DNA from: a virus | Lineage: Duplodnaviria > Caudoviricetes | Virus record (IMG/VR): IMGVR_UViG_3300032167_000004 | Coordinates: 128,001 to 192,000 of that record | Reading direction: 5' to 3' (one strand) | Length of the DNA stretch: 64,000 nucleotides | Shown here: positions 1-64,000 of the stretch, piece after piece | How the letters are laid out: every line of letters starts with the position of its first letter | Numbering within the stretch: position 1 is the first letter of the stretch | The notes under the pieces: model-generated | What the model was told of the DNA's origin: nothing | Database searches by the model: none | Seen by the model: only the letters and a program-made list of their open reading frames with translations | Translations under genes and position numbers: made by a program

Positions 1-2401
1 CACTTACATTAATTTTATTAGTAGTGATACCTTCGATTAAAGACTTATTATTTTTAATATAAGTAACAATTTCACTTAATTGATCAAGAGCCTCATCATC
101 ACTATCAACTAAAGCATCTAATCTTTTTGTTAAATTAGTGATTAAATTACGAATATCATTATGAGCATTTGTGTTAGTATTATGATCAGATACTATAGTA
201 TTTGCAGTACCCTTAGGATCTACACCAATATCAGATGCATCTAAGGTTATATTAGATTCTAAAGATTTATTATTGATAGTTCTAGTAGTAGGTACTTTTT
301 CATTTAAAGCTGAATTGATAACCTTATTCTGTACAGGGTTTTCACTTGTATCAGATAATAAGCTATCAACAATAGTCTTATTAGCACCTTCATCAATAGT
401 ATCCAGTTTAATCTTATCTTCAGATAACATTAAACCATCTGTAATATCCGATACTACAGTATAAGTAGTATTTTCAGTAGGAGGAGTATATCCTAATGCA
501 TCAGTAACATTATCCTTAGTAATTTCGGATCTAATGGTTTCTGATGACTTATTTTCAACATTACCTAATCCAATTTGAGATTTAGTAACTTGATGAGGAT
601 TTTCTAAATTTTCAACGTGTAATTTAAGATCATTTTTATTAGCAGAATAGTTATTAAGTGCATTTTGTATTTGAGTAGATACATTATCAGTACCAACTTT
701 TGATTTCAATTCGTTAAAATCTTCATTAAATACAAAATCAGATGCATGTTTACCATCTAATGTATCAGCATCACCTGTAATATCAGCAGGTAATTTAGCA
801 TTAGAATTTAATCTCAATAATTTATTAGCTTGAGGTAAATCTACAACTTCATCTATATAGACAAAATCATCAGCATGTTTACCATCTAATGTATCAGCAT
901 TACCACCATCTACAGGATTAGCTAATGATTTTGAAATATCATCTATTTTAGTATTAATATTATCTAATTCAGATTTAATAACTTTATTTTGTACAGGATT
1001 TTCACTAGTATCAGATAAACTACTATCTATAATAGTTTTAGTAGCACCTTCTTCAATAGTATCTAACTTAACCTTATCATCTTTAGATAATAATCCGTCT
1101 TTAGTAGAATCTGCTAAATCGTAAGTAGTATCTTTAGCACTAATTTCAATTTGACCAGATTCTCCTCCTAAGGTGATATTAGATCCTGCATTTATAGTTA
1201 AAGTGCTAGTAGGATCAGCTGCAGTAATTTTACGAGTATTATCTCCTATAACAGAAATAACAGAAAATGCATTTTGATTCTTATTAGCACCGTCTTCAAT
1301 AGTATCCAATTTAGCCTTATCATCTTTAGATAATAATCCGTCTTTAGTAGAATCTGCTAATTCGTAAGTAGTATCTTTAGCACTAATCGTGATATATTCA
1401 CTATCATCATTACTACTAAATGTTATATTATTACCAGATAATATATTTAAAGTATCAGTCTTTTCATTAGCTACAATATCAATAGTATTAAATTTGATTG
1501 TAGTGAATGCATTCTGATTAACTTCAGCACCTTCTTCAATATTATCTAATTTAATTTTATCCTCAGATAACATTAAACCATTTTTTGTATCGGATACTGT
1601 AGTATTAGGAATATTTATAGTCCTATTATTAACATTAGTTACATGACCGGTATTATCAGAAATAACCTGAGGTATTGTGAATGATTCACCAAAATTAGGA
1701 GATAAATCGTTTACAGGTCCACCACTATGTGTTACATATGATGGATGAGTATATTCACTATTAGGAGGAATAGCCCACTGACCATCAGCTCTTAAGAATT
1801 CATTACTATTTTCAGTTAATGATGGTACTAATCCATCTTTAGACTTAGTTACTACGTTATATGTAGTATCCTGAGTAGGAGGAGTATAACCTAATGCATC
1901 AGTAACATTTTCCTTAGTAATTTCAGATCTAATTGTTTCAGATGATTTATTTTCAACATTACTTAATCCTAATTGAGATTTAGTAACATTATGAGGATTC
2001 TCTAAATTTTCAACGTGTAGTTTAAGATCATCTTTATTGGCTTTATTACCAATTGCTTTGTTTAATAGTTCTATAACTTCTTTATTATCTTCAATCGCAG
2101 CATTTATTTCATACAAAGTATCTTTAGTTTCAGGCAAATCATTAAATAAAGTAGATATTTGATTATCTGTATAGCTTTTAGCATCATTTAATGCTTGGTT
2201 AGCAGAACCTAAAGGATCAGCTCCGATTTCTTCAGCTGTATGAGTATGATCTACACGTGATAATTCAAATTTAGAAGTAATTCCATTTTTAGTGATACTA
2301 ATAAAACCATCTGATGATACGGATACATTTTCAATATACTTACTTTTTAATAAATCAATTAAATAATTTAATTGTTCATCTTTTACCATCTTTTCAGTCA
2401 T
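1..2401 (-). CDS. Mosaic tail fibre/adhesin-like protein, partial (runs off window start; absent from ORF track)
   Basis: ATG at 2401 after RBS AGGTGGTGA; reads MTEKMVKDEQLNYLIDLLKSKYIENVSVS..., paralogous to the N-termini of 12960-14162 and 14305-15612; contains ENPHxVTKSQxGL, ADTLDGKHA and DKxKLDTIEEGA repeats. Confidence 0.75.
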   Translation of the reverse strand, partial: MTEKMVKDEQLNYLIDLLKSKYIENVSVSSDGFISITKNGITSKFELSRVDHTHTAEEIGADPLGSANQALNDAKSYTDNQISTLFNDLPETKDTLYEINAAIEDNKEVIELLNKAIGNKANKDDLKLHVENLENPHNVTKSQLGLSNVENKSSETIRSEITKENVTDALGYTPPTQDTTYNVVTKSKDGLVPSLTENSNEFLRADGQWAIPPNSEYTHPSYVTHSGGPVNDLSPNFGESFTIPQVISDNTGHVTNVNNRTINIPNTTVSDTKNGLMLSEDKIKLDNIEEGAEVNQNAFTTIKFNTIDIVANEKTDTLNILSGNNITFSSNDDSEYITISAKDTTYELADSTKDGLLSKDDKAKLDTIEDGANKNQNAFSVISVIGDNTRKITAADPTSTLTINAGSNITLGGESGQIEISAKDTTYDLADSTKDGLLSKDDKVKLDTIEEGATKTIIDSSLSDTSENPVQNKVIKSELDNINTKIDDISKSLANPVDGGNADTLDGKHADDFVYIDEVVDLPQANKLLRLNSNAKLPADITGDADTLDGKHASDFVFNEDFNELKSKVGTDNVSTQIQNALNNYSANKNDLKLHVENLENPHQVTKSQIGLGNVENKSSETIRSEITKDNVTDALGYTPPTENTTYTVVSDITDGLMLSEDKIKLDTIDEGANKTIVDSLLSDTSENPVQNKVINSALNEKVPTTRTINNKSLESNITLDASDIGVDPKGTANTIVSDHNTNTNAHNDIRNLITNLTKRLDALVDSDDEALDQLSEIVTYIKNNKSLIEGITTNKINVS

Positions 2402-2474
2402 AAAATAAAATCACCACCTATAATAATCTAATATATTATAGAACTGTTTAATTAATGAATTTTTGTAGTAAAAA

Positions 2475-2513
2475 ATATAGACATATAGGCTAATAATGCC
2501 TATATGTCTATAT
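2475..2513. terminator. Long hairpin, intrinsic terminator-like
   Basis: ATATAGACATATAGGC-7nt-GCCTATATGTCTATAT downstream of the 2614-3717 gene. Confidence 0.6.
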
Positions 2514-2613
2514 ATGATAGTTTTTGAATAAGATAAAGAATTTGAAATTTTATAAAAACTTTATTATTCTTCATTATTTTCATTATTATATTATGTGTAA
2601 TATATTATAATCA

Positions 2614-3717
2614 TCATATAGTAAATCTAACCCAAATATATACAATACCGGGCATTAATTTTCTGTATAAATCATCTCCTATATAAAAACAATTTGTATA
2701 CATGCTAAATACAGAACCATAACCCATGGCTCCTGTTGAACCGTATTGTATAACACTGTGTGATGCATTACCAATCGTTATAGAACTTGCAATATGAGCG
2801 GCTGTACTATTATCATGAAACCCTCCATTTCTTATATCTTCAAAAAGTAACATAATACTATCTGATGGATATTTGACATTATCGTGATAAATTTTTATGT
2901 CTGACGTTGCTGATTCTGCTAATGTAATCGAACCACTAAGTATTGAGTGTCCTTCAATATTACCACCACTTTCAATCGCCGTAATCAGTGCTGCCAGACC
3001 GTCCACTTTCGTTCCATCAGGAACTTCAACACCTTTTTCAGTAAGAGCAGCAATAGCAGCAGACACGGCACTATCAATAGAGTTATCCAATCCTACCGTA
3101 CCACCACTTGTATAACCAGCAGGAATACTGACAGATTTTGTATTGATACCATCCATTGTCTGAGACACACTACCATTATTAGGAATACCGCCGGATACAC
3201 CAAAAATACTTTTACCACTAAGGATATTTTCAGCCTTTAAATTTGCATCACCCTTAACGATAGTCGCTCCTGTGGTATAAACACCGGATGAAACGGCAGT
3301 TTTATCTGAAGTTCCGGGGGTAATGGTTTGCGCCGCCTGAGTTGTTAACTGTTTTGTCCCACTTTTAGTGCCAGCAGAAACATATCCTTCTGTCTGAGTA
3401 GACGTAGCAGTAATTTTACCTGCACTGTCAATGCTTATACTAGGAGTCGCCTGAGTAACTACACCAACACTTTTCAACACATCATTTTCATAATTACCGG
3501 CAGGAATATTAACAGTATTTCCATTAACAGATACATCATTACCTGTCTTATTAGGAATATTACCAGCTATCATTTTGTCATCAACATAAGCTGTATAACC
3601 ACTTAAAATTTTAGATGAAGTTGCTGTTGCATCAGATGTATCAATTGGTTTCGGCAAATTAGATGCAGCATTCAGAATATCTTGAAGTGCTGTTGTATTT
3701 GTTTTTATCTGACTCAC
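2614..3717 (-). CDS. Tail fibre/receptor-binding-like protein (paralog family with ALxEKGVEVPDG motif)
   Basis: DATATSSKILSGYTAY, TITPGTSD and NLKAENILSGKSIFGV tail repeats; shared motif ALTEKGVEVPDGTKVDGLA followed by a unique C-terminus. Confidence 0.65.
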   Translation of the reverse strand: MSQIKTNTTALQDILNAASNLPKPIDTSDATATSSKILSGYTAYVDDKMIAGNIPNKTGNDVSVNGNTVNIPAGNYENDVLKSVGVVTQATPSISIDSAGKITATSTQTEGYVSAGTKSGTKQLTTQAAQTITPGTSDKTAVSSGVYTTGATIVKGDANLKAENILSGKSIFGVSGGIPNNGSVSQTMDGINTKSVSIPAGYTSGGTVGLDNSIDSAVSAAIAALTEKGVEVPDGTKVDGLAALITAIESGGNIEGHSILSGSITLAESATSDIKIYHDNVKYPSDSIMLLFEDIRNGGFHDNSTAAHIASSITIGNASHSVIQYGSTGAMGYGSVFSMYTNCFYIGDDLYRKLMPGIVYIWVRFTI

Positions 3718-3721
3718 ATTA

Positions 3722-4117
3722 TCACTCCTTCTTTTGTATTAGATTTAATATATATTCTAAATCATTAATATCAGCATTATAAAATTCATGATTCCAGAGC
3801 CAATGATCTTGGTGCTCTGGTCTTTTATATTTTTGACATAAAGAATCTTCCCAAATACGATCCCAACGATCTTGATAATTAGAATCTTTACGTCTTAAAA
3901 TAGTATTAATTTTATTTGTTAATTCACCACGACGAATACCATTATTATCTTCATTAATAGAAAAATGAAGATGGGCATTTTCTGATGTTATTAAACATAA
4001 AGGTTTATTATTATGATAAATTATACCATTATGTTCTTCACATATAGTAAGAGCGGGGATATTTACATCCCCGCAAATTGCTTTATCTTTAAATCTTTTA
4101 TGAGTTATATATTGCAT
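3722..4117 (-). CDS. Hypothetical phage protein of a type I associate with Firmicutes prophage DGR/tail loci
   Basis: 131-aa ORF MQYITHKRFKDKAICGDVNIPAL...RWDRIWEDSLCQKY...HWLWNHEFYNA; family association is from memory. Confidence 0.55.
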   Translation of the reverse strand: MQYITHKRFKDKAICGDVNIPALTICEEHNGIIYHNNKPLCLITSENAHLHFSINEDNNGIRRGELTNKINTILRRKDSNYQDRWDRIWEDSLCQKYKRPEHQDHWLWNHEFYNADINDLEYILNLIQKKE

Positions 4118-4181
4118 TTTAGTATTTACACCCTTTTAGTTCTTTTTATATACATAAAATAATATGTTTATTTTATATGTT

Positions 4182-4216
4182 CAGAAACCCGCCAACTTTC
4201 GTTGGCTTGATTTCTG
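4182..4216 (-). other. GC-rich hairpin about 20 nt downstream of a DUF6273-type gene (DGR-like target hairpin)
   Basis: GCCAAC-GAAA-GTTGGC stem-loop nested within CAGAAA/TTTCTG. Confidence 0.5.
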
Positions 4217-4226
4217 TGATTTTGGA

Positions 4227-5666
4227 TTAGACCATGAAAGCTGGGGCGACGCCATAAGAATAGTAAGTAGCAATAACAGTAGGGCCATTATGGTCAGCAT
4301 AACAGAAATAATTTGTGCTATTATATTGAACAGATCGCTCCCACCAACACGCAGTCGAACCAGTTGCGGAATGTCTGTACTTCACTTTGCTGTTACCAGC
4401 GGAGAAATATTCGTACTGCATCTGATAATTCTGCTCAAAACTGTTTGCAAATTTACGAGTACCAAAAATTTCAAATTCTGCAAGCAAAGGTAGGTAATCA
4501 ATCGTGACAGTAACTGCTTCTTCTGTATTATCTTTATTACCAACATTGTTTGTCCATTTCGTGATTGGCTTCATAACAGCTCTCAAATCAGTAGGAAAAC
4601 AAGACATCAGAGTATTAGCAACAGGATTTGTTGCACAGGTTGGTGTAGCATCATAGCCAACATCCCCAGATGCTGGGCTCTTGCCATAATTTTTAGGAGC
4701 AACGTCTGTGCTACCGAGTATATCATATCGCATGTCACTTCTTGCCCAACCACCATGGTTTGGAAACCCCCAGTGGTTCATGTTAAAATACTTAGTACCA
4801 TCGGTTGCTGAGCTGCTATATTTACTATCAATTAAACAAACATCAATTCCGCTAGAACCAGAGTCGGTCTTAAAACCGCCGAACTGAATGCCGGAACCTT
4901 CCTTATCCTTGTTGTGGTCAAAGCCGAGGATGTACACCCACAGGGTAGTATCCAATGCCAATGTTCCCATAGTGCCGGACAGAGGGACAGCCTTGCAATC
5001 ACCTACAGACCAGTAATTTCTACCAGTACCTGCATCAGAGATTTCACGAATCTTTGCCCAAGATACAGCATTTAATGTAAGTAAATCAGTAGATAATTCT
5101 AATGAATAATTAGTTTCTTCAGTGATAGACACGGTTTCAGACAGAGATTTACCATCCTTTGTAACAGTAAACACCCAATCGCCAGCATCTCTGATGGTAA
5201 AGTTCACAATACCACTAGAACCAGCAGTTTGACTATAACTTGAACTACCCTTAACAGCAGTAACAACAGTACCTTCTGATGTACTTACAGTAACTTTTGC
5301 AGCAAAAAAATCTAATTCAGTAAAAAAGTTATTACTAACATTTACAGTCTTAGAATTAGAATCTACACCATCAATTTTTGCAGAAACAGTCCAATCACCA
5401 GTTGAATCTACTTCCAACACACATGAACTATCAGATGAAACACCTGTCACAGATTTTTCACCATTCGTTGCAGTAACAGTTGCACCACTATCTACAGTAA
5501 CACCAATATTATATTTTGAAATAGTTTTTACAGATGTTTTATCTACTAATGCAGTAGTAATCTGTTCAATTAAATTAGTTTGAGCATTTACTTCAGTATT
5601 AATAATATTTGCAGTCTCTAAAAGAGATTGTAATTCAGTTGTATTTTGTTTTAAAGGTGAACTCAT
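4227..5666 (-). CDS. Tail/adhesin protein with Ig-like repeats and a C-terminal DUF6273/C-type-lectin-like domain (DGR-target type)
   Basis: C-terminus WWERSVQYNSTNYFCYADHNG...SYGVAPAF matches the WWxRS..F..G..GVxPAF signature; SWAKIREISDAG..WSVGD..ILGFDH motif. Confidence 0.7.
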   Translation of the reverse strand: MSSPLKQNTTELQSLLETANIINTEVNAQTNLIEQITTALVDKTSVKTISKYNIGVTVDSGATVTATNGEKSVTGVSSDSSCVLEVDSTGDWTVSAKIDGVDSNSKTVNVSNNFFTELDFFAAKVTVSTSEGTVVTAVKGSSSYSQTAGSSGIVNFTIRDAGDWVFTVTKDGKSLSETVSITEETNYSLELSTDLLTLNAVSWAKIREISDAGTGRNYWSVGDCKAVPLSGTMGTLALDTTLWVYILGFDHNKDKEGSGIQFGGFKTDSGSSGIDVCLIDSKYSSSATDGTKYFNMNHWGFPNHGGWARSDMRYDILGSTDVAPKNYGKSPASGDVGYDATPTCATNPVANTLMSCFPTDLRAVMKPITKWTNNVGNKDNTEEAVTVTIDYLPLLAEFEIFGTRKFANSFEQNYQMQYEYFSAGNSKVKYRHSATGSTACWWERSVQYNSTNYFCYADHNGPTVIATYYSYGVAPAFMV

Positions 5667-5690
5667 TTCATATCATTCCTCCTTTAATAG

Positions 5691-5984
5691 TTAAAGTATT
5701 TGTTCGACCATATTATAAAATTCGTCAGAAGAAATTGGTTGTTCAGAAATTTCACCTTCTAAGGAAATTCTTTCATCCACTCTTCTTTGGATTTCTTCCT
5801 GCCATTCGGTGGGGACTTCGGAAATTGTGACTTCGCCGTTGTAAATGGAATCTACCAGGGCAGCTTTCTGACGGATTTCGGTCAGGAGTCGGTTATATTC
5901 GGATTCGGTGATTTCTACACCGCCAGGGCCTGTGCCGATGGCGATAAGTTTACCGGATTCGTTGTATTGTGCGTAGTATCTCAT
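5691..5984 (-). CDS. Small tail-associated protein, paralog of 9937-10230
   Basis: MRYYAQYNESGKLIAIGTGPGG...EWQEEIQRRVDERISLEGE; probable start is the internal ATG after RBS AGGAGG. Confidence 0.7.
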   Translation of the reverse strand: MRYYAQYNESGKLIAIGTGPGGVEITESEYNRLLTEIRQKAALVDSIYNGEVTISEVPTEWQEEIQRRVDERISLEGEISEQPISSDEFYNMVEQIL

Positions 5985-6634
5985 ACCAGACCTCCTATGA
6001 ACCATCTAAATGTTATGCCACCGTCAAAATATTCTGCATCGCTACTTATCGCACTATCGTAAGAAATAGTATTTGTATTTCGATCAACGGTCACCTTAAA
6101 AACGCTACCATTGGGAATATTGGTTACATAATTAGATCCTCCTCCGCTAACACCACTAAGCACACCATTAACCTCAATTAAATACGTATACCTGATATAT
6201 ACTTTGCTATTTGTCTTCAATGCAGATTCAGCAAGAATTACAAAAACAAAGTCACCCTCTGGTATAGCTGCGCCAATTGTAATTGACTGTGTATAATTGC
6301 TAGGTGTAATAGTTCCAGTCGAAACTCCTCCACCACCGGCTTCAATCGCAGCAATCAGTGCCGCCAGACCATCCACATTCATTCCACTAGGAACCTCAAT
6401 ACCTTTATCGGTCAAAGCATCTACAATCGGAGCTAAATAACTACCAGCCGCATCACCTTCAAGAGCGGTAGTTACCTGTGCCAATAAATCAGTCTGTATA
6501 TTCACTTCATTATTAGCATCATCAACATGAGTTTTCATAGTATCTAAACTCATAGTTCCTGTAGTACCAGATAAAACTCTGATTTTGTCGGCAATGGAAG
6601 TTAAACTTGCATCTTTAATTAAATATTCAGCCAT
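5981..6634 (-). CDS. Tail fibre/receptor-binding-like protein (ALxEKGVEVPDG family)
   Basis: YLIKDASLTSIADKIR N-terminus; ALTDKGIEVPSGMNVDGLAALIAAIE motif; variable C-terminus. Confidence 0.6.
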   Translation of the reverse strand: MAEYLIKDASLTSIADKIRVLSGTTGTMSLDTMKTHVDDANNEVNIQTDLLAQVTTALEGDAAGSYLAPIVDALTDKGIEVPSGMNVDGLAALIAAIEAGGGGVSTGTITPSNYTQSITIGAAIPEGDFVFVILAESALKTNSKVYIRYTYLIEVNGVLSGVSGGGSNYVTNIPNGSVFKVTVDRNTNTISYDSAISSDAEYFDGGITFRWFIGGLV

Positions 6635-7395
6635 TAGAAGCTCGCCTCCTCTGCATTAGGAACAGTAGACCAGGAAGCTTTACCACCTACAACTCTTAAA
6701 AACTGACCATTATTAGTTGTTGAACAAGAGGGAATATGAATATTTTCATTATTAGTATGAGTAGTTAAATCACTACTCAGTGCTTTCTTACCAACTTCAG
6801 TTTCTAATAATGTAATTAATCTCTTTAATTCAACACCTTGTGCTGCACTTAAAGGTTTATTAGTAACATTGGTTGTTAAATTATTAATAATATCACTTAC
6901 ATTAACCTTATTAGTAGTAATACCTTCAATTAATGATTTATTACTCTTAATATAAGCGACAACTTCACTCATCTGATCTAATGTAGTGTCATCACTATCA
7001 GCTAATGTATTTAATCTAGTTGTTAAATTAGTGATTAAAGTTCTAATATCACTATGAGCAGATGTATTTATATTATGATTAGATACAGCAGTATTTGCAG
7101 TACCAGAAGCATCTGCACCTACTTCAGAAGCTGTATATTTAGGTTTCGTAGAAGCCTTTGCCCAAGCAGGAACAGTAGGATCTGTTTCTGCCTGTAATGC
7201 ACTATTTGCTTTATTAATAGAAGCTTGTAAATCAGTATCTAAATCATTTTTAGATACTCTATTTTTTGTTGATAATTCACCAAGATTATTTATAGCTTCA
7301 CCTACATGTGAAACAATATGATTCCAAAATCTTTGTAAACCATTTTTATCTAAAGATTCCATATAATTTATATTCCTCCTTTTAAAAAGGTTCAT
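6634..7395 (-). CDS. Tail fibre-like coiled-coil protein, paralog of 11404-12189
   Basis: ETDPTVPAWAK, YTASEVGA, DTTLDQMSEVVAYIK and DIINNLTT..PLSAAQG repeats typical of phage fibres. Confidence 0.65.
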   Translation of the reverse strand: MNLFKRRNINYMESLDKNGLQRFWNHIVSHVGEAINNLGELSTKNRVSKNDLDTDLQASINKANSALQAETDPTVPAWAKASTKPKYTASEVGADASGTANTAVSNHNINTSAHSDIRTLITNLTTRLNTLADSDDTTLDQMSEVVAYIKSNKSLIEGITTNKVNVSDIINNLTTNVTNKPLSAAQGVELKRLITLLETEVGKKALSSDLTTHTNNENIHIPSCSTTNNGQFLRVVGGKASWSTVPNAEEASF

Positions 7396-7506
7396 GTATA
7401 ATTAAAAAGTTACAGGAACTTTAAATAATAAAATTGATAATAAAGATATAAAAATAAGAATAGCTTTTTTCATAATAAAACCATCCTTTATAAATTTTAT
7501 TATCTT

Positions 7507-7899
7507 TTATTTTTCAACAGGATTCTCTTCAAAAATTTTTCTCATAGTCTTTAATGCAAGATCAATACAGTCATCAATCCATTTTATAATATCTGCTTGA
7601 TTACTAACTTTAGATAAAATAGGATACATAGTGAATACATTATCAATAACTTGTGCACGTTTGATTTCACCAGATTGTACCCATTCACGATAATCACATT
7701 CAGCTTCAGTTACTAAACGAAGCATGATAACTTTAATCTGAGATTTTGCGATTTCAACCTGTTCTTCTTTAGATTTTTTAGAAATATTTTTAATATTATC
7801 ATAGATAATAAATGCTACTGTAATAATAGCACTAATCATAGTCCAATTTTCATCAAGAAAATTAAGAAAATTATCAATACCGTTTATACCAATATTCAT
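7507..7899 (-). CDS. Putative holin (LL-H-like)
   Basis: Single N-terminal TM helix (WTMISAIITVAFII) followed by LVTEAE...GEIKRAQV..WIDDCI pattern. Confidence 0.55.
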   Translation of the reverse strand: MNIGINGIDNFLNFLDENWTMISAIITVAFIIYDNIKNISKKSKEEQVEIAKSQIKVIMLRLVTEAECDYREWVQSGEIKRAQVIDNVFTMYPILSKVSNQADIIKWIDDCIDLALKTMRKIFEENPVEK

Positions 7900-7914
7900 A
7901 ATAATTATCTCCCT

Positions 7915-8319
7915 TTATAATACAGGTTCATCAGTTACTGGAGTATCATATACTTGGTTATTTAATGATGCCATAGCTGTCTCATAAGTAATACCACCAA
8001 CTGTATTTTGTTTAGTAGACTTAACAAAATAACCTATAACGATAGTAGATAATGAGACTATTACACCAACCATTGCATATAAAGCATTTGTATCACCAGT
8101 TCTCACAATCATCCACTGACAGAAAAATAAAATTTCTACACAGAGAAGAGCAGCGACAATTAATACTATCTTACTAGTAGAAGGTAATACAAATTTAGGC
8201 CAATGCTTCATACGTTCTTCACGTAATCTCTTCTTATATTCAATGGTTTTATTTCTTTTTTGAATTTTTGCCATTTTTACATCAAATTGCTTTGAAGTCA
8301 TATAAATCATAATAATCAC
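7915..8319 (-). CDS. Two-TM membrane protein (holin/lysis accessory)
   Basis: Two hydrophobic segments and a KSTKQNTVGGITYE tail; adjacent to the holin-like gene. Confidence 0.5.
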   Translation of the reverse strand: MIIMIYMTSKQFDVKMAKIQKRNKTIEYKKRLREERMKHWPKFVLPSTSKIVLIVAALLCVEILFFCQWMIVRTGDTNALYAMVGVIVSLSTIVIGYFVKSTKQNTVGGITYETAMASLNNQVYDTPVTDEPVL

Positions 8320-9137
8320 CCTTGAATATTAAATGTATTACAAACTTTATTAATGAATTTAGCAAAGAATTTTCCAGTATTAGATTTAAAAGGTTTCTTT
8401 ATATGGACAGCATCTTCAATGATATTATCCATAACAGCCCAACATTCTTCCATACCCATTTCATAAGGAAGGATGAATTTACCATTAATACCCCATTCTT
8501 CACCCCAAGAGTTCTGGATTTTCCAACCACGTTCATCCCATCCATAGATGAACATGCAGTGACCACCGGCATAACCTATATAATTAGTATTAAGGATACC
8601 GTCACCGTCAACTTCCATATCTTCATACCACATCATTGCCATTAATAAAGGAATACCTTTACTTAAAGCTAATTTAGCAGCACTAATTGTATTAACACGG
8701 CAATAACTACTTATACGATTAGGATAACCTACTTCATATAAATTTTCTGCTTGTTTTTCATATAATTTAATAGCTTTAGGAGTTTCTTCATTATAAGGGA
8801 AATATTCATGAGGAACATCACCAAATTTTACAACAATATCTAATGCATCACGCATAACCATACCAGGTTCTTTATGTTCTGAATTAGAACGGTTACCATA
8901 AATATAACCTACACTCATTTCTGCAGGATCATTACGCTGAATATTATTATAGTATTCAATAATACTAGATAAAGAATGTGCTACACATGAACCAGTATCC
9001 ATTTGATTTTTAATTCTAACAGTTTCTAATTCAAATTCTTTAGGAAAATCTTGTACAGATGTAGTACAGACCATTTTATAATCTCTAACATCTACTTTAG
9101 AAAAGATAGCACCACATGGACCACGCATATATTTCAC
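8316..9137 (-). CDS. Papain-like cysteine peptidase (family C1)
   Basis: NQxxTGSCVAH (catalytic Cys), GGHCMFIYGW (His), QNSWGEEWG (Asn). Confidence 0.9.
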   Translation of the reverse strand: MKYMRGPCGAIFSKVDVRDYKMVCTTSVQDFPKEFELETVRIKNQMDTGSCVAHSLSSIIEYYNNIQRNDPAEMSVGYIYGNRSNSEHKEPGMVMRDALDIVVKFGDVPHEYFPYNEETPKAIKLYEKQAENLYEVGYPNRISSYCRVNTISAAKLALSKGIPLLMAMMWYEDMEVDGDGILNTNYIGYAGGHCMFIYGWDERGWKIQNSWGEEWGINGKFILPYEMGMEECWAVMDNIIEDAVHIKKPFKSNTGKFFAKFINKVCNTFNIQG

Positions 9138-9165
9138 CTCATTCTATAATAATTGGTTTATATAA

Positions 9166-9195
9166 ATAACCCTGGTTATATATAACCAGGGTTAT
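9166..9195. terminator. Perfect 30-bp palindrome, terminator-like
   Basis: ATAACCCTGGTTATATATAACCAGGGTTAT between genes. Confidence 0.55.
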
Positions 9196-9204
9196 ATTTT
9201 TTAA

Positions 9205-9606
9205 TTATTCGACAATCTCCCAGTTAAGAGCATACTGATCGGGATTATAAACATTAGCCGGTACTTTAGAACGATATAATACATCCTTCCACCAACCACA
9301 TTCACCCTGAGCGAATGCTAAACCAACAGTAATAGTTTCAGGAATAATACGATAACCATCTTTATAATTAAGATTTTCCCATAAAGTAGGAGCGTTATCA
9401 GGATTATTCTCAGTTCTATCCCATAAGTCTACTGCTGCACGCTTTAATACACCATTCCAATTGATACGAGTACCAGCAGGAACTAAAGAACCGTTATTCT
9501 TTAAAGTAGGATATAAATTAGCTGCCTTACTAGCCTGTGCGTCAGTTGCTTCATTTCTAAATTTTACAAATGCTTCAATAAAAGCCTGTGCTTCATTTCT
9601 AGTCAT
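9205..9606 (-). CDS. Phage tail-associated protein with carbohydrate-binding-module-like Trp motifs
   Basis: AANLYPTLK..GTRINWNG..DLWD..NNPDNAPTLWE..GWWKDVLYRS..YNPDQYALNW. Confidence 0.55.
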   Translation of the reverse strand: MTRNEAQAFIEAFVKFRNEATDAQASKAANLYPTLKNNGSLVPAGTRINWNGVLKRAAVDLWDRTENNPDNAPTLWENLNYKDGYRIIPETITVGLAFAQGECGWWKDVLYRSKVPANVYNPDQYALNWEIVE

Positions 9607-9607
9607 A

Positions 9608-9925
9608 TTATAAGACCTCCTGTAACATATTAATCAATTCTTCAGATTGTTTTGCATTAAAATAATCCATAGCGATTTTTGCAGGTTCAATTGTACAGAT
9701 TTCTTCAGTACCATGTAAACCACCTTCTTTAATTGCAAAGACAGTATCTTCACAAGTATTGAAGGTATTATTATTTTCATCAGTCATTTCCTTAGGTACT
9801 TTTACACAAATACCTTCGGCATGTGCTTCATCAGTGATAACATAACATCCATTATTAGGATTTAATTTAATATAAGTAATATTATCTACATAATGAGTTT
9901 TACCATTTGAAGTAATTGAATACAT
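9608..9925 (-). CDS. Hypothetical tail-module protein
   Basis: 105-aa ORF with RBS; YIKLNPNNGCYV..AEGI motif. Confidence 0.6.
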   Translation of the reverse strand: MYSITSNGKTHYVDNITYIKLNPNNGCYVITDEAHAEGICVKVPKEMTDENNNTFNTCEDTVFAIKEGGLHGTEEICTIEPAKIAMDYFNAKQSEELINMLQEVL

Positions 9926-9936
9926 AAACTCACCTC

Positions 9937-10230
9937 TTATAATACTTCTTCAATCATAGAATAGAATTCTTCAGAAGAAATCTCTTGTTCAGAAACTTCA
10001 CCTTCTAAGGAGATTCTTTCATCAACTCTTCTTTGAATTTCTTCCTGCCATTCAGTAGGAACTTCATCAATAGTAATTTCTTTACTATATAATTTATTAA
10101 CAAGAGAGGCTTTCTCTCTAATTTCAGTTAAAAAAGCATTATACTGCTCTTCAGTAATTTCGGTACCACCAGGACCAGTACCGATAGCAACTAATTTATT
10201 TTCTTCATTATATTGTGCGTAGTATCTCAT
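9937..10230 (-). CDS. Small tail-associated protein, paralog of 5691-5984
   Basis: MRYYAQYNEENKLVAIGTGPGG...EWQEEIQRRVDERISLEGE. Confidence 0.7.
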   Translation of the reverse strand: MRYYAQYNEENKLVAIGTGPGGTEITEEQYNAFLTEIREKASLVNKLYSKEITIDEVPTEWQEEIQRRVDERISLEGEVSEQEISSEEFYSMIEEVL

Positions 10231-10231
10231 A

Positions 10232-11404
10232 TCAAATCACTCCTATAAGCCATGTATAAGTGTTACCAGAAACAAGTGGGTATGCAGCACAGTTATATGT
10301 AATTGTAGATTCATTAGCTAAACAAAGACCAAAAGTATTTACGGGATCTTCCCTTAAATCAACACTATCTGAATAACTCGTATATATTTGTTGCCCTCCA
10401 ACTGTTCCCCCATATCTATGGTGTGCATGAAAAGCAAAATTTTTTACACGTATTTCACTAACAAATCTAGATACATTACCACTAATTTTAAAATATCCTT
10501 TATAAAAAAGTACTGCGAAATTTGGAACCTGTTCAAAATTATGCTGTATCTCGTAAGTATTAGTATCCTCGGCAATTGTGAATGATCCAGTTTTATATAT
10601 GATTTCTGGATTAGATTGAATTACAGTTCCGATAATACCAAAAATATCTACACCGCTTAATACATTTTCCGGTTTTAAATTATTAGATAATGTCTGAATG
10701 ATTGGATAATATTCTTCATCAACAAAAGTGGTGCCCACATTATTTAGTCTAAACTGAATACTATCATTATTTTTACTGTTAGATGGATCTTTTATAAATT
10801 TAACATCAATAAAATGATTACCAATTGGTACATTTTCATATGTCAAAGTAACAATATCCAGTGAATGTTTAGTTTTGAAATTCATTTTTACATCAGAATC
10901 TGCAGATGAATCTAATGCCAATGCAGTATTTAAATTACCAAATAAACCATAATCATAAGATGGTTCTGCATAGTTTATAACATCAATAGATATATCGCAC
11001 TCTTTATCTACAACAAGATTTATTCTACAAATTGCATAAGATGAATTCATTCTCTTATTTTGACTTTCATAATAACCATTTTCATTTAATGTGAAACCAA
11101 AACTTGCGCCTGGTATTGGGTTTACTGTATAATTATATTTTTTTTTCTCATATGGAATATACTGTTTGTTTGGATCATATTCAATACCAGCAATCAATCC
11201 AGCTAAATCATTAACATTAGCCCCATCAGGAACTTCAACACCCTTATCAACTAAAGCACTTAATGCATTATTTACTGCAGAACTTGCATCGTTAATGTTA
11301 TTTATCATACCATTAACAGACATTTCTCCAGATCCAATTAAGTTTCTTATAGCATCAGCAACATTAACTAAGTTCTGTTTTTCACCTATGACTAAATCAC
11401 TCAT
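10232..11404 (-). CDS. Tail fibre/receptor-binding-like protein (ALxEKGVEVPDG family)
   Basis: MSDLVIGEKQNLVNVADAIR; ALVDKGVEVPDGANVNDLAGLI; NLKPENVLSGVDIFGI. Confidence 0.6.
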   Translation of the reverse strand: MSDLVIGEKQNLVNVADAIRNLIGSGEMSVNGMINNINDASSAVNNALSALVDKGVEVPDGANVNDLAGLIAGIEYDPNKQYIPYEKKKYNYTVNPIPGASFGFTLNENGYYESQNKRMNSSYAICRINLVVDKECDISIDVINYAEPSYDYGLFGNLNTALALDSSADSDVKMNFKTKHSLDIVTLTYENVPIGNHFIDVKFIKDPSNSKNNDSIQFRLNNVGTTFVDEEYYPIIQTLSNNLKPENVLSGVDIFGIIGTVIQSNPEIIYKTGSFTIAEDTNTYEIQHNFEQVPNFAVLFYKGYFKISGNVSRFVSEIRVKNFAFHAHHRYGGTVGGQQIYTSYSDSVDLREDPVNTFGLCLANESTITYNCAAYPLVSGNTYTWLIGVI

Positions 11405-12189
11405 TAGTACATCACCTCATTCATAGAGTAAATGTTACTTCCACAGATAGCATCGATATCTGCATCACTTATAGGAGTGACAATATTATCATCAATTCTA
11501 CTATTAATACTATCAATAGCTTCTTTTACTACTTTATTTTGTACAGGGTTTACACTACTAGTAGATAAAGAACTATCAACAATAGTTCTATTAGCACCCT
11601 CTTCAATTTCATCTAATTTACTCTTAGCATTATTCCAATTAGTTCTCTCTGTACTGGTAATATGAGCAGTAGTATTATTAATATGAGTAGTCAAATCACT
11701 ACTTAATGCTTTCTTACCAACTTCAGTTGTTAAACTATCAATTAAACCTTTTAATACAACACCTTGAGATGCACTTAAAGTTTTAGTAGCAACATTAGTG
11801 GTTAAATTATCAACAATATCACTTACATTAACTTTATTATTAGTAACACCTTCGATTAAAGACTTATTATTTTTAATATAAGCAACGATTTCACTTAATT
11901 GGTCTAAAGTTGTATCATCACTATTAGCTAAAGTATTTAATCTGGTTGTTAAATTATTAATTAAGATACGAATATCTTCATGTGCTGTATTATTTACATT
12001 ATGATTAGATACAGCAGTATTTGCAGTACCTGTAGGATCTGCACCAACATCAGATGCAGTTAATGTAATATCAGATTCTAATGATTTATTATTAATCGTT
12101 CTGGATACAGGAACATTCTGTGAAATTTTACCAAGAATATGTGTCCATAAACGACTAAGTCCATCTGGACCTAAAAAATTAAATTCCAT
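11404..12189 (-). CDS. Tail fibre-like coiled-coil protein, paralog of 6634-7395
   Basis: SRTINNKSLESDITLTASDVGA, DTTLDQLSEIVAYIK, SSVNPVQNKV. Confidence 0.65.
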   Translation of the reverse strand: MEFNFLGPDGLSRLWTHILGKISQNVPVSRTINNKSLESDITLTASDVGADPTGTANTAVSNHNVNNTAHEDIRILINNLTTRLNTLANSDDTTLDQLSEIVAYIKNNKSLIEGVTNNKVNVSDIVDNLTTNVATKTLSASQGVVLKGLIDSLTTEVGKKALSSDLTTHINNTTAHITSTERTNWNNAKSKLDEIEEGANRTIVDSSLSTSSVNPVQNKVVKEAIDSINSRIDDNIVTPISDADIDAICGSNIYSMNEVMY

Positions 12190-12220
12190 TGGTATATCTT
12201 ACCTCCTTAATTTAATTATT

Positions 12221-12285
12221 TTACTATATAATTTATTAACAAGAGAGGCTTTCTCTCTAACGTCAGTTAAAAGAGTATTATATTA
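12221..12285 (-). pseudogene. Relic fragment of a third MRYYAQYNE-family gene
   Basis: TTACTATATAATTTATTAACAAGAGAGGCTTTCTCTCTAA is identical to about 10082-10121 inside 9937-10230 and lies at the equivalent position, downstream of a KGVxVPD-family gene. Confidence 0.7.
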
Positions 12286-12287
12286 AC

Positions 12288-12959
12288 TCATTCTGAACGC
12301 TCACCTACAATAATCCAGCCATATATTTTACCAGCTTTAAAAGTATAATTGGATTTACAAAATGTATATGGCATAGTCTGACCAGATTTTGGAAAGTATG
12401 TGATATTCATATTATTTCCACCAGTTTCGTCTTTTGAAGTATCGATTGTTATGGTATTATTTTGAACTCGTGCACGAGATATTGCATATGTTCGTGTACC
12501 ATCATGATAATGTTGATTTTTCGTAACATATAATGTCTCATAATTAGTTACATCATAATCACTCATTAAAAATACAGATGCATAATATCTATAATTATTG
12601 TTACCATTTAATATTGCATATACCTCCGAATGAATACTATCTCCTGACTTAGTTAAATATATTAAACCATCATCTACTGCTGGTATCACAGTTCCAGTAT
12701 AAACCTTCAACCCATTTATTTCAGACATACCAGTTATATTAGCAATTAATTTAGCCAATCCATCAACTTTCGTTTCATCAGGTACAGTTACACCTTTTTC
12801 AATCAAAGCATTTAAAGCATTAGTTACATCAGTATTAATACTATCAACATTTGATTTCATTTCTTGGATACTTAATTGATCACTAATACCTTTTACTGAT
12901 CTAATTGAATCAGCAATATTGACTAGATCCTGTTTTTCACAAATAACAAGTTCACTCAT
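12288..12959 (-). CDS. Tail fibre/receptor-binding-like protein (ALxEKGVEVPDG family)
   Basis: MSELVICEKQDLVNIADSIR; ALIEKGVTVPDETKVDGLAKLI. Confidence 0.6.
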   Translation of the reverse strand: MSELVICEKQDLVNIADSIRSVKGISDQLSIQEMKSNVDSINTDVTNALNALIEKGVTVPDETKVDGLAKLIANITGMSEINGLKVYTGTVIPAVDDGLIYLTKSGDSIHSEVYAILNGNNNYRYYASVFLMSDYDVTNYETLYVTKNQHYHDGTRTYAISRARVQNNTITIDTSKDETGGNNMNITYFPKSGQTMPYTFCKSNYTFKAGKIYGWIIVGERSE

Positions 12960-14162
12960 TTAGAATAACACCTCACTTGCAGAATAAACAGTTCCACCAC
13001 ATATACCATCAATAATATCATTACTAATGTATCCTACAGTAGGAATTGCTTCCTGAATACTATTCAACTCAGTTTTAATAACTTTATTTTGTACAGGATT
13101 TTCACTAGTATCAGATAAACTAGTATCAACAATAGTTTTATTAGCACCTTCTTCAATAGTATCTAACTTAACCTTATCCTCAGATAACATTAATCCTGCT
13201 TCTGTCTCACTAACTTCTGTAGGAATATCAGAAACTCTAGCAATATTACCAGAAATGAATTCATCATCAATATAGGTTAAAGTTTCAGATACATTTTTAA
13301 GAATTTTAATAGTATGGGTTCCGCTACCCTTTACATATATTTCATTAGTGTATGCAGAAATACCAAAAGGATAACTTGGATCATTAACTCTACACCATGG
13401 TCCACTATCACCTAATATTGGTACAGATGTTCCATCAGCTAAGCTGTCATAAAATGGCATACATCTATATTCAATACCATCACATATTACAATATGTTCA
13501 ACATTTTCAAAATCTGGTATATCAACACCGATTGGGAATGCAATATAACCAGTGGTACCATTAACTCTAATTTCATCTAAAACAACAGTTTCAGTTCTTT
13601 CTCTACCAAAAGGTTTATTTTGTAATTCATCCCAACTGTTAATTGCACCAATATTTTTTCGTATCTGGGATTGTTGATTTTCATTAAAATTCTGAGGAAC
13701 TGAAAGAACGGCATCATTAACTTTAATCTTATCTTCAGGGGACATCAAACCTGCTTCAGATTCACTTGCAATATTATAAGTGGTATCTTTAGCTCTGATT
13801 TCAATAGCGTCACCGTCAGCATTAACATCAAAAATAACATTTTCACCAGAAGTAATATGCATAATATCACTCGTAGTGTCAGCCATAATAGCCATTTCAT
13901 TAAATTTGATAGCTGCAAATGCATTCTGGTTAACTTCCGCACCAGCCTGAATATTATCAAGTTTATTTTTATAATCAGGTGTCATTAAACCTGATTTAGT
14001 ATCTGTAACATCAGCAATGGATAAATCATAAGTAGTAGTTTGTCCATTTTTTGTAATAGATACAATATTATTAGTTATAGAAACACTTTCTATATAATTA
14101 GTCTTAAGTAAATTAATTAAATAATTAATTTGCGAGTCTTTAATTGATTTATTTTTAGACAT
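12960..14162 (-). CDS. Mosaic tail fibre-like protein
   Basis: GLMTPDYKNKLDNIQAGAEVNQNAF, DKVKLDTIEEGANKT and SENPVQNKVI modules shared with the 1-2401 ORF. Confidence 0.65.
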   Translation of the reverse strand: MSKNKSIKDSQINYLINLLKTNYIESVSITNNIVSITKNGQTTTYDLSIADVTDTKSGLMTPDYKNKLDNIQAGAEVNQNAFAAIKFNEMAIMADTTSDIMHITSGENVIFDVNADGDAIEIRAKDTTYNIASESEAGLMSPEDKIKVNDAVLSVPQNFNENQQSQIRKNIGAINSWDELQNKPFGRERTETVVLDEIRVNGTTGYIAFPIGVDIPDFENVEHIVICDGIEYRCMPFYDSLADGTSVPILGDSGPWCRVNDPSYPFGISAYTNEIYVKGSGTHTIKILKNVSETLTYIDDEFISGNIARVSDIPTEVSETEAGLMLSEDKVKLDTIEEGANKTIVDTSLSDTSENPVQNKVIKTELNSIQEAIPTVGYISNDIIDGICGGTVYSASEVLF

Positions 14163-14230
14163 AAATAAGTCAAACCTCCCTTTAACTAATTTTTATATTA
14201 TTATAATGTATATTTTTTATAAAGAAAAAA

Positions 14231-14264
14231 ACTTGGTATGTGAGAATTAACTCACATACCAAGT
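14231..14264. terminator. Hairpin terminator
   Basis: ACTTGGTATGTGAG-6nt-CTCACATACCAAGT next to an A-run (U-run on the minus strand). Confidence 0.7.
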
Positions 14265-14304
14265 CGATTAGTTAATTAGGAAATATATTTATAAAAGATA
14301 TTAA

Positions 14305-15612
14305 TTATGCAACAACGTAAGTACCGTCGAACATTGCATCGATATCTTCGTTAGTAACCCAAGTCAGATTATCCTGCTTACCAGAAATATCCTGATGCTC
14401 AGTTAATGCACCCAGATCAGCTGCAGAGATCTCAACAGCCTCAGAACCAGTATAGGTCTTAGTAACAGTACCCTCAGCATTCTTAACAGTCAGTGCAGTG
14501 GGGTTGGGCATAACAGTAGGCAGAGTTGCCTTAGTAACGGTAACCTTACCATTAGCCTGAGTAACCTCAGTAACGTAGTCACCCTCACCAACAGTCTCAT
14601 GAGCCAGACCATTGATCAGAGACTGAGCAGTACCAGCCTGATCAGCATCAACATCAGCATAAGTCAGCTCAATATTACCAGACAGTGCATGACCATTGAC
14701 AGTCTGAGTCTTCAGAACAAAGCTACCCTCATCACCCAGCTCATGCCATGCAGAACCGTCGAAGACATGCTCAACATTACCAACAATGATAACGTCACCA
14801 GACTCATAGCCAGTGTTATCAGTAGGAATCTCATCCTTGAAGCCTTCGAAGTGCATAGCACCAGTCAGACCAGCAGTCTTTTGGTCAGCGTATGCCTTAG
14901 CATCAGCCAGAGCCTGATCAGCCTTAGCAGTTGCATCAGCCTTAGCACCATAGATAGTGTCAGCAGTAGCAACGTCCTCAGCAGTACCAATCAGGTCAGT
15001 CTTAGCCTTAGAAACAGCATCCAGCTCAGCCTGATCAGCATAAGCCTGTGCATCCTCTAATGCCTTAGCAGCCTTCTCATCAGCATACTTACGAGTACCA
15101 TGGATAGTCAGCTTATCAGAGGTATCCTCAGCAGTACCAATAACACCAGAGTTGGTGTCAACAATAGCCTGATCCAGAGCAGCCTTGACACCGTAAACGG
15201 TCATAGTCTCAGCAGTATCAGCAGCAGTACCCAGAACTGCAGCAGCAGCACCAGCAGCATCAAAGAACTCAACGTTCTTATATGCAGCAGTACCCATGTT
15301 CTGTAACTCGATAGTTACAGTCTCGTCAGCAGCAGTAACCTTAACATTCTCACTACCAGCAATAGCGAAAGAGTCAGACTTAGCATCAGCAACGATAGTC
15401 TGATCACCAACAGTAACAGTAGCAAACGCATTCTGGTTAACTTCTGCACCATCAGCAATGCCATTTAATTTCTCTAACAGGGCATTGGTAAAGTCATTAG
15501 TAGATAAACCCTTACCAGTAACCTTGTCAACTTTAGTATCCAGCTTTTCATTAACTTTACCAATCAGATAATTAAGCTGTTCGTCTTTAACTGCCTTAAA
15601 AATAGAAGCCAT
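14305..15612 (-). CDS. Abundant virion fibre/decoration-like protein
   Basis: KVDKVTGKGLSTNDFT head-fibre-type motif, HQDISGKQD; strongly biased codon use (AAG, CTG, GCT). Confidence 0.6.
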   Translation of the reverse strand: MASIFKAVKDEQLNYLIGKVNEKLDTKVDKVTGKGLSTNDFTNALLEKLNGIADGAEVNQNAFATVTVGDQTIVADAKSDSFAIAGSENVKVTAADETVTIELQNMGTAAYKNVEFFDAAGAAAAVLGTAADTAETMTVYGVKAALDQAIVDTNSGVIGTAEDTSDKLTIHGTRKYADEKAAKALEDAQAYADQAELDAVSKAKTDLIGTAEDVATADTIYGAKADATAKADQALADAKAYADQKTAGLTGAMHFEGFKDEIPTDNTGYESGDVIIVGNVEHVFDGSAWHELGDEGSFVLKTQTVNGHALSGNIELTYADVDADQAGTAQSLINGLAHETVGEGDYVTEVTQANGKVTVTKATLPTVMPNPTALTVKNAEGTVTKTYTGSEAVEISAADLGALTEHQDISGKQDNLTWVTNEDIDAMFDGTYVVA

Positions 15613-15669
15613 AGTATTACACTCCTTATATTTTTATTTTTTTATATTTTATTAATATTAAATAGTTAG

Positions 15670-16362
15670 TTAGTCACTATTCTGATAAACGCCTTCGAAC
15701 ATAGCATCTATATCTTCATTAGTAACAAAACTAACTTTATCCTGTTTATTAATTAATTGTTCTTGAATATCAGTCATATCTGAACGTATTCTAACCATCA
15801 TGTCAGCTTGCGGTTCAACCATTATCAAAACATGATCAGCATCAATACGTTCCATAACCTGATAACCCATATCATTAGGTGAAGGGATTGCAGTACCATC
15901 ATCATCAGACACACATCTAGATTGTACACTACATCTACCTTTATCAATTACAGGAACAAATCCTGCGAATGCAACATAATCGAATTTAGGTAATAATCTA
16001 CCGTCATCACCAAATTTATCTCTACTAGCATTAGCAGCAAAACCAGGATTTAACATGGTTACACCACGAATATCCGATATGGACGTTGCTTTTACCATAC
16101 TAATACCAGTTGCACATGTTGATACAGATACAAAATAACCAATTCGATCTTCATTTTCAGGATTACCATCAGGCCATTCAGCAACTTCTGAGTAGTCAGC
16201 AAATTGTGATACAACAGTACCCTCATCAGTTAATAATAAAGTATTATCTTCAACTAAATATAATTCATTATCATTTATTAAATCATTGATAACATGATGT
16301 GAGTAAACTTCCTCAGGCATTATGTTAATTTTGAGAGAATTACTCTTTACAGTAGTTGCCAT
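15670..16362 (-). CDS. Peptidase G2-like intramolecular chaperone (IMC) domain protein
   Basis: ADYSEVAEWPDGNPENEDRIGYFVS...GFVPVIDKGRC...GYQVMERID motif of phi29 gp12-type IMC. Confidence 0.75.
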   Translation of the reverse strand: MATTVKSNSLKINIMPEEVYSHHVINDLINDNELYLVEDNTLLLTDEGTVVSQFADYSEVAEWPDGNPENEDRIGYFVSVSTCATGISMVKATSISDIRGVTMLNPGFAANASRDKFGDDGRLLPKFDYVAFAGFVPVIDKGRCSVQSRCVSDDDGTAIPSPNDMGYQVMERIDADHVLIMVEPQADMMVRIRSDMTDIQEQLINKQDKVSFVTNEDIDAMFEGVYQNSD

Positions 16363-16443
16363 TTATTTAAACTCACCACCTTTGTAGTAACTAAATCATT
16401 CAAAAATCTATTATAATATAGTTCGATTTAGTTATAGATAAAT

Positions 16444-17208
16444 TTATCTGTTGTTTTGTTCGTATTCTGTCAAAAACACATGAGTAAATTTATCAGGCAG
16501 TTTAATACCATATGTGATATTATTAATTACAATAATATCATTCAATGATTGAATATAAGATTTTAATCCATTGAAATATGTAGTATGATAAGTCTTAAAT
16601 TTTAAAGCCTTATCAATAATCATTTTCATATCTTCTCTGGAGAAATATCTACAACGTTCACCATCAGCATGATAAATAATTTTATCATTAGAAGTATTAA
16701 TAGTATTATTGATATTTAAAAGATTGATTTGATCTTCCATAGATAAAGAGAAATGGTATAAATTACCATCACTTAAAGTAATATCAAAACCATCAGTGAT
16801 AGTTTTATTACATTCGATACTCATGTCTAAAATTTTAACATTTTTGACATAATCGACTGTAATATCTTTCTCTTCTTCAACAATATCTTCTTTAACTTCT
16901 TCGACAATTTCTTCATCAGTGATAACTTTAATTTCTTCATTACGTTTAATAGCACTCAATAAAGCATTATACTCTTCTTCAGTGATATTGATGATATCAG
17001 CCTCTTCATATTTATATTTATCATTTTTTACAACAGGAGGCATCCAAGATTTATCTCTATATAAGATATTTCCAAATCTGACATATTCTGCATTTTTAGA
17101 ATCACATACTAATAGAATATTATTTGCTTTTTGATATTTTCTAAAATCTTTTTCAGTAATAACAGTAATAAAAGTATCATTATCTTTAATTATTTTATAA
17201 TATCTCAT
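16444..17208 (-). CDS. Tail fibre assembly protein (DUF4376-like C-terminus)
   Basis: CNKTITDGFDI..HFSLSMEDQINL..YHADGERC..YHTTYFNGLK..ITYG. Confidence 0.6.
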   Translation of the reverse strand: MRYYKIIKDNDTFITVITEKDFRKYQKANNILLVCDSKNAEYVRFGNILYRDKSWMPPVVKNDKYKYEEADIINITEEEYNALLSAIKRNEEIKVITDEEIVEEVKEDIVEEEKDITVDYVKNVKILDMSIECNKTITDGFDITLSDGNLYHFSLSMEDQINLLNINNTINTSNDKIIYHADGERCRYFSREDMKMIIDKALKFKTYHTTYFNGLKSYIQSLNDIIVINNITYGIKLPDKFTHVFLTEYEQNNR

Positions 17209-17232
17209 TTGTTTTCACTTCCTTTTTATAAA

Positions 17233-17270
17233 AATCTCACCATGTTAAAAAAATCTAACATGGTGAGATT
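17233..17270. terminator. Hairpin terminator
   Basis: AATCTCACCATGTTA-8nt-TAACATGGTGAGATT just after the 2126-aa gene. Confidence 0.6.
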
Positions 17271-17280
17271 ATATTAATAA

Positions 17281-20200
17281 TTAGATTGAGAAACAAAGAC
17301 AGATTCTAGTATCTTGGTTAGTATAACTACTAGAAGTAATACTACCATCAAAATTAACGATGGAGAAATAAGTGCTACCAGAATATGCATCAGGGGTACG
17401 AGTCCAGTATTTATTAGCTAAAACCCAACCACCTAAATTCGTTACTGATGAGCCAGATTTCACAGTTAATCCATATCTAGTAATATCTTCTTTACTTATT
17501 AACATATAGCTTGATCCACCAGTAGTCCAAATATCACCAATATTAACAGTAATATCACTATCCGTCTGAGGATCAGTAGTTCCAGTATAATCAGAAGATG
17601 TTTTAGGAATAATATATTTACTAAGTTTTACACGTGCATTATTACTTTCCATAAACGGAATGTCACCATTTACTTCAGATCTACTAGGAATATAGAGATA
17701 ATCATCTGTATAACTAGATTCTGCCGAAGTTGAGTTAGGTGTAGAATCAATTGTAACCTGTCTTATTAAAGATTTCCATACAGTAGGTAGTGCATTATAT
17801 AATCTATCATTCATAAATGCTCTGACATGAGATGCTTTCCAGCTTACATCAGCAGTACTAGTTAACATCTTTATACCTCTATCTTCAAGAAGATTATTTG
17901 CAGCAAACGATGCAATAGATAAGCTACCAGTTCCTGCATAGTTGTATAAACCAGCTCCATAGTATTCCATACGAAGTGTTTCATGATGCCAAGAAGCAAG
18001 CTCTTCACAGAGATCATTACCAAGATCATCAAACCAAATCTTACACCAGTATACCATACCAGTACCATACTGTGAAGTTGTACCGTCTGCATAGTATACA
18101 CCACCTAATGTTAATGGTGACTCAGTTGTAATATCAGAAGAAGAAGTTAAAACCTTTCTTCTAGGTTTACTACTACCATATGCACTATCTAAGTTAAAAT
18201 ATTTACTAAGTGAAGTAGACGATGCATTATAAGCAGTAGAAGTATATGCATATAACTGTCTTTCACCCTTTTTATGACGTAATACAATCATATCTCTATA
18301 ATTTTTAAAACTTACAGAGAAGGTTTCAGTACCCCATTGTACATTGAGCGCATTACCATTTAATCTAATACGGAAACCATTATTATTATTATTTTCAAAA
18401 CAGGATAAAATGGTTGCATTAGTGGCACCATCCATAAATCTAAGATCGATTGCTAAAGTGAATGATTTTTCATAAGAACCGAATAATCTATGTTCAGTAA
18501 CTAATGCACGTTTACCATCAAAATATTCATCGGTAGCAATTACTTCAGAAGCAATGTTTCCAAATTCATAATCACGACTTAAAGTAATATCTGTGTAATC
18601 TTTATTATTAACAAATTCACTAGCTCTACCAGATTTAAATACTGCATAAATTTCAGCAGGACTCATTGCACTCAAACTAGTACCAGGAGTAGGAATAGTT
18701 TTAGAATCCCATACAGCATATACATCAGTATCACCACGAATGAAACCTGTAGATTTGTCCCATCCCATAAATACTTTATATAAGTGGACATCATTACCGA
18801 CTGTAGGTAAAGTTTTACTAAAAGTAGCAGTTTTACCATACTCAACAGTAGTAGAATCTAATGGTGCTTCACCTAAATTAGCATACCAATTAACAGTATA
18901 CATACGAATAGAGGGGTCATATACAGCAATTACAGTTCTATCACTAGAAACGGGGATACTGATATCATCCCATCCACTAAAGCTATAATTATACTGTTCA
19001 TCGCTTTCTAATATAGGCTCTTCAATTTTACCGTCACCATAAGGATCAGGAGGAGTCATACCAATATCAACATACTCAGTCCATAATACAGTCTTATCCT
19101 TATCAGCATTGACATAAGTAATTAAGTACTGAGGAACGATATTGTTTACATTATATTTAACTGTAAGATCAGGCCATGCTTCAGCATATTTTAATAATTC
19201 CTGATTTCTAATAGCACCAGTAACAGTAACTGTACCAGCTAAGCTACTAATATCAAGTTTACCACCATAAGATCTCGGTAATAATTGATTTAATAATTGA
19301 GTATCAGGAAGCAACCAATCGATACCACTTAACGTTAATTCAGTTAAAGTATCAATAGTATCATTGGTAATATCTAAAGTATCAATGTTAGAATCCTTAA
19401 TAGTTAAACGGTTGACATTATCAAAAGAGAATCTTAGATTCGTTAAATATGATAAGTTTTCCATAGAAATAGCATTAATACTATCAGGTAAATATGCAGT
19501 TTGAATTTTACCATTAGGTGCAAAACTCACAGATTTAATATTTGTACCTTCTGCATAGAATTCACGAAGTTCTTTACATCCATAAATTGCAGGAGACTGC
19601 TCTAAACCAGCACAATTGGTAATATCTAATTTTTCAAGAATAGGATTATCACCTAAGTTAACAGCATTTAATGTTTTTTGTATATATCCATCAGCATCAC
19701 TACCAATAATTAAAATTTTTAATTTCTTTGCATTCGGGAAGTTAGCTTCACGAAGATAGAATTTAGATAAGTCATTAATTGCCTGAATCTTAGAAGAAGC
19801 ATAAATTTTGATAATATCAGCAGTTGCACTATCCGTTTCAAAAATATAGGTTTGTCCAGCTTTAGCTCTTTTCTGTTCAGTAGAATCACCGCGTGCAACA
19901 GTTAAATACATATCTTGATAAGGAACTAAGCTTAACGTATAATCAGGTGCTATGCTAGATTCAGCAGTTTTTTCTGCACATCTTATATAAATCTGATCAG
20001 AAATAACTTTACTAGAGATATATTTACTAGCAATATAAATATCATGATTACGTTCAAATTGTCTACGATGATATTTCTTTCTACCATTATATCTCTTAAT
20101 TAAATATTGTTCATCGGCTGCACCAGGAATACTATTATCATAAGATTCACCAGTAAAGGTTCTCCAATACTTTCTTTTCATATCCGCAATCCAAAGTGAT

Positions 20201-23200
20201 TCGGGGAACTGATTTTGCCAGTTATCAAACTCAGTAATAGAATCATGTGAATCCCACATTTTATTATTAACTTTATTATAAACTTCAGTAAGTTTATTAT
20301 GCATTAATTCACGAATTCTACGGAAAAATACACTATAAGCAGCTCTGAAAACATATTCACCACTATCAAGGATATCAATATCTTCCATACCATAAGGCAT
20401 AGTTAATTCGCCGGAGTTATTAATACCTAATGAAGTATCGTTATCATAATCCCAGAATTCGAATCTATATCCATTGTCACCAGTAAATTGAGGTACACTA
20501 TATACTCTAGAATAATGCCAGAAAGTATTTTTTGCACGGTTATCAGCCATGGTAAATCTTTCGGTAAATAAATAGTAATATAAAGCAGAATCTTCAACAA
20601 ACCAATGATTAAATTCATTTACAAATTCTTTATCTGTAGAAGTAATTACCCATTTATAGAAATCGTTCCATACTGCAATATTTTTAGCAATCTGATCATC
20701 ATCAGCATCAGGATGAGTATATCTAAAATCAAAAGTACCTTTTTTACCATTAGCATTATCCTTAGCTTTATCAAACCAGTTATTATATAAATCACTATAT
20801 TTAGGGTTACTGATATTCCACTGACTCTTAGAAATAGGATAAATCATTTTAGAAGGATCCTGACTATTATCAGTATAAATGCCAGTATCAAAACAAGAAT
20901 TAGGTCTATCCCAGTCAGCAATTTCTACGACGAACTCATTAATATCATCAGGATCATCTACACGAGTATCATCAGTATTCTTAGAATCACCGAGGTTTCC
21001 GAGTGCGTAAAAATGCCATTCATTATCCTTGAATTCACTATGCACATTAACATCAGGATCATTTTCTCTGATGAAAACAACACAGTTAACAAATTCCATA
21101 GTATTTTTAACTTTAGGATTATTTTTATTTGCAACGCTCTGATAAGGAAGATAATCATTAAATCTCTTAGCTAATAATGCATTATTAGCATTCTCAGAGC
21201 TGGCAATATTAACTTTAATATTAAAGTATGCATTAGGAATAGAATTTTCAGTAAGAGTAACTTTACCCGTACCATCACTAATGACAGTACCATCACCCAT
21301 AGTTAATTCTGTAATATAATCTGCTTCGAAAGTAGTCTTTTTCATTTCATACACACCATCAAAACAGAATGCAATATCAATGTTTCTACCAGAATAACCA
21401 TAAGAGTTAGAAGAAGTACCCTGACCAGTATGATAACAATTGATAGCAGACCAGTTATCTTCAACTTTTCTACCATTCTTATGTCTAATTTGAATATCAC
21501 ATTTTTCAGGCTTATCCTTATCGGTTGTAAATCTAGATCTACAGTCAATCATGACAATTTTAAGATCCGGACATGCATTATATACAGAATCAGGTGTGAT
21601 AAGCTTAGTTTCTGAATCACGAATCTGATTTCTATTATATCTAGCAAGCATTTCAGAAGAAGTTCGCGCATCAAGAATAAAATTACTCAATACATCATCT
21701 GTATCCAATGCAGTTGTGTATGCCTTCATTCTATAAATATAAGTATCACAATCATCAGAACCAATAGTAATAGGAACAGTACCGATGGCTGTTTGATAGA
21801 ATGTTGCTTCTTTATTATATTGCATAGGTCTCAGAGGAACACCATCCTCATAACTCATTACAACTGAATATCCCTTACTATTAGCAGTACTAATACTATC
21901 AATAGTATAATCAAATTCAATAATATCTTCTTCGCTATAAGGAATATATAATTCACTAACACTATTTCTAATATATGCTTCGTGAACATTCATCTCAAGA
22001 CCAATACCTTTATCAGGAGATATACAATTCAAGAACTGTGCTTTAGCCTGTTTAACATTGGTAGTTTTGAAGATACATTTAAAAGATGCACCATATTTAG
22101 CAGGATCATTATCAGAACTAAATAAATTATAGCTAATAGTAGCTCTAGTACCAGCTTTTACACAGAAACATGCATCTCCGTTTTCATCTAATACATAACC
22201 GCCATTATACCAGTCAAAGTCTTCAGAGACAGATAACTTAATATTATTATTTTTAGAATATTTCCACAATCTATTCTGAGAACTATTGGAATATCCAACA
22301 GGGTTAAAATCAAATGCTAAACTACCAACAACAGGTTCGATATTGATATCAACTTTTTGAATATCCAGTACAATATTAACAGGCTTTGCTTTACCACAAG
22401 AAATGGTAATATTACTAATACCATACTCACTAGCAGGATGAATAATTTCATCCGTAACTTTAGTTAAAGTCTTAGGATTAGTAACACCATCAATAGTGAT
22501 ATTAACATTGGATTGTGTATCGCCATTGTAATTGGAATATACAACATAAGGAATAGTCTCAGGAGTATATTGGTCAATACGTATAGTACCTCTATAATCA
22601 CTTCTATATATACAGCCGATAATAGGAATATCAGAATCTTTATCAAAACAAATAATATCTCTATAAACATGATCAGATGTAACAGTTTTAGCACCAATAG
22701 TGGCAGTTAACCAGCATTCAACTAAATGTGCACCATGTGTTTGGGGAGGAATTATGAACGGTCTATTGGAACCTGAAATATTCTTAGGAATAACCTCCTC
22801 AAGAACCATTTCACCATCAAGTTTAATGTGAATAGTTTTTTCAATAGTACCAATAGGTCTATACAAGAAAGTAATTTCTTCACCCACATCACATACATCA
22901 GTATCATTAAAATCACATTCTAATCCTAAATCAACAACATTAACTGAGAAGATAAGGGGGGTAGACTGTTCACCAAAATAGTTAGTTGCGATTAATTGTA
23001 AATATTTAGTACCAGTACCACTGATCTTTTCATGTAAATTAGGGAAATCATTACGACCACTGACTAATGATCCATTTTCAATAATAGTATTACCTAATTT
23101 CCAAGTATATGTACCAGGAATATCATTACCATTAGCATCTTTACACATATAATTTACAGAAATAACAAATTTTTCAGAAGGAGAAACAACAATACTTGTT

Positions 23201-23661
23201 TCACCATTAACGGTAAGAACAATGCTACTAGAGCCATCTCCAGAACCACCGCCTCCGCCGGTACCACCACCGCTACTAATAGGCTCGAATTCATTATTAA
23301 TAAAACGGTAATGAGTATAATAATTTTTTCCTTCATGTTTAATATAATAATCAGTTAATTCATTAGCATCTTTAACTGGAGGTAAATTAGTACCGATATA
23401 AGGTTGAGAACCAGAAATTGATTTCCAGTCATTATCAATCCATTTATATAATACATAACCACCAGAAGACCTTAATAAATAGTCAATACCTGCTTCACCT
23501 TTATTAGGTAAAGTTTCAACGATCATAGTACCGACTTCAGCAATATCGATATTACCATGAGCATCAGGACCTAATCCATTAACTGTAACAACAGCATTTT
23601 TAGCTCGTTCAATAGCAATATCAATGTCTGTACCACTATGACTAGATCTATGAATTTTCAT
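17281..23661 (-). CDS. Giant 2126-aa virion/tail protein: LamG-like, CotH-kinase-like, LRR, B-repeat and DUF6273-like C-terminus
   Basis: MADNRAKNTF...WDYDNDTSLG (CotH-like), LEKLDITNC/LREFYAEGT (LRR), YSFSGWD/VFMGWDK (InlB B-repeat), YWTRTP..F..V..DG..ICLCFSI terminus. Confidence 0.65.
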   Translation of the reverse strand: MKIHRSSHSGTDIDIAIERAKNAVVTVNGLGPDAHGNIDIAEVGTMIVETLPNKGEAGIDYLLRSSGGYVLYKWIDNDWKSISGSQPYIGTNLPPVKDANELTDYYIKHEGKNYYTHYRFINNEFEPISSGGGTGGGGGSGDGSSSIVLTVNGETSIVVSPSEKFVISVNYMCKDANGNDIPGTYTWKLGNTIIENGSLVSGRNDFPNLHEKISGTGTKYLQLIATNYFGEQSTPLIFSVNVVDLGLECDFNDTDVCDVGEEITFLYRPIGTIEKTIHIKLDGEMVLEEVIPKNISGSNRPFIIPPQTHGAHLVECWLTATIGAKTVTSDHVYRDIICFDKDSDIPIIGCIYRSDYRGTIRIDQYTPETIPYVVYSNYNGDTQSNVNITIDGVTNPKTLTKVTDEIIHPASEYGISNITISCGKAKPVNIVLDIQKVDINIEPVVGSLAFDFNPVGYSNSSQNRLWKYSKNNNIKLSVSEDFDWYNGGYVLDENGDACFCVKAGTRATISYNLFSSDNDPAKYGASFKCIFKTTNVKQAKAQFLNCISPDKGIGLEMNVHEAYIRNSVSELYIPYSEEDIIEFDYTIDSISTANSKGYSVVMSYEDGVPLRPMQYNKEATFYQTAIGTVPITIGSDDCDTYIYRMKAYTTALDTDDVLSNFILDARTSSEMLARYNRNQIRDSETKLITPDSVYNACPDLKIVMIDCRSRFTTDKDKPEKCDIQIRHKNGRKVEDNWSAINCYHTGQGTSSNSYGYSGRNIDIAFCFDGVYEMKKTTFEADYITELTMGDGTVISDGTGKVTLTENSIPNAYFNIKVNIASSENANNALLAKRFNDYLPYQSVANKNNPKVKNTMEFVNCVVFIRENDPDVNVHSEFKDNEWHFYALGNLGDSKNTDDTRVDDPDDINEFVVEIADWDRPNSCFDTGIYTDNSQDPSKMIYPISKSQWNISNPKYSDLYNNWFDKAKDNANGKKGTFDFRYTHPDADDDQIAKNIAVWNDFYKWVITSTDKEFVNEFNHWFVEDSALYYYLFTERFTMADNRAKNTFWHYSRVYSVPQFTGDNGYRFEFWDYDNDTSLGINNSGELTMPYGMEDIDILDSGEYVFRAAYSVFFRRIRELMHNKLTEVYNKVNNKMWDSHDSITEFDNWQNQFPESLWIADMKRKYWRTFTGESYDNSIPGAADEQYLIKRYNGRKKYHRRQFERNHDIYIASKYISSKVISDQIYIRCAEKTAESSIAPDYTLSLVPYQDMYLTVARGDSTEQKRAKAGQTYIFETDSATADIIKIYASSKIQAINDLSKFYLREANFPNAKKLKILIIGSDADGYIQKTLNAVNLGDNPILEKLDITNCAGLEQSPAIYGCKELREFYAEGTNIKSVSFAPNGKIQTAYLPDSINAISMENLSYLTNLRFSFDNVNRLTIKDSNIDTLDITNDTIDTLTELTLSGIDWLLPDTQLLNQLLPRSYGGKLDISSLAGTVTVTGAIRNQELLKYAEAWPDLTVKYNVNNIVPQYLITYVNADKDKTVLWTEYVDIGMTPPDPYGDGKIEEPILESDEQYNYSFSGWDDISIPVSSDRTVIAVYDPSIRMYTVNWYANLGEAPLDSTTVEYGKTATFSKTLPTVGNDVHLYKVFMGWDKSTGFIRGDTDVYAVWDSKTIPTPGTSLSAMSPAEIYAVFKSGRASEFVNNKDYTDITLSRDYEFGNIASEVIATDEYFDGKRALVTEHRLFGSYEKSFTLAIDLRFMDGATNATILSCFENNNNNGFRIRLNGNALNVQWGTETFSVSFKNYRDMIVLRHKKGERQLYAYTSTAYNASSTSLSKYFNLDSAYGSSKPRRKVLTSSSDITTESPLTLGGVYYADGTTSQYGTGMVYWCKIWFDDLGNDLCEELASWHHETLRMEYYGAGLYNYAGTGSLSIASFAANNLLEDRGIKMLTSTADVSWKASHVRAFMNDRLYNALPTVWKSLIRQVTIDSTPNSTSAESSYTDDYLYIPSRSEVNGDIPFMESNNARVKLSKYIIPKTSSDYTGTTDPQTDSDITVNIGDIWTTGGSSYMLISKEDITRYGLTVKSGSSVTNLGGWVLANKYWTRTPDAYSGSTYFSIVNFDGSITSSSYTNQDTRICLCFSI

Positions 23662-23675
23662 TATATCACCTCACG

Positions 23676-24689
23676 TTATTCATTACGTACAAGGAACAGT
23701 AACATATCATCAGTACCATCAATTGTACCACCAATAGTTTCAGGATCATAGGTACCAGCAATCATAGCATCAATATCCTCTATAGTAGTCCAATTGAGTG
23801 AATCTTGTTTATTGTCCATATCATTTCTAAGTTTAACCATCATATTAGCTTGAGGTTCAATATAAATAATAATATGTGATTCATCTACACGAGAAATCAC
23901 TTGATAACCCATTTCATTTGTTGAAGGAATTGCAATACCTGTGTCATTAGACATACAGGTTTTACCTACAACACATTTACCATTATCAATTACAGTTACA
24001 ATACCAGAATTTAATACATAGGTATATTTATTTAATAAATTACCTTCAGTATCAAATTTATATTCACCTGCACCAGTAGAGAAACCAGGTTTTTCTACAG
24101 TGACACCACGAATATTAGAAGTAGAATTAGCCTTAATAATATTTATACTAGCTTTACTTGTATCAGATGTTACAAAATAACCAATTCGATCTTCAGCAGC
24201 TTTATTACCATCAGACCATTCAGCTATTTCAGCATAGCCAATTAAAGTAGAAGCAATAGTACCTGTACTATTAATATCAGCTTTACTATCAATTAATTCT
24301 TTAATTAATTCGTATAACTGTTTAAGAGCACTAGGAGTTGCTGCAATACCTTCACTTGCATCACTATCTAAATCATAATCATCACTTAATTTAACGTGAC
24401 CAAATTTTAATGCATTACCAACACCACAAGATTTATCATAAGAAGTATGGTCTGCAGCTGCAACACTTAATACGGTTCTAAGCTCAGAGACACTAGAAAC
24501 AGATACACCAGTACCACCATCTTTAAGAGGTATAGGTCCAGTAGGTTGTTCCTCTTCAATAGACCCTTCAACTAAATATAATTCATTTTCATTAATAGAA
24601 CCAGATCTATTAATTTCTTCATAAATATCTTCAGTCATTACATGAATCTTAAGAGACTCAGTAGTTGTATTTTTAGTAGAAAAAGCCAT
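23676..24689 (-). CDS. Tail fibre protein with peptidase G2-like IMC domain, paralog of 15670-16362
   Basis: FGHVKLSDD..AATPSALKQLY fibre repeat; GYAEIAEWSDGNKAAEDRIGYFV. Confidence 0.7.
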   Translation of the reverse strand: MAFSTKNTTTESLKIHVMTEDIYEEINRSGSINENELYLVEGSIEEEQPTGPIPLKDGGTGVSVSSVSELRTVLSVAAADHTSYDKSCGVGNALKFGHVKLSDDYDLDSDASEGIAATPSALKQLYELIKELIDSKADINSTGTIASTLIGYAEIAEWSDGNKAAEDRIGYFVTSDTSKASINIIKANSTSNIRGVTVEKPGFSTGAGEYKFDTEGNLLNKYTYVLNSGIVTVIDNGKCVVGKTCMSNDTGIAIPSTNEMGYQVISRVDESHIIIYIEPQANMMVKLRNDMDNKQDSLNWTTIEDIDAMIAGTYDPETIGGTIDGTDDMLLFLVRNE

Positions 24690-24724
24690 TAAAAATTCTC
24701 ACTCCTTTCGTAAGAATATATCAA

Positions 24725-25189
24725 TCATCTTGAATAAGTGATAAATTCTGCAGCAGGATGAACCTTAATGGGAAGCTCACCATTTTCATCTAATGTAGCT
24801 AAACCATTAGGTTTACCAATCATATTTGTAGTTAAAATTTCTAAATAACCTGCAGGAGAATTTAAATTATCTAAATCAATAACTATAAAATATCTACCTT
24901 CATCAATAGTTCTAATACATTCGTTTAATTTTACATCAGAAGATGATAAAGCGAACATATCATCTAAAGTATCAACACTTCTAGATGTTGAAATTGATGA
25001 TAAATCTTGTAAATATGTAGATAATTTTATACCATTATCAATATCTGTATAAACTTCGTTTGCGGTTATGATTGGAAATACAGGAATAAAACTACCATCA
25101 GGCTGTTTAGCTTTCATGATAGTTGACATAGTTTTAACTAATTCCTTAGTATTAACTTCACCAGTCGTATAAGTAATTTCTTCAGCCAT
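24725..25189 (-). CDS. Tail-associated protein
   Basis: GKPNGLATLDENGELP fibre motif; KQPDGSF shared with 25227-25757. Confidence 0.55.
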   Translation of the reverse strand: MAEEITYTTGEVNTKELVKTMSTIMKAKQPDGSFIPVFPIITANEVYTDIDNGIKLSTYLQDLSSISTSRSVDTLDDMFALSSSDVKLNECIRTIDEGRYFIVIDLDNLNSPAGYLEILTTNMIGKPNGLATLDENGELPIKVHPAAEFITYSR

Positions 25190-25226
25190 ATTTTTAACCC
25201 CCTTTTACATTAGTATTTTCTTTTAA

Positions 25227-25757
25227 TTAAATATCATCTAATGTATAAGTTTTAAATTCAACATGCTGAGGAATTGCATTAATATCAATTTTACCATCAT
25301 TATCTAATTTTAAAATTTTATTAGGTTCAGGAGTTTCAACAACATCTGTTGATAACACTCTAGCATTTAAAGCTTCTTGTGTTGCAGTACTGATGGGTTT
25401 ATCCATATCTGAAGTGTTATCAACATTTTCTAAACCTAATTGTGCCTTGGTCACATTATGAGGATTTTCTTTATTATTAATATGACCTTCAAGTTGTTCA
25501 CTTGATGCTGCACCAGTAATACCAAACTCTTCTAAAGTTGTAGGTTTATTAGTAATTCCTGTCCAAGGTACAGAATCAGCTTTTGCTGCAGTACCAGTAT
25601 ATTTATCACCATTTTCGGTAAATTTAGAAGACAGTAAACTACCATCATCCATAACTACACTATCAATTGTGACAGTGGGAGAATATTTTAAAAAGCTACC
25701 ATCAGGTTGTTTAATTTTTAAATCAGTACGAATATACTCACTCATAATAAGTAGCAC
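25227..25757 (-). CDS. Tail fibre repeat protein
   Basis: VPWTGITNKP; NPHNVTKAQLGLENVDNTSDMDKPISTATQEAL. Confidence 0.65.
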   Translation of the reverse strand: MLLIMSEYIRTDLKIKQPDGSFLKYSPTVTIDSVVMDDGSLLSSKFTENGDKYTGTAAKADSVPWTGITNKPTTLEEFGITGAASSEQLEGHINNKENPHNVTKAQLGLENVDNTSDMDKPISTATQEALNARVLSTDVVETPEPNKILKLDNDGKIDINAIPQHVEFKTYTLDDI

Positions 25758-25769
25758 TTCCTTCCATAC

Positions 25770-26717
25770 TTATTTATCTAAAACTAATAAATCATTATAA
25801 ATCTTACTACCAGTATTACCCACGATACTTTCTAATATATATTGATTATTTATATAACCACCATTGGTTACAGAAATAATATTATATAAGAAATAAGGTA
25901 AACACTCTAATGATAATAAGTTACTTGCTTCATACATATTAATGAAAGCTTCTAAATAACCTCTAACAGATAAATCTTTAAAGCCTAAATTTAATGCAGG
26001 AAGTTTTAAAGCATTAATGAAAGTTTCTAAATTTTCAAATGCTTCAGGAGGAACTAATTCATTAACTTCTTGTAAGGAATAAATATTACCATTAGGACAG
26101 TTTTTAATAGCATAATTAAATACCATATCACTATCAGGTAATCCTAAGACATTAATCATATAAAATTTACTTGCTAAGAATAAAACTTTATGCATTTTAC
26201 TCTTATCGATATTTAAAGAATATTTCTTATTTAATACCTTAGTAAACATAGCTGAATAAATTTCAGAACCACCAGATAAAATAACGGATCTAGTAACTAA
26301 TTGTCTCTGTCTTAAATGAATTAATCTTGCTATATAAGCAGCTTCCAACATACAATATAATTTTTTAGGATCAATTCTTACGCTATTAGTTTCTTCATCA
26401 TACACACCATAAATATCAATAGATACTACAGCAATAACTTCTTTTTCAGCATCACTAACTAAGAAAAAAGGTAATGCTGTAGGTAATTTACTACCTACAC
26501 CATATCTCATCTCAATAGTACCATTATTGATAGATTCTAAAACTTTAAATTTAAAAGGAAACTTAAAGTTTTTAGTAATAATCATTAAAGGTTCTTCGAG
26601 TTCTTTCATCGTGATAACTTTACCATTCTTAAGGAGATTTGCAATGTTATTAGTTATACCATTTGATCTATTCAAATGGTTATAAATAAAAGTTGAATTT
26701 AACGATTTAAGACTCAC
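25770..26717 (-). CDS. Hypothetical jumbo-phage protein (late, probably virion)
   Basis: 315 aa, GTG start with RBS AAGGAG, preceded by AACA-N6-TA. Confidence 0.6.
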   Translation of the reverse strand: MSLKSLNSTFIYNHLNRSNGITNNIANLLKNGKVITMKELEEPLMIITKNFKFPFKFKVLESINNGTIEMRYGVGSKLPTALPFFLVSDAEKEVIAVVSIDIYGVYDEETNSVRIDPKKLYCMLEAAYIARLIHLRQRQLVTRSVILSGGSEIYSAMFTKVLNKKYSLNIDKSKMHKVLFLASKFYMINVLGLPDSDMVFNYAIKNCPNGNIYSLQEVNELVPPEAFENLETFINALKLPALNLGFKDLSVRGYLEAFINMYEASNLLSLECLPYFLYNIISVTNGGYINNQYILESIVGNTGSKIYNDLLVLDK

Positions 26718-26797
26718 AGATTAATCACTCCTTTACTAAAAGAATTATTTTTATATTAATGTTTTACAGGATAAAATAGATTGAGAAATCAAATAAA

Positions 26798-26837
26798 AAT
26801 GGATATAAACGGAATTTTTAATCCGTTTATATCCATT
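26798..26837. terminator. Hairpin terminator
   Basis: AATGGATATAAACGGA...TCCGTTTATATCCATT after the RNAP fragment gene. Confidence 0.6.
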
Positions 26838-26841
26838 AAAA

Positions 26842-27564
26842 TTATTTTTTAAGAGTTTTAGGAAGGGCAAGAGTTTTAGTAACTAAGTCAGATTTAATAC
26901 CACAACCTAAAAGATAAGTATCAACAGTATTTAATGTAGTCTTATTTTCTGCATTATTAGTTAACTCATCTAAAGATACATATCCCTTTTTAGAGATCTC
27001 AGAGTACATCTCAGTTTTCATAGTCATGTCATCAGCTCTACCACCAAGTAATTCTCTTAAAGAATTCTCTGCACCAAGAGTAACCAGAGAGAATGTTTCT
27101 GCATCAGATTCACGAGCATTCTTATCTTTGTTCACAACTTGACCCGTCAATGCAGATCTGCTAGAAATATCCGTAGATGTAGTATTCTTTTTAGAAAGAA
27201 TCTGCTGCATACGTTTAATGTGTAGGTAACCTATAGGGACGGGATATTTAGTTAATACTGGATTATCAGTATTACCGTTCACAAAAGGCATTGCTACCTT
27301 TTCCATTAAAGGTACATCCAATACTTTAGCTGCAGCTTCAATATTTTCAATTGTTAAATCTCTTTCATAGTTAACGATATCTAATACTAGATATAATTCT
27401 TCATTAGCAAATAAATTCTTAAAGAATTTATCAAATTCATTATCATTCATACTGGAAAACATAGCTTTATATTTATTAGTATTTACTTCACTAGGATCTA
27501 ATGTAGAAAATACTTTATAAATTAAGTTTTCCATTTCTTTTCTTTTAGTAGAATTAATAGCCAT
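26842..27564 (-). CDS. Phage multisubunit RNA polymerase beta subunit C-terminal fragment (probably virion RNAP)
   Basis: VPIGYLHIKRMQQ..RSALTGQV..ARESDAETFSL..GAENSLRELL..RADD aligns with RpoB GxMYxxKL..TQQP..RFGEME..GA..LQE.L..KSDD; sits in a late-promoter unit. Confidence 0.8.
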   Translation of the reverse strand: MAINSTKRKEMENLIYKVFSTLDPSEVNTNKYKAMFSSMNDNEFDKFFKNLFANEELYLVLDIVNYERDLTIENIEAAAKVLDVPLMEKVAMPFVNGNTDNPVLTKYPVPIGYLHIKRMQQILSKKNTTSTDISSRSALTGQVVNKDKNARESDAETFSLVTLGAENSLRELLGGRADDMTMKTEMYSEISKKGYVSLDELTNNAENKTTLNTVDTYLLGCGIKSDLVTKTLALPKTLKK

Positions 27565-27581
27565 ATTATATTATCACCTAC

Positions 27582-28736
27582 TTAAGTGTTAAAGTACATT
27601 ATAGACATAACAAAGAATGTATACATAGCTTTTCTAAAACTATTAATGGTTGCTAATCTTTGAGTCTTTTTATATATACCTAACTCATCTAACCAACCAT
27701 CTAATACTTTCTTTATCTTAATAATGTTTTCATCTGTAGTATTACTTCTTTTATATATATCTAAGCAATAAATTAAAAATTTATCACTATTAATTTCTTC
27801 TGCTTTATTTTGACTATTGAAAAGATATAAGAATAAAATAGATTCTACAACTACTTTAATATCATCTTTATGAGTATCATTAACCATAGAAGTGATTTGA
27901 TTTCTTAATTCATTTACTGAAACCTGATTAGATTTAGCTGCAGCATTAATTAATTTAATCGGAGGCCCTTCAATGATTAACTTTAATGTAACATTTTCTG
28001 TCAATCTATTAACTAAATAAGTTGAAGAATCTGCTTCTCTAAATTGATCTTCTTCATTAATCTCTAATTCAGTATTAAGATAATTGCCTTCTTTATGATT
28101 CTTATAAAATTCAATAGCAATCTTCTTAATCATATTATTGAATCTTGTTTTAACAGCTAAGATAAATTGGACTATATCTTTATCCAGTCCTTTTACAATA
28201 CCATCTTTATGAAGTTTATATGCACCATCACAAGTTTCAGATATAGTAACCATAAGATTTCCTGTTTTCTTTAATTTGAATCTCTTAGATAAATTATTGA
28301 TAGTGTAGTTCATAATATTTTCATTAGGCTCAAATTTAAAATATTTACTATATATAGAAGGATACATAGATAATCCTAAATATAAAATACTTAAATTGGT
28401 CATTTTTTCATTTTTAGTTATAGTAAAATATCTAATAACCATAGCCATTAAAGTATTAAAAGGGATATTTAAAATCTGACCTGAAGATTTAATATCTTCA
28501 GATTTATTTTTAATAGCTTTTACTTCAGCAGGTGTGACCTCAGCAATATTAAATACTGGAAGAGTTTCCCTTTCAGTAAATAATACCATTTTAGTAGGTC
28601 CTATAGCACTTAATACTTCACCATTTTTATCAATATAATTGGAAATAAGTTGTTCATACTTCTTTAAATTCTCTTTATTAGAAAATCCTTTTTCAACTTT
28701 AGGATATAACTCTGTAACTAATACATTGGTCGCCAA
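27582..28736 (-). CDS. Hypothetical jumbo-phage protein co-transcribed with the RNAP fragment
   Basis: 384-aa helical ORF, TTG start with RBS AGGTGGTGA, late motif upstream. Confidence 0.6.
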   Translation of the reverse strand: MATNVLVTELYPKVEKGFSNKENLKKYEQLISNYIDKNGEVLSAIGPTKMVLFTERETLPVFNIAEVTPAEVKAIKNKSEDIKSSGQILNIPFNTLMAMVIRYFTITKNEKMTNLSILYLGLSMYPSIYSKYFKFEPNENIMNYTINNLSKRFKLKKTGNLMVTISETCDGAYKLHKDGIVKGLDKDIVQFILAVKTRFNNMIKKIAIEFYKNHKEGNYLNTELEINEEDQFREADSSTYLVNRLTENVTLKLIIEGPPIKLINAAAKSNQVSVNELRNQITSMVNDTHKDDIKVVVESILFLYLFNSQNKAEEINSDKFLIYCLDIYKRSNTTDENIIKIKKVLDGWLDELGIYKKTQRLATINSFRKAMYTFFVMSIMYFNT

Positions 28737-28761
28737 TTTATTTCACCACCTATATTATTAT

Positions 28762-28808
28762 TACAAATATGTTTTTACAGTAATAAAATCATGAAAAACA
28801 TTTTTATA
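28762..28808. promoter_or_regulatory. Divergent pair of late-type promoters AACA-N6-TA
   Basis: 28762-28773 (-) and 28797-28808 (+); the same divergent arrangement occurs at 40027/40085 and 43449/43491. Confidence 0.65.
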
Positions 28809-28837
28809 ATATATTTTACTGAAAGGATGATTCCTTT

Positions 28838-30088
28838 ATGAGTTTATTACTTGAGTATTGCCAAGATTTAAATATATTAACTGAAGCTTTTTATGGTAAA
28901 CCTAAAGAGTTTATTGAAATTGAAAAAAGATTAGATAAAATTATTAATATGATTAAATTACAAAAAGAAAATCCCTCGATGGCTGTAGATATTAACAAAA
29001 TGAAAGAATTAGAGGAAATTGAAAATATTTTCACTAAATTCTTTAAAAATTATAAAACCTCTATTACATTTTATGCACCTATTATATCTCCTACTTATAA
29101 TGCATTTACATTTCCATCCACATTATCATATTTTAAAAAAGATCCAAATAATAAAAGAATTGCTAGTGTGGATGATCTATTTATAAATGTCAATGTTGAT
29201 ATGGGTCTTGTATATGCTTTAGATATGGATGCTAAGGAATTAATGGCTGTTATATTACATGAAATTGGACATTGCTTTGATGCCTCATTATTTATGTTGT
29301 TATCTAAGATTCAAATCATCGGCTCTATTAATTATGATCTCAATACAATGCATGTTAATAGTGTTAATATTAATGCTGTTAATTCTATTTATAGTACATT
29401 TATTAATTTAATTATTGGTGCATCCCCACTGTTACAGTCATTTTATCAAGAAATGAATAGATTTGTGTCTCAGAATCCTACACTTAATAAATTTTTAAGT
29501 GATATTCAAATGGTAATAGCAGATATTAGTACATTTTTGAACATAGTAAGCTTTTCATTAAAAAAGATAACTCCAGTGTTGTTGGTACAACAGTTACTAA
29601 ATCCTAGTAATGTGTTTGGTTATGCTAATGAAAAATTTGCAGATTCATTTGCAACGTCATATGGTTATGGAAAAGAAGTAGCAAGTTTTTCTTATAAAGT
29701 TCAACATAGAAAAGGTTTAACTATAAATGAAAATATTTCAAAAATTCCTTTATTAAATATCGGATACGATTTCTTAAAAGTTTCTATGCAACTTTCAACT
29801 ATAATTTTAGATCCTCATCCTCATGATGCTACAAGAATTCAGTCTCAGTTAAATAAATTAAAAAGAGATTTAAATAATCCTAATCTTGATTCTAAAGTTA
29901 AGAAAGAACTTCTTGATAATATTGTTGAGATGGAAAATTATATAGATAATATAGTATTAAATATTAATCATGAGGATAATAATGGTCGATGGATTACTTT
30001 GTTACAAAATTATATTATTATTAAAGTTTTTAAAGGTCGAATTGATCCTAGAGAATTATTTGAAGCTGTTTGGAATCATGAACTATAA
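28838..30088 (+). CDS. Zinc metallopeptidase-like (HExxH, M48-like) protein, probably virion internal
   Basis: AVILHEIGH, EKFADSFATSYGYG, DPHP..TRI motifs; late motif upstream. Confidence 0.7.
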   Translation: MSLLLEYCQDLNILTEAFYGKPKEFIEIEKRLDKIINMIKLQKENPSMAVDINKMKELEEIENIFTKFFKNYKTSITFYAPIISPTYNAFTFPSTLSYFKKDPNNKRIASVDDLFINVNVDMGLVYALDMDAKELMAVILHEIGHCFDASLFMLLSKIQIIGSINYDLNTMHVNSVNINAVNSIYSTFINLIIGASPLLQSFYQEMNRFVSQNPTLNKFLSDIQMVIADISTFLNIVSFSLKKITPVLLVQQLLNPSNVFGYANEKFADSFATSYGYGKEVASFSYKVQHRKGLTINENISKIPLLNIGYDFLKVSMQLSTIILDPHPHDATRIQSQLNKLKRDLNNPNLDSKVKKELLDNIVEMENYIDNIVLNINHEDNNGRWITLLQNYIIIKVFKGRIDPRELFEAVWNHEL

Positions 30089-30136
30089 AAATAAAGTGAG
30101 TATATGGCTAAAACCATATACTCACTAATAATAATC

Positions 30137-30318
30137 AAAAAAAAGATAACCGGTAAATTACCTGGTGTTTTACCGGTTATCCCCCTAGCAAACACACAAA
30201 AAAGGAAAAACTGATACCCAACAAAAAGAAAATCAACACGGAGGCTTTTATGAACAAGAAACTACAACCAATGCGTCCAAGCTCTTATCGATATTTTTAA
30301 CCAGGATTAATATCTTTT
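30137..30318 (-). ncRNA. Candidate late U-rich small RNA
   Basis: AACA-N6-TA motif (30318-30329) facing left; no ORF in the track; ends in a 13-bp hairpin (30145-30181) plus U8. Confidence 0.45.
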
Positions 30319-30431
30319 ACTTATTTGTTAATATATTAATAAAAAATAATTTACATTAAATGGAAAATAAAATATATATTATTATAGTATCATATGAGAA
30401 CGATACTCATTAAAACGGAAAGGAAAAAGAA

Positions 30432-31139
30432 ATGAAAAAGTATGAATTAACAAATGAAATTATTGAAGTCAATGGTCATATTCTTCATAGAATTATATCA
30501 TTGAAAAATTTCTTTAATGTTAAAATTGGTGATCTTGGTGGATTTGTAGAAAGTGAAAATAATCTTTGTCAAATTGATAATTCATGGATTGATAGTGAAG
30601 CATGTGTGTATGAAAATGCTAGAGTGTTCGATAATGCATATGTTTTCGATAAAGCAAAGATTTATGGTAATGCACATATTTTTGGATCTTCTATAGTTTT
30701 TGGTTATGCTACTGTACATAATAATGCTAAAGTATATAATCATGCATCTGTAGCTGGACATTCAGTAATATTTGGTGATGCTACCATTCAAGGTAGTGCT
30801 AGGGTTTTTGGTGATGCTAAAGTATTTGGTTTTGTAAATGTAACAGAAATGGCATCCGTTTTTGGAAAATGTAGTGTATCTGGACATGCAAGAATTAGAG
30901 ACATGGCTTCAGTATATGATCGTGCAATTGTTTCTGATGATGCAGAGATTATGCATAGTTCATCCGTGTATGGTAATGCTCAAGTGTATGGTAATGCTAC
31001 TATTAAAGGATGTTCTGAAATTACTGGAAATGTTAAAGTCTATGACCATGCTAGTATTGAAGGATTTACTAAAATATGTAATAATATGCATTATTGTAAT
31101 AATATGATTATTAGGGATGACAGAATAATTAATATGTGA
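30432..31139 (+). CDS. Left-handed beta-helix hexapeptide-repeat protein
   Basis: MKKYELT..HRII..GDLGGFVESENNL N-terminus plus many (N/D)AxV(F/Y)G repeats. Confidence 0.85.
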   Translation: MKKYELTNEIIEVNGHILHRIISLKNFFNVKIGDLGGFVESENNLCQIDNSWIDSEACVYENARVFDNAYVFDKAKIYGNAHIFGSSIVFGYATVHNNAKVYNHASVAGHSVIFGDATIQGSARVFGDAKVFGFVNVTEMASVFGKCSVSGHARIRDMASVYDRAIVSDDAEIMHSSSVYGNAQVYGNATIKGCSEITGNVKVYDHASIEGFTKICNNMHYCNNMIIRDDRIINM

Positions 31140-31200
31140 TTTAAATAAAAAAGAAACCTTAATTGGTTTCTTTTTTTTTGTATGTTCCCGAAAAAAAATA

Positions 31201-31232
31201 AGAGAGTATATGGATATTTCCATATACTCTCT
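31201..31232. terminator. Bidirectional hairpin terminator between convergent genes
   Basis: AGAGAGTATATGGA-TATT-TCCATATACTCTCT. Confidence 0.65.
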
Positions 31233-31238
31233 TTAGTA

Positions 31239-33076
31239 TTAAATTTTAATAAGTTTAACAGGAATACCAGTTTTCCCTGTACTAATCATTCTTTTACCTT
31301 TACTTAATCTAGGTAATTCTGCTAATTCCTCAGTATCAATAACTTCTACACTATTCTTACAATATAATTTAAATTTTTCATTACCTCTAATAGTCTGAAT
31401 TGTAAAGATACTATCACCATCATTCAATGTAATAATTCGCATAGGATCATTTGCTCTCTTTTTATTGACAAATGTATCAATAGGAGATTTCTTAACAACA
31501 CCATTATTAGTAATTACTAAGAGATATTTATCTTTAGGATTAATAATATCAAGACCAATGATTTCTTCACCATTATCTAAATTCATAGCTTTTACGCCAG
31601 AACTCATTCGTCCAGTTTCTCTAATTTCTTCAGAATTAAATCTAATTCCAAATCCATTATTGTTATATACTAAGATTTCAGATTCACCAAGCAATGTTTT
31701 TACACATACTAAACTATCATCATCTTTCACAATTAATCCTAATAATTCATTTCTCATATTAGTATACGCAGAGGCTAAAGTTTTCTTAATAAGACCATTC
31801 TTAGTAATCATTAAGAAATATACAGGATCTTTAATTTTTTCAATAATTTCATCTGTAGGTTTAACTTTTACAGTAACAATATTACCACTTAGATTGCTAC
31901 AGTATTCTTTCAATGAGTGACCTTCACTATTAAGAACACAACCCTGTACGTTGTATACTGATAACTTATTAATTTTACCATTATCTTCAAATAATAATAA
32001 GTCATTAGTATTTCTACATTTAATTACTTCGATAGGAATATCTCCTTTTCCGATAAGTCCAATGTCCTTGACATTATCAGGAAGTTTCTTAATCATTCCA
32101 TTCTTAGTAATTACAATTAAATGACCACTATCTTTAACTTTTACTTCATTATTTATAGTAATAATTTTACTGCGTCTTTCTTCACCAAATAATTTTATTC
32201 CTTCTTTTAATTCATCAATAATAATCTTATCGATTTTCTTAGCAGAACGAACAATCTTATTTAATTTTTCAACAGTCTTATCAATTTCTTCTTTTTCTTT
32301 AATATACTTTTTATATGCTTCTTTACTGAAAGCATTTAGTCTCATATCAGAAATTGTTTCAGCCTGTAAAGAAGTGATACCATATTCCTTCATCAGTCTA
32401 GAAATTATTTCTTTTCTATTTTCAGATTTCTTAATAATAGACATAGTCTTTTCAGCATTATCTTTATTAAGAATAAATAACATAATTTCCAGAATATGTT
32501 GTCTTTCTTTAGCAGTCATTAATTGAGTATTGAAGATACAACGCTTGGTCTCTCTTCTAAAATCGATCCAAGTCTGTAATACAGATTTAATATTATAATC
32601 ATTATCTGCATAATCTTCAATTAATTTAAAATTAACATTAAAAGTTTTTTCCATATTTGTCTTGCTATAAATCATATTTACAACAGTATATGGATCAACT
32701 TCTTTCTTAAGAAAAATCTGATAATGCATATTATTAAATTCAGTCATATCTTTGAAATCTCTCATCATATTAGATTTGCCATTATTTAATAATTCAAAGA
32801 TAGGTCTCTTTAATTTTTCCCAAGAAGTCATTAAAGGAGTAGATCTAATATTTAAGATATTATTATCTTCATCAATTTCAATAACACCTCTCATTTTAAA
32901 TCTACCTTTACCAGTTTTACAAATCTCAGGGAATTGACCCTCATCAACGATATATGCACCAGAAGATGAATCTGGATATAGCATGACAACATCAATATCA
33001 GGATTTTCAATTAAATCAATCGTTGCTTCTAAAACTTCCTTTAGGTTATACGTACATATCGACGTTGATAAACCAT
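31239..33076 (-). CDS. gyrA: DNA gyrase/topoisomerase II subunit A, exon 2 (spliced product 798 aa)
   Basis: Frame open upstream of the listed ATG as (Y)GLSTSICTYNLKEVLEA, equivalent to GyrA GMATNIPPHNLxEV; QAETISDMRL; C-terminal beta-pinwheel repeats (ITKNGLIKK, GRMSSGVKAM). Confidence 0.9.
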
Positions 33077-34037
33077 CTTATATGTTTAAATAAGTTTGTA
33101 ATTCTTATCCCTTTAAATTTTAAAGCTCTATATTACTATAGAGAACAGACTATATCATCAACCTATATACTGTTACCATATATAGGTTGCTCTCCATTTC
33201 CATCTTACAATTAAGATGTACTCTACTCAGTTACTCTCATAAGTATTTCTCTTATGATACCTTTTCGATAGTCGTTGAACCTTCCTTATATTTATTTACA
33301 ATATTAGGGTGTCGATCCCCTTTTCTTAAATGAGTTATTAAAGCTGTTAATCTAGTGTTATCTTGATCAATATATTTATCTAAAATATAACACTTTATAT
33401 AATCATTTTTGTATTTATATACATATATCATTTGACATAGTTCATCAATAAAATCATCACTATATAGTTTGTTACCTCCACCATTACTATGATAACCATT
33501 TTCAACAGCATCCATTTGGTTTAAGTAATTATTACTCCATTCTAGATTTTCATAATAATTTTCTAGTGAATCATTATTACGATGATGTACAAAATCAAAT
33601 TCATCAGGGTTAGGATTGGGAACAAATTCCCAAGCAACTAATCTATGTATATTAACATCAACATATTTTCGCTTTTTATCAACTTTATCAGACTTTATTA
33701 ATACTACTTGCAAATATGATCTAGTTTGACCATTATCTCTAACTTGAGTTTTTATTGCAGGTTTTAGTATTTTCTTTGTCTTTTTACTATAAACTCTACC
33801 ATGATTACTAATTAAATATGTATTAGGTTTAACAGTAGGGTATGTGACATATTTCCATACTTCAGGTAATTTTATGAAAATATATAACATTTTTATATCA
33901 TCTCCTTTCATTTAATATTTTTTCGACATTTATAATTTATAAAATATAAGGCTTGGCTGCTGATTATCCATATAGGATGTTCCAGCAATTAAGAGAGTTT
34001 TCTGTATATATTACATATACAGGGACTAGTTAATTTA
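33077..34037 (-). mobile_element. Group I intron (IA-like) in gyrA
   Basis: P1 GGAU|U paired with AGUCC (U·G at splice site); core AATTGCTGGAA, AATCAGCAGCCAAG, GTTCAACGACTA, GATATAGTCT; terminal G; splicing restores GIG-Y-GLST in frame. Confidence 0.9.
33252..33911 (-). CDS. Intron-encoded NUMOD4-HNH homing endonuclease (I-HmuI-like)
   Basis: EVWK..YLISNHGRVYS (NUMOD4); IHRLVAWEF..VHHRNND..N...NLEW (HNH); the end (EGSTTIE) overlaps the intron R element; likely start 33890. Confidence 0.9.
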   Translation of the reverse strand: MKGDDIKMLYIFIKLPEVWKYVTYPTVKPNTYLISNHGRVYSKKTKKILKPAIKTQVRDNGQTRSYLQVVLIKSDKVDKKRKYVDVNIHRLVAWEFVPNPNPDEFDFVHHRNNDSLENYYENLEWSNNYLNQMDAVENGYHSNGGGNKLYSDDFIDELCQMIYVYKYKNDYIKCYILDKYIDQDNTRLTALITHLRKGDRHPNIVNKYKEGSTTIEKVS

Positions 34038-34596
34038 ATCCAATTCCAAATGTATTATTAATCATCACATTAGGATATTTAGCAGGTAAATATTCCGGCT
34101 CAACCATAGTTCCTAAATAATTTAATTTAGTATTGACAATTTTATCGTTATATTCTTCGAAGAAACATTTATACGCATAATGTGTAAGTTTAGCTTCAAT
34201 ATATCGACCATCGGCAGCAGGAGCACCTGCAGGATCACCAAAGTTACCATAACCATATATAGTACATTGAATATTATTCCAAGGTTGAGCTAATTTTACT
34301 AATGTATCTTCTACAGCAGAATCACCGTGAGGATGATAATTTAATACATTACCTACAATACTTTTAACTTTTGTGGTTTCTCCATCATATTTTAAACCCA
34401 TCTTATACATGGTATAAAGAATTCTTCTTTCACCAGGTTTTAAACCATCTACGACAACTGGAATGTGTCGAACAAGATTTGTATTAGCACCAAAAATTTG
34501 CATATAAGATGAACATGCATCTGCAATATTAACAGTTTCTATATTAGAACTATAAGTTTCTACACTTACTTTATTATTTTTATTTTTTTCCTTCAT
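34038..34596 (-). CDS. gyrA: DNA gyrase/topoisomerase II subunit A, exon 1
   Basis: RHIP..DGLKPGERRILY, YHPHGDSA, GNFGD, RYIEA (catalytic Tyr), EPEYLPAKYP. Confidence 0.92.
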
Positions 34597-34748
34597 ATTT
34601 AATATTCACCTCATTAAATATATTACTTACATATAGTTTTGTTGAATTAGAAATATCTTTCTAATTGACTATATTAATAATATATATTTAAAAAGAATTA
34701 TAAAAAAAGAAAGTGGTAAATAAATACCACTTTCTTTTTATAGATTAA

Positions 34749-35786
34749 TTACTTATTTCTCATTTCACCATATACAGAAGACATTTGAACTTTTTCAGGA
34801 GGTGCTTCCTCACACATTCTAAGTCCAAAGATATCTTCTACCATGTACTTAGAAAGTCTTTCAGGGAATACAAAACCTGCACTAAGAGGATGTCCACCAC
34901 CCTTAGGACTAAAGGTCTTTGCAATCTCAGCAAGATTAACATTAGCTTCTTCAATAGCTCTCAAAGAAACTACTGAAGTATCAGGGTTAATAATTGCAGC
35001 AAACTTAATATCTTTTACATTCTTAGCAATATAATTACCAAGCTCAGAGATATAATTTTCTGCAAATACATAAGCAATATTGTATGCACCAAGATTCAGA
35101 ATTTTTACGTTACTCATCTTTTGATTAATGTAACGCTTTTTTCTATTCTCTTCAAGTTCAATAATTTCACATTCACCAGGACTAATATATTCATAACTAA
35201 ATGCATCCAATCGATGAGTAATGATTTTACTAAACCTTTTAGTTCCGAAAATGCCGAAAATAGTATTTAAATTCTTAGCATAAATACCGTCTTCACCATT
35301 CTTGGTCCAATCCCAGGTATCCCAAAGACGTACATATTCAATATATCCATTAATTACTTTTTCTTTTTCGAAGTTTGTTTCATCGTCCCAGTTGAAATAA
35401 TAATCCTTTAAATGCAACCAGAACAGTTCTGCACCACAAGTTTTACGATTACCGTAAGACTCACGTACAATCGCCCATTCATATTTACTATTTACGTAAT
35501 TAGATCTATGATGGTCTAACATTCTAAATTTATACTTATTAACTTCATCAATAAGCTTACCGGTAGCTTCTTTGATTACCAAATCAGTAATAAATACTTT
35601 ATTAAACTTCAAGTATTCATCACTTTTAATAAACTCATTGATCTGGGTATCAACATCTTTAGGAGTACAGTATGTAATATCTACATTATCCCCAAAGATT
35701 ACAGTTGCGAGAATACCACAACTAATACCATCCAGATCACTGTCGGTAAATAACTTAATACGCTCATTATTGCTCATAGTTTTCAT
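34749..35786 (-). CDS. DHH/DHHA1 phosphoesterase (NrnB-like)
   Basis: DSDLDG, ITDL, LDHH, SLR, GGGHPLSAG motifs. Confidence 0.88.
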   Translation of the reverse strand: MKTMSNNERIKLFTDSDLDGISCGILATVIFGDNVDITYCTPKDVDTQINEFIKSDEYLKFNKVFITDLVIKEATGKLIDEVNKYKFRMLDHHRSNYVNSKYEWAIVRESYGNRKTCGAELFWLHLKDYYFNWDDETNFEKEKVINGYIEYVRLWDTWDWTKNGEDGIYAKNLNTIFGIFGTKRFSKIITHRLDAFSYEYISPGECEIIELEENRKKRYINQKMSNVKILNLGAYNIAYVFAENYISELGNYIAKNVKDIKFAAIINPDTSVVSLRAIEEANVNLAEIAKTFSPKGGGHPLSAGFVFPERLSKYMVEDIFGLRMCEEAPPEKVQMSSVYGEMRNK

Positions 35787-35847
35787 TGTCCTTTCATTTT
35801 ATATTATTACTATAATTATAATATATAATTAAAATTATAGATAATAC

Positions 35848-36177
35848 TTATTTTGTATTATTAATAAATTTCACATTCTCTTCAATCAATAATTTAATTT
35901 TACGATTTACAAAATATTTTAAATCATTAAAGTCTGTATGATTAGTAATTATATAGTCACCAGTGATAATATTAACAATAGGACTTTCATAATTTAAAAT
36001 TAATTCATATAATCCTTCTTGATTAATCTCACCATTATAAATCATATTATATACTTTAGAATGAACTGCAATGGTTAATCCTGCTTCATAAATAGCATCT
36101 CCACGTAACATTCCCAGCATATCTATAAATTCCTGTTTATCTTCTTGTAAACGTTGCTTTGCTTTTAATTCTTTCAT
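35848..36177 (-). CDS. Hypothetical protein
   Basis: 109-aa ORF with RBS AGGAG in the gyrB operon. Confidence 0.6.
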   Translation of the reverse strand: MKELKAKQRLQEDKQEFIDMLGMLRGDAIYEAGLTIAVHSKVYNMIYNGEINQEGLYELILNYESPIVNIITGDYIITNHTDFNDLKYFVNRKIKLLIEENVKFINNTK

Positions 36178-36195
36178 TATAATATAGCTCCTATA

Positions 36196-36474
36196 TTATA
36201 CTTCTACAATATACCAGTCTTCTGCAAGACAATCTCTAGTAGAGGGAGCCCACATGGCATGAGAACCATCCGTTGTACTGATCTGAAGATAAGGATCACA
36301 TTTGAAAAGATCACCTTCATTTAAACCCCATGCTTCAGCAGTCTGTTTGTTGCAAGGGATTCCCTGAGGATATCCCTTTTGATAAACAACAAACATACCT
36401 TTTCCGTTCCAACCCTGTCTAGCAACTTTCTTACCAGACTTTACTGCTTTCAAAGCTTCACCAAAATCAAACAT
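36196..36474 (-). CDS. tad2: DUF2829 / Tad2-like anti-Thoeris nucleotide sponge
   Basis: FDFGEALKAVKSGKKVARQGWNGKGMFV...PYL...WAPSTRDCLAEDW signature. Confidence 0.8.
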   Translation of the reverse strand: MFDFGEALKAVKSGKKVARQGWNGKGMFVVYQKGYPQGIPCNKQTAEAWGLNEGDLFKCDPYLQISTTDGSHAMWAPSTRDCLAEDWYIVEV

Positions 36475-36488
36475 ATTATTTCCTCCTA

Positions 36489-38879
36489 TTAATTATCAAG
36501 ATCTTCTCTATCAATCTTGAAGTGTTCCATTAATAATCTTCTTTCAGAAGAATCATCACCATGTAAAATATTAAATTTCTCTAAATCTCTTTCCATATCA
36601 GAAATAGATAATCTAATAAGAATTCTATTTCTAGGGTCAAGAGATTGATCTCTTAAATCTGCAGCAGGTAATTCACCGATTCCCTTATAACGAGTTTTAA
36701 TAACAGGTTGATATTTCTGAGCCATCGATAAGAAATTACCAAGACTCATTATACCTTTATCAATAACTCCATCCTTAGTCTTTTCATAGACATCTAAATA
36801 CATAGTTTTATTTTCAGTATGGATAAAATCTTCTAATTCTTTTACTCTCTTATCGAAAATTTTATCCATAATAAGAATTTGATATCTTCCTTCATAAATA
36901 CCAGTTAATACATTGTCTTCATCAATACCTAATTCAGGGAAAATCTTTTTAAATTTTTTATAAAAATCTTTCTCTGTACGATGAATCAAAATATATTCTA
37001 ATATATTAGGATTAATAACGATTCTATTAGATAAACGAATTAATTCTTCAAGATAATTCTTATTAATCATAAGAAGTTCTTGTAATTCTTTATCTGTATA
37101 AAATCTATTAGTTCCTGGCATTTTTACACTAAGATTATCTCTAACTTGTCTTTCAAAGATTTCTACAAATTCTTTTTTATTAAGAACAAATTCTTTATAT
37201 TTACTCTTAATTTTATATAAAGGAGTTACAGCCTTATATAATCTACCGTCTTTAACAATCTCAGGAAGATGTGTCATAAAGAATGCTGATAATAATGATG
37301 TAATATTAAATCCGTCAGAGTCTGCGTCAGCCATAATTATGATCTTATCATATCTTAATTTAGACATATCGAATTTATGACCACAGTTACATCCAAGAAT
37401 TTTAATAAGATTATTAAATTCAGCATTTAATAACACTTTGTCAATATTTAGCCCAAATGAATTAAGAGGAACACCTCTAATACTGAAAACTGCCTGAGTG
37501 TCTCTATCGAATCTAGCCGAATTCACAGAGCCACGAGCACTCTTACCCTCAATAATAAGGAGTTCTCGATATTCATTCTTACCTCTATTATTTGCAGGAA
37601 TAAAATTTTCCATTAAGTGTTCTTCAAAGCTATTAGTTTCTCCTCTAATAACTGAATTTCTGACCTTAGTAGATTCTATTCTTGCTTTAGCATTTGTCTT
37701 AACCCTATCAATAAGCTTCTTTAACTCTTTAGGATTTTTACCGAAGTATTCATTAAGAGATTTATAAGTCATTTCTCTTAAAGGTTTAAAGAACTCATTA
37801 CTACCAAGTTTTGATTTAGTCTGACCTGTAAACTGAGGATTCATATCTGTGCTTAAATTAACAGCTAAGAATAATCCTTGTGAAGCATCAGTAAATATAA
37901 TATCTATTTTATTAGATTCTCTTTCAGATAAAGAATCTTTTGTTTTCTTAGTTAAAAACTGCAATATGGCAGTTTTGACAGCATCAACATGTGTACCCTG
38001 ATCTACAGTATTAACGAAATTACAGAAAGATTCACTTTCAAATTCTACACTAGAAGAATTATAAGTAAACGCCACTTCAAGTCCAATAAATCTATCGATT
38101 ACTCTATCATGAATAGTTTCTTTAACTTTCATGGTTTCAATAAAAGTTATTGGATCTAAAAGAGGTCGTGTACATAACTTCTTAACTAAGTCGTATAAAC
38201 CATTCTTATTAGAATACTTTTTATTGACAAGTGATTCTTTTCCTTTTTTCTTAATACTAAGATTGATTTTAATATCAGATGGGATAAGGTATACAATCTT
38301 TTCAACCCAATTAATTAAATCATCAGAATTAATATCACAATCTTTACCCATATATAATCTGGAAGGTTGGATAATAAAAGTTGTACCATGTTTATCTTTA
38401 TTTTTAATTTTAGTAGTAGATTGAGGTTCAATCAATTTACCTTCACTAAAACTTACTTTAGATTTTTCACCATATCTATAAGATATAATTTCAAATCTGT
38501 TAGACAAGGCATTGCAACAAGTTAGGCCTACGCCGTTCTCGCCTGCACTATTAGCACCAGAACCTTCACGAGTAAATTTAGATCCTGATTGTAATGTAGT
38601 ACATACTAATATTAAATTTTTAAAATCAATACCTCTACCATTATCAGATACAGTTATTTCATTTTCACCCTCATCTAAAAATATATCTATATTATTAGCA
38701 GGTGAATTTTTATTAATACATTCATCAATAGCGTTATTGATTAATTCTTTACAAAGATGAAGAGCACCCATAGAACCCGTTTGTGCAATATACATATTCG
38801 GTTTCACTTGGACTTTCTCAATATCACTGACTATATGCTCTATTTTATCATCTATAAATTTTTTTGTTTCTTCAATCAT
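36489..38879 (-). CDS. gyrB: DNA gyrase/topoisomerase II subunit B
   Basis: ELINNAIDE, DNGRGI, GENGVG (GHKL ATPase); IEGKSA, IRG, IMADADSDG (TOPRIM); RYKGIGE. Confidence 0.93.
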   Translation of the reverse strand: MIEETKKFIDDKIEHIVSDIEKVQVKPNMYIAQTGSMGALHLCKELINNAIDECINKNSPANNIDIFLDEGENEITVSDNGRGIDFKNLILVCTTLQSGSKFTREGSGANSAGENGVGLTCCNALSNRFEIISYRYGEKSKVSFSEGKLIEPQSTTKIKNKDKHGTTFIIQPSRLYMGKDCDINSDDLINWVEKIVYLIPSDIKINLSIKKKGKESLVNKKYSNKNGLYDLVKKLCTRPLLDPITFIETMKVKETIHDRVIDRFIGLEVAFTYNSSSVEFESESFCNFVNTVDQGTHVDAVKTAILQFLTKKTKDSLSERESNKIDIIFTDASQGLFLAVNLSTDMNPQFTGQTKSKLGSNEFFKPLREMTYKSLNEYFGKNPKELKKLIDRVKTNAKARIESTKVRNSVIRGETNSFEEHLMENFIPANNRGKNEYRELLIIEGKSARGSVNSARFDRDTQAVFSIRGVPLNSFGLNIDKVLLNAEFNNLIKILGCNCGHKFDMSKLRYDKIIIMADADSDGFNITSLLSAFFMTHLPEIVKDGRLYKAVTPLYKIKSKYKEFVLNKKEFVEIFERQVRDNLSVKMPGTNRFYTDKELQELLMINKNYLEELIRLSNRIVINPNILEYILIHRTEKDFYKKFKKIFPELGIDEDNVLTGIYEGRYQILIMDKIFDKRVKELEDFIHTENKTMYLDVYEKTKDGVIDKGIMSLGNFLSMAQKYQPVIKTRYKGIGELPAADLRDQSLDPRNRILIRLSISDMERDLEKFNILHGDDSSERRLLMEHFKIDREDLDN

Positions 38880-39059
38880 AATTGATCACCCTTTCATAGT
38901 TATGTTTAGGGTTTAATTATTTTGTAATATACCCCAGTACTTATAGGGACATAGTAAATAATTTGTTAAAAAAATAGATACGGATAATACCTTATGTGAT
39001 ATTATCCGTATCTATAAATACTAATTAATTACCGGTAATTAATTAATTATTAATATTGA

Positions 39060-39605
39060 TTAATACTTATTTCTCTTTCCGTTGGAAGGAATAAACTCAA
39101 CACTATTAATACCGAAACTACCGAAATCATCGTTACGATTGTGCTTCTTCTTTTTCTTGTCATTCTTACCATACTTGTTGACAACACGTTCATACAGAGT
39201 AGGCATTTCATTCAGATTATACAGCAACTTACCAAGCTGAACCATGATAGACTTTTCCTTTTCAGGATTGTCAGACATTGCCTTAATCTGATTAACCATG
39301 TTACCAATAGTTTCGATAGCTCTTTCATAGTCCTTCTTAGAAACAACATCGAAACTAAATTCTTCACCACACTTCTTACAACGAACTCTATTATTAGAAA
39401 TGAAGTCAACCTTCAGCTTACCATTAGAGTTAGTATGAGAGCAAGGAATCTTAACTTCGTTCCACTTACGCTCAAGCTTTTCTCTTTCAGCTCTAATATC
39501 CTGCAGAGTCAGAATATCATAATCACACTTATTCTTGTGTTCTTTATTCTTCTTCTTGTCCTTCTTTTCCTCGAATCCAAACTGATCCTTGTCAAACTTG
39601 CTCAT
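39060..39605 (-). CDS. Zn-ribbon protein (CxH...CxxC), early and highly expressed
   Basis: PCSH..RCKKCG; biased codons; RBS AGGAGG and early motif upstream. Confidence 0.65.
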   Translation of the reverse strand: MSKFDKDQFGFEEKKDKKKNKEHKNKCDYDILTLQDIRAEREKLERKWNEVKIPCSHTNSNGKLKVDFISNNRVRCKKCGEEFSFDVVSKKDYERAIETIGNMVNQIKAMSDNPEKEKSIMVQLGKLLYNLNEMPTLYERVVNKYGKNDKKKKKHNRNDDFGSFGINSVEFIPSNGKRNKY

Positions 39606-39717
39606 AAAATTTTTGTCCTCCTAAAATAAAAGTTTAATATAAATTTATCAGCAAATAAATTTAATTATTTATCTGTTGATACTTAAATAATATATAATTA
39701 TAATTTATTTTGATTTT

Positions 39718-39996
39718 TTAAGGTCTAATAGAAATACGGTCATATGCTTCAGTAGGAATACCACTATCTCTAACAATAATACATTGTACATTAGATACAT
39801 TTCTAATTACATGGAAAGGATTACCTTTAGAATCAAATGCAATATCTTGAATAGATTCTAAGTCTTCAACATATACATTTGCTAAAGAGAATTCACCCTT
39901 ACCAAAAGTGATAGCACCAGAATTATCGAATCCAATACCAAGAATATTTTCTTCACCATAATAATTAATTAATTTCTTAAATTCTGCACCAGTCAT
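39718..39996 (-). CDS. Hypothetical protein (late)
   Basis: 92 aa, RBS AAGGAG, AACA-N6-TA upstream. Confidence 0.6.
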   Translation of the reverse strand: MTGAEFKKLINYYGEENILGIGFDNSGAITFGKGEFSLANVYVEDLESIQDIAFDSKGNPFHVIRNVSNVQCIIVRDSGIPTEAYDRISIRP

Positions 39997-40128
39997 AATA
40001 TAACACTCCTTTATAATTAATTCAATTACTAATTTGTTTTATAAAGAATTTAAATATAAAATACCATTATTAATAGCTTGTGAAAACATTTATATAAAAA
40101 ACTTTATATAGAAGGGAGTAAAATCCAT

Positions 40129-41733
40129 ATGAGATATTTATATAAGGGTAAAACCAAAATTGGAAAAATTCATGTGAAAACTAAGGTTGATACCTCTTTT
40201 ATTACTGCTGGTCCTGAGGATATCGTTGCTGGTAAAAAAACTATAAATGGCAATTATCAAGAAATTACTGGTACTATGGATGTTAATGAAGTATTAACTG
40301 AATTAACATCTGATGCTACTGCATCTGCTTCTGATATTACTGCTGGTAAGATTGGATATGCTAATGGAAAAAGACTAGTTGGTACTACACCGAGAAGTAT
40401 TGCAGGAACTCTTATGACAAATAGTGTAATTGATACATATCCTGTTGCGGATAATGTAAATATTAACGCAGGTGATTTTGTATCAGTTGATAGTGTTTCA
40501 GATGGGTTTATACGTCATAACACAGGCAATAGTTCTATTAATTCATACAGTACTGGAGCTTCAAATTATTCAAATATTATTCGATTAAATGATTCTAAAG
40601 CATTATTAATATATAGTGATGGAGGAATCAATAATCGTGGTATTACTAAATTTATTACAGTTAACGGTGTTACAACTATATCTAGTCAGAATACAATTTT
40701 TAATGATTCAGAAACAACCAATATACATGCAGTACAATTAACAAATAATTACATTTTAGTAGCATATTTAGGTCATAATGGATTTCAGATAACTAATGAA
40801 TGTAGATTAATTTATATTGATGATACTTTTACAAATATATCTATATCAAATCCTTTTGTATTTTATAATGATATAACTACAAAAATTAATGTTACTAAAT
40901 TAACTAATAATAAATGTATCATCTCATATATATCATCTAAAAAAATATATTCATTAGTTGCAAATATAGATATATATAATAGATTAGTAACCTTCGGCAA
41001 TACAATCTTAATTGAAACTTCGGGTTCTGCAATAGATATTAAATCTGTTAATATTTCAGATACAAAAGTTTTATTTGCATATATTGATAATTTAACTGGA
41101 AAAATTTGTGATTTATCAATAATCAATGATAATATTAATATAGGCACAAGTCAAGTATTTATTAATAATACTGATACTATAAATCTAATAAAAATGTCAA
41201 ATACTAAATTTTTATTATTATTTACAAATAAATCTGATAATAATACATATGCACGTCTTATTTACTATAATAGAGAACGGGCAATATTATTGCCAAATGC
41301 TACTAAAATTTGTGATGGAACTATGAATTTAATAACTGGTATTAAAATATCTACAAATAGAGCATTTGTGATGGGTCTCAGTCCTACATCAACTGCAATA
41401 AATTATATGTATATTATTACTAATCCTATAAATACAATCAATACATCGATAATATGGTCGCATCCAGCTAGTGATCCTAATTATCTAAATGTAATACAGA
41501 TATCTGATCATGTAGCACTTATTATATTTAATAATACAATAAGTATACCTCTACACGGATGTGCTCGGCTATTACAACTTGGTGGACAGATCACTTCTGC
41601 ATTTGATGGATCGATAACTAAGAGTAAATATGTTGTAAATAAATCAACAGGGGTAGGATCAATTACTGGTATTGCAAATACATCTGGATCTTCTGGTGAA
41701 ATAATTGAAGTTATTACCCCTTCAATATCATAA
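40129..41733 (+). CDS. Tail/baseplate-associated protein with beta-propeller-like repeats
   Basis: DATASASDITAGKIGYANG fibre motif; about 50-aa repeats (xLxxxKxLxxY); GIANTSGSSGEII end. Confidence 0.55.
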   Translation: MRYLYKGKTKIGKIHVKTKVDTSFITAGPEDIVAGKKTINGNYQEITGTMDVNEVLTELTSDATASASDITAGKIGYANGKRLVGTTPRSIAGTLMTNSVIDTYPVADNVNINAGDFVSVDSVSDGFIRHNTGNSSINSYSTGASNYSNIIRLNDSKALLIYSDGGINNRGITKFITVNGVTTISSQNTIFNDSETTNIHAVQLTNNYILVAYLGHNGFQITNECRLIYIDDTFTNISISNPFVFYNDITTKINVTKLTNNKCIISYISSKKIYSLVANIDIYNRLVTFGNTILIETSGSAIDIKSVNISDTKVLFAYIDNLTGKICDLSIINDNINIGTSQVFINNTDTINLIKMSNTKFLLLFTNKSDNNTYARLIYYNRERAILLPNATKICDGTMNLITGIKISTNRAFVMGLSPTSTAINYMYIITNPINTINTSIIWSHPASDPNYLNVIQISDHVALIIFNNTISIPLHGCARLLQLGGQITSAFDGSITKSKYVVNKSTGVGSITGIANTSGSSGEIIEVITPSIS

Positions 41734-41753
41734 TATAGGAAGGTGAAATTAAG

Positions 41754-42221
41754 ATGCCTTTACATATAAATACTAAAGAATATATGACCAACGTTGTTAT
41801 CGATAGAGGTTTATCTAATATCAATATTAAAAATATTGATATTAGACCTGGTAAAGTTTCAATAGACTCTGTTGGTAATAAATTAGAAGCAGCTTCATCT
41901 ACGGAATTCTTATCAATTTTCACTAGTGATGGAAATATAACACCAAATGATGTTACATTAAATAAAATAGCATATAGTAATGGTAAAAAAATTATTGGTT
42001 CTGCTCAATCAACTATAAATGACTATACCAATTTAATTAATGGTACAATAGTAGAACGTGTAGTGTCACAAAATACTATAATATCAGTTGGTGAATTTGT
42101 ATACGTATTACCTGATACCAATGTGACAACATATAGAATTAATACAGCTATAAGTGGTATTGCTCTTCAAGCTGGATCAGCTGGTGATGTTATTAAAATA
42201 GTTATACCTAATCAAAATTAA
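41754..42221 (+). CDS. Tail-associated protein, short paralog of 40129-41733
   Basis: DGNITPNDVTLNKIAYSNG, ISVGEFV, GIALQAGSAGDVIKI. Confidence 0.55.
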   Translation: MPLHINTKEYMTNVVIDRGLSNINIKNIDIRPGKVSIDSVGNKLEAASSTEFLSIFTSDGNITPNDVTLNKIAYSNGKKIIGSAQSTINDYTNLINGTIVERVVSQNTIISVGEFVYVLPDTNVTTYRINTAISGIALQAGSAGDVIKIVIPNQN

Positions 42222-42225
42222 AAAT

Positions 42226-42259
42226 AATAGAGATAACGGAATATTCCGTTATCTCTATT
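42226..42259. terminator. Palindromic bidirectional terminator
   Basis: AATAGAGATAACGGAATATTCCGTTATCTCTATT between convergent genes. Confidence 0.7.
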
Positions 42260-43432
42260 TTATAAAGCTATTATTAAAAATTTCTTTGCTCTTGTTATTG
42301 CAGTATATAATACCTTACATCTGAAATCAGCAGTACCATAAGGTTCATTATAAATAAATACTTTATCAAATTCACTACCTTGAACTTTATGAGTTGTTGC
42401 CGCATAACCATACTCAAATTTATCATAGAAACTTCTTTTACCAGTTCTATCTTCTGGTTTAGCTATTAAATTAGCATAATCTATTTTTACTTTTTTAAAA
42501 TAATCATCTTTTATAAAATCTGGCTGAAAATCTATTGTTAAACTTCTACCATTATAAGTATCTAAATATACATCTTTAACAAAACCAGTCATACCATTTA
42601 TTAAATAAATATCATTACTAATACATCTATTCCAATTATTTTGTGTACACATTAACTTTTCCCCTATTTTAGGAAATTCAGTATCAATCTTTAATATATC
42701 ATGACGTATATGATTATTTAATTCTGCTCTAGTTTTATTTCTTCCACAAATAACAACATCAGATTTAATTAACATATTATCTGTAATCATAGATTTATCA
42801 ATTACATAACAGTTATTTCCATATTTACCTATTTTAATAGGTTTACCATGCATAGCTCTTTGTGCTAAATAAATAATAGGAGAATCTAATGCTTGTCTCA
42901 TTGGTTTAGTTAATGTAGCATCTGGTTTAACTAAGAAAAATCTTTCACCAAATACAGGATCCAACTGATTATTATCTCCTAATGCAATTATAGGGATATC
43001 AAATGATAATAAATCTAATGCTAATTTTTCAGGGACCATGCCTGCTTCATCAACTACTATTAATTTAATATCACCATATAATCTAGCTTTTTTCATAAAT
43101 TCTGTAATCATAACAATTCTATTATTAACTAATATAGGATTACCATTTTCATCATATTTAGGAACTTCAACAGCATCATATATTGCACTATGAATTGTTT
43201 TAGCATTATTTCCTTTTTGAGATAAAACTAATGCGGCTTTACCAACATATGCCACAAATAAAACATCAGAATGATCTAATCCTAATTCATCTATGAGATA
43301 GTATACAATTGTAGACTTTCCCGAGCCGGCGCAACCAGAAATCTCGAATACTTGCTTATCTTGTTTTTTCCACCATTTTTTTGCTCGCCGTATAGCTTCT
43401 TCTTGTTCATTGGTAAATTCCATATATTTCAC
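42260..43432 (-). CDS. dda: SF1B helicase (Dda/RecD-like)
   Basis: GCAGSGKS, VVDEAGMV, GDNNQLDPV, MRQA, YAATTHKVQGSEF, LYTAITRA. Confidence 0.85.
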   Translation of the reverse strand: MKYMEFTNEQEEAIRRAKKWWKKQDKQVFEISGCAGSGKSTIVYYLIDELGLDHSDVLFVAYVGKAALVLSQKGNNAKTIHSAIYDAVEVPKYDENGNPILVNNRIVMITEFMKKARLYGDIKLIVVDEAGMVPEKLALDLLSFDIPIIALGDNNQLDPVFGERFFLVKPDATLTKPMRQALDSPIIYLAQRAMHGKPIKIGKYGNNCYVIDKSMITDNMLIKSDVVICGRNKTRAELNNHIRHDILKIDTEFPKIGEKLMCTQNNWNRCISNDIYLINGMTGFVKDVYLDTYNGRSLTIDFQPDFIKDDYFKKVKIDYANLIAKPEDRTGKRSFYDKFEYGYAATTHKVQGSEFDKVFIYNEPYGTADFRCKVLYTAITRAKKFLIIAL

Positions 43433-43519
43433 CTACTCTTATTAATATTACCCAAATGTTAATTGAGAAATTATAATAAATATTCAAAAAAACATTTGTG
43501 TAATAAAGTAAAAGGGAGT

Positions 43520-43885
43520 ATGAATATTATGGCTGTAAATACTTCAGATATGGATATAAATTTAAATGAATACTGTGTATTACAAGGTACTCAATATTAT
43601 AATAATAATTATTTAAATATAAAAATTCCTAAATTAATGACTGATGTAACTTCTCCTATGATAGAAACATTTAATAGAAATATTTTAGTTAATTCTCCTA
43701 ATTGTAAACCTAGTATTGATAATAGTATACGGGTTAAGGATTATATTTCAGTAAAACGTTCATCTCAATGTAACTTATCAACTAATATAATTGATGAACA
43801 CGGTAATATTCCTAATGGCTTAGGATTAATATGCTCATGTGTAAATAATAATTATAGGAATATGATCGTTATAGACTCAATTTAA
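43520..43885 (+). CDS. Hypothetical late protein (baseplate region)
   Basis: Likely start near 43520-43529 after RBS AAGGGAG and AACA-N6-TA (43491-43502). Confidence 0.55.
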   Translation: MNIMAVNTSDMDINLNEYCVLQGTQYYNNNYLNIKIPKLMTDVTSPMIETFNRNILVNSPNCKPSIDNSIRVKDYISVKRSSQCNLSTNIIDEHGNIPNGLGLICSCVNNNYRNMIVIDSI

Positions 43886-43908
43886 TATAGAAAGATTGGT
43901 GATATAAT

Positions 43909-44337
43909 TTGAAAGCAGGTATAAATAATTATACAACTATGCAATCTTTATCTGAATATGAAGATCAATTAAATATTTCATATAATAAGTTATTCTTAAA
44001 ATCTCTTGTTGATTCTGAAGATAATGTTTTAATCGTCAATAGTACATCATTGGCTAATAAATATTATGATTATATACAAAATGGTATTATTTCATTAGAA
44101 TTAACAGATAAAGAATATATGAAATATAGATTTCAACCTAAGATGTTCTGTAATGATATTTATGGAACTACTGAATTATGGGGATTATTATTAAAGATTA
44201 ATAATTTTAATAGTATTGCTGAATTTAATCGTAAAAAAATAAAAGTGTTTGGTAATAATATTTTTAACGTATTAAATGAAATATTAATTAATGAAAAAGA
44301 GAATATATTAAAAAATAATGAAAGTGTGGGAATCTAA
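43909..44337 (+). CDS. Baseplate wedge gp53-like / LysM-like protein
   Basis: YRFQPKMFCNDIYGTTELWGLLLKINN, resembling RPDxxSxxxYGxxxxWWxILxxN. Confidence 0.6.
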   Translation: MKAGINNYTTMQSLSEYEDQLNISYNKLFLKSLVDSEDNVLIVNSTSLANKYYDYIQNGIISLELTDKEYMKYRFQPKMFCNDIYGTTELWGLLLKINNFNSIAEFNRKKIKVFGNNIFNVLNEILINEKENILKNNESVGI

Positions 44338-44489
44338 TGTCCTTATCTGTAACTAATAAATTATTAGCATCAGCAATAGAACACAATATTATGAAAGCTA
44401 ATATGACTCAAGAACAAAAGATTGAGTATATAAAGAAAAAATATAATTTAACCCATGGTAAAGGTAAAAGAAAAAAGAATAAGAAATAA
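44337..44489 (+). CDS. Small basic protein (50 aa), not in ORF track
   Basis: TAATG overlap with the upstream stop; MSLSVTNKLLASAIEHN...GKGKRKKNKK. Confidence 0.45.
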   Translation: MSLSVTNKLLASAIEHNIMKANMTQEQKIEYIKKKYNLTHGKGKRKKNKK

Positions 44490-44522
44490 GAGAATATGTG
44501 GAATTCCACATATTCTCTTTTA

Positions 44523-45420
44523 TTAATATATTTTTTCAAGGTTTTCTGGTTTAATAGCAGCAGTAATATATTTACCAACCCCTATAACAACTCTATCTCC
44601 TGTTATACTAATTACATCATATGTATCATAATGTAATGTAAATTTTTTACCATAATAATCAGTAGGATTTATAACCTTGACTTTATCACCAGCTTCAATT
44701 CTGGTAGATTTTATAGATGTATTTCCATGTACAATAAATGCATCAGTAAATCCAGCTTCATGTAATTTTTTCAATAAAGATTCTGCATTAATCTTTGATG
44801 AATAAGCACCAACTTGAACTTTATAGATACTATCACTAGTCACTGTATTACCACCTGTCATTTTATTTTTAACGTCATTTCTAAATGTATCCATAGTATA
44901 TGGTAAACCTAATTGTTTCCATAGATGTTCTGGATCTCCGTGATTTGATGCTAGACCTTTTTTATATCCTTCACTATGAGAAAGAATTACATCTTTTCCT
45001 AAAGGATTTAATTTATAATCTTTACATAATTTAGCAAATAATTCAACAGCAGAATTATAAGTTCTGATAACCATTCGTTTAGCTTTATCTTTATCAGAAC
45101 ATGTAAACGATGAACCTTTAGTATATTTTATACAATTAGGTTCACATATTTCTACTCCTATATGTGTATTATTAGATGAACCACCTGAATGCCAACCTCT
45201 ATGATTCCAAGGTAAGCATTGATACACATTTCCATTATTTGCGTCTATAAAGGCATGAACGCAAGCACTAGTATGGTTAGGGATGGTCCCAATTCTTAAT
45301 AAATACCTCTGCAGAAGGTTGAGGACAACCAACTGAATGAAGCATTAATCCTTTAATACTAATTGTACGTTTTTCTTTATAACATGGATTTTTAGTTAAA
45401 TAACTTTTAACTATTTGCAT
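44523..45420 (-). CDS. Endolysin: Amidase_2 N-acetylmuramoyl-L-alanine amidase + SPOR + C-terminal binding domain, split by a +1 frameshift at CCC-TAA
   Basis: Frame 1 from ATG 45420 reads MQIVKSYLTKNPCY..LMLHSVGCPQP..NWDHP*; the +1 frame continues NHTSACVHAFID..WHSG..GVEIC..SHSEG..HGDP; YKVQVGAYS (SPOR). Confidence 0.85.
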
Positions 45421-45530
45421 TACACATAACATCCTTTACTTTATTGATTAAATTATGTTTTGATTATCGTTTTGTTTATTTTAATAAAAAATATAGAGAT
45501 ATATGGATTTCCCATATATCTCTATAAAAA

Positions 45531-45974
45531 TTATCTATTACCTAATCTAGAATTAATATGTCTAATCATATCTTCTTCTAACTTATATTTATTATTGTCA
45601 GTGAATAATAATTTCATAAATGAACTAACCATATATTCTTGAATCAGTGTTCTATAGTTATCTTTAATATACTGGGCAATTTCATCTGCAATAGGTTTAA
45701 AATATTTCTCAGTATCGATATTCTGCATTGCAGATTTTAATAATTCAGTAGGTTCATATTTATATGAATAACCGTCTATATCCCTTATTTGTGTTACTAA
45801 AATACAACTACTAGAGTCATAAATCGGATGTTGTTTATCCCTAATCAATGCAACTTCTACAGCTTTAAGAAGTATTTCTTGCATTTGTTCTTTAGGTAAT
45901 TCATTGATATTATCTACACAAAGTTTCTTAAAATCTTCATCAGATACATCAATATTAATAGTTAAAGTTGCCAT
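45531..45974 (-). CDS. Hypothetical protein
   Basis: 147 aa; abuts the upstream gene (TAA-ATG). Confidence 0.6.
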   Translation of the reverse strand: MATLTINIDVSDEDFKKLCVDNINELPKEQMQEILLKAVEVALIRDKQHPIYDSSSCILVTQIRDIDGYSYKYEPTELLKSAMQNIDTEKYFKPIADEIAQYIKDNYRTLIQEYMVSSFMKLLFTDNNKYKLEEDMIRHINSRLGNR

Positions 45975-46181
45975 TTAATATTTCCCCTTATTTGTAATAA
46001 TAGTTTGATTTGAGTATAATAATTCAGGTTTTAATGTATATTGTGTTGCATTTGTAGTATTACTGTATCCACCGAATTTATCATATTGATCTTTTATTTC
46101 AGGATGTATACATGCAGTATACATACAATATCCCATAGAATTTCTACAATTACAATGAACTACATTACATATCATAATCAA
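45975..46181 (-). CDS. Small Cys-rich protein
   Basis: CNVVHCNC..GYCMYTAC; part of a tightly packed operon. Confidence 0.55.
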   Translation of the reverse strand: MIMICNVVHCNCRNSMGYCMYTACIHPEIKDQYDKFGGYSNTTNATQYTLKPELLYSNQTIITNKGKY

Positions 46182-46817
46182 TCATCCTTCAGTATAGGTT
46201 ATTTTATCAGAAATTTTAGGTGAATTTGTGATAGTACTACCCATAACTGCATCATCAGTAACACTTCCAGATATACTTAAATCAATATTATTAATTTCAG
46301 TATGTGGAATAGTTGCAATTCTAGTAATATCATTAAGTGTTACACTGTCTGTTTTATTACTTTTATTCTGAGAATTAGTTAAAGCTTTATTTACAAGATA
46401 ATCATGATATGCTTCTTGTACAACTTTATCAGGTTCTTTATGTTCTGTGTAATATTCTATAGTAAGAAGAGTTGATTCATTATATTTATTAAAACCATCC
46501 TTTTTAATTAAAATTTTATAATGATTATCAAGTAATACTTTTAAAGCATTAACTAATGAATCAAATCCTTTTACTGTAATAGAACCTGCTTTAATATCTT
46601 TTTCTTTATCAGCATATATTTCATTATTAATTGGTCTTATACGATTTTCATAATTTAATCGTTGTTCTTTAGTTATATTACATTCATCACCGAAATAATG
46701 ATATTCACCAGTAATTTCACATTTACATTTTGCAGGATTAGATGTATACACCATACCATCACTAAATGAACAGTCAGTATGACAATATCGATTTCCAATA
46801 GTATTATAAACGCCCAT
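46182..46817 (-). CDS. Hypothetical protein with N-terminal Cys motif
   Basis: CHTDC..YTSNPAKCKC; RBS AAGGAG. Confidence 0.6.
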   Translation of the reverse strand: MGVYNTIGNRYCHTDCSFSDGMVYTSNPAKCKCEITGEYHYFGDECNITKEQRLNYENRIRPINNEIYADKEKDIKAGSITVKGFDSLVNALKVLLDNHYKILIKKDGFNKYNESTLLTIEYYTEHKEPDKVVQEAYHDYLVNKALTNSQNKSNKTDSVTLNDITRIATIPHTEINNIDLSISGSVTDDAVMGSTITNSPKISDKITYTEG

Positions 46818-46835
46818 AAATATTCTCCTTTAAGA

Positions 46836-48485
46836 TTAAGTCTTAGTTCCTAAAGATTTACCAAACATAAATAAATCTTCATCAGTATTAATTGTTTCTC
46901 TTTCTACAGCATTTCTCTTACCTTTTTTAGCACCTAAATCAACAGCATCAAAATCAGCCACAAGACTATCTTCAGATAATGAATGATCTAAATAAATATC
47001 ATCTAATAATTGCATTTTATTATTAGGATTAAATGGATGATTAAAATAAGTTAAATCACTCATATCTTTATATCTAATCTTAACACGTTTGAAGGTTAAA
47101 TATTGCTGTCCAGTTTGTCTTTTCTTTTCTACATTAAGGATAATCAATACGTCTGCATTTTCTACGAGCTCCCAACTAGATCCTATATTAGCTCTACCAA
47201 GGAACTTTGCTAAATCTTCTTTATTTGCTTGTAATGCAGCATCAACAGTAGCTGCAGCTGCTCTATTTAACTGATGAGCTGTAACAACAGGAATATCATA
47301 ATGAATAGCCAAAGATTTTAATTCATTAGAAATATTTTTAAGTTCTTCTTTCTCATCTCTACCTTTTTCAGTAGGACGAATTCTTTTAATATAATCTAAT
47401 GAAAGCATAATAACTTCTTTACCATCATCAGATAAATCATCAATAATTGTATATAAATCTTCTGTATTAATTGCTCTATTAGGATAATATCTAATAACAA
47501 CATCAATACCATTATCTGTACCAATAGTAAATTCTTTGGTTTCTTTAATCATCTTTATAACCTGTTTAGGTGTATAATTTCTAATATTTCCGTCTAAAGA
47601 CATATTGAATAATCTTTCAACAGTCTCAATAACTTCATTCTCCATAGTGATTAATAATGCACATGGTTGTTTACCAGGTTTCTTAACCTGTATATCATTA
47701 TTATACAATTTGGTGTCTCTGATAACTTTAAGAAGCATACCTGATTTCCAGCCACCGGCTAGACCTACAAAGATATAAAGTCTACTACTTAAGAATCCTG
47801 GAGAAAGAATTTCATTTAATTTCTGAATACCTGTTTTAATAACTCTAGAAGGATTCTGTAACTTAGTAACAATATCCATCATATTAGTTTCAAAGTTTTC
47901 ATCAGATAATGAAAACTGTTCAACAGTATCCAAGCTTTTACTATTTCTAACTCTATTAATTAACTCTGTACAAATAGAAGTTAGTTTATTATTAATTTCA
48001 TAGAAAGACTTATAATCACCACTATCTAATCTTTCAATTGTTTCATATATAGCATCTTTATAATAATAAAGATAATAATACTGTAATCTATCTTCAATAC
48101 ACTTATTAATATATTTAATCTCTTCATAATTAATTCGTGTATATAATTGAATATTATTTATAATATCCTGATTTTCTTTATCATAAGTATCAGACTTACA
48201 ATAATTAATTATAACTTCATCTAATTCAAATCCTTTAACTAATTTAGCATCCAAAGCTTTATTAATAAATTCAATACGAGCTTCCATAGCATCATTATTT
48301 TCATAAATAGACTCATCAATGACATCAAATAAACGTTTCATGTTCATTAAGGATTTTCTTGTAATCTGAACAGATTTTTTAAATAAATAACCAATAAACA
48401 TGTTTAACATGCTTAAATCAAATTTAATAGGAATTTTTTTAGTCTGATCAATATATTTTTCTTTTTGATTTGTTTTAAATAACAT
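46836..48485 (-). CDS. dnaB: DnaB-like replicative helicase (jumbo-phage type)
   Basis: TGIQKLNEIL, GLAGGWKS (Walker A), ITMEN, LDYIKRI, TAHQLNR, ENAD; start reassigned to the ATG after RBS GAGGGGAG. Confidence 0.88.
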   Translation of the reverse strand: MLFKTNQKEKYIDQTKKIPIKFDLSMLNMFIGYLFKKSVQITRKSLMNMKRLFDVIDESIYENNDAMEARIEFINKALDAKLVKGFELDEVIINYCKSDTYDKENQDIINNIQLYTRINYEEIKYINKCIEDRLQYYYLYYYKDAIYETIERLDSGDYKSFYEINNKLTSICTELINRVRNSKSLDTVEQFSLSDENFETNMMDIVTKLQNPSRVIKTGIQKLNEILSPGFLSSRLYIFVGLAGGWKSGMLLKVIRDTKLYNNDIQVKKPGKQPCALLITMENEVIETVERLFNMSLDGNIRNYTPKQVIKMIKETKEFTIGTDNGIDVVIRYYPNRAINTEDLYTIIDDLSDDGKEVIMLSLDYIKRIRPTEKGRDEKEELKNISNELKSLAIHYDIPVVTAHQLNRAAAATVDAALQANKEDLAKFLGRANIGSSWELVENADVLIILNVEKKRQTGQQYLTFKRVKIRYKDMSDLTYFNHPFNPNNKMQLLDDIYLDHSLSEDSLVADFDAVDLGAKKGKRNAVERETINTDEDLFMFGKSLGTKT

Positions 48486-48577
48486 TATATAATGATCTCC
48501 CCTCTTATACTGAAAAATCAATGTCTGTATATGGAATTCCATATACAGACATTTTATCTATTTAAATAATTGTATAA

Positions 48578-48928
48578 TCAATTATTATTTTCAATATTAT
48601 AAGTATTATCTAAAACAAATAAATTATATTTATCTTTAAATAAATTATAAATATTTAAGGCATCACTCAAATTAAATATTTTTGTCATAGTATCCCTAGT
48701 TAGTTTACGACTAATAATCATTTGTTTAAATTCTTTAGGTTTTATATGGGAATTTTCATCAATAGTAATTAATGCGATTTTAATAGTACCATTTTGAAAA
48801 AATGGATAAATACATCCATATAAATCAGGAATAGGAATATTTCCTATAAATTTTTCCATATATACAGGAATTTCCATAGTAATAGAACTGAAAAATGCTT
48901 CATAATTTTTCACATCATATTTGATCAT
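48578..48928 (-). CDS. Hypothetical protein
   Basis: Likely start MIKYDVK after RBS GAGGAG. Confidence 0.55.
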   Translation of the reverse strand: MIKYDVKNYEAFFSSITMEIPVYMEKFIGNIPIPDLYGCIYPFFQNGTIKIALITIDENSHIKPKEFKQMIISRKLTRDTMTKIFNLSDALNIYNLFKDKYNLFVLDNTYNIENNN

Positions 48929-48995
48929 ATTATTTCTCCTCTTAAAATAAAAATGGTATGAGGTCATATGACCTCATACCATTAAAATAAATATT

Positions 48996-50207
48996 TTAAA
49001 TAGACGGGGTAGCGATAACAGGTAAATGATTCTTACCATCAATAATAATAGTAGGCTTATTAGTATCATTAAAGATCATTTCTTTACCACCATCATATAA
49101 ATAACATAACTGACCAGCAGGTTTAGAAGTATTATTTACCTCAATAGTAATACCTGCAAAGGACTTAGTATCAGCACCGTAAGGTTGTACTATGAATAAA
49201 CCTTGCCATTCAGGATCAGCATCAGTCTCAACATAAGTGTTATCGTTCATTTCAATAACAACATTATTAGGTTCATCCTTAAAACCGAAACGAACCATAT
49301 TTTTAGATTCAACACAGTAGTTACCATTAATTTCAATAATTGCATTATCTTCAACTCTATACAGAGATAACTGATTATGAGTACAGCAACCCTTTTCAAA
49401 ACGGTTATCATTGAAAGAGGAACCATTCTTTAAAGAACCAGCAATTTCAATAATATTATAACAATTTTGATTCTCTTTACCGAAAACGTTATTATCAATA
49501 TGAACCTTTACAGGAGTACCCTCATTATTAATAATAATAGGACTAGTCTTAGATTCAAAATTATGATCGGTATAGACACAATTTTCCATGGTAAATTCAG
49601 ATACATTATTAACATTAATTTTAGAATTACCAGTTAAGAATAAACCATCCAACACAACACAAACTTTTTCAGTTTCTACAGCTCTAGTAGCAGGCTGACC
49701 ATTGATCTTGATATCACCCTTAATGATAGCACCATTTTCACTGATAATCTTAATAGATTTATTAATATTTAAATCAGCTTCATAAGTACCAGCCAGTAAT
49801 TCAATAACAGCACCATCTTCTGCTTCATTAATAACATCAGCTAACTGAGTATAATGAGAATCAGCACCAATCTTGATAGCACCTTCATTAGCCTGAATTT
49901 CTGCAATATCGACAATAGAACCGATAGAAATCTGCTGTAATTCAGCATCAAATTCCTCAGACATGTCAACTACAATAGAAGTGATATTTAATAAATTAGA
50001 AATATAAGGCTCAGGTAAACACATATGTGCAGGGGTGCTATTTTTAGCATTTGCGTTAATAACTCGAATTGCACCATCTACAGTATTGGTATCAGTACCA
50101 TTTCTGTATGTTAAACCCTTAACAATGTCACCTTCACGTAAGGTAACAATTCGACCATTAGCAAGTTTAAAAGAAACAGCAATTTTTGCTACAGTATTAG
50201 TTGCCAT
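48996..50207 (-). CDS. Late protein with parallel beta-helix (pectin-lyase-like) domain
   Basis: YTQLADVINEAEDGAVIELLAGTYEADLNINKSIKI helix cap and Asn ladders; late motif 50234-50245. Confidence 0.6.
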   Translation of the reverse strand: MATNTVAKIAVSFKLANGRIVTLREGDIVKGLTYRNGTDTNTVDGAIRVINANAKNSTPAHMCLPEPYISNLLNITSIVVDMSEEFDAELQQISIGSIVDIAEIQANEGAIKIGADSHYTQLADVINEAEDGAVIELLAGTYEADLNINKSIKIISENGAIIKGDIKINGQPATRAVETEKVCVVLDGLFLTGNSKINVNNVSEFTMENCVYTDHNFESKTSPIIINNEGTPVKVHIDNNVFGKENQNCYNIIEIAGSLKNGSSFNDNRFEKGCCTHNQLSLYRVEDNAIIEINGNYCVESKNMVRFGFKDEPNNVVIEMNDNTYVETDADPEWQGLFIVQPYGADTKSFAGITIEVNNTSKPAGQLCYLYDGGKEMIFNDTNKPTIIIDGKNHLPVIATPSI

Positions 50208-50257
50208 AATATATAAACTCCTTTCATTTATATTATAAAAATGTTTATAAACGATAT

Positions 50258-51424
50258 TTACTTAAAATTAATCTTTTGATATAAATAATTTCTCATGTCA
50301 TCAATACTTATATCTTTATTATATTTAAGTTTGATAAATCTTGTTAATTTTTCTTCCGGTGGAGTAGTTTTATCAAAAATAAAATCATATTTTGATAATA
50401 ATAATTTGATTTTATCTTCCATTTCTTTTTTCTTTTTATTTTCTTTACTATTATTATTAATAACTACTTTTATATGTTTATATTTAGAGAATATGTCATT
50501 AATTAAATTAGTTAATAAAATTGGATTCTCATAAGTTTCAGGAATATTAAAAATAATTCGTATTCTATCAACATTTAAATTCTCAACCATTCTAATAATA
50601 TAATCCATTTGTTGATTTTGATCATCTCTATAAAATGCACTATTATAATCAATAACCATGGTATTATATATAGGAGCGTTCTTATTTTCAATAAATTCAA
50701 CTTCATATTTTGAAGTTTCTGGTGTATAGGCACATATCATAAATCCTTTAGGTTCTTCTTCACCATACACCCAACGACTATATGAACCAACATAATAAAT
50801 TCTATCTTTAATACATTGAGATTTATGGATATGACCGAAAAATGCTGCAGATTTAGTAATATTTAAAATATCATCACTTTTAAATACTGGTGCTTTTTTC
50901 ATAGTAACTTCAGATGCTTGAGTTTTACCAACAAAAGCAACTTCAGAAAACATTCCATGACCATAAATCATATCATATGTTTTATTAAAATATTCATTAT
51001 AATAATCTTCTGTATCAATATATTCTTCAGGAATATATAACACTTTAAAATCCGGAAATAAATCTTCTTCTGTCACAGTTTCAATAATTTTAAAATCTAT
51101 ATTTAAATTAGAAAAGAATTTTAGTACATTTAATTGGTCATTGTCATGACTCAATGTACCTTTTAGAATTCTTAATTTACAATTTTTCTTCATACATATT
51201 TCCATAAGTTTCTTAAGAAACATGAACATATATTTTGTATGAGCTGAATTGAGATTTAATCTATTGTCAAATAAATCTCCAGCAATTACGATATAGTGTA
51301 ATAACTTTAAGGATTTAATATATTTTAAGAATCCCTTATCTAATTCATCATATAACTTATCAGCAGGCATTGCACCAAAATGTACGTCTGCTAATATAGC
51401 TCCAACATATACTGATTTTTCCAT
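50258..51424 (-). CDS. sbcD: SbcD/Mre11-like metallophosphoesterase nuclease
   Basis: ADVHFG, AGDLFD, GTLSHD, GHG, FGHIH, YVGS. Confidence 0.88.
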   Translation of the reverse strand: MEKSVYVGAILADVHFGAMPADKLYDELDKGFLKYIKSLKLLHYIVIAGDLFDNRLNLNSAHTKYMFMFLKKLMEICMKKNCKLRILKGTLSHDNDQLNVLKFFSNLNIDFKIIETVTEEDLFPDFKVLYIPEEYIDTEDYYNEYFNKTYDMIYGHGMFSEVAFVGKTQASEVTMKKAPVFKSDDILNITKSAAFFGHIHKSQCIKDRIYYVGSYSRWVYGEEEPKGFMICAYTPETSKYEVEFIENKNAPIYNTMVIDYNSAFYRDDQNQQMDYIIRMVENLNVDRIRIIFNIPETYENPILLTNLINDIFSKYKHIKVVINNNSKENKKKKEMEDKIKLLLSKYDFIFDKTTPPEEKLTRFIKLKYNKDISIDDMRNYLYQKINFK

Positions 51425-51442
51425 TAAAAATCACGTCCTAGT

Positions 51443-52111
51443 TTAATTTATTGGTTCTTTCCAATTATCATCATTGTTTATTTCATAATACGAATGAAAT
51501 ATATCAACCAATTTAGATACGAAATCTATATAAGGTTGTAATTTATCTCTTTGAATATATTTCTCATCTTTATATTTAGGATTAACTAATAATATTCCAA
51601 CTTGATCAACTTTATATCCTAACTCTTCCAATAGTATAGTATATAAAGCTAACTGAAAAAACATTGAGATGCGTATTTTCTTCGAAGTTTTGAAGTCTAG
51701 TATAGTATACTTATCATTAATTATTCCATAGAAATCTAAAGTTCCACCAAATTTATCTGAACTAATAGATTTTTCTAATAATATAGGAATTACTGTATTG
51801 GTTTTTAACCATATCTTAAATCTATTAATATAGGAACATAGAATATCTATGGGTACTCTACCATCATTAATATAAATAATATAATGATTTAATAAAATAC
51901 TATTAATTAAATCATGTACTATAGTTCCTAATGTAGATGCTTCATTTAATACAGAATCTACATGGAGATGATTAAATCCTAAATAATTAGCCCATTTTAC
52001 TAATTGAGGTTTATTCAAGATTTTTAATATTGTAGTAGCACTGGGGACTTCTTCTCCAAATTTATTAAAATACATTGTATGTTTATTATCTGTATTGAAT
52101 TTAGATTTCAA
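51443..52111 (-). CDS. PD-(D/E)XK exonuclease (Cas4/RecB-like)
   Basis: VPSATTIL, GTIVH, E..GGTLD, LDFKTS, QLALY; TTG start after RBS AAGGAG. Confidence 0.82.
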   Translation of the reverse strand: MKSKFNTDNKHTMYFNKFGEEVPSATTILKILNKPQLVKWANYLGFNHLHVDSVLNEASTLGTIVHDLINSILLNHYIIYINDGRVPIDILCSYINRFKIWLKTNTVIPILLEKSISSDKFGGTLDFYGIINDKYTILDFKTSKKIRISMFFQLALYTILLEELGYKVDQVGILLVNPKYKDEKYIQRDKLQPYIDFVSKLVDIFHSYYEINNDDNWKEPIN

Positions 52112-52208
52112 TGTATATTCACTCCTTATATTAAACTTATAATTATAATATATACTTAAAAAAATAATAAAAAAAATAAAGGGGTCAGTAATGACCCCTT
52201 TATTTAAT

Positions 52209-53099
52209 TCATTTTCTTTTGGAAATTTCATTCATAAATTGTGCTTGTGCGGTGCAAATTTGCTGTAAAGGAATATTCATAGTGGTAGATAGTTTACAGC
52301 TATCCAATTTAGTAAAGAGCTTCTTATCGTTCAAAGATAAATTGATAAGTTTTTTAGCTGCAAATTTAGAGTATACTTTGGTGCCATATTTATTTGTACT
52401 AACAATTTTGAAAGGTTTAGATTCAGGTTCCTTATTTTCAATTTCATCTTTGTTAGAAGTTTCAGATTCATTTTTAAGTATACGTTTCCACCGATATGCT
52501 GTACTTACAGCAATATTAAATTTTTTGGCGATTTGTTGAATGTCGGAATCGATAATAAATTTCTTATCATCATCGCTTAAAGTATTAATATTTAAACGCG
52601 GCTTTTTATCAGAGGATACAGTAGTTATACTGTCTTCTTTCTTAGGAGTAGGTTTATTGATAGTTTCTGGAGGAGAAGTCTTTTCAGAAATAGAGATAAT
52701 TTTATCTGTACTATATTTGAAATATTTAGCCTCCATTTCTAAGTTGTTTTCTAAACCTAAATAAATTTTAAGAGCAAGATCAATTTCGTCCATAACTCTT
52801 TCGGTTAAACATCCTAAGAAATTCGTTAATGATGATGCTGGTACTGGACGAATTTCATGTACAAGTGCAGTTGATAATTTATTCAATTCTAAATTAACAC
52901 ATACACCACTCTTTTGCGATTCAGATGCCGAGAATGGAATTACCGTAACAAATTTTCCTCGAACATTGACATTATTAATAACCAAAACTGGTCTATCTCC
53001 AATAGTTATTTGCATGTCTCTTTCATCATGAGTCCAGCTATCTTTCATTAACCACACTTGACCTTTTTTATAAGTTAAAAGATCTAATTTCTTACACAT
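52209..53099 (-). CDS. PemK/MazF-like endoribonuclease domain fused to a C-terminal HTH
   Basis: KKGQVW..GDRPVLVI..VTVIPFS..IR.V..L..FLG.L...MDEIDLALKIYLGL; IAKKFNIAVSTAYRW (HTH). Confidence 0.75.
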   Translation of the reverse strand: MCKKLDLLTYKKGQVWLMKDSWTHDERDMQITIGDRPVLVINNVNVRGKFVTVIPFSASESQKSGVCVNLELNKLSTALVHEIRPVPASSLTNFLGCLTERVMDEIDLALKIYLGLENNLEMEAKYFKYSTDKIISISEKTSPPETINKPTPKKEDSITTVSSDKKPRLNINTLSDDDKKFIIDSDIQQIAKKFNIAVSTAYRWKRILKNESETSNKDEIENKEPESKPFKIVSTNKYGTKVYSKFAAKKLINLSLNDKKLFTKLDSCKLSTTMNIPLQQICTAQAQFMNEISKRK

Positions 53100-53245
53100 T
53101 TTTAAATTCCTTTCTGTAAAAATTCTAAGTTGTTTTTTTTTGATTTATATATTATTATATTTCTCCTTTCTTACATTAATAATATATATTTAAATCTTAG
53201 AACTTTACTATTCGGGAACATAGAAAATAAAAAGAATAAGGATGT

Positions 53246-53464
53246 CTAATCATCCTTATTCTTAGAATTAATACTGAGGAAGGTCATATACTTAATAAAA
53301 TCTTTTTCTGATAAACTATTGATAATATTACAATGATCATCAAATTTGGTAGAATTTGATCTAGTTACTGCATTTAAATATTTTAAATAAATATCGATTG
53401 TATTATGACTCATGGGTAAATCATGTACAATCATATATACTATAGTTCTTTCTATATTTATCAT
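53246..53464 (-). CDS. Small hypothetical protein
   Basis: Start MINIERT after RBS AAGGAGG (the ORF track over-extends it). Confidence 0.5.
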   Translation of the reverse strand: MINIERTIVYMIVHDLPMSHNTIDIYLKYLNAVTRSNSTKFDDHCNIINSLSEKDFIKYMTFLSINSKNKDD

Positions 53465-53579
53465 TATATTATATGATACCTCCTTAATAAGTATTATATT
53501 AACGTTCACTTTTTTCTTAAAGTGAAAATAAATATAGTATATAACATTTTCATAATAATAAAAGAAAGGATGAAATTTT

Positions 53580-53756
53580 ATGTCTAATAAAGAAGAATTC
53601 AATATTGTTACCGAGGTTGGTGTCTTTGGTGATTTAAACATCGATGACCCTACTGTTAAATCTGTAAAGAAAAAGAATAATACCAACTATACTGATGAAG
53701 AAATTGAAACTCTGATTAGAGAATCTATTAATAGTAATGCTAATATTACTATCTAA
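53580..53756 (+). CDS. Small hypothetical late protein (58 aa), not in ORF track
   Basis: MSNKEEFNIVTEVGVFGDLNIDDP...; RBS AAAGGA; AACA-N6-TA at 53543-53554. Confidence 0.55.
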   Translation: MSNKEEFNIVTEVGVFGDLNIDDPTVKSVKKKNNTNYTDEEIETLIRESINSNANITI

Positions 53757-53773
53757 AAATCAAAAGATTATTT

Positions 53774-53786
53774 AAATATATATTAT
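53774..53786 (+). promoter_or_regulatory. Early (virion RNAP)-type promoter AAATATATATTAT upstream of tubulin
   Basis: The AA(A/G/T)TATATATTAT motif recurs in sense orientation upstream of 11 genes in the window. Confidence 0.65.
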
Positions 53787-53854
53787 TTAAATAAGAAATA
53801 GTAATTAATTACTTACTATTTGAAAATATTTTTATTAATGAAGGAGAAATAATA

Positions 53855-53879
53855 ATGATTAAAATTTGTACTCTTGGCT
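53855..53879 (+). CDS. phuZ: Phage tubulin exon 1 (25 nt)
   Basis: RBS AAGGAG, ATG ATT AAA ATT TGT ACT CTT GGC T; joins exon 2 to give MIKICTLGFGNCGGQI (tubulin T1 GxGxxG). Confidence 0.8.
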
Positions 53880-54156
53880 TAATAATATAGGCCCTATACA
53901 TAGTGATATGTATAGCAAACTCTCTTAATTGCTGGAAACTCCTTAGAGCCTAAAGTACCAAAGTGTAAAAATCTTTAGGATTGGACAATCAGCAGCCAAG
54001 ACTCTTATTGTAAGAGTAAGGTTCAACGATCATACCCTTAAGTAAAGGGATAATAGAGAGCATCTTTATTTTAAAGATGATGATATGATCTGTGCTCTAT
54101 AGAAATATAGAGAACTTCGTCTGTATTAACTAGCTAATAGTTTTATCTTCTTTTTC

Positions 54157-54169
54157 AAATATATATTAT
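54157..54169 (+). promoter_or_regulatory. Early-type promoter AAATATATATTAT inside the intron, driving tnpB
   Basis: Exact match to the motif at 30370, 53774, 34677(-) and 53179(-); RBS AAGGAGG follows. Confidence 0.65.
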
Positions 54170-54207
54170 TTATTTAATATTTATATAAAGAAAGGAGGAT
54201 AAATCTT

Positions 54208-55446
54208 ATGTATAGAACTTTTAAACGTCAACTAATTAATTTATCTGAAGAAGATAAACAGTATTTATTCGATAATATGTGGTATAGACATCAACTATAC
54301 AACTTAGGTATTGAATGTATATTAGATTATCGTAAAGAGAATCCTAAATTACCTAGCAGTACATTATTATATCACATGATGAAAGAAAAAATATCTGATA
54401 AGTATAATAAAAATTATTATGCTGAAGGTATTGAGAGTGTTGTACGTGTTGATATATCTAGAGCAATTCGAAATACATATAATAATTATAAAAAATATGA
54501 TGATATTTCTGAACAATTTAGATTTCATCGATTTAATAAATATTATAGAAGTTTCGGATTTAGTGCTAGATCATATATTTCTTATGGTAAAATGAGTTCT
54601 AGAGTTAAATCTATGACTAATAATTCTATCACTATTCGTTTTAGAAAAGGTATTATTAAAACTTTTTATCATAATGAATTATCATGGAATAATAAGAATC
54701 ATCCTTATGAATTTGATATGTATGATGTAAAAGAGATCCATTTTCTATATGATCATGGTAAATTCTATATCATTCTCATGTGTGAGGTTAATTTTAAAAA
54801 TCCTTATAGATATAGAGATGATAGAATGAATCTTGCAGGTATTGATTTAGGAGAAAGAAATCCAGCGATGATATATGACGGTAAAGAATATATCAAGGTT
54901 AAGTTTCCTGATAAGAAGATTAAAAATATTCAAAACAGAATTAATGTTATGAATATAGCCTTATCAGGAAAAGTATATGGATCTAATAACTATTATAAGC
55001 TTAAAAATAAAATAGATAAGCTTTATAGAAAACAGGTTAATATACGTAAAGACTGGAGACATCAGAATTCTTATAAGATAACTAATTTATTTAAGACTAT
55101 AGTTGTAGATGAATTCCATAATTATATTATTACTAAAGATTCTAAAGAAAATATTAATAGTAAAGGAAAAAGAATTATTAATAGAGTAATGGAAGGTAGA
55201 GGTATATCTTATTTTATTGAAACATTAAAAGATATGTCAAATAAATATCGATGTGGATATTATTTAGCAGAACCTAATACCACTAGAACTTGCTCTAAAT
55301 GCGGTTTTATTAATGATCCAATACCTTTAAGTCAAGAATATTTAGTATGCGATAATTGTGGAAAGAAAATTCATCGAGATAAGAATGCTGCAAAGAATTG
55401 TTATAATCAACATAAGAGATATTATCATATTAATGTGTATATCTAA
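54208..55446 (+). CDS. tnpB: TnpB (IS200/IS605/IS607 OrfB) RNA-guided RuvC nuclease
   Basis: AGIDLGERN (RuvC-I), IVVDEF (RuvC-II), TTRTCSKCG..CDNCG zinc ribbon, HRDKNAAKN (RuvC-III); 412 aa. Confidence 0.9.
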   Translation: MYRTFKRQLINLSEEDKQYLFDNMWYRHQLYNLGIECILDYRKENPKLPSSTLLYHMMKEKISDKYNKNYYAEGIESVVRVDISRAIRNTYNNYKKYDDISEQFRFHRFNKYYRSFGFSARSYISYGKMSSRVKSMTNNSITIRFRKGIIKTFYHNELSWNNKNHPYEFDMYDVKEIHFLYDHGKFYIILMCEVNFKNPYRYRDDRMNLAGIDLGERNPAMIYDGKEYIKVKFPDKKIKNIQNRINVMNIALSGKVYGSNNYYKLKNKIDKLYRKQVNIRKDWRHQNSYKITNLFKTIVVDEFHNYIITKDSKENINSKGKRIINRVMEGRGISYFIETLKDMSNKYRCGYYLAEPNTTRTCSKCGFINDPIPLSQEYLVCDNCGKKIHRDKNAAKNCYNQHKRYYHINVYI

Positions 55447-55536
55447 AAGTTGAATATAATGTAGCGTATAGGTTGATGCGTAATAGCTAGTTAAAAGAAG
55501 TTGTATTAGAGTAACGATCTAATATAAACACAACAG

Positions 55537-56642
55537 TTGGTAATTGTGGTGGTCAGATCACTGATCTGGCAATGGAACAGTATCAGATTCCTGGTATTGC
55601 AATCAATAGCTCTCAGAAAGATTTAGATAATATTACAAATGTTACTAAGTTTGTTTTGGGTGATTCTCTTGGTAGTGGAAAGAATAGAGATGTAGCAAAA
55701 AACTTTATTAAGAAGCATGTATCTGTTATGCTTCAGCAAGATAAACTTAATAGTATGATTAGTGAAAATGATATTGTTTTCATTATTTCTTCTATTGGTG
55801 GTGGTACCGGTTCTGGTATGGCTCCGATTACTTGTGATATTCTTTCAAGAAAATATCCTGAAAAGAGATTTATTCTTATTGAAGTTTATCCTCCTATTGG
55901 TGAGTCTCTTGCTGCACAGCAGAATAGTCTTGACTATCTTAAGGAAGTAAATAATAATATGCCCAATGTATGTTACATTGCATATGATAATAATAAGTAT
56001 ACTGATCTTACAACTCCTGAAATGATGCAGAAAGTAAACAATGAAATTGTTGATATGCTTCCTGTATTTAGAGGAGACTATTTCTATTCCACTCCTTTCA
56101 ATTCTATTGATGATAAGGATCTTCTGAGTATTGTTGGTACTCCTGGACGTATGGCTGTGTATATTCTTGATAATATTAAAGAAAAAGATTTCGATAATAA
56201 ATCTATTGAAGATGCTATGATCGATATTATTAAGAATAAGTCTGCTAACGTCGAACTTGATCGTGATAAGATTGTTAAGAAAATTGGTATTGTAACGAAT
56301 TTGAATACTAAACTTAATAAACTTATCGATCCCAATTATTCTAAGATTCAAGAATTAGTCGGTACTCCTATTGAATTATTTGAGCATGTATATATGACAA
56401 GTTCTGATAATGAAACTAATAGAATGATTCTTATTCTGGCTGGTTTATCTGTTCCTGATGACAGATTAACAAAGATGGTTCAGCGTATTGAATCTGGTTT
56501 GGAAGAACTTGCACATACTAAGGAATCTTCTGTATTGGGCAATACAGACACTGTCAGCATGGTTAAAGACCTGAGATCTAATAATATGCAGCAGAGCAGT
56601 GAATTTAGCCTCGAAGAACTTTTTGGTAAGTATGATAGCTAA
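55537..56642 (+). CDS. phuZ: Phage tubulin/FtsZ-family GTPase (PhuZ/TubZ-like), exon 2; spliced product 376 aa
   Basis: GNCGGQI, AINSS, GSGKNR, SIGGGTGSG tubulin signature, YDNN, IDDKDL. Confidence 0.9.
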
Positions 56643-56706
56643 CAATACTTCATTAGCTGTTATATTATAAATTTATTTAAATATTATATTTGGAGGACAA
56701 AAAACA

Positions 56707-57591
56707 ATGAAACACATTATTGAAAATTTGAAGCCTAAGAAGATGGAAGTCAGTGATCTGGCATATGCAATTGATGATAATCAGAAGGAAATGATTGATT
56801 TTTATGTAAAGCATGGCTTTAAGATGAAGAATGCTGAAACCATCAATGCACTGTATGAAAAGATGCTGAGCCCTAAGTTTGTTAAGGCACTGAAGAAGGT
56901 TGCTAAGAATGGTAAAGAAGAGCCTTGGACTGGTCTTGACTACGGCTTTATTATGATTATCAATGGCTTCATCGAGAAGAGCTATAAGAATGAAGCTATG
57001 ACTGAAGAACTTCTGGGTGAATATACTAATATCATTAATAAGGTTCTAAAGTCTAAGATTAAGAAGATTTCTAAGGATATTGGTATTGATGAAGATATTG
57101 TAAAGGAACTGTTAGTTGTTGTTCCTGATAAGTCTTGCGTTAACAATGAGCGTGCAGTTGGTTTCTATACTGCAAAGATGCTGCGTAAGATTTATATTCT
57201 TGCCGGTGAAAAGGAGCTGAATCTGGATGACACCAAGAAGATTAGGGGTCTGTTCCAGAAGCTGTTTGGTAAGAAGCTGATTGATGTTGTTGCAGTTAAT
57301 GTACTTCTTGAGAAGAAGGAGTATATGAAGAACTTTAATGAAAATCAGACTGCAGTTTGGAATATGCTTACCAATTTTGCTCTTGATGTAATTGAGAAGC
57401 AGGATAAGGAGCACATTGTCGAACTGGTTGAATATTACTGCAACCGTCGCAAGTCTGATTCTGAGCGTAATCGTGATAGTGCACGTCGTATTTCTCTGAA
57501 TAATATTGATGCAGAGAAGTATCCTAAGACTGCTAAGCGTATTGCTAAGTTCACTAAGAATGGTAAAGAAAATTTGGTAAAGTTCCTGTAA
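56707..57591 (+). CDS. Abundant hypothetical helical protein downstream of tubulin
   Basis: 294 aa; RBS GGAGG; strongly biased codons. Confidence 0.65.
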   Translation: MKHIIENLKPKKMEVSDLAYAIDDNQKEMIDFYVKHGFKMKNAETINALYEKMLSPKFVKALKKVAKNGKEEPWTGLDYGFIMIINGFIEKSYKNEAMTEELLGEYTNIINKVLKSKIKKISKDIGIDEDIVKELLVVVPDKSCVNNERAVGFYTAKMLRKIYILAGEKELNLDDTKKIRGLFQKLFGKKLIDVVAVNVLLEKKEYMKNFNENQTAVWNMLTNFALDVIEKQDKEHIVELVEYYCNRRKSDSERNRDSARRISLNNIDAEKYPKTAKRIAKFTKNGKENLVKFL

Positions 57592-57764
57592 TAAAATATT
57601 TTAAAATGTTTTATTGATAAAGGGAGAGGAATAATTTCCTCTCCCTTTATTTTTTTTTTTCTAATAATTAATAATTAATTCATATACAATTATGTAATTC
57701 GTAGTATTTCAACAAGATACTACTAAATAATTTAATTTTTAAAATTAATTGGAGGAAATTTGAA

Positions 57765-58628
57765 ATGTTAGCAATTTATAATGAAAGCAAAACTAATTGG
57801 ATCCGTGCAACTATTAATAACAAGACCTCTAAGATTACTGCATCTCGCGTACTGGCTGATGGCAAGGTTCGTTATCTTGACGTTCTGATCAGTAACGATA
57901 TCGATACATCCGAAGTTGTCAATGCTAAGGCTATGAATGAAGAAACTCCTTGCACTACTCTGTATGAGGGTAAGACTGCTGTTAAGTTTAAGAGCAAGGA
58001 TCTTAAGCCTTTTATTACTAAGTCTGAAAAGTTTAATACTGACGTTTTATTTATCAATATTGGTCTGAAGGGTAAGATTATCAAGAATATGACCGGTAAT
58101 CATTCCATTCTGGCATATCTGATCGCTCAGGGTGAGCTGTTCCTGATTGTTTCTTTATCTGATAAAGATGATGCTATGAAGTTTGATCTGGTATTACATG
58201 ATCCTAACATTGTTGCTGATACTACTTATACTTTCGAGAAGAAGGGTGGTAAGTATTTTGTAACTTCCGATATGGTTCAGACTGATGCTGTTATTACTAA
58301 GCCTACATTTAAGGTCAATAGATTTAGACCTGCTCGTCCTACTAATGTTATCTTTGTTTGTGATTCTGATGAAGCTGTTATGAAAAAGCTTCTGAAGTAT
58401 CCTGATTCTCATAATATCAAGGTATTCATTGATAATGATGTTGATGACATTATGGCATTTATTAATCCTCTGAAGGAGTCTGGTTATAAGGCTGCTACCT
58501 TATTTGTAAACCGTGATGAGTTTACTGGCTCTGATGATGAAGTTTATGGTAATGAATACGACATCCTTAAGAACAATTTCAAATTCTTGAACATTCTGTT
58601 AAATAACGGTAAGATTCTGCGTAAGTAA
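57765..58628 (+). CDS. Abundant hypothetical protein
   Basis: 287 aa; RBS GGAGG; biased codons. Confidence 0.65.
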   Translation: MLAIYNESKTNWIRATINNKTSKITASRVLADGKVRYLDVLISNDIDTSEVVNAKAMNEETPCTTLYEGKTAVKFKSKDLKPFITKSEKFNTDVLFINIGLKGKIIKNMTGNHSILAYLIAQGELFLIVSLSDKDDAMKFDLVLHDPNIVADTTYTFEKKGGKYFVTSDMVQTDAVITKPTFKVNRFRPARPTNVIFVCDSDEAVMKKLLKYPDSHNIKVFIDNDVDDIMAFINPLKESGYKAATLFVNRDEFTGSDDEVYGNEYDILKNNFKFLNILLNNGKILRK

Positions 58629-58811
58629 TATTTTTTATATTAAGTACACAGCACAGCCGTTAGTCTTGAGAATGTGCTGTTTTATATACATTGTATCAGA
58701 TATGAGTATAATTGCTCATATCTGATACTTTTTCACTTTTTATTAAGTTATTAACAAATAAATAAGCAATACTTTTTTAAAGTATATATTATTATCTGGA
58801 GGTCAATATAA

Positions 58812-59138
58812 ATGATTGATTTATTTAAACTTAAGCATAAAGAAAATGATGCTACTAGAATTTACAAAATTTATAAGAATATTGATAAGGAGGAAAGAAT
58901 CAATTATATTGTACATTCAGAGTATAAAAGAATGATTTTTCTAGCTGAAAAAGCTGCTTTAAATGGAGAAGTTTCATTTATATTTGATTTATCAATAGAA
59001 GACCTAGATATGAAAAATTTTAATGTTATAATGAATAAATTTATGACATTAATATCAGAAAATGGTTTTCGATATTCAAGAGAGATCGTAATAAAAGAAA
59101 ATAGATTTACTATCTATTTTTCAGAATTAAGTGTATGA
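58812..59138 (+). CDS. Hypothetical early protein
   Basis: 108 aa; RBS GGAGG; early motif 58780-58792. Confidence 0.6.
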   Translation: MIDLFKLKHKENDATRIYKIYKNIDKEERINYIVHSEYKRMIFLAEKAALNGEVSFIFDLSIEDLDMKNFNVIMNKFMTLISENGFRYSREIVIKENRFTIYFSELSV

Positions 59139-59151
59139 AGGAGAACTAATA

Positions 59152-60318
59152 ATGGGAAACAGATTATTGGATAAACTTAGAGAAAAAGATAAGAAGGGTT
59201 TATTTACACCTTCTCAGGTTTCAGTAAATTATCCTACAGGATTTGCTCCTTTTGATTATTTAAATGGATATAAAGTAAGAGTTATGGACCTTGATGAAAA
59301 ATTAGTTGGATCATATTCTGCTATTGGTTTGACTGGCGGAACGTTTGTAACTATTATCGGTAAATCAGGTGTTGCAAAAACAACCTGGACTATTCAAACA
59401 GCATTTAATATGGTTAAAAATTTCAATGAAGATGCTTTTATTATGTGTTATGATTTGGAACAAGCTCTAAATTATACACGAATTAAAAATATTACTGGAG
59501 CTACACAAGAAGAATTAGATAAGAAATTTATTCTTCGACAAGAAAAGAATTATATTGAAGATATATTTGATTCTATCATTAGTATTGCTAATGCTAAAGA
59601 AAATGATAAAGAATCTTTTATGTATGATACTGGTAATGTAGATGAATTTAATCGACCTATCAGAGCATATGTACCTACAGTTATTATTATTGACTCTATT
59701 CCTACTTTAGCTTCTAAGGAAACTGAAGGTGAAGAAGAAATGAAGGGTCAGACTGATGCAATGAAAGCTGCAAAGCAGTTAAAACAGTTTTATAGTAGAT
59801 TAATGCCTATTATCAAAACTTATAATATTACTGTATTTGCAATCAATCATATTAACCAAAAGATTGAAATTAATCCCTTCGCTAAGACACAGAATCAAAT
59901 AATGTACCTTGGACAAGATGAAAGCTTACCGGGAGGTGTTGCACCTATATATTATGCAAACACTCTCATTAAATTTGTATCTTCTTCTAAGTTTAAAGAA
60001 GAAGACGATGGATTCGATGGGTTCTTAGTCAAAGCAATGTTAGTTAAATCTAGAAGTAATAAAGCAAATCAATTCTGCAATTTAGTATATAATCAAACTC
60101 ATGGATTTGATCCTATTTTGACTTTATTCCAGTTTGCAACCGATAATGGTATGGTTGATGGTCGTAATCCATATAAATATTTTAAAATTAATAAAGATGT
60201 TAAATTTGATTCTAGAAAATTTAGAGAAGAATTTAATACTAATGATAAAGTTAAAAATACTCTGATGGAAGCAGTTACTCCTGAATTAGAGAAACTTCTT
60301 TCATCTGTTGAAAAATAA
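59152..60318 (+). CDS. recA: RecA/UvsX recombinase
   Basis: PTGFAPFD, GKSGVAKTT, DLEQAL, IIDSIPTL, INHI, PGG..YYAN, KSR. Confidence 0.88.
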   Translation: MGNRLLDKLREKDKKGLFTPSQVSVNYPTGFAPFDYLNGYKVRVMDLDEKLVGSYSAIGLTGGTFVTIIGKSGVAKTTWTIQTAFNMVKNFNEDAFIMCYDLEQALNYTRIKNITGATQEELDKKFILRQEKNYIEDIFDSIISIANAKENDKESFMYDTGNVDEFNRPIRAYVPTVIIIDSIPTLASKETEGEEEMKGQTDAMKAAKQLKQFYSRLMPIIKTYNITVFAINHINQKIEINPFAKTQNQIMYLGQDESLPGGVAPIYYANTLIKFVSSSKFKEEDDGFDGFLVKAMLVKSRSNKANQFCNLVYNQTHGFDPILTLFQFATDNGMVDGRNPYKYFKINKDVKFDSRKFREEFNTNDKVKNTLMEAVTPELEKLLSSVEK

Positions 60319-60355
60319 TTAAATTATATATTATATATGTGAAGGAGAAACAATT

Positions 60356-60628
60356 GTGGATATTAAGACCAAGTTCTATTATGAGATTTTAGTTATTCTT
60401 AATAAGAAACATGAAAGAATGCTTATCTGGATTAAAGATGAAAAAATCGAATATTCTAATAGAAAAGAACTTGAAAAATATGTTAAAGACAATTGTAAAG
60501 GTTTAAAGAAATTTACTAATATTGAAAAAGTTATTGTTATGGAAATCAGTGAAGAACAGTATAAAGAATTGGATAGATGGTATGTTAATCATTCTAAACC
60601 TAGAGATTTTACTGTGATCCATAACTAA
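60356..60628 (+). CDS. Hypothetical early protein
   Basis: 90 aa; GTG start with RBS AAGGAG; early motif 60322-60334. Confidence 0.55.
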   Translation: MDIKTKFYYEILVILNKKHERMLIWIKDEKIEYSNRKELEKYVKDNCKGLKKFTNIEKVIVMEISEEQYKELDRWYVNHSKPRDFTVIHN

Positions 60629-60709
60629 AAAATGAAATATATACAGTATAGAGGAAATAAGAAACCTCTATACTGTATTTTATTAATAAAAGGAAGGAAA
60701 AGAAAACTA

Positions 60710-62482
60710 ATGAGCACACTTAATCTTAAAGAAGCATTAGAGCAAAAAGAAAAAGAATATAGTTTCTGTGATGATTTGTTTGGTATGACATTACTTACAA
60801 ATCCAGGATACATTAGTTCTAGTAGATCTCTAATGTTTACTAGTCATCTTAGACAGTTTGTTAATCTTGTCAATCCTGATATTCCTAAAGTATTTACTAA
60901 CTATGAAAATAGCGTTGGTAAATTATCTACAGGATATTATGAAGCAAAGCATAATTATGAAGTATATGCAAAAATTCCTAGATTTACAACAGAAGGATTA
61001 GATAATCATCTTTATTTGATGTTTATTTATGATAAGAAACATGATAAATATGATGTAATTACAAAAAGTGTTGTAGAAAATCTAACAGAAAAGTTTGGAT
61101 ATGGATATAATACTGAAGTAATGGATAATAAAGATGTTGGTGATGAAATTGATAAAGGAGAAGTTCTTTATAGATCAACATCTTATGATGAAGATATGAA
61201 CTATCGTTATGGTACAAATGTTAAAGTTATGTATGCATTAGATAATAACACGATTGAAGATGCTATCATTTGTTCCGAATCCTTTGCTAAAAGACTTGTT
61301 AGTAAAGAGATTGAAGAGGTTAAAGTTAGTCTTAATGACAATGACTTACTTTGTAATATCTATGGTGATAGTTCTAATTATAAAACTTTCCCTGATATTG
61401 GTGAATACACAAAAGATAAAATTCTTTGTGCAAAGCGTCGTATTCATAATAGTCAGGTTTTATATGATTTGAAGAAATCTAATCTTAGAAAGATTAATTT
61501 TATGAATGATAACTTATATTATATTGATGGTAAGATTGTTGATATAGTTATCTATTCAAATAAAACATTGGATGAAATTCCTGATAATACTTTTAATAAT
61601 CAAATTAGAAAATATCTAATTATGCAAAATGAATTTTATCAAAAAGTATATGACACTTGTAAAGAGATTATTAAAAGTGGTAGTAAGTATAGTAATGATA
61701 TTGCTTATTATTTTAAGAAAGCAAAAGATATATTAGATGAAAATACTAAATGGAGAGAAGAATCCTCTGTATTTAGTAATATTGTTATTGAATTTCTTGT
61801 TGAAAGAGATTCACCTCTTACTATTGGACAAAAGATTTCTGGACGACAGGGTAATAAGGGTGTCGTAAGTAAAATTTTACCAGATGATCAAATGCCATAT
61901 CTTGAAAATGGGGAAAAGGTAGAAGTGATTTTAAATAGTTTGGGTGTAATCAACAGACTCAACCCTATGCAGATATACGAGCTTAGCATTAATTTTATCT
62001 GTAATCGAGTTGTAGATAAATTAAAAACTTATACTACACTAAAAGAAAAAGAAACATTATTCTTTGATATTATTAAACGATTCAATGAAGATGAAGAGAA
62101 AGTATTAAAGATTTATTATAAAAATTTAAAGACTAAAGAAAAGAAAGAATTCTTTGAAGATATCTTTAAGAATGGTATTTATATTCATATGCGTCCTTTC
62201 TGGGAAGAAAAAGAAGCATTATTTGATATCATTAGAGATATTTATAAAGATTATGATTTTATTAAACCTGTTGATGTTTATATTAATAAATGGGGTAGAA
62301 AGATTAAGATTATGAAACCTTTGATTGTTAGTGATCTTTATATGATTAAACTGAAGCAATCTTCTAAGAAAGGTTTCTCTGCAAGATCTACAGGTTCTCT
62401 TAATAGAAGAGGTATTCCTGATAAGAGTTATAAGAATAAAGTTCATCAAGATCTGTATTCTAGCACACCGATACGCATCGGC
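60710..62482 (+). CDS. Phage RNA polymerase beta subunit, C-terminal half (probably non-virion RNAP), exon 1
   Basis: [61 protein letters not shown]. Confidence 0.9.
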
Positions 62483-62716
62483 TTGATCGAGAACCGATGT
62501 AAAACTCTCTTAATTGCTGGAAAATCCTTATAGGACAATCAGCAGCCAAGACTTATTTTAGTAAGTAAGGTTCAACGACTATAAAAATTATAAATATAAT
62601 TTTAATGGAGAGCTTCTTATAAAAAGAATGAAGATATAGTCTAATCTATATAGATAATATATAGTAGTTATTAAGTTAACAGTATAGAATTAATCATTCT
62701 ATATGAATATATAATG
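62483..62716 (+). mobile_element. ORF-less 234-nt group I intron in RNAP beta
   Basis: Same core as the other two introns (AAACTCTCTTAATTGCTGGAA, GACAATCAGCAGCCAAG, AAGGTTCAACGACTA, AAGATATAGTCT); removal gives RIG-DQE in frame. Confidence 0.88.
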
Positions 62717-63193
62717 GATCAAGAAAATATAAACTCACTTATCGGTGTTGACCCTGAAACTGTTGCCAAGTTACATCTATATTATAGATCTAGTGTAATT
62801 GGTAGAAGAGATATCGGTAAACAATTAGCTAGTACAATTAAAACTCTTAAAGATTTTAAGAAGAGTGGTAATTTTACTAATAGAAATGTAGAAATTCTTC
62901 AAGCATATTTTAAAGCTATGGGTATCAGAATTAAATTCTTGGGAGAATATGAGATTCCTATTTATACTGATACATTAGAATCTTTTGAAACTGATACTGC
63001 TTATTTTATTGGTACTAGATCTCAGTATGAAGATGAAGTATTAAAAGAAAAGATTCGTAAGAAATATAGTGAAGATGTATGTTTTGTTGGTACAAATGAA
63101 GAATTTGAAGAATTACTTGAAAAAGAATTCGAATATGAAAAACTTCATAGAGATTACTATTGTATTGATATTAACGTTGAAGAAGATAAATAA
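62717..63193 (+). CDS. RNA polymerase beta subunit exon 2 (spliced product about 749 aa)
   Basis: DQENINSLIG..YRSS..RNVEILQAYFKAMGIRIKF matches the RpoB C-terminus. Confidence 0.82.
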   Translation, partial: DQENINSLIGVDPETVAKLHLYYRSSVIGRRDIGKQLASTIKTLKDFKKSGNFTNRNVEILQAYFKAMGIRIKFLGEYEIPIYTDTLESFETDTAYFIGTRSQYEDEVLKEKIRKKYSEDVCFVGTNEEFEELLEKEFEYEKLHRDYYCIDINVEEDK

Positions 63194-63202
63194 TTAATAA
63201 AT

Positions 63203-63237
63203 ATAGAGATATATAGGATAATCCTATATATCTCTAT
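63203..63237. terminator. Hairpin terminator
   Basis: ATAGAGATATATAGGAT-A-ATCCTATATATCTCTAT. Confidence 0.65.
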
Positions 63238-63304
63238 TAATAGTTTATTCAGTTATTTTAAGTATATATTATTATAGTAATATAATAATGGGAGTGATAA
63301 ATAT

Positions 63305-63583
63305 ATGGAAGAGTTAATTTGTTTATTAATGATTGTTGGAATGATTGGTTTAATTTTATTACAGGCTAAGCATGACCCGGAAATGAAATACAACGAAGAT
63401 TGCAATAATAATTATGAGGCAGATTACATTAAGAGTTCTCTGGTAATTACATATGAAAGTGATATACCTGATAAAAGAGAACGTATTGTAGAACTCTTAA
63501 TACTTTTGAATAGGATTGAAGAAACAGATTCATTTCTTGAGCGATATGATCATATTCGAGACTATATATTTAGCATGACCTGA
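63305..63583 (+). CDS. Small membrane-anchored early protein
   Basis: N-terminal TM helix (LICLLMIVGMIGLILL); early motif 63260-63272. Confidence 0.55.
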   Translation: MEELICLLMIVGMIGLILLQAKHDPEMKYNEDCNNNYEADYIKSSLVITYESDIPDKRERIVELLILLNRIEETDSFLERYDHIRDYIFSMT

Positions 63584-63626
63584 AAATAAAAAAAATAATT
63601 TTTAATCAAAAAGGAGAATAACACAA

Positions 63627-64000
63627 ATGGCTAAAAGAAACATCGTTAAAAAGAGTACAGTTGATCAGATTGAAAGACTGATCAAGGAACATGGAGTAGT
63701 CGGTATGATGGATACCGATGAGTACAACAATATGATTACCCGGAACTTTCTCAATAAACTTGAGAAAGACAATATGAGAACCATCATCGCAATGGTCAAT
63801 GATGGTAAATCTTATGATGAGATCCGGTTTGTTGTTGAGGGTGGAGAACATTCTCAGAATAAATCTGATCCTGTAGAAGAAGCTACTAAGGATTTTATGA
63901 TTTCTATGTCTGCAGTAGTTTTATCTGAACCTCCTGAAATTATTATCGGTGGAGTTGACGATGTTGAAGAAGAGCCTGAAGAAGTTGAACGTGTAGAAGC
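63627..64000 (+). CDS. Hypothetical protein, partial (runs off window end)
   Basis: RBS AAGGAG, MAKRNIVKKSTVDQIERLIKEHG..., open to 64000. Confidence 0.65.
   Translation, partial: MAKRNIVKKSTVDQIERLIKEHGVVGMMDTDEYNNMITRNFLNKLEKDNMRTIIAMVNDGKSYDEIRFVVEGGEHSQNKSDPVEEATKDFMISMSAVVLSEPPEIIIGGVDDVEEEPEEVERVE

What the first reader, a model, noticed from the sequence alone, without database searches (positions are those of the whole stretch)
53855..56642. Group I intron in the phage tubulin gene carries a transposase-less TnpB where a homing endonuclease would sit: candidate RNA-guided homing intron
Seen in sequence: a 25-nt exon 1 (MIKICTLG-) and exon 2 from 55537 splice to ...LGFGNCGGQI, rebuilding the tubulin GxGxxG loop. 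The 1657-nt interruption has a full group I core with U·G in P1 and a terminal G. A 412-aa TnpB (RuvC-I D, acidic RuvC-II VVDEF, RuvC-III D, zinc ribbon) lies in the loop of a long-range P9.1 stem (AACTTC 54113 and TTAACTAGCTA 54126 pair with TAGCTAGTTAA 55484 and GAAGTT 55497). No Y1 or serine transposase is present, and the intron 3' end looks like those of the other two introns rather than an IS end. Established: TnpB is guided by an omegaRNA taken from the element 3' end plus flank; known IStrons are bacterial chromosomal intron-IS fusions mobilised by TnpA; phage introns normally home with HNH/GIY-YIG enzymes, as the gyrA intron here does. Inference: TnpB has been co-opted as a programmable homing nuclease. 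A guide from exon 2 (TTGGTAATTGTGGTGGTCAG) next to an exon-1-derived TAM (..TGGCT) would cut intronless tubulin alleles of co-infecting relatives, with repair by phage RecA/SbcD.
Basis: partly seen in the sequence, partly recalled or inferred. Interest (0 to 1): 0.93.

Follow-up and report, generated by a model that had tools for sequence, protein, structure and literature searches.

The report
TnpB-only IStron in phage tubulin

Summary
A 1,657-nt insert (53880-55536) splits a tubulin gene after codon 8. Uninterrupted alleles in sister phages (about 89% nt identity) have exactly the predicted exon1|exon2 junction. The first 243 nt are a complete group I core (RF00028, 83.4 bits). An intact 412-aa TnpB sits in the loop of a long-range stem.

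Group I intron plus TnpB, with the TAM at the end of exon 1 and the guide at the start of exon 2, is the published IStron design. TnpB-only IStrons and IStrons in phages have been described, and homing by TnpA-less IStrons has been proposed in print. This scan has also noted phage TnpB-IStrons on other DNA (84 notes, at least 23 genomes).

New here:
- A small metagenome-only clade (11 TnpBs, 30-57% identical) inserted in different phage genes, none with tnpA.
- A hairpin after tnpB whose loop pairs with the 6-8 nt before the 3' splice site, in four covarying versions, like the omegaRNA pseudoknot.
- The last 35 nt are ordinary intron parts, shared with an ORF-less intron.
- A phage promoter motif between the ribozyme and tnpB.
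- An empty allele with a 20/20 guide match.

Splicing, omegaRNA, TAM and cleavage remain untested.

The parts
53774..53786 (+). Promoter-like motif AAATATATATTAT upstream of the tubulin gene
   Evidence: 13 copies in the window (1 mismatch allowed) against 4.5 expected; 0 of 100 shuffles reach 13. By my reading against the ORF list, 11 lie strand-matched 30-85 nt before an ORF start.
53855..53879 (+). Tubulin exon 1 (25 nt, MIKICTLG plus first base of Phe). Its last bases TGGCT (53875-53879) pair in P1 and are the candidate TAM.
   Evidence: The RBS and ATG are conserved in the intronless alleles L020-L023.
53880..55536 (+). The whole inserted element: a group I intron carrying tnpB (TnpA-less IStron), 1,657 nt
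   Evidence: Absent, base for base, from L020, L021, L022, L023 and L013.
53870..54112 (+). Group I ribozyme core P1-P9 (IA2-like)
   Evidence: RF00028, 83.4 bits, model positions 1-253. The core aligns with the introns upstream of the related TnpBs (alignment A1).
54113..54136 (+). 5' strand of the long-range stem that encloses the tnpB cassette (54113-54118 and 54126-54136)
   Evidence: Equivalent stems with unrelated sequences occur in L013 (26 bp), L161 (15 bp), L016 (14 bp), L012 and L019.
54157..54169 (+). Internal copy of the promoter-like motif, downstream of the ribozyme and of the 5' stem strand, 39 nt before tnpB, followed by RBS AAAGGAGG
   Evidence: A similar block (TTTCAAATATATATTA) precedes tnpB in L012 and L019.
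54208..55446 (+). tnpB, 412 aa, RNA-guided nuclease family
55464..55481 (+). SL1, a hairpin just after the tnpB stop. Loop AGGUUG is at 55470-55475; GUUG (55472-55475) is the candidate PK-1.
   Evidence: The stem covaries among window, L012, L019 and L013. The loop is complementary to the intron tail in four covarying versions. SL1 is absent from the ORF-less intron L027.
55484..55502 (+). 3' strand of the long-range stem
55504..55524 (+). SL3, a 7-bp hairpin with invariant loop UAACGA (P9.2-like). It is an intron part, equivalent in position to SL5 of the CboIStron omegaRNA.
   Evidence: 97.9% of cells paired, 6 of 7 pairs with compensatory changes, 0 of 500 shuffles reach the observed score. 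Also present in the ORF-less intron L027.
55525..55536 (+). Intron tail TAAACACAACAG ending in the terminal G. CAAC (55531-55534) is the candidate PK-2.
55537..55556 (+). Predicted guide template and homing target: the first 20 nt of exon 2, encoding the tubulin GNCGGQ loop
   Evidence: Identical 20/20 in intronless L020 and L021; 2 mismatches in L022. Unique in the phage record.
55537..56642 (+). Tubulin exon 2
   Evidence: Pfam Tubulin 2.5e-15. About 120 full-length homologues of 372-378 aa.

Best explanation
This is a TnpA-less IStron: an IA2-type self-splicing group I intron into which a tnpB cassette (own promoter, RBS, ORF and a hairpin, SL1) is built, in the loop of a long-range stem between P9 and the last intron hairpin.

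Transcripts from the tubulin promoter fold the ribozyme. The long-range stem brings the 3' end to the core, and splicing restores tubulin.

Transcripts from the internal promoter lack the ribozyme and the 5' stem strand. They encode TnpB and carry SL1, a linker, SL3, the tail and exon 2. There the SL1 loop pairs with the tail (pseudoknot) to form an omegaRNA scaffold, whose guide is the first 16-20 nt of exon 2.

TnpB with this RNA would cut intronless tubulin alleles (exon-1 end TGGCT or TGGAT as TAM, then TTGGTAATTG...) in co-infecting relatives. Recombinational repair from the intron-bearing genome would then copy the element in.

Shown here: the anatomy, precise insertion, conservation, covariation, and the existence of empty alleles. 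Inferred: splicing, transcription from the internal promoter, omegaRNA binding, TAM, cleavage and homing.
For: - Precise insertion, with empty alleles matching the guide 20/20.
- Full group I core.
- Full-length TnpB fold, with catalytic and zinc residues invariant across 11 clade members of 30-57% identity.
- Same layout in every relative: the IA2 core aligns in the five elements whose 5' flank is held, and the 3' parts recur in most (L018 degenerate, L016 and L162 without the UAACGA hairpin). They sit in different genes, including RNA polymerase beta, NAD ligase and ppk.
- SL1 loop against tail complementarity of 4, 5, 6 and 7 nt in four sequence versions: GUUG:CAAC, GGUAU:AUACC, AUACGU:ACGUAU, UAGUAUA:UAUACUA. 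Cognate sum is 25 against a non-cognate mean of 2.85 per pair. Only 1 of 120 permutations and 0 of 20,000 loop shuffles reach it.
- This mirrors PK-1/PK-2 of the CboIStron omegaRNA, where PK-2 and the last stem-loop are also needed for splicing.
- The promoter motif is enriched and lies before genes.
- No tnpA in the element or in the record.
Against: - No RNA or cleavage data of any kind.
- The scaffold from SL1 to the splice site is short (73 nt). Its last 35 nt are ordinary intron parts, found in an ORF-less intron (L027).
- No Rfam omegaRNA-type family (for example RAGATH-18) matches.
- The RuvC-II acid is Asp instead of the canonical Glu.
- The G at -3 and T at -1 shared by exon-1 ends may reflect P1 pairing rather than a TAM; the ORF-less L027 also sits after GGCT.
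- I defined the loops by eye before scoring them.
- One relative (L162) has only 3 complementary bases, and L018 has a degenerate 3' end.
- Only one lineage carries the intron at this site, so no homing event is documented.
- A third of the phage genome was not seen.
Confidence: 0.65

Rival explanations
1. Classical non-autonomous IStron. The element moves or moved by a TnpA supplied in trans (host, helper element, or the unseen third of the phage). TnpB only restores it after excision (cut-and-copy), rather than spreading it between phages.
For: This is how characterised IStrons work. The clade occupies many unrelated genes, so something moved it to new sites. The record is only 67% complete.
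Against: No Y1 or serine recombinase in 165.8 kb and a single tnpB copy. None of the eight related elements has room for, or a remnant of, tnpA. The ends fit neither group A (TTGAT...TCAG) nor group B (GG...CGG). The exact TnpB sequence was always seen in the same tubulin context.
Confidence: 0.12
2. Nested cassette with an internal guide. The tnpB module is its own mobile unit ending just after SL1. Its guide is the adjacent intron sequence (the 3' stem strand), so it homes into tnpB-less copies of the intron, not into intronless genes.
For: The segment right after SL1 is the most variable part of the 3' RNA. ORF-less relatives of the intron exist (L027).
Against: The SL1 loop covaries with the tail next to the 3' splice site, so the scaffold reaches the exon boundary. 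The variable segment covaries with the strand upstream of the ORF, as a closing stem would. L027 has no such stem to serve as a target.
Confidence: 0.08
3. TnpB no longer acts as a homing nuclease. It is kept as a regulator of splicing, or as a weapon that only destroys competing intronless phages, or it is a recent passenger on its way to decay.
For: TnpB binding represses splicing in the CboIStron. RuvC-II is Asp, not Glu. L018 shows a decayed 3' end. Competitor killing by phage homing nucleases is known.
Against: All three acidic residues and the zinc ribbon are invariant over 30-57% divergence. The pseudoknot is maintained by compensatory change. Cutting an empty allele in a mixed infection with phage recombination genes present (RecA-like gene at 59131-60318) would give homing as a by-product.
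Confidence: 0.15

Closest known systems
CboIStron and group B (IS607-type) IStrons, including CbISt3/CbISt4 of C. botulinum phages c-st and D-1873 (PMC4227781; 10.1101/2023.11.20.567912; PMC13521648)
   Same: - IA2 group I core at the 5' end with tnpB downstream.
- A long AU-rich inverted-repeat stem encloses the ORF.
- The omegaRNA at the 3' end has PK-1 in an upstream hairpin and PK-2 in bases also needed for splicing.
- TAM is the end of exon 1 and the guide is the start of exon 2.
- G-rich exon-1 end.
- Occurs on phage genomes.
   Different: - No tnpA or remnant anywhere in the clade.
- The last exon base is the canonical U, not G.
- The element ends in CAG or UAG, not CGG.
- tnpB has its own promoter-like motif, whereas the native CboIStron uses a single promoter.
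- The TnpB is only distantly related (IS607_TnpB model 66 bits against a cut-off of 350).
CdISt1 / CdiIStrons, group A (IS200/IS605-type) IStrons of Clostridioides difficile
   Same: Canonical U at the 5' splice site inside a paired P1. The 3' end is of the ...CAG type. Many copies lack a working TnpA. The intron is of IA2 type.
   Different: [quoted passage not shown] The closing stem is long and AU-rich rather than 6-10 bp. No tnpA fragments. One copy per genome, in a lytic-type giant phage.
CsISt1 of Clostridium sporogenes (ORF-B-only IStron, Tourasse 2014)
   Same: Carries TnpB only and ends in CAG.
   Different: It is bacterial and inserted after AG. I made no sequence comparison with it here.
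Phage group I introns with protein homing endonucleases (T4 td/I-TevI type; the NUMOD4 ORF in this phage's own gyrA intron)
   Same: The nuclease gene sits in a peripheral loop of an intron in a conserved site of an essential gene. Distribution among related phages is sporadic. Spread is expected through co-infection and recombinational repair.
   Different: Target recognition would be by an RNA guide copied from the flanking exon, so specificity follows the element to any new site. Producing the guide competes with splicing.

Membership tests
IStron (group I intron + IS200/IS605/IS607-type element) | Self-splicing group I ribozyme forming the 5' part of the element | tested here: met
   RF00028, 83.4 bits, full model, at 53870-54112. 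Splicing itself was not tested.
IStron (group I intron + IS200/IS605/IS607-type element) | ORF B (TnpB) encoded inside the element, downstream of the ribozyme core | tested here: met
   ORF 54208-55446; Pfam, NCBIfam and fold matches.
IStron (group I intron + IS200/IS605/IS607-type element) | Element ends coincide with the splice sites; the empty site equals the spliced junction, with no target duplication | tested here: met
   Intronless alleles L020, L021 and L022 carry exactly exon1|exon2.
IStron (group I intron + IS200/IS605/IS607-type element) | Inverted-repeat stem enclosing the ORF region | tested here: met
   6 + 11 bp here. Stems of 13-26 bp with unrelated sequences occur in relatives.
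IStron (group I intron + IS200/IS605/IS607-type element) | ORF A (TnpA, Y1 or serine) or a remnant of it | tested here: not met
   None in the element and none in the 165.8-kb record.
IStron (group I intron + IS200/IS605/IS607-type element) | [quoted passage not shown] | tested here: inconclusive
   The loop-tail pairing covaries in four versions. There are no RNA data and no Rfam match.
IStron group A | Insertion after TTGAT, ATTAT or TTTAT; 3' end TCAG | tested here: not met
   Insertion is after TGGCT and the end is ACAG.
IStron group B | Insertion after GG with G as the last exon base; 3' end CGG | tested here: not met
   The last exon base is U, paired U.G in P1; the end is CAG.
TnpB (RNA-guided nuclease, RuvC D-E-D plus zinc ribbon) | RuvC-I Asp, RuvC-II Glu, RuvC-III Asp, and a CxxC...CxxC zinc ribbon | tested here: inconclusive
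   D213 and D391 align with ISDra2 D191 and D361, and the four Cys are invariant. The RuvC-II position holds an invariant Asp (D301) in all 11 clade members. Activity of this triad is untested.
Tubulin/FtsZ (phage tubulin) | GTPase domain with the N-terminal glycine-rich loop restored after splicing | tested here: met
   PF00091 2.5e-15. The spliced N-terminus matches uninterrupted homologues.

The most novel reading that the evidence does not exclude
A whole clade of phage IStrons has given up transposase altogether and lives as RNA-guided homing introns. A promoter placed between ribozyme and tnpB makes a non-splicing transcript that supplies both TnpB and the exon-derived guide, which resolves the splicing-versus-guide conflict described for bacterial IStrons. 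Because the guide is copied from whatever exon follows the element, any rare ectopic insertion (for example by reverse splicing) would create a new homing specificity at once. That would explain how one clade came to sit in tubulin, RNA polymerase, ligase and other genes.
Probability: 0.4. Interest if true: 0.7.

Novelty: new member of a known kind. Interest (0 to 1): 0.5.

Why it matters
IStrons and TnpB-guided homing are established, and homing by TnpA-less IStrons has so far only been proposed. This locus gives a clean natural test case:
- one copy, in an essential gene of a giant phage;
- no transposase in sight;
- a defined candidate guide;
- natural empty alleles that match it 20/20 (TAM-side TGGAT) or with two mismatches (TGGCT).

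The covarying pseudoknot and the shared intron hairpin show how an omegaRNA scaffold can be assembled from intron parts. The internal promoter suggests a way to separate guide production from splicing.

It would not change the field's picture. It would extend that picture to virus-to-virus spread and offers compact TnpB/omegaRNA pairs of about 410 aa and possibly under 100 nt.

Tried and rejected
- cmscan over the whole window and over 2 kb missed the tubulin intron core. It was found by the genome search and by a 291-nt scan, so blanks from wide scans of this AT-rich DNA are unreliable.
- Single-protein search for related loci for tubulin and TnpB found nothing. With the clade alignment, both viral and metagenome scans returned only generic TnpBs of at most 33% identity.
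- tblastn against isolated phages gave only hits below 33% identity.
- The 3'-end pattern scan of viral contigs gave 18 hits. All but L027 looked like chance matches inside coding sequence.
- RNA evidence: no RNA holder was listed for the stretch.
- No omegaRNA-type Rfam family matched the 3' region.
- The sigma-70 and terminator scans were at chance level.
- I considered a TAM consensus from five exon-1 ends (G at -3, T at -1). I do not claim it, because P1 pairing and the ORF-less L027 (also after GGCT) explain the same bases.
- P10 pairing with exon 2 is weak (1 bp by eye) and was not pursued.
- I did not compare directly with the c-st or CboIStron sequences.
Full report
**What is there**

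The window is part of a 165.8-kb IMG/VR virus record judged 67% complete. The phage carries tubulin, a multisubunit RNA polymerase beta gene, gyrA and a RecA-like gene.

At 53855 a strong RBS and ATG open a 25-nt exon, followed by an in-frame stop. At 55537 the frame resumes. Joining 53879 to 55537 gives MIKICTLGFGNCGGQI....

About 120 homologues of 372-378 aa are uninterrupted. Five of them were fetched as DNA:

| Locus | Relation to the window | Sequence at the site |
|---|---|---|
| L020 / L021 | 93% aa, 88.8% nt | CTTGGAT\|TTGGTAATTGTGGTGGTCAG |
| L022 | 91% aa | CTTGGCT\|TTGGTAATTGTGGAGGTCAA |
| L023, L013 | more distant | junction at the same place |

The 1,657-nt insert and its borders are therefore exact.

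**The ribozyme**

RF00028 matches 53870-54112 over its whole length (83.4 bits). P1 pairs exon GGCU with intron GGCC, with U.G at the splice site. The core resembles phage introns of AR9, PBS1 and Clostridioides phages. Wide cmscan runs missed it.

**The protein**

ORF 54208-55446 is a full-length TnpB:
- Pfam OrfB_IS605 and the TNB zinc ribbon.
- NCBIfam guided_TnpB over residues 10-397, at 92.5 bits, just under its 100-bit cut-off.
- AlphaFold model with pLDDT 83.7, matching ISDra2 and ISFba1 TnpB complexes.

Against ISDra2, D213 aligns with D191 and D391 with D361. In an alignment of 11 clade members (30-57% identity), D213, D301, D391 and four Cys are invariant. The RuvC-II acid is Asp, and the neighbouring E302 varies.

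**A family, not a one-off**

The exact protein occurs on at least 24 contigs. In all 24 contigs read the neighbouring genes are the same tubulin context (3 places shown, 21 similar). Eleven relatives form a small clade known only from metagenomes. Seven of them were fetched with their flanks:

| Locus | TnpB | Context |
|---|---|---|
| L012 | P0002 | exon 2 unidentified; an AAA ATPase gene lies downstream |
| L019 | P0003 | NAD-dependent DNA ligase |
| L161 | P0004 | unknown |
| L018 | P0005 | end of a polyphosphate kinase gene; 3' part degenerate |
| L013 | P0006 | small gene upstream of an intact tubulin |
| L162 / L163 | P0007 | unknown |
| L014 / L015 | P0008 | RNA polymerase beta |
| L016 / L017 | P0010 | unknown |

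Where the 5' flank is present, each has the same IA2 core (RF00028 102.7 and 80.8 bits in L018 and L014; alignment A1). Each also has a P1 that pairs with its own exon. None has space for tnpA.

**The 3' RNA**

After P9 the typical element runs in this order:
1. 5' strand of a long stem.
2. AT-rich spacer with RBS.
3. tnpB.
4. Hairpin SL1.
5. 3' strand of the stem.
6. Hairpin SL3, with invariant loop UAACGA.
7. A 10-12-nt tail.
8. The 3' splice site.

L016 and L162 lack the UAACGA hairpin, and L018's 3' part is degenerate.

The closing stems have unrelated sequences but are always complementary: window 6 + 11 bp, L013 26 bp, L161 15 bp, L016 14 bp. SL3 is strongly supported: 6 of 7 pairs show compensatory changes, and 0 of 500 shuffles reach the observed score.

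A pattern scan found an ORF-less intron (L027) with the same SL3 and tail but no SL1 and no closing stem. So the last 35 nt are intron parts, and tnpB plus SL1 is an insertion into the intron periphery.

**The pseudoknot**

The SL1 loop is complementary to tail positions about -2 to -8:

| Elements | SL1 loop : tail |
|---|---|
| window, L012, L019, L013 | GUUG : CAAC |
| L161 | GGUAU : AUACC |
| L014 | AUACGU : ACGUAU |
| L016 | UAGUAUA : UAUACUA |
| L162 | 3 nt only |

Cognate pairs sum to 25 nt, against a mean of 2.85 for non-cognate pairs. Only the true assignment among 120 permutations reaches that sum, and 0 of 20,000 loop shuffles do. The caveat is that I chose the loops by eye.

This is the arrangement reported for the CboIStron omegaRNA. 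PK-1 lies in an upstream hairpin that splicing does not need. PK-2 and the last stem-loop lie in bases that splicing does need. The guide follows directly in exon 2, and the pseudoknot represses splicing. It argues that the scaffold reaches the splice site, and so that the guide is exon 2.

**Internal promoter**

AAATATATATTAT occurs 13 times in the window against 4.5 expected, and 0 of 100 shuffles reach 13. Eleven copies sit 30-85 nt upstream of ORFs on the right strand. One precedes tubulin (53774) and one precedes tnpB (54157).

The tnpB copy lies downstream of the ribozyme and of the 5' stem strand. A transcript starting there could not splice and would leave the 3' strand free. This is inference; no transcript data exist.

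**Comparison with what is known**

- Tourasse 2014 lists phage IStrons, ORF-B-only IStrons, the enclosing inverted-repeat stem, and two boundary types.
- Zedaveinyte 2023 showed TAM plus exon-2-guided cutting of the empty joint and the conflict between splicing and guide production.
- A 2026 review says TnpA-less IStrons could spread by intron homing, including between co-infecting phages.

The present element fits the class. It fits neither boundary type: it sits after TGGCT, ends in ACAG, and has a canonical U at the 5' splice site.

This scan has repeatedly noted phage TnpB-IStrons elsewhere. My own look at Staphylococcus phage Stau2 found a probable divergent group I core (24.8 bits, below threshold) in front of its 'transposase'.

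**Verdict**

The mechanism is plausible and better supported than before, through the empty alleles, the pseudoknot covariation and the promoter motif. The kind of element is already known, and nothing functional has been shown. Interest is moderate.

Noticed in passing
window 31239-34596 (-): gyrA is in pieces. The N-terminal part is at 34030-34596 and the rest at 31239-32984. Between them lie an ORF with a NUMOD4 motif (33252-33911) and weak RF00028 matches at 33126-33349 and 33901-33996. This looks like an intron carrying a protein homing endonuclease.
   Followed up: partly
window 60632-63193 (+): An RNA polymerase beta-like gene (Rpb2_6, 1e-19) is split by a short ORF-less group I intron at 62460-62664 (RF00028, 76 bits). 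I did not fix its 3' splice site.
   Followed up: partly
window, 13 sites (e.g. 30370, 34677, 53179, 53774, 54157, 58780, 60322, 63260): The motif AAATATATATTAT is about three times over-represented and sits before genes on the matching strand. It is probably a promoter for one of the phage's own polymerases.
   Followed up: partly
window 52209-53099 (-): A 296-aa protein with an N-terminal PemK/MazF-like toxin domain (3.1e-10) and a weak HTH lies divergently upstream of the tubulin gene. It is conserved next to tubulin in L010, L011 and L023.
   Followed up: no
L027 1400-1750: An ORF-less group I intron in another viral contig, inserted after GGCGGCT. It shares the 5' start, the UAACGA hairpin and the tail AAACACAACAG with the tnpB-bearing introns, so it is a likely picture of the intron before it acquired tnpB.
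   Followed up: partly
L164 1547-1869 (Staphylococcus phage Stau2, KP881332.1): A sub-threshold but full-length RF00028 match (24.8 bits, E 2.4e-4) lies directly upstream of the annotated 'transposase' (a TnpB), between a hypothetical gene and a capsid gene. It is a probable IStron in a cultured lytic phage.
   Followed up: partly
L165 3210-3299 (Staphylococcus phage Romulus): An Rfam RAGATH-18 RNA (63.8 bits) lies right after a TnpB gene. So Rfam does hold at least one omegaRNA-like family; it does not match the window's element.
   Followed up: no
L014 7597-8237: The same 128-kb phage contig that has a tnpB-intron in RNA polymerase beta carries further group I intron matches (83.4 and 39.8 bits) next to an HNH_3 ORF.
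   Followed up: no
L018 1622-3400: An intron (RF00028, 102.7 bits) plus TnpB sits at the very end of a polyphosphate kinase gene. Its 3' part lacks SL1, SL3 and the tail. A 46-aa HATPase fragment and a tRNA follow. The copy is possibly decaying or rearranged.
   Followed up: no
window 55529-55551: The intron tail (CACAA) is complementary to exon-2 bases UUGUG at +10 to +14. RNAfold pairs them into a hairpin across the 3' splice site. The meaning is unknown.
   Followed up: no
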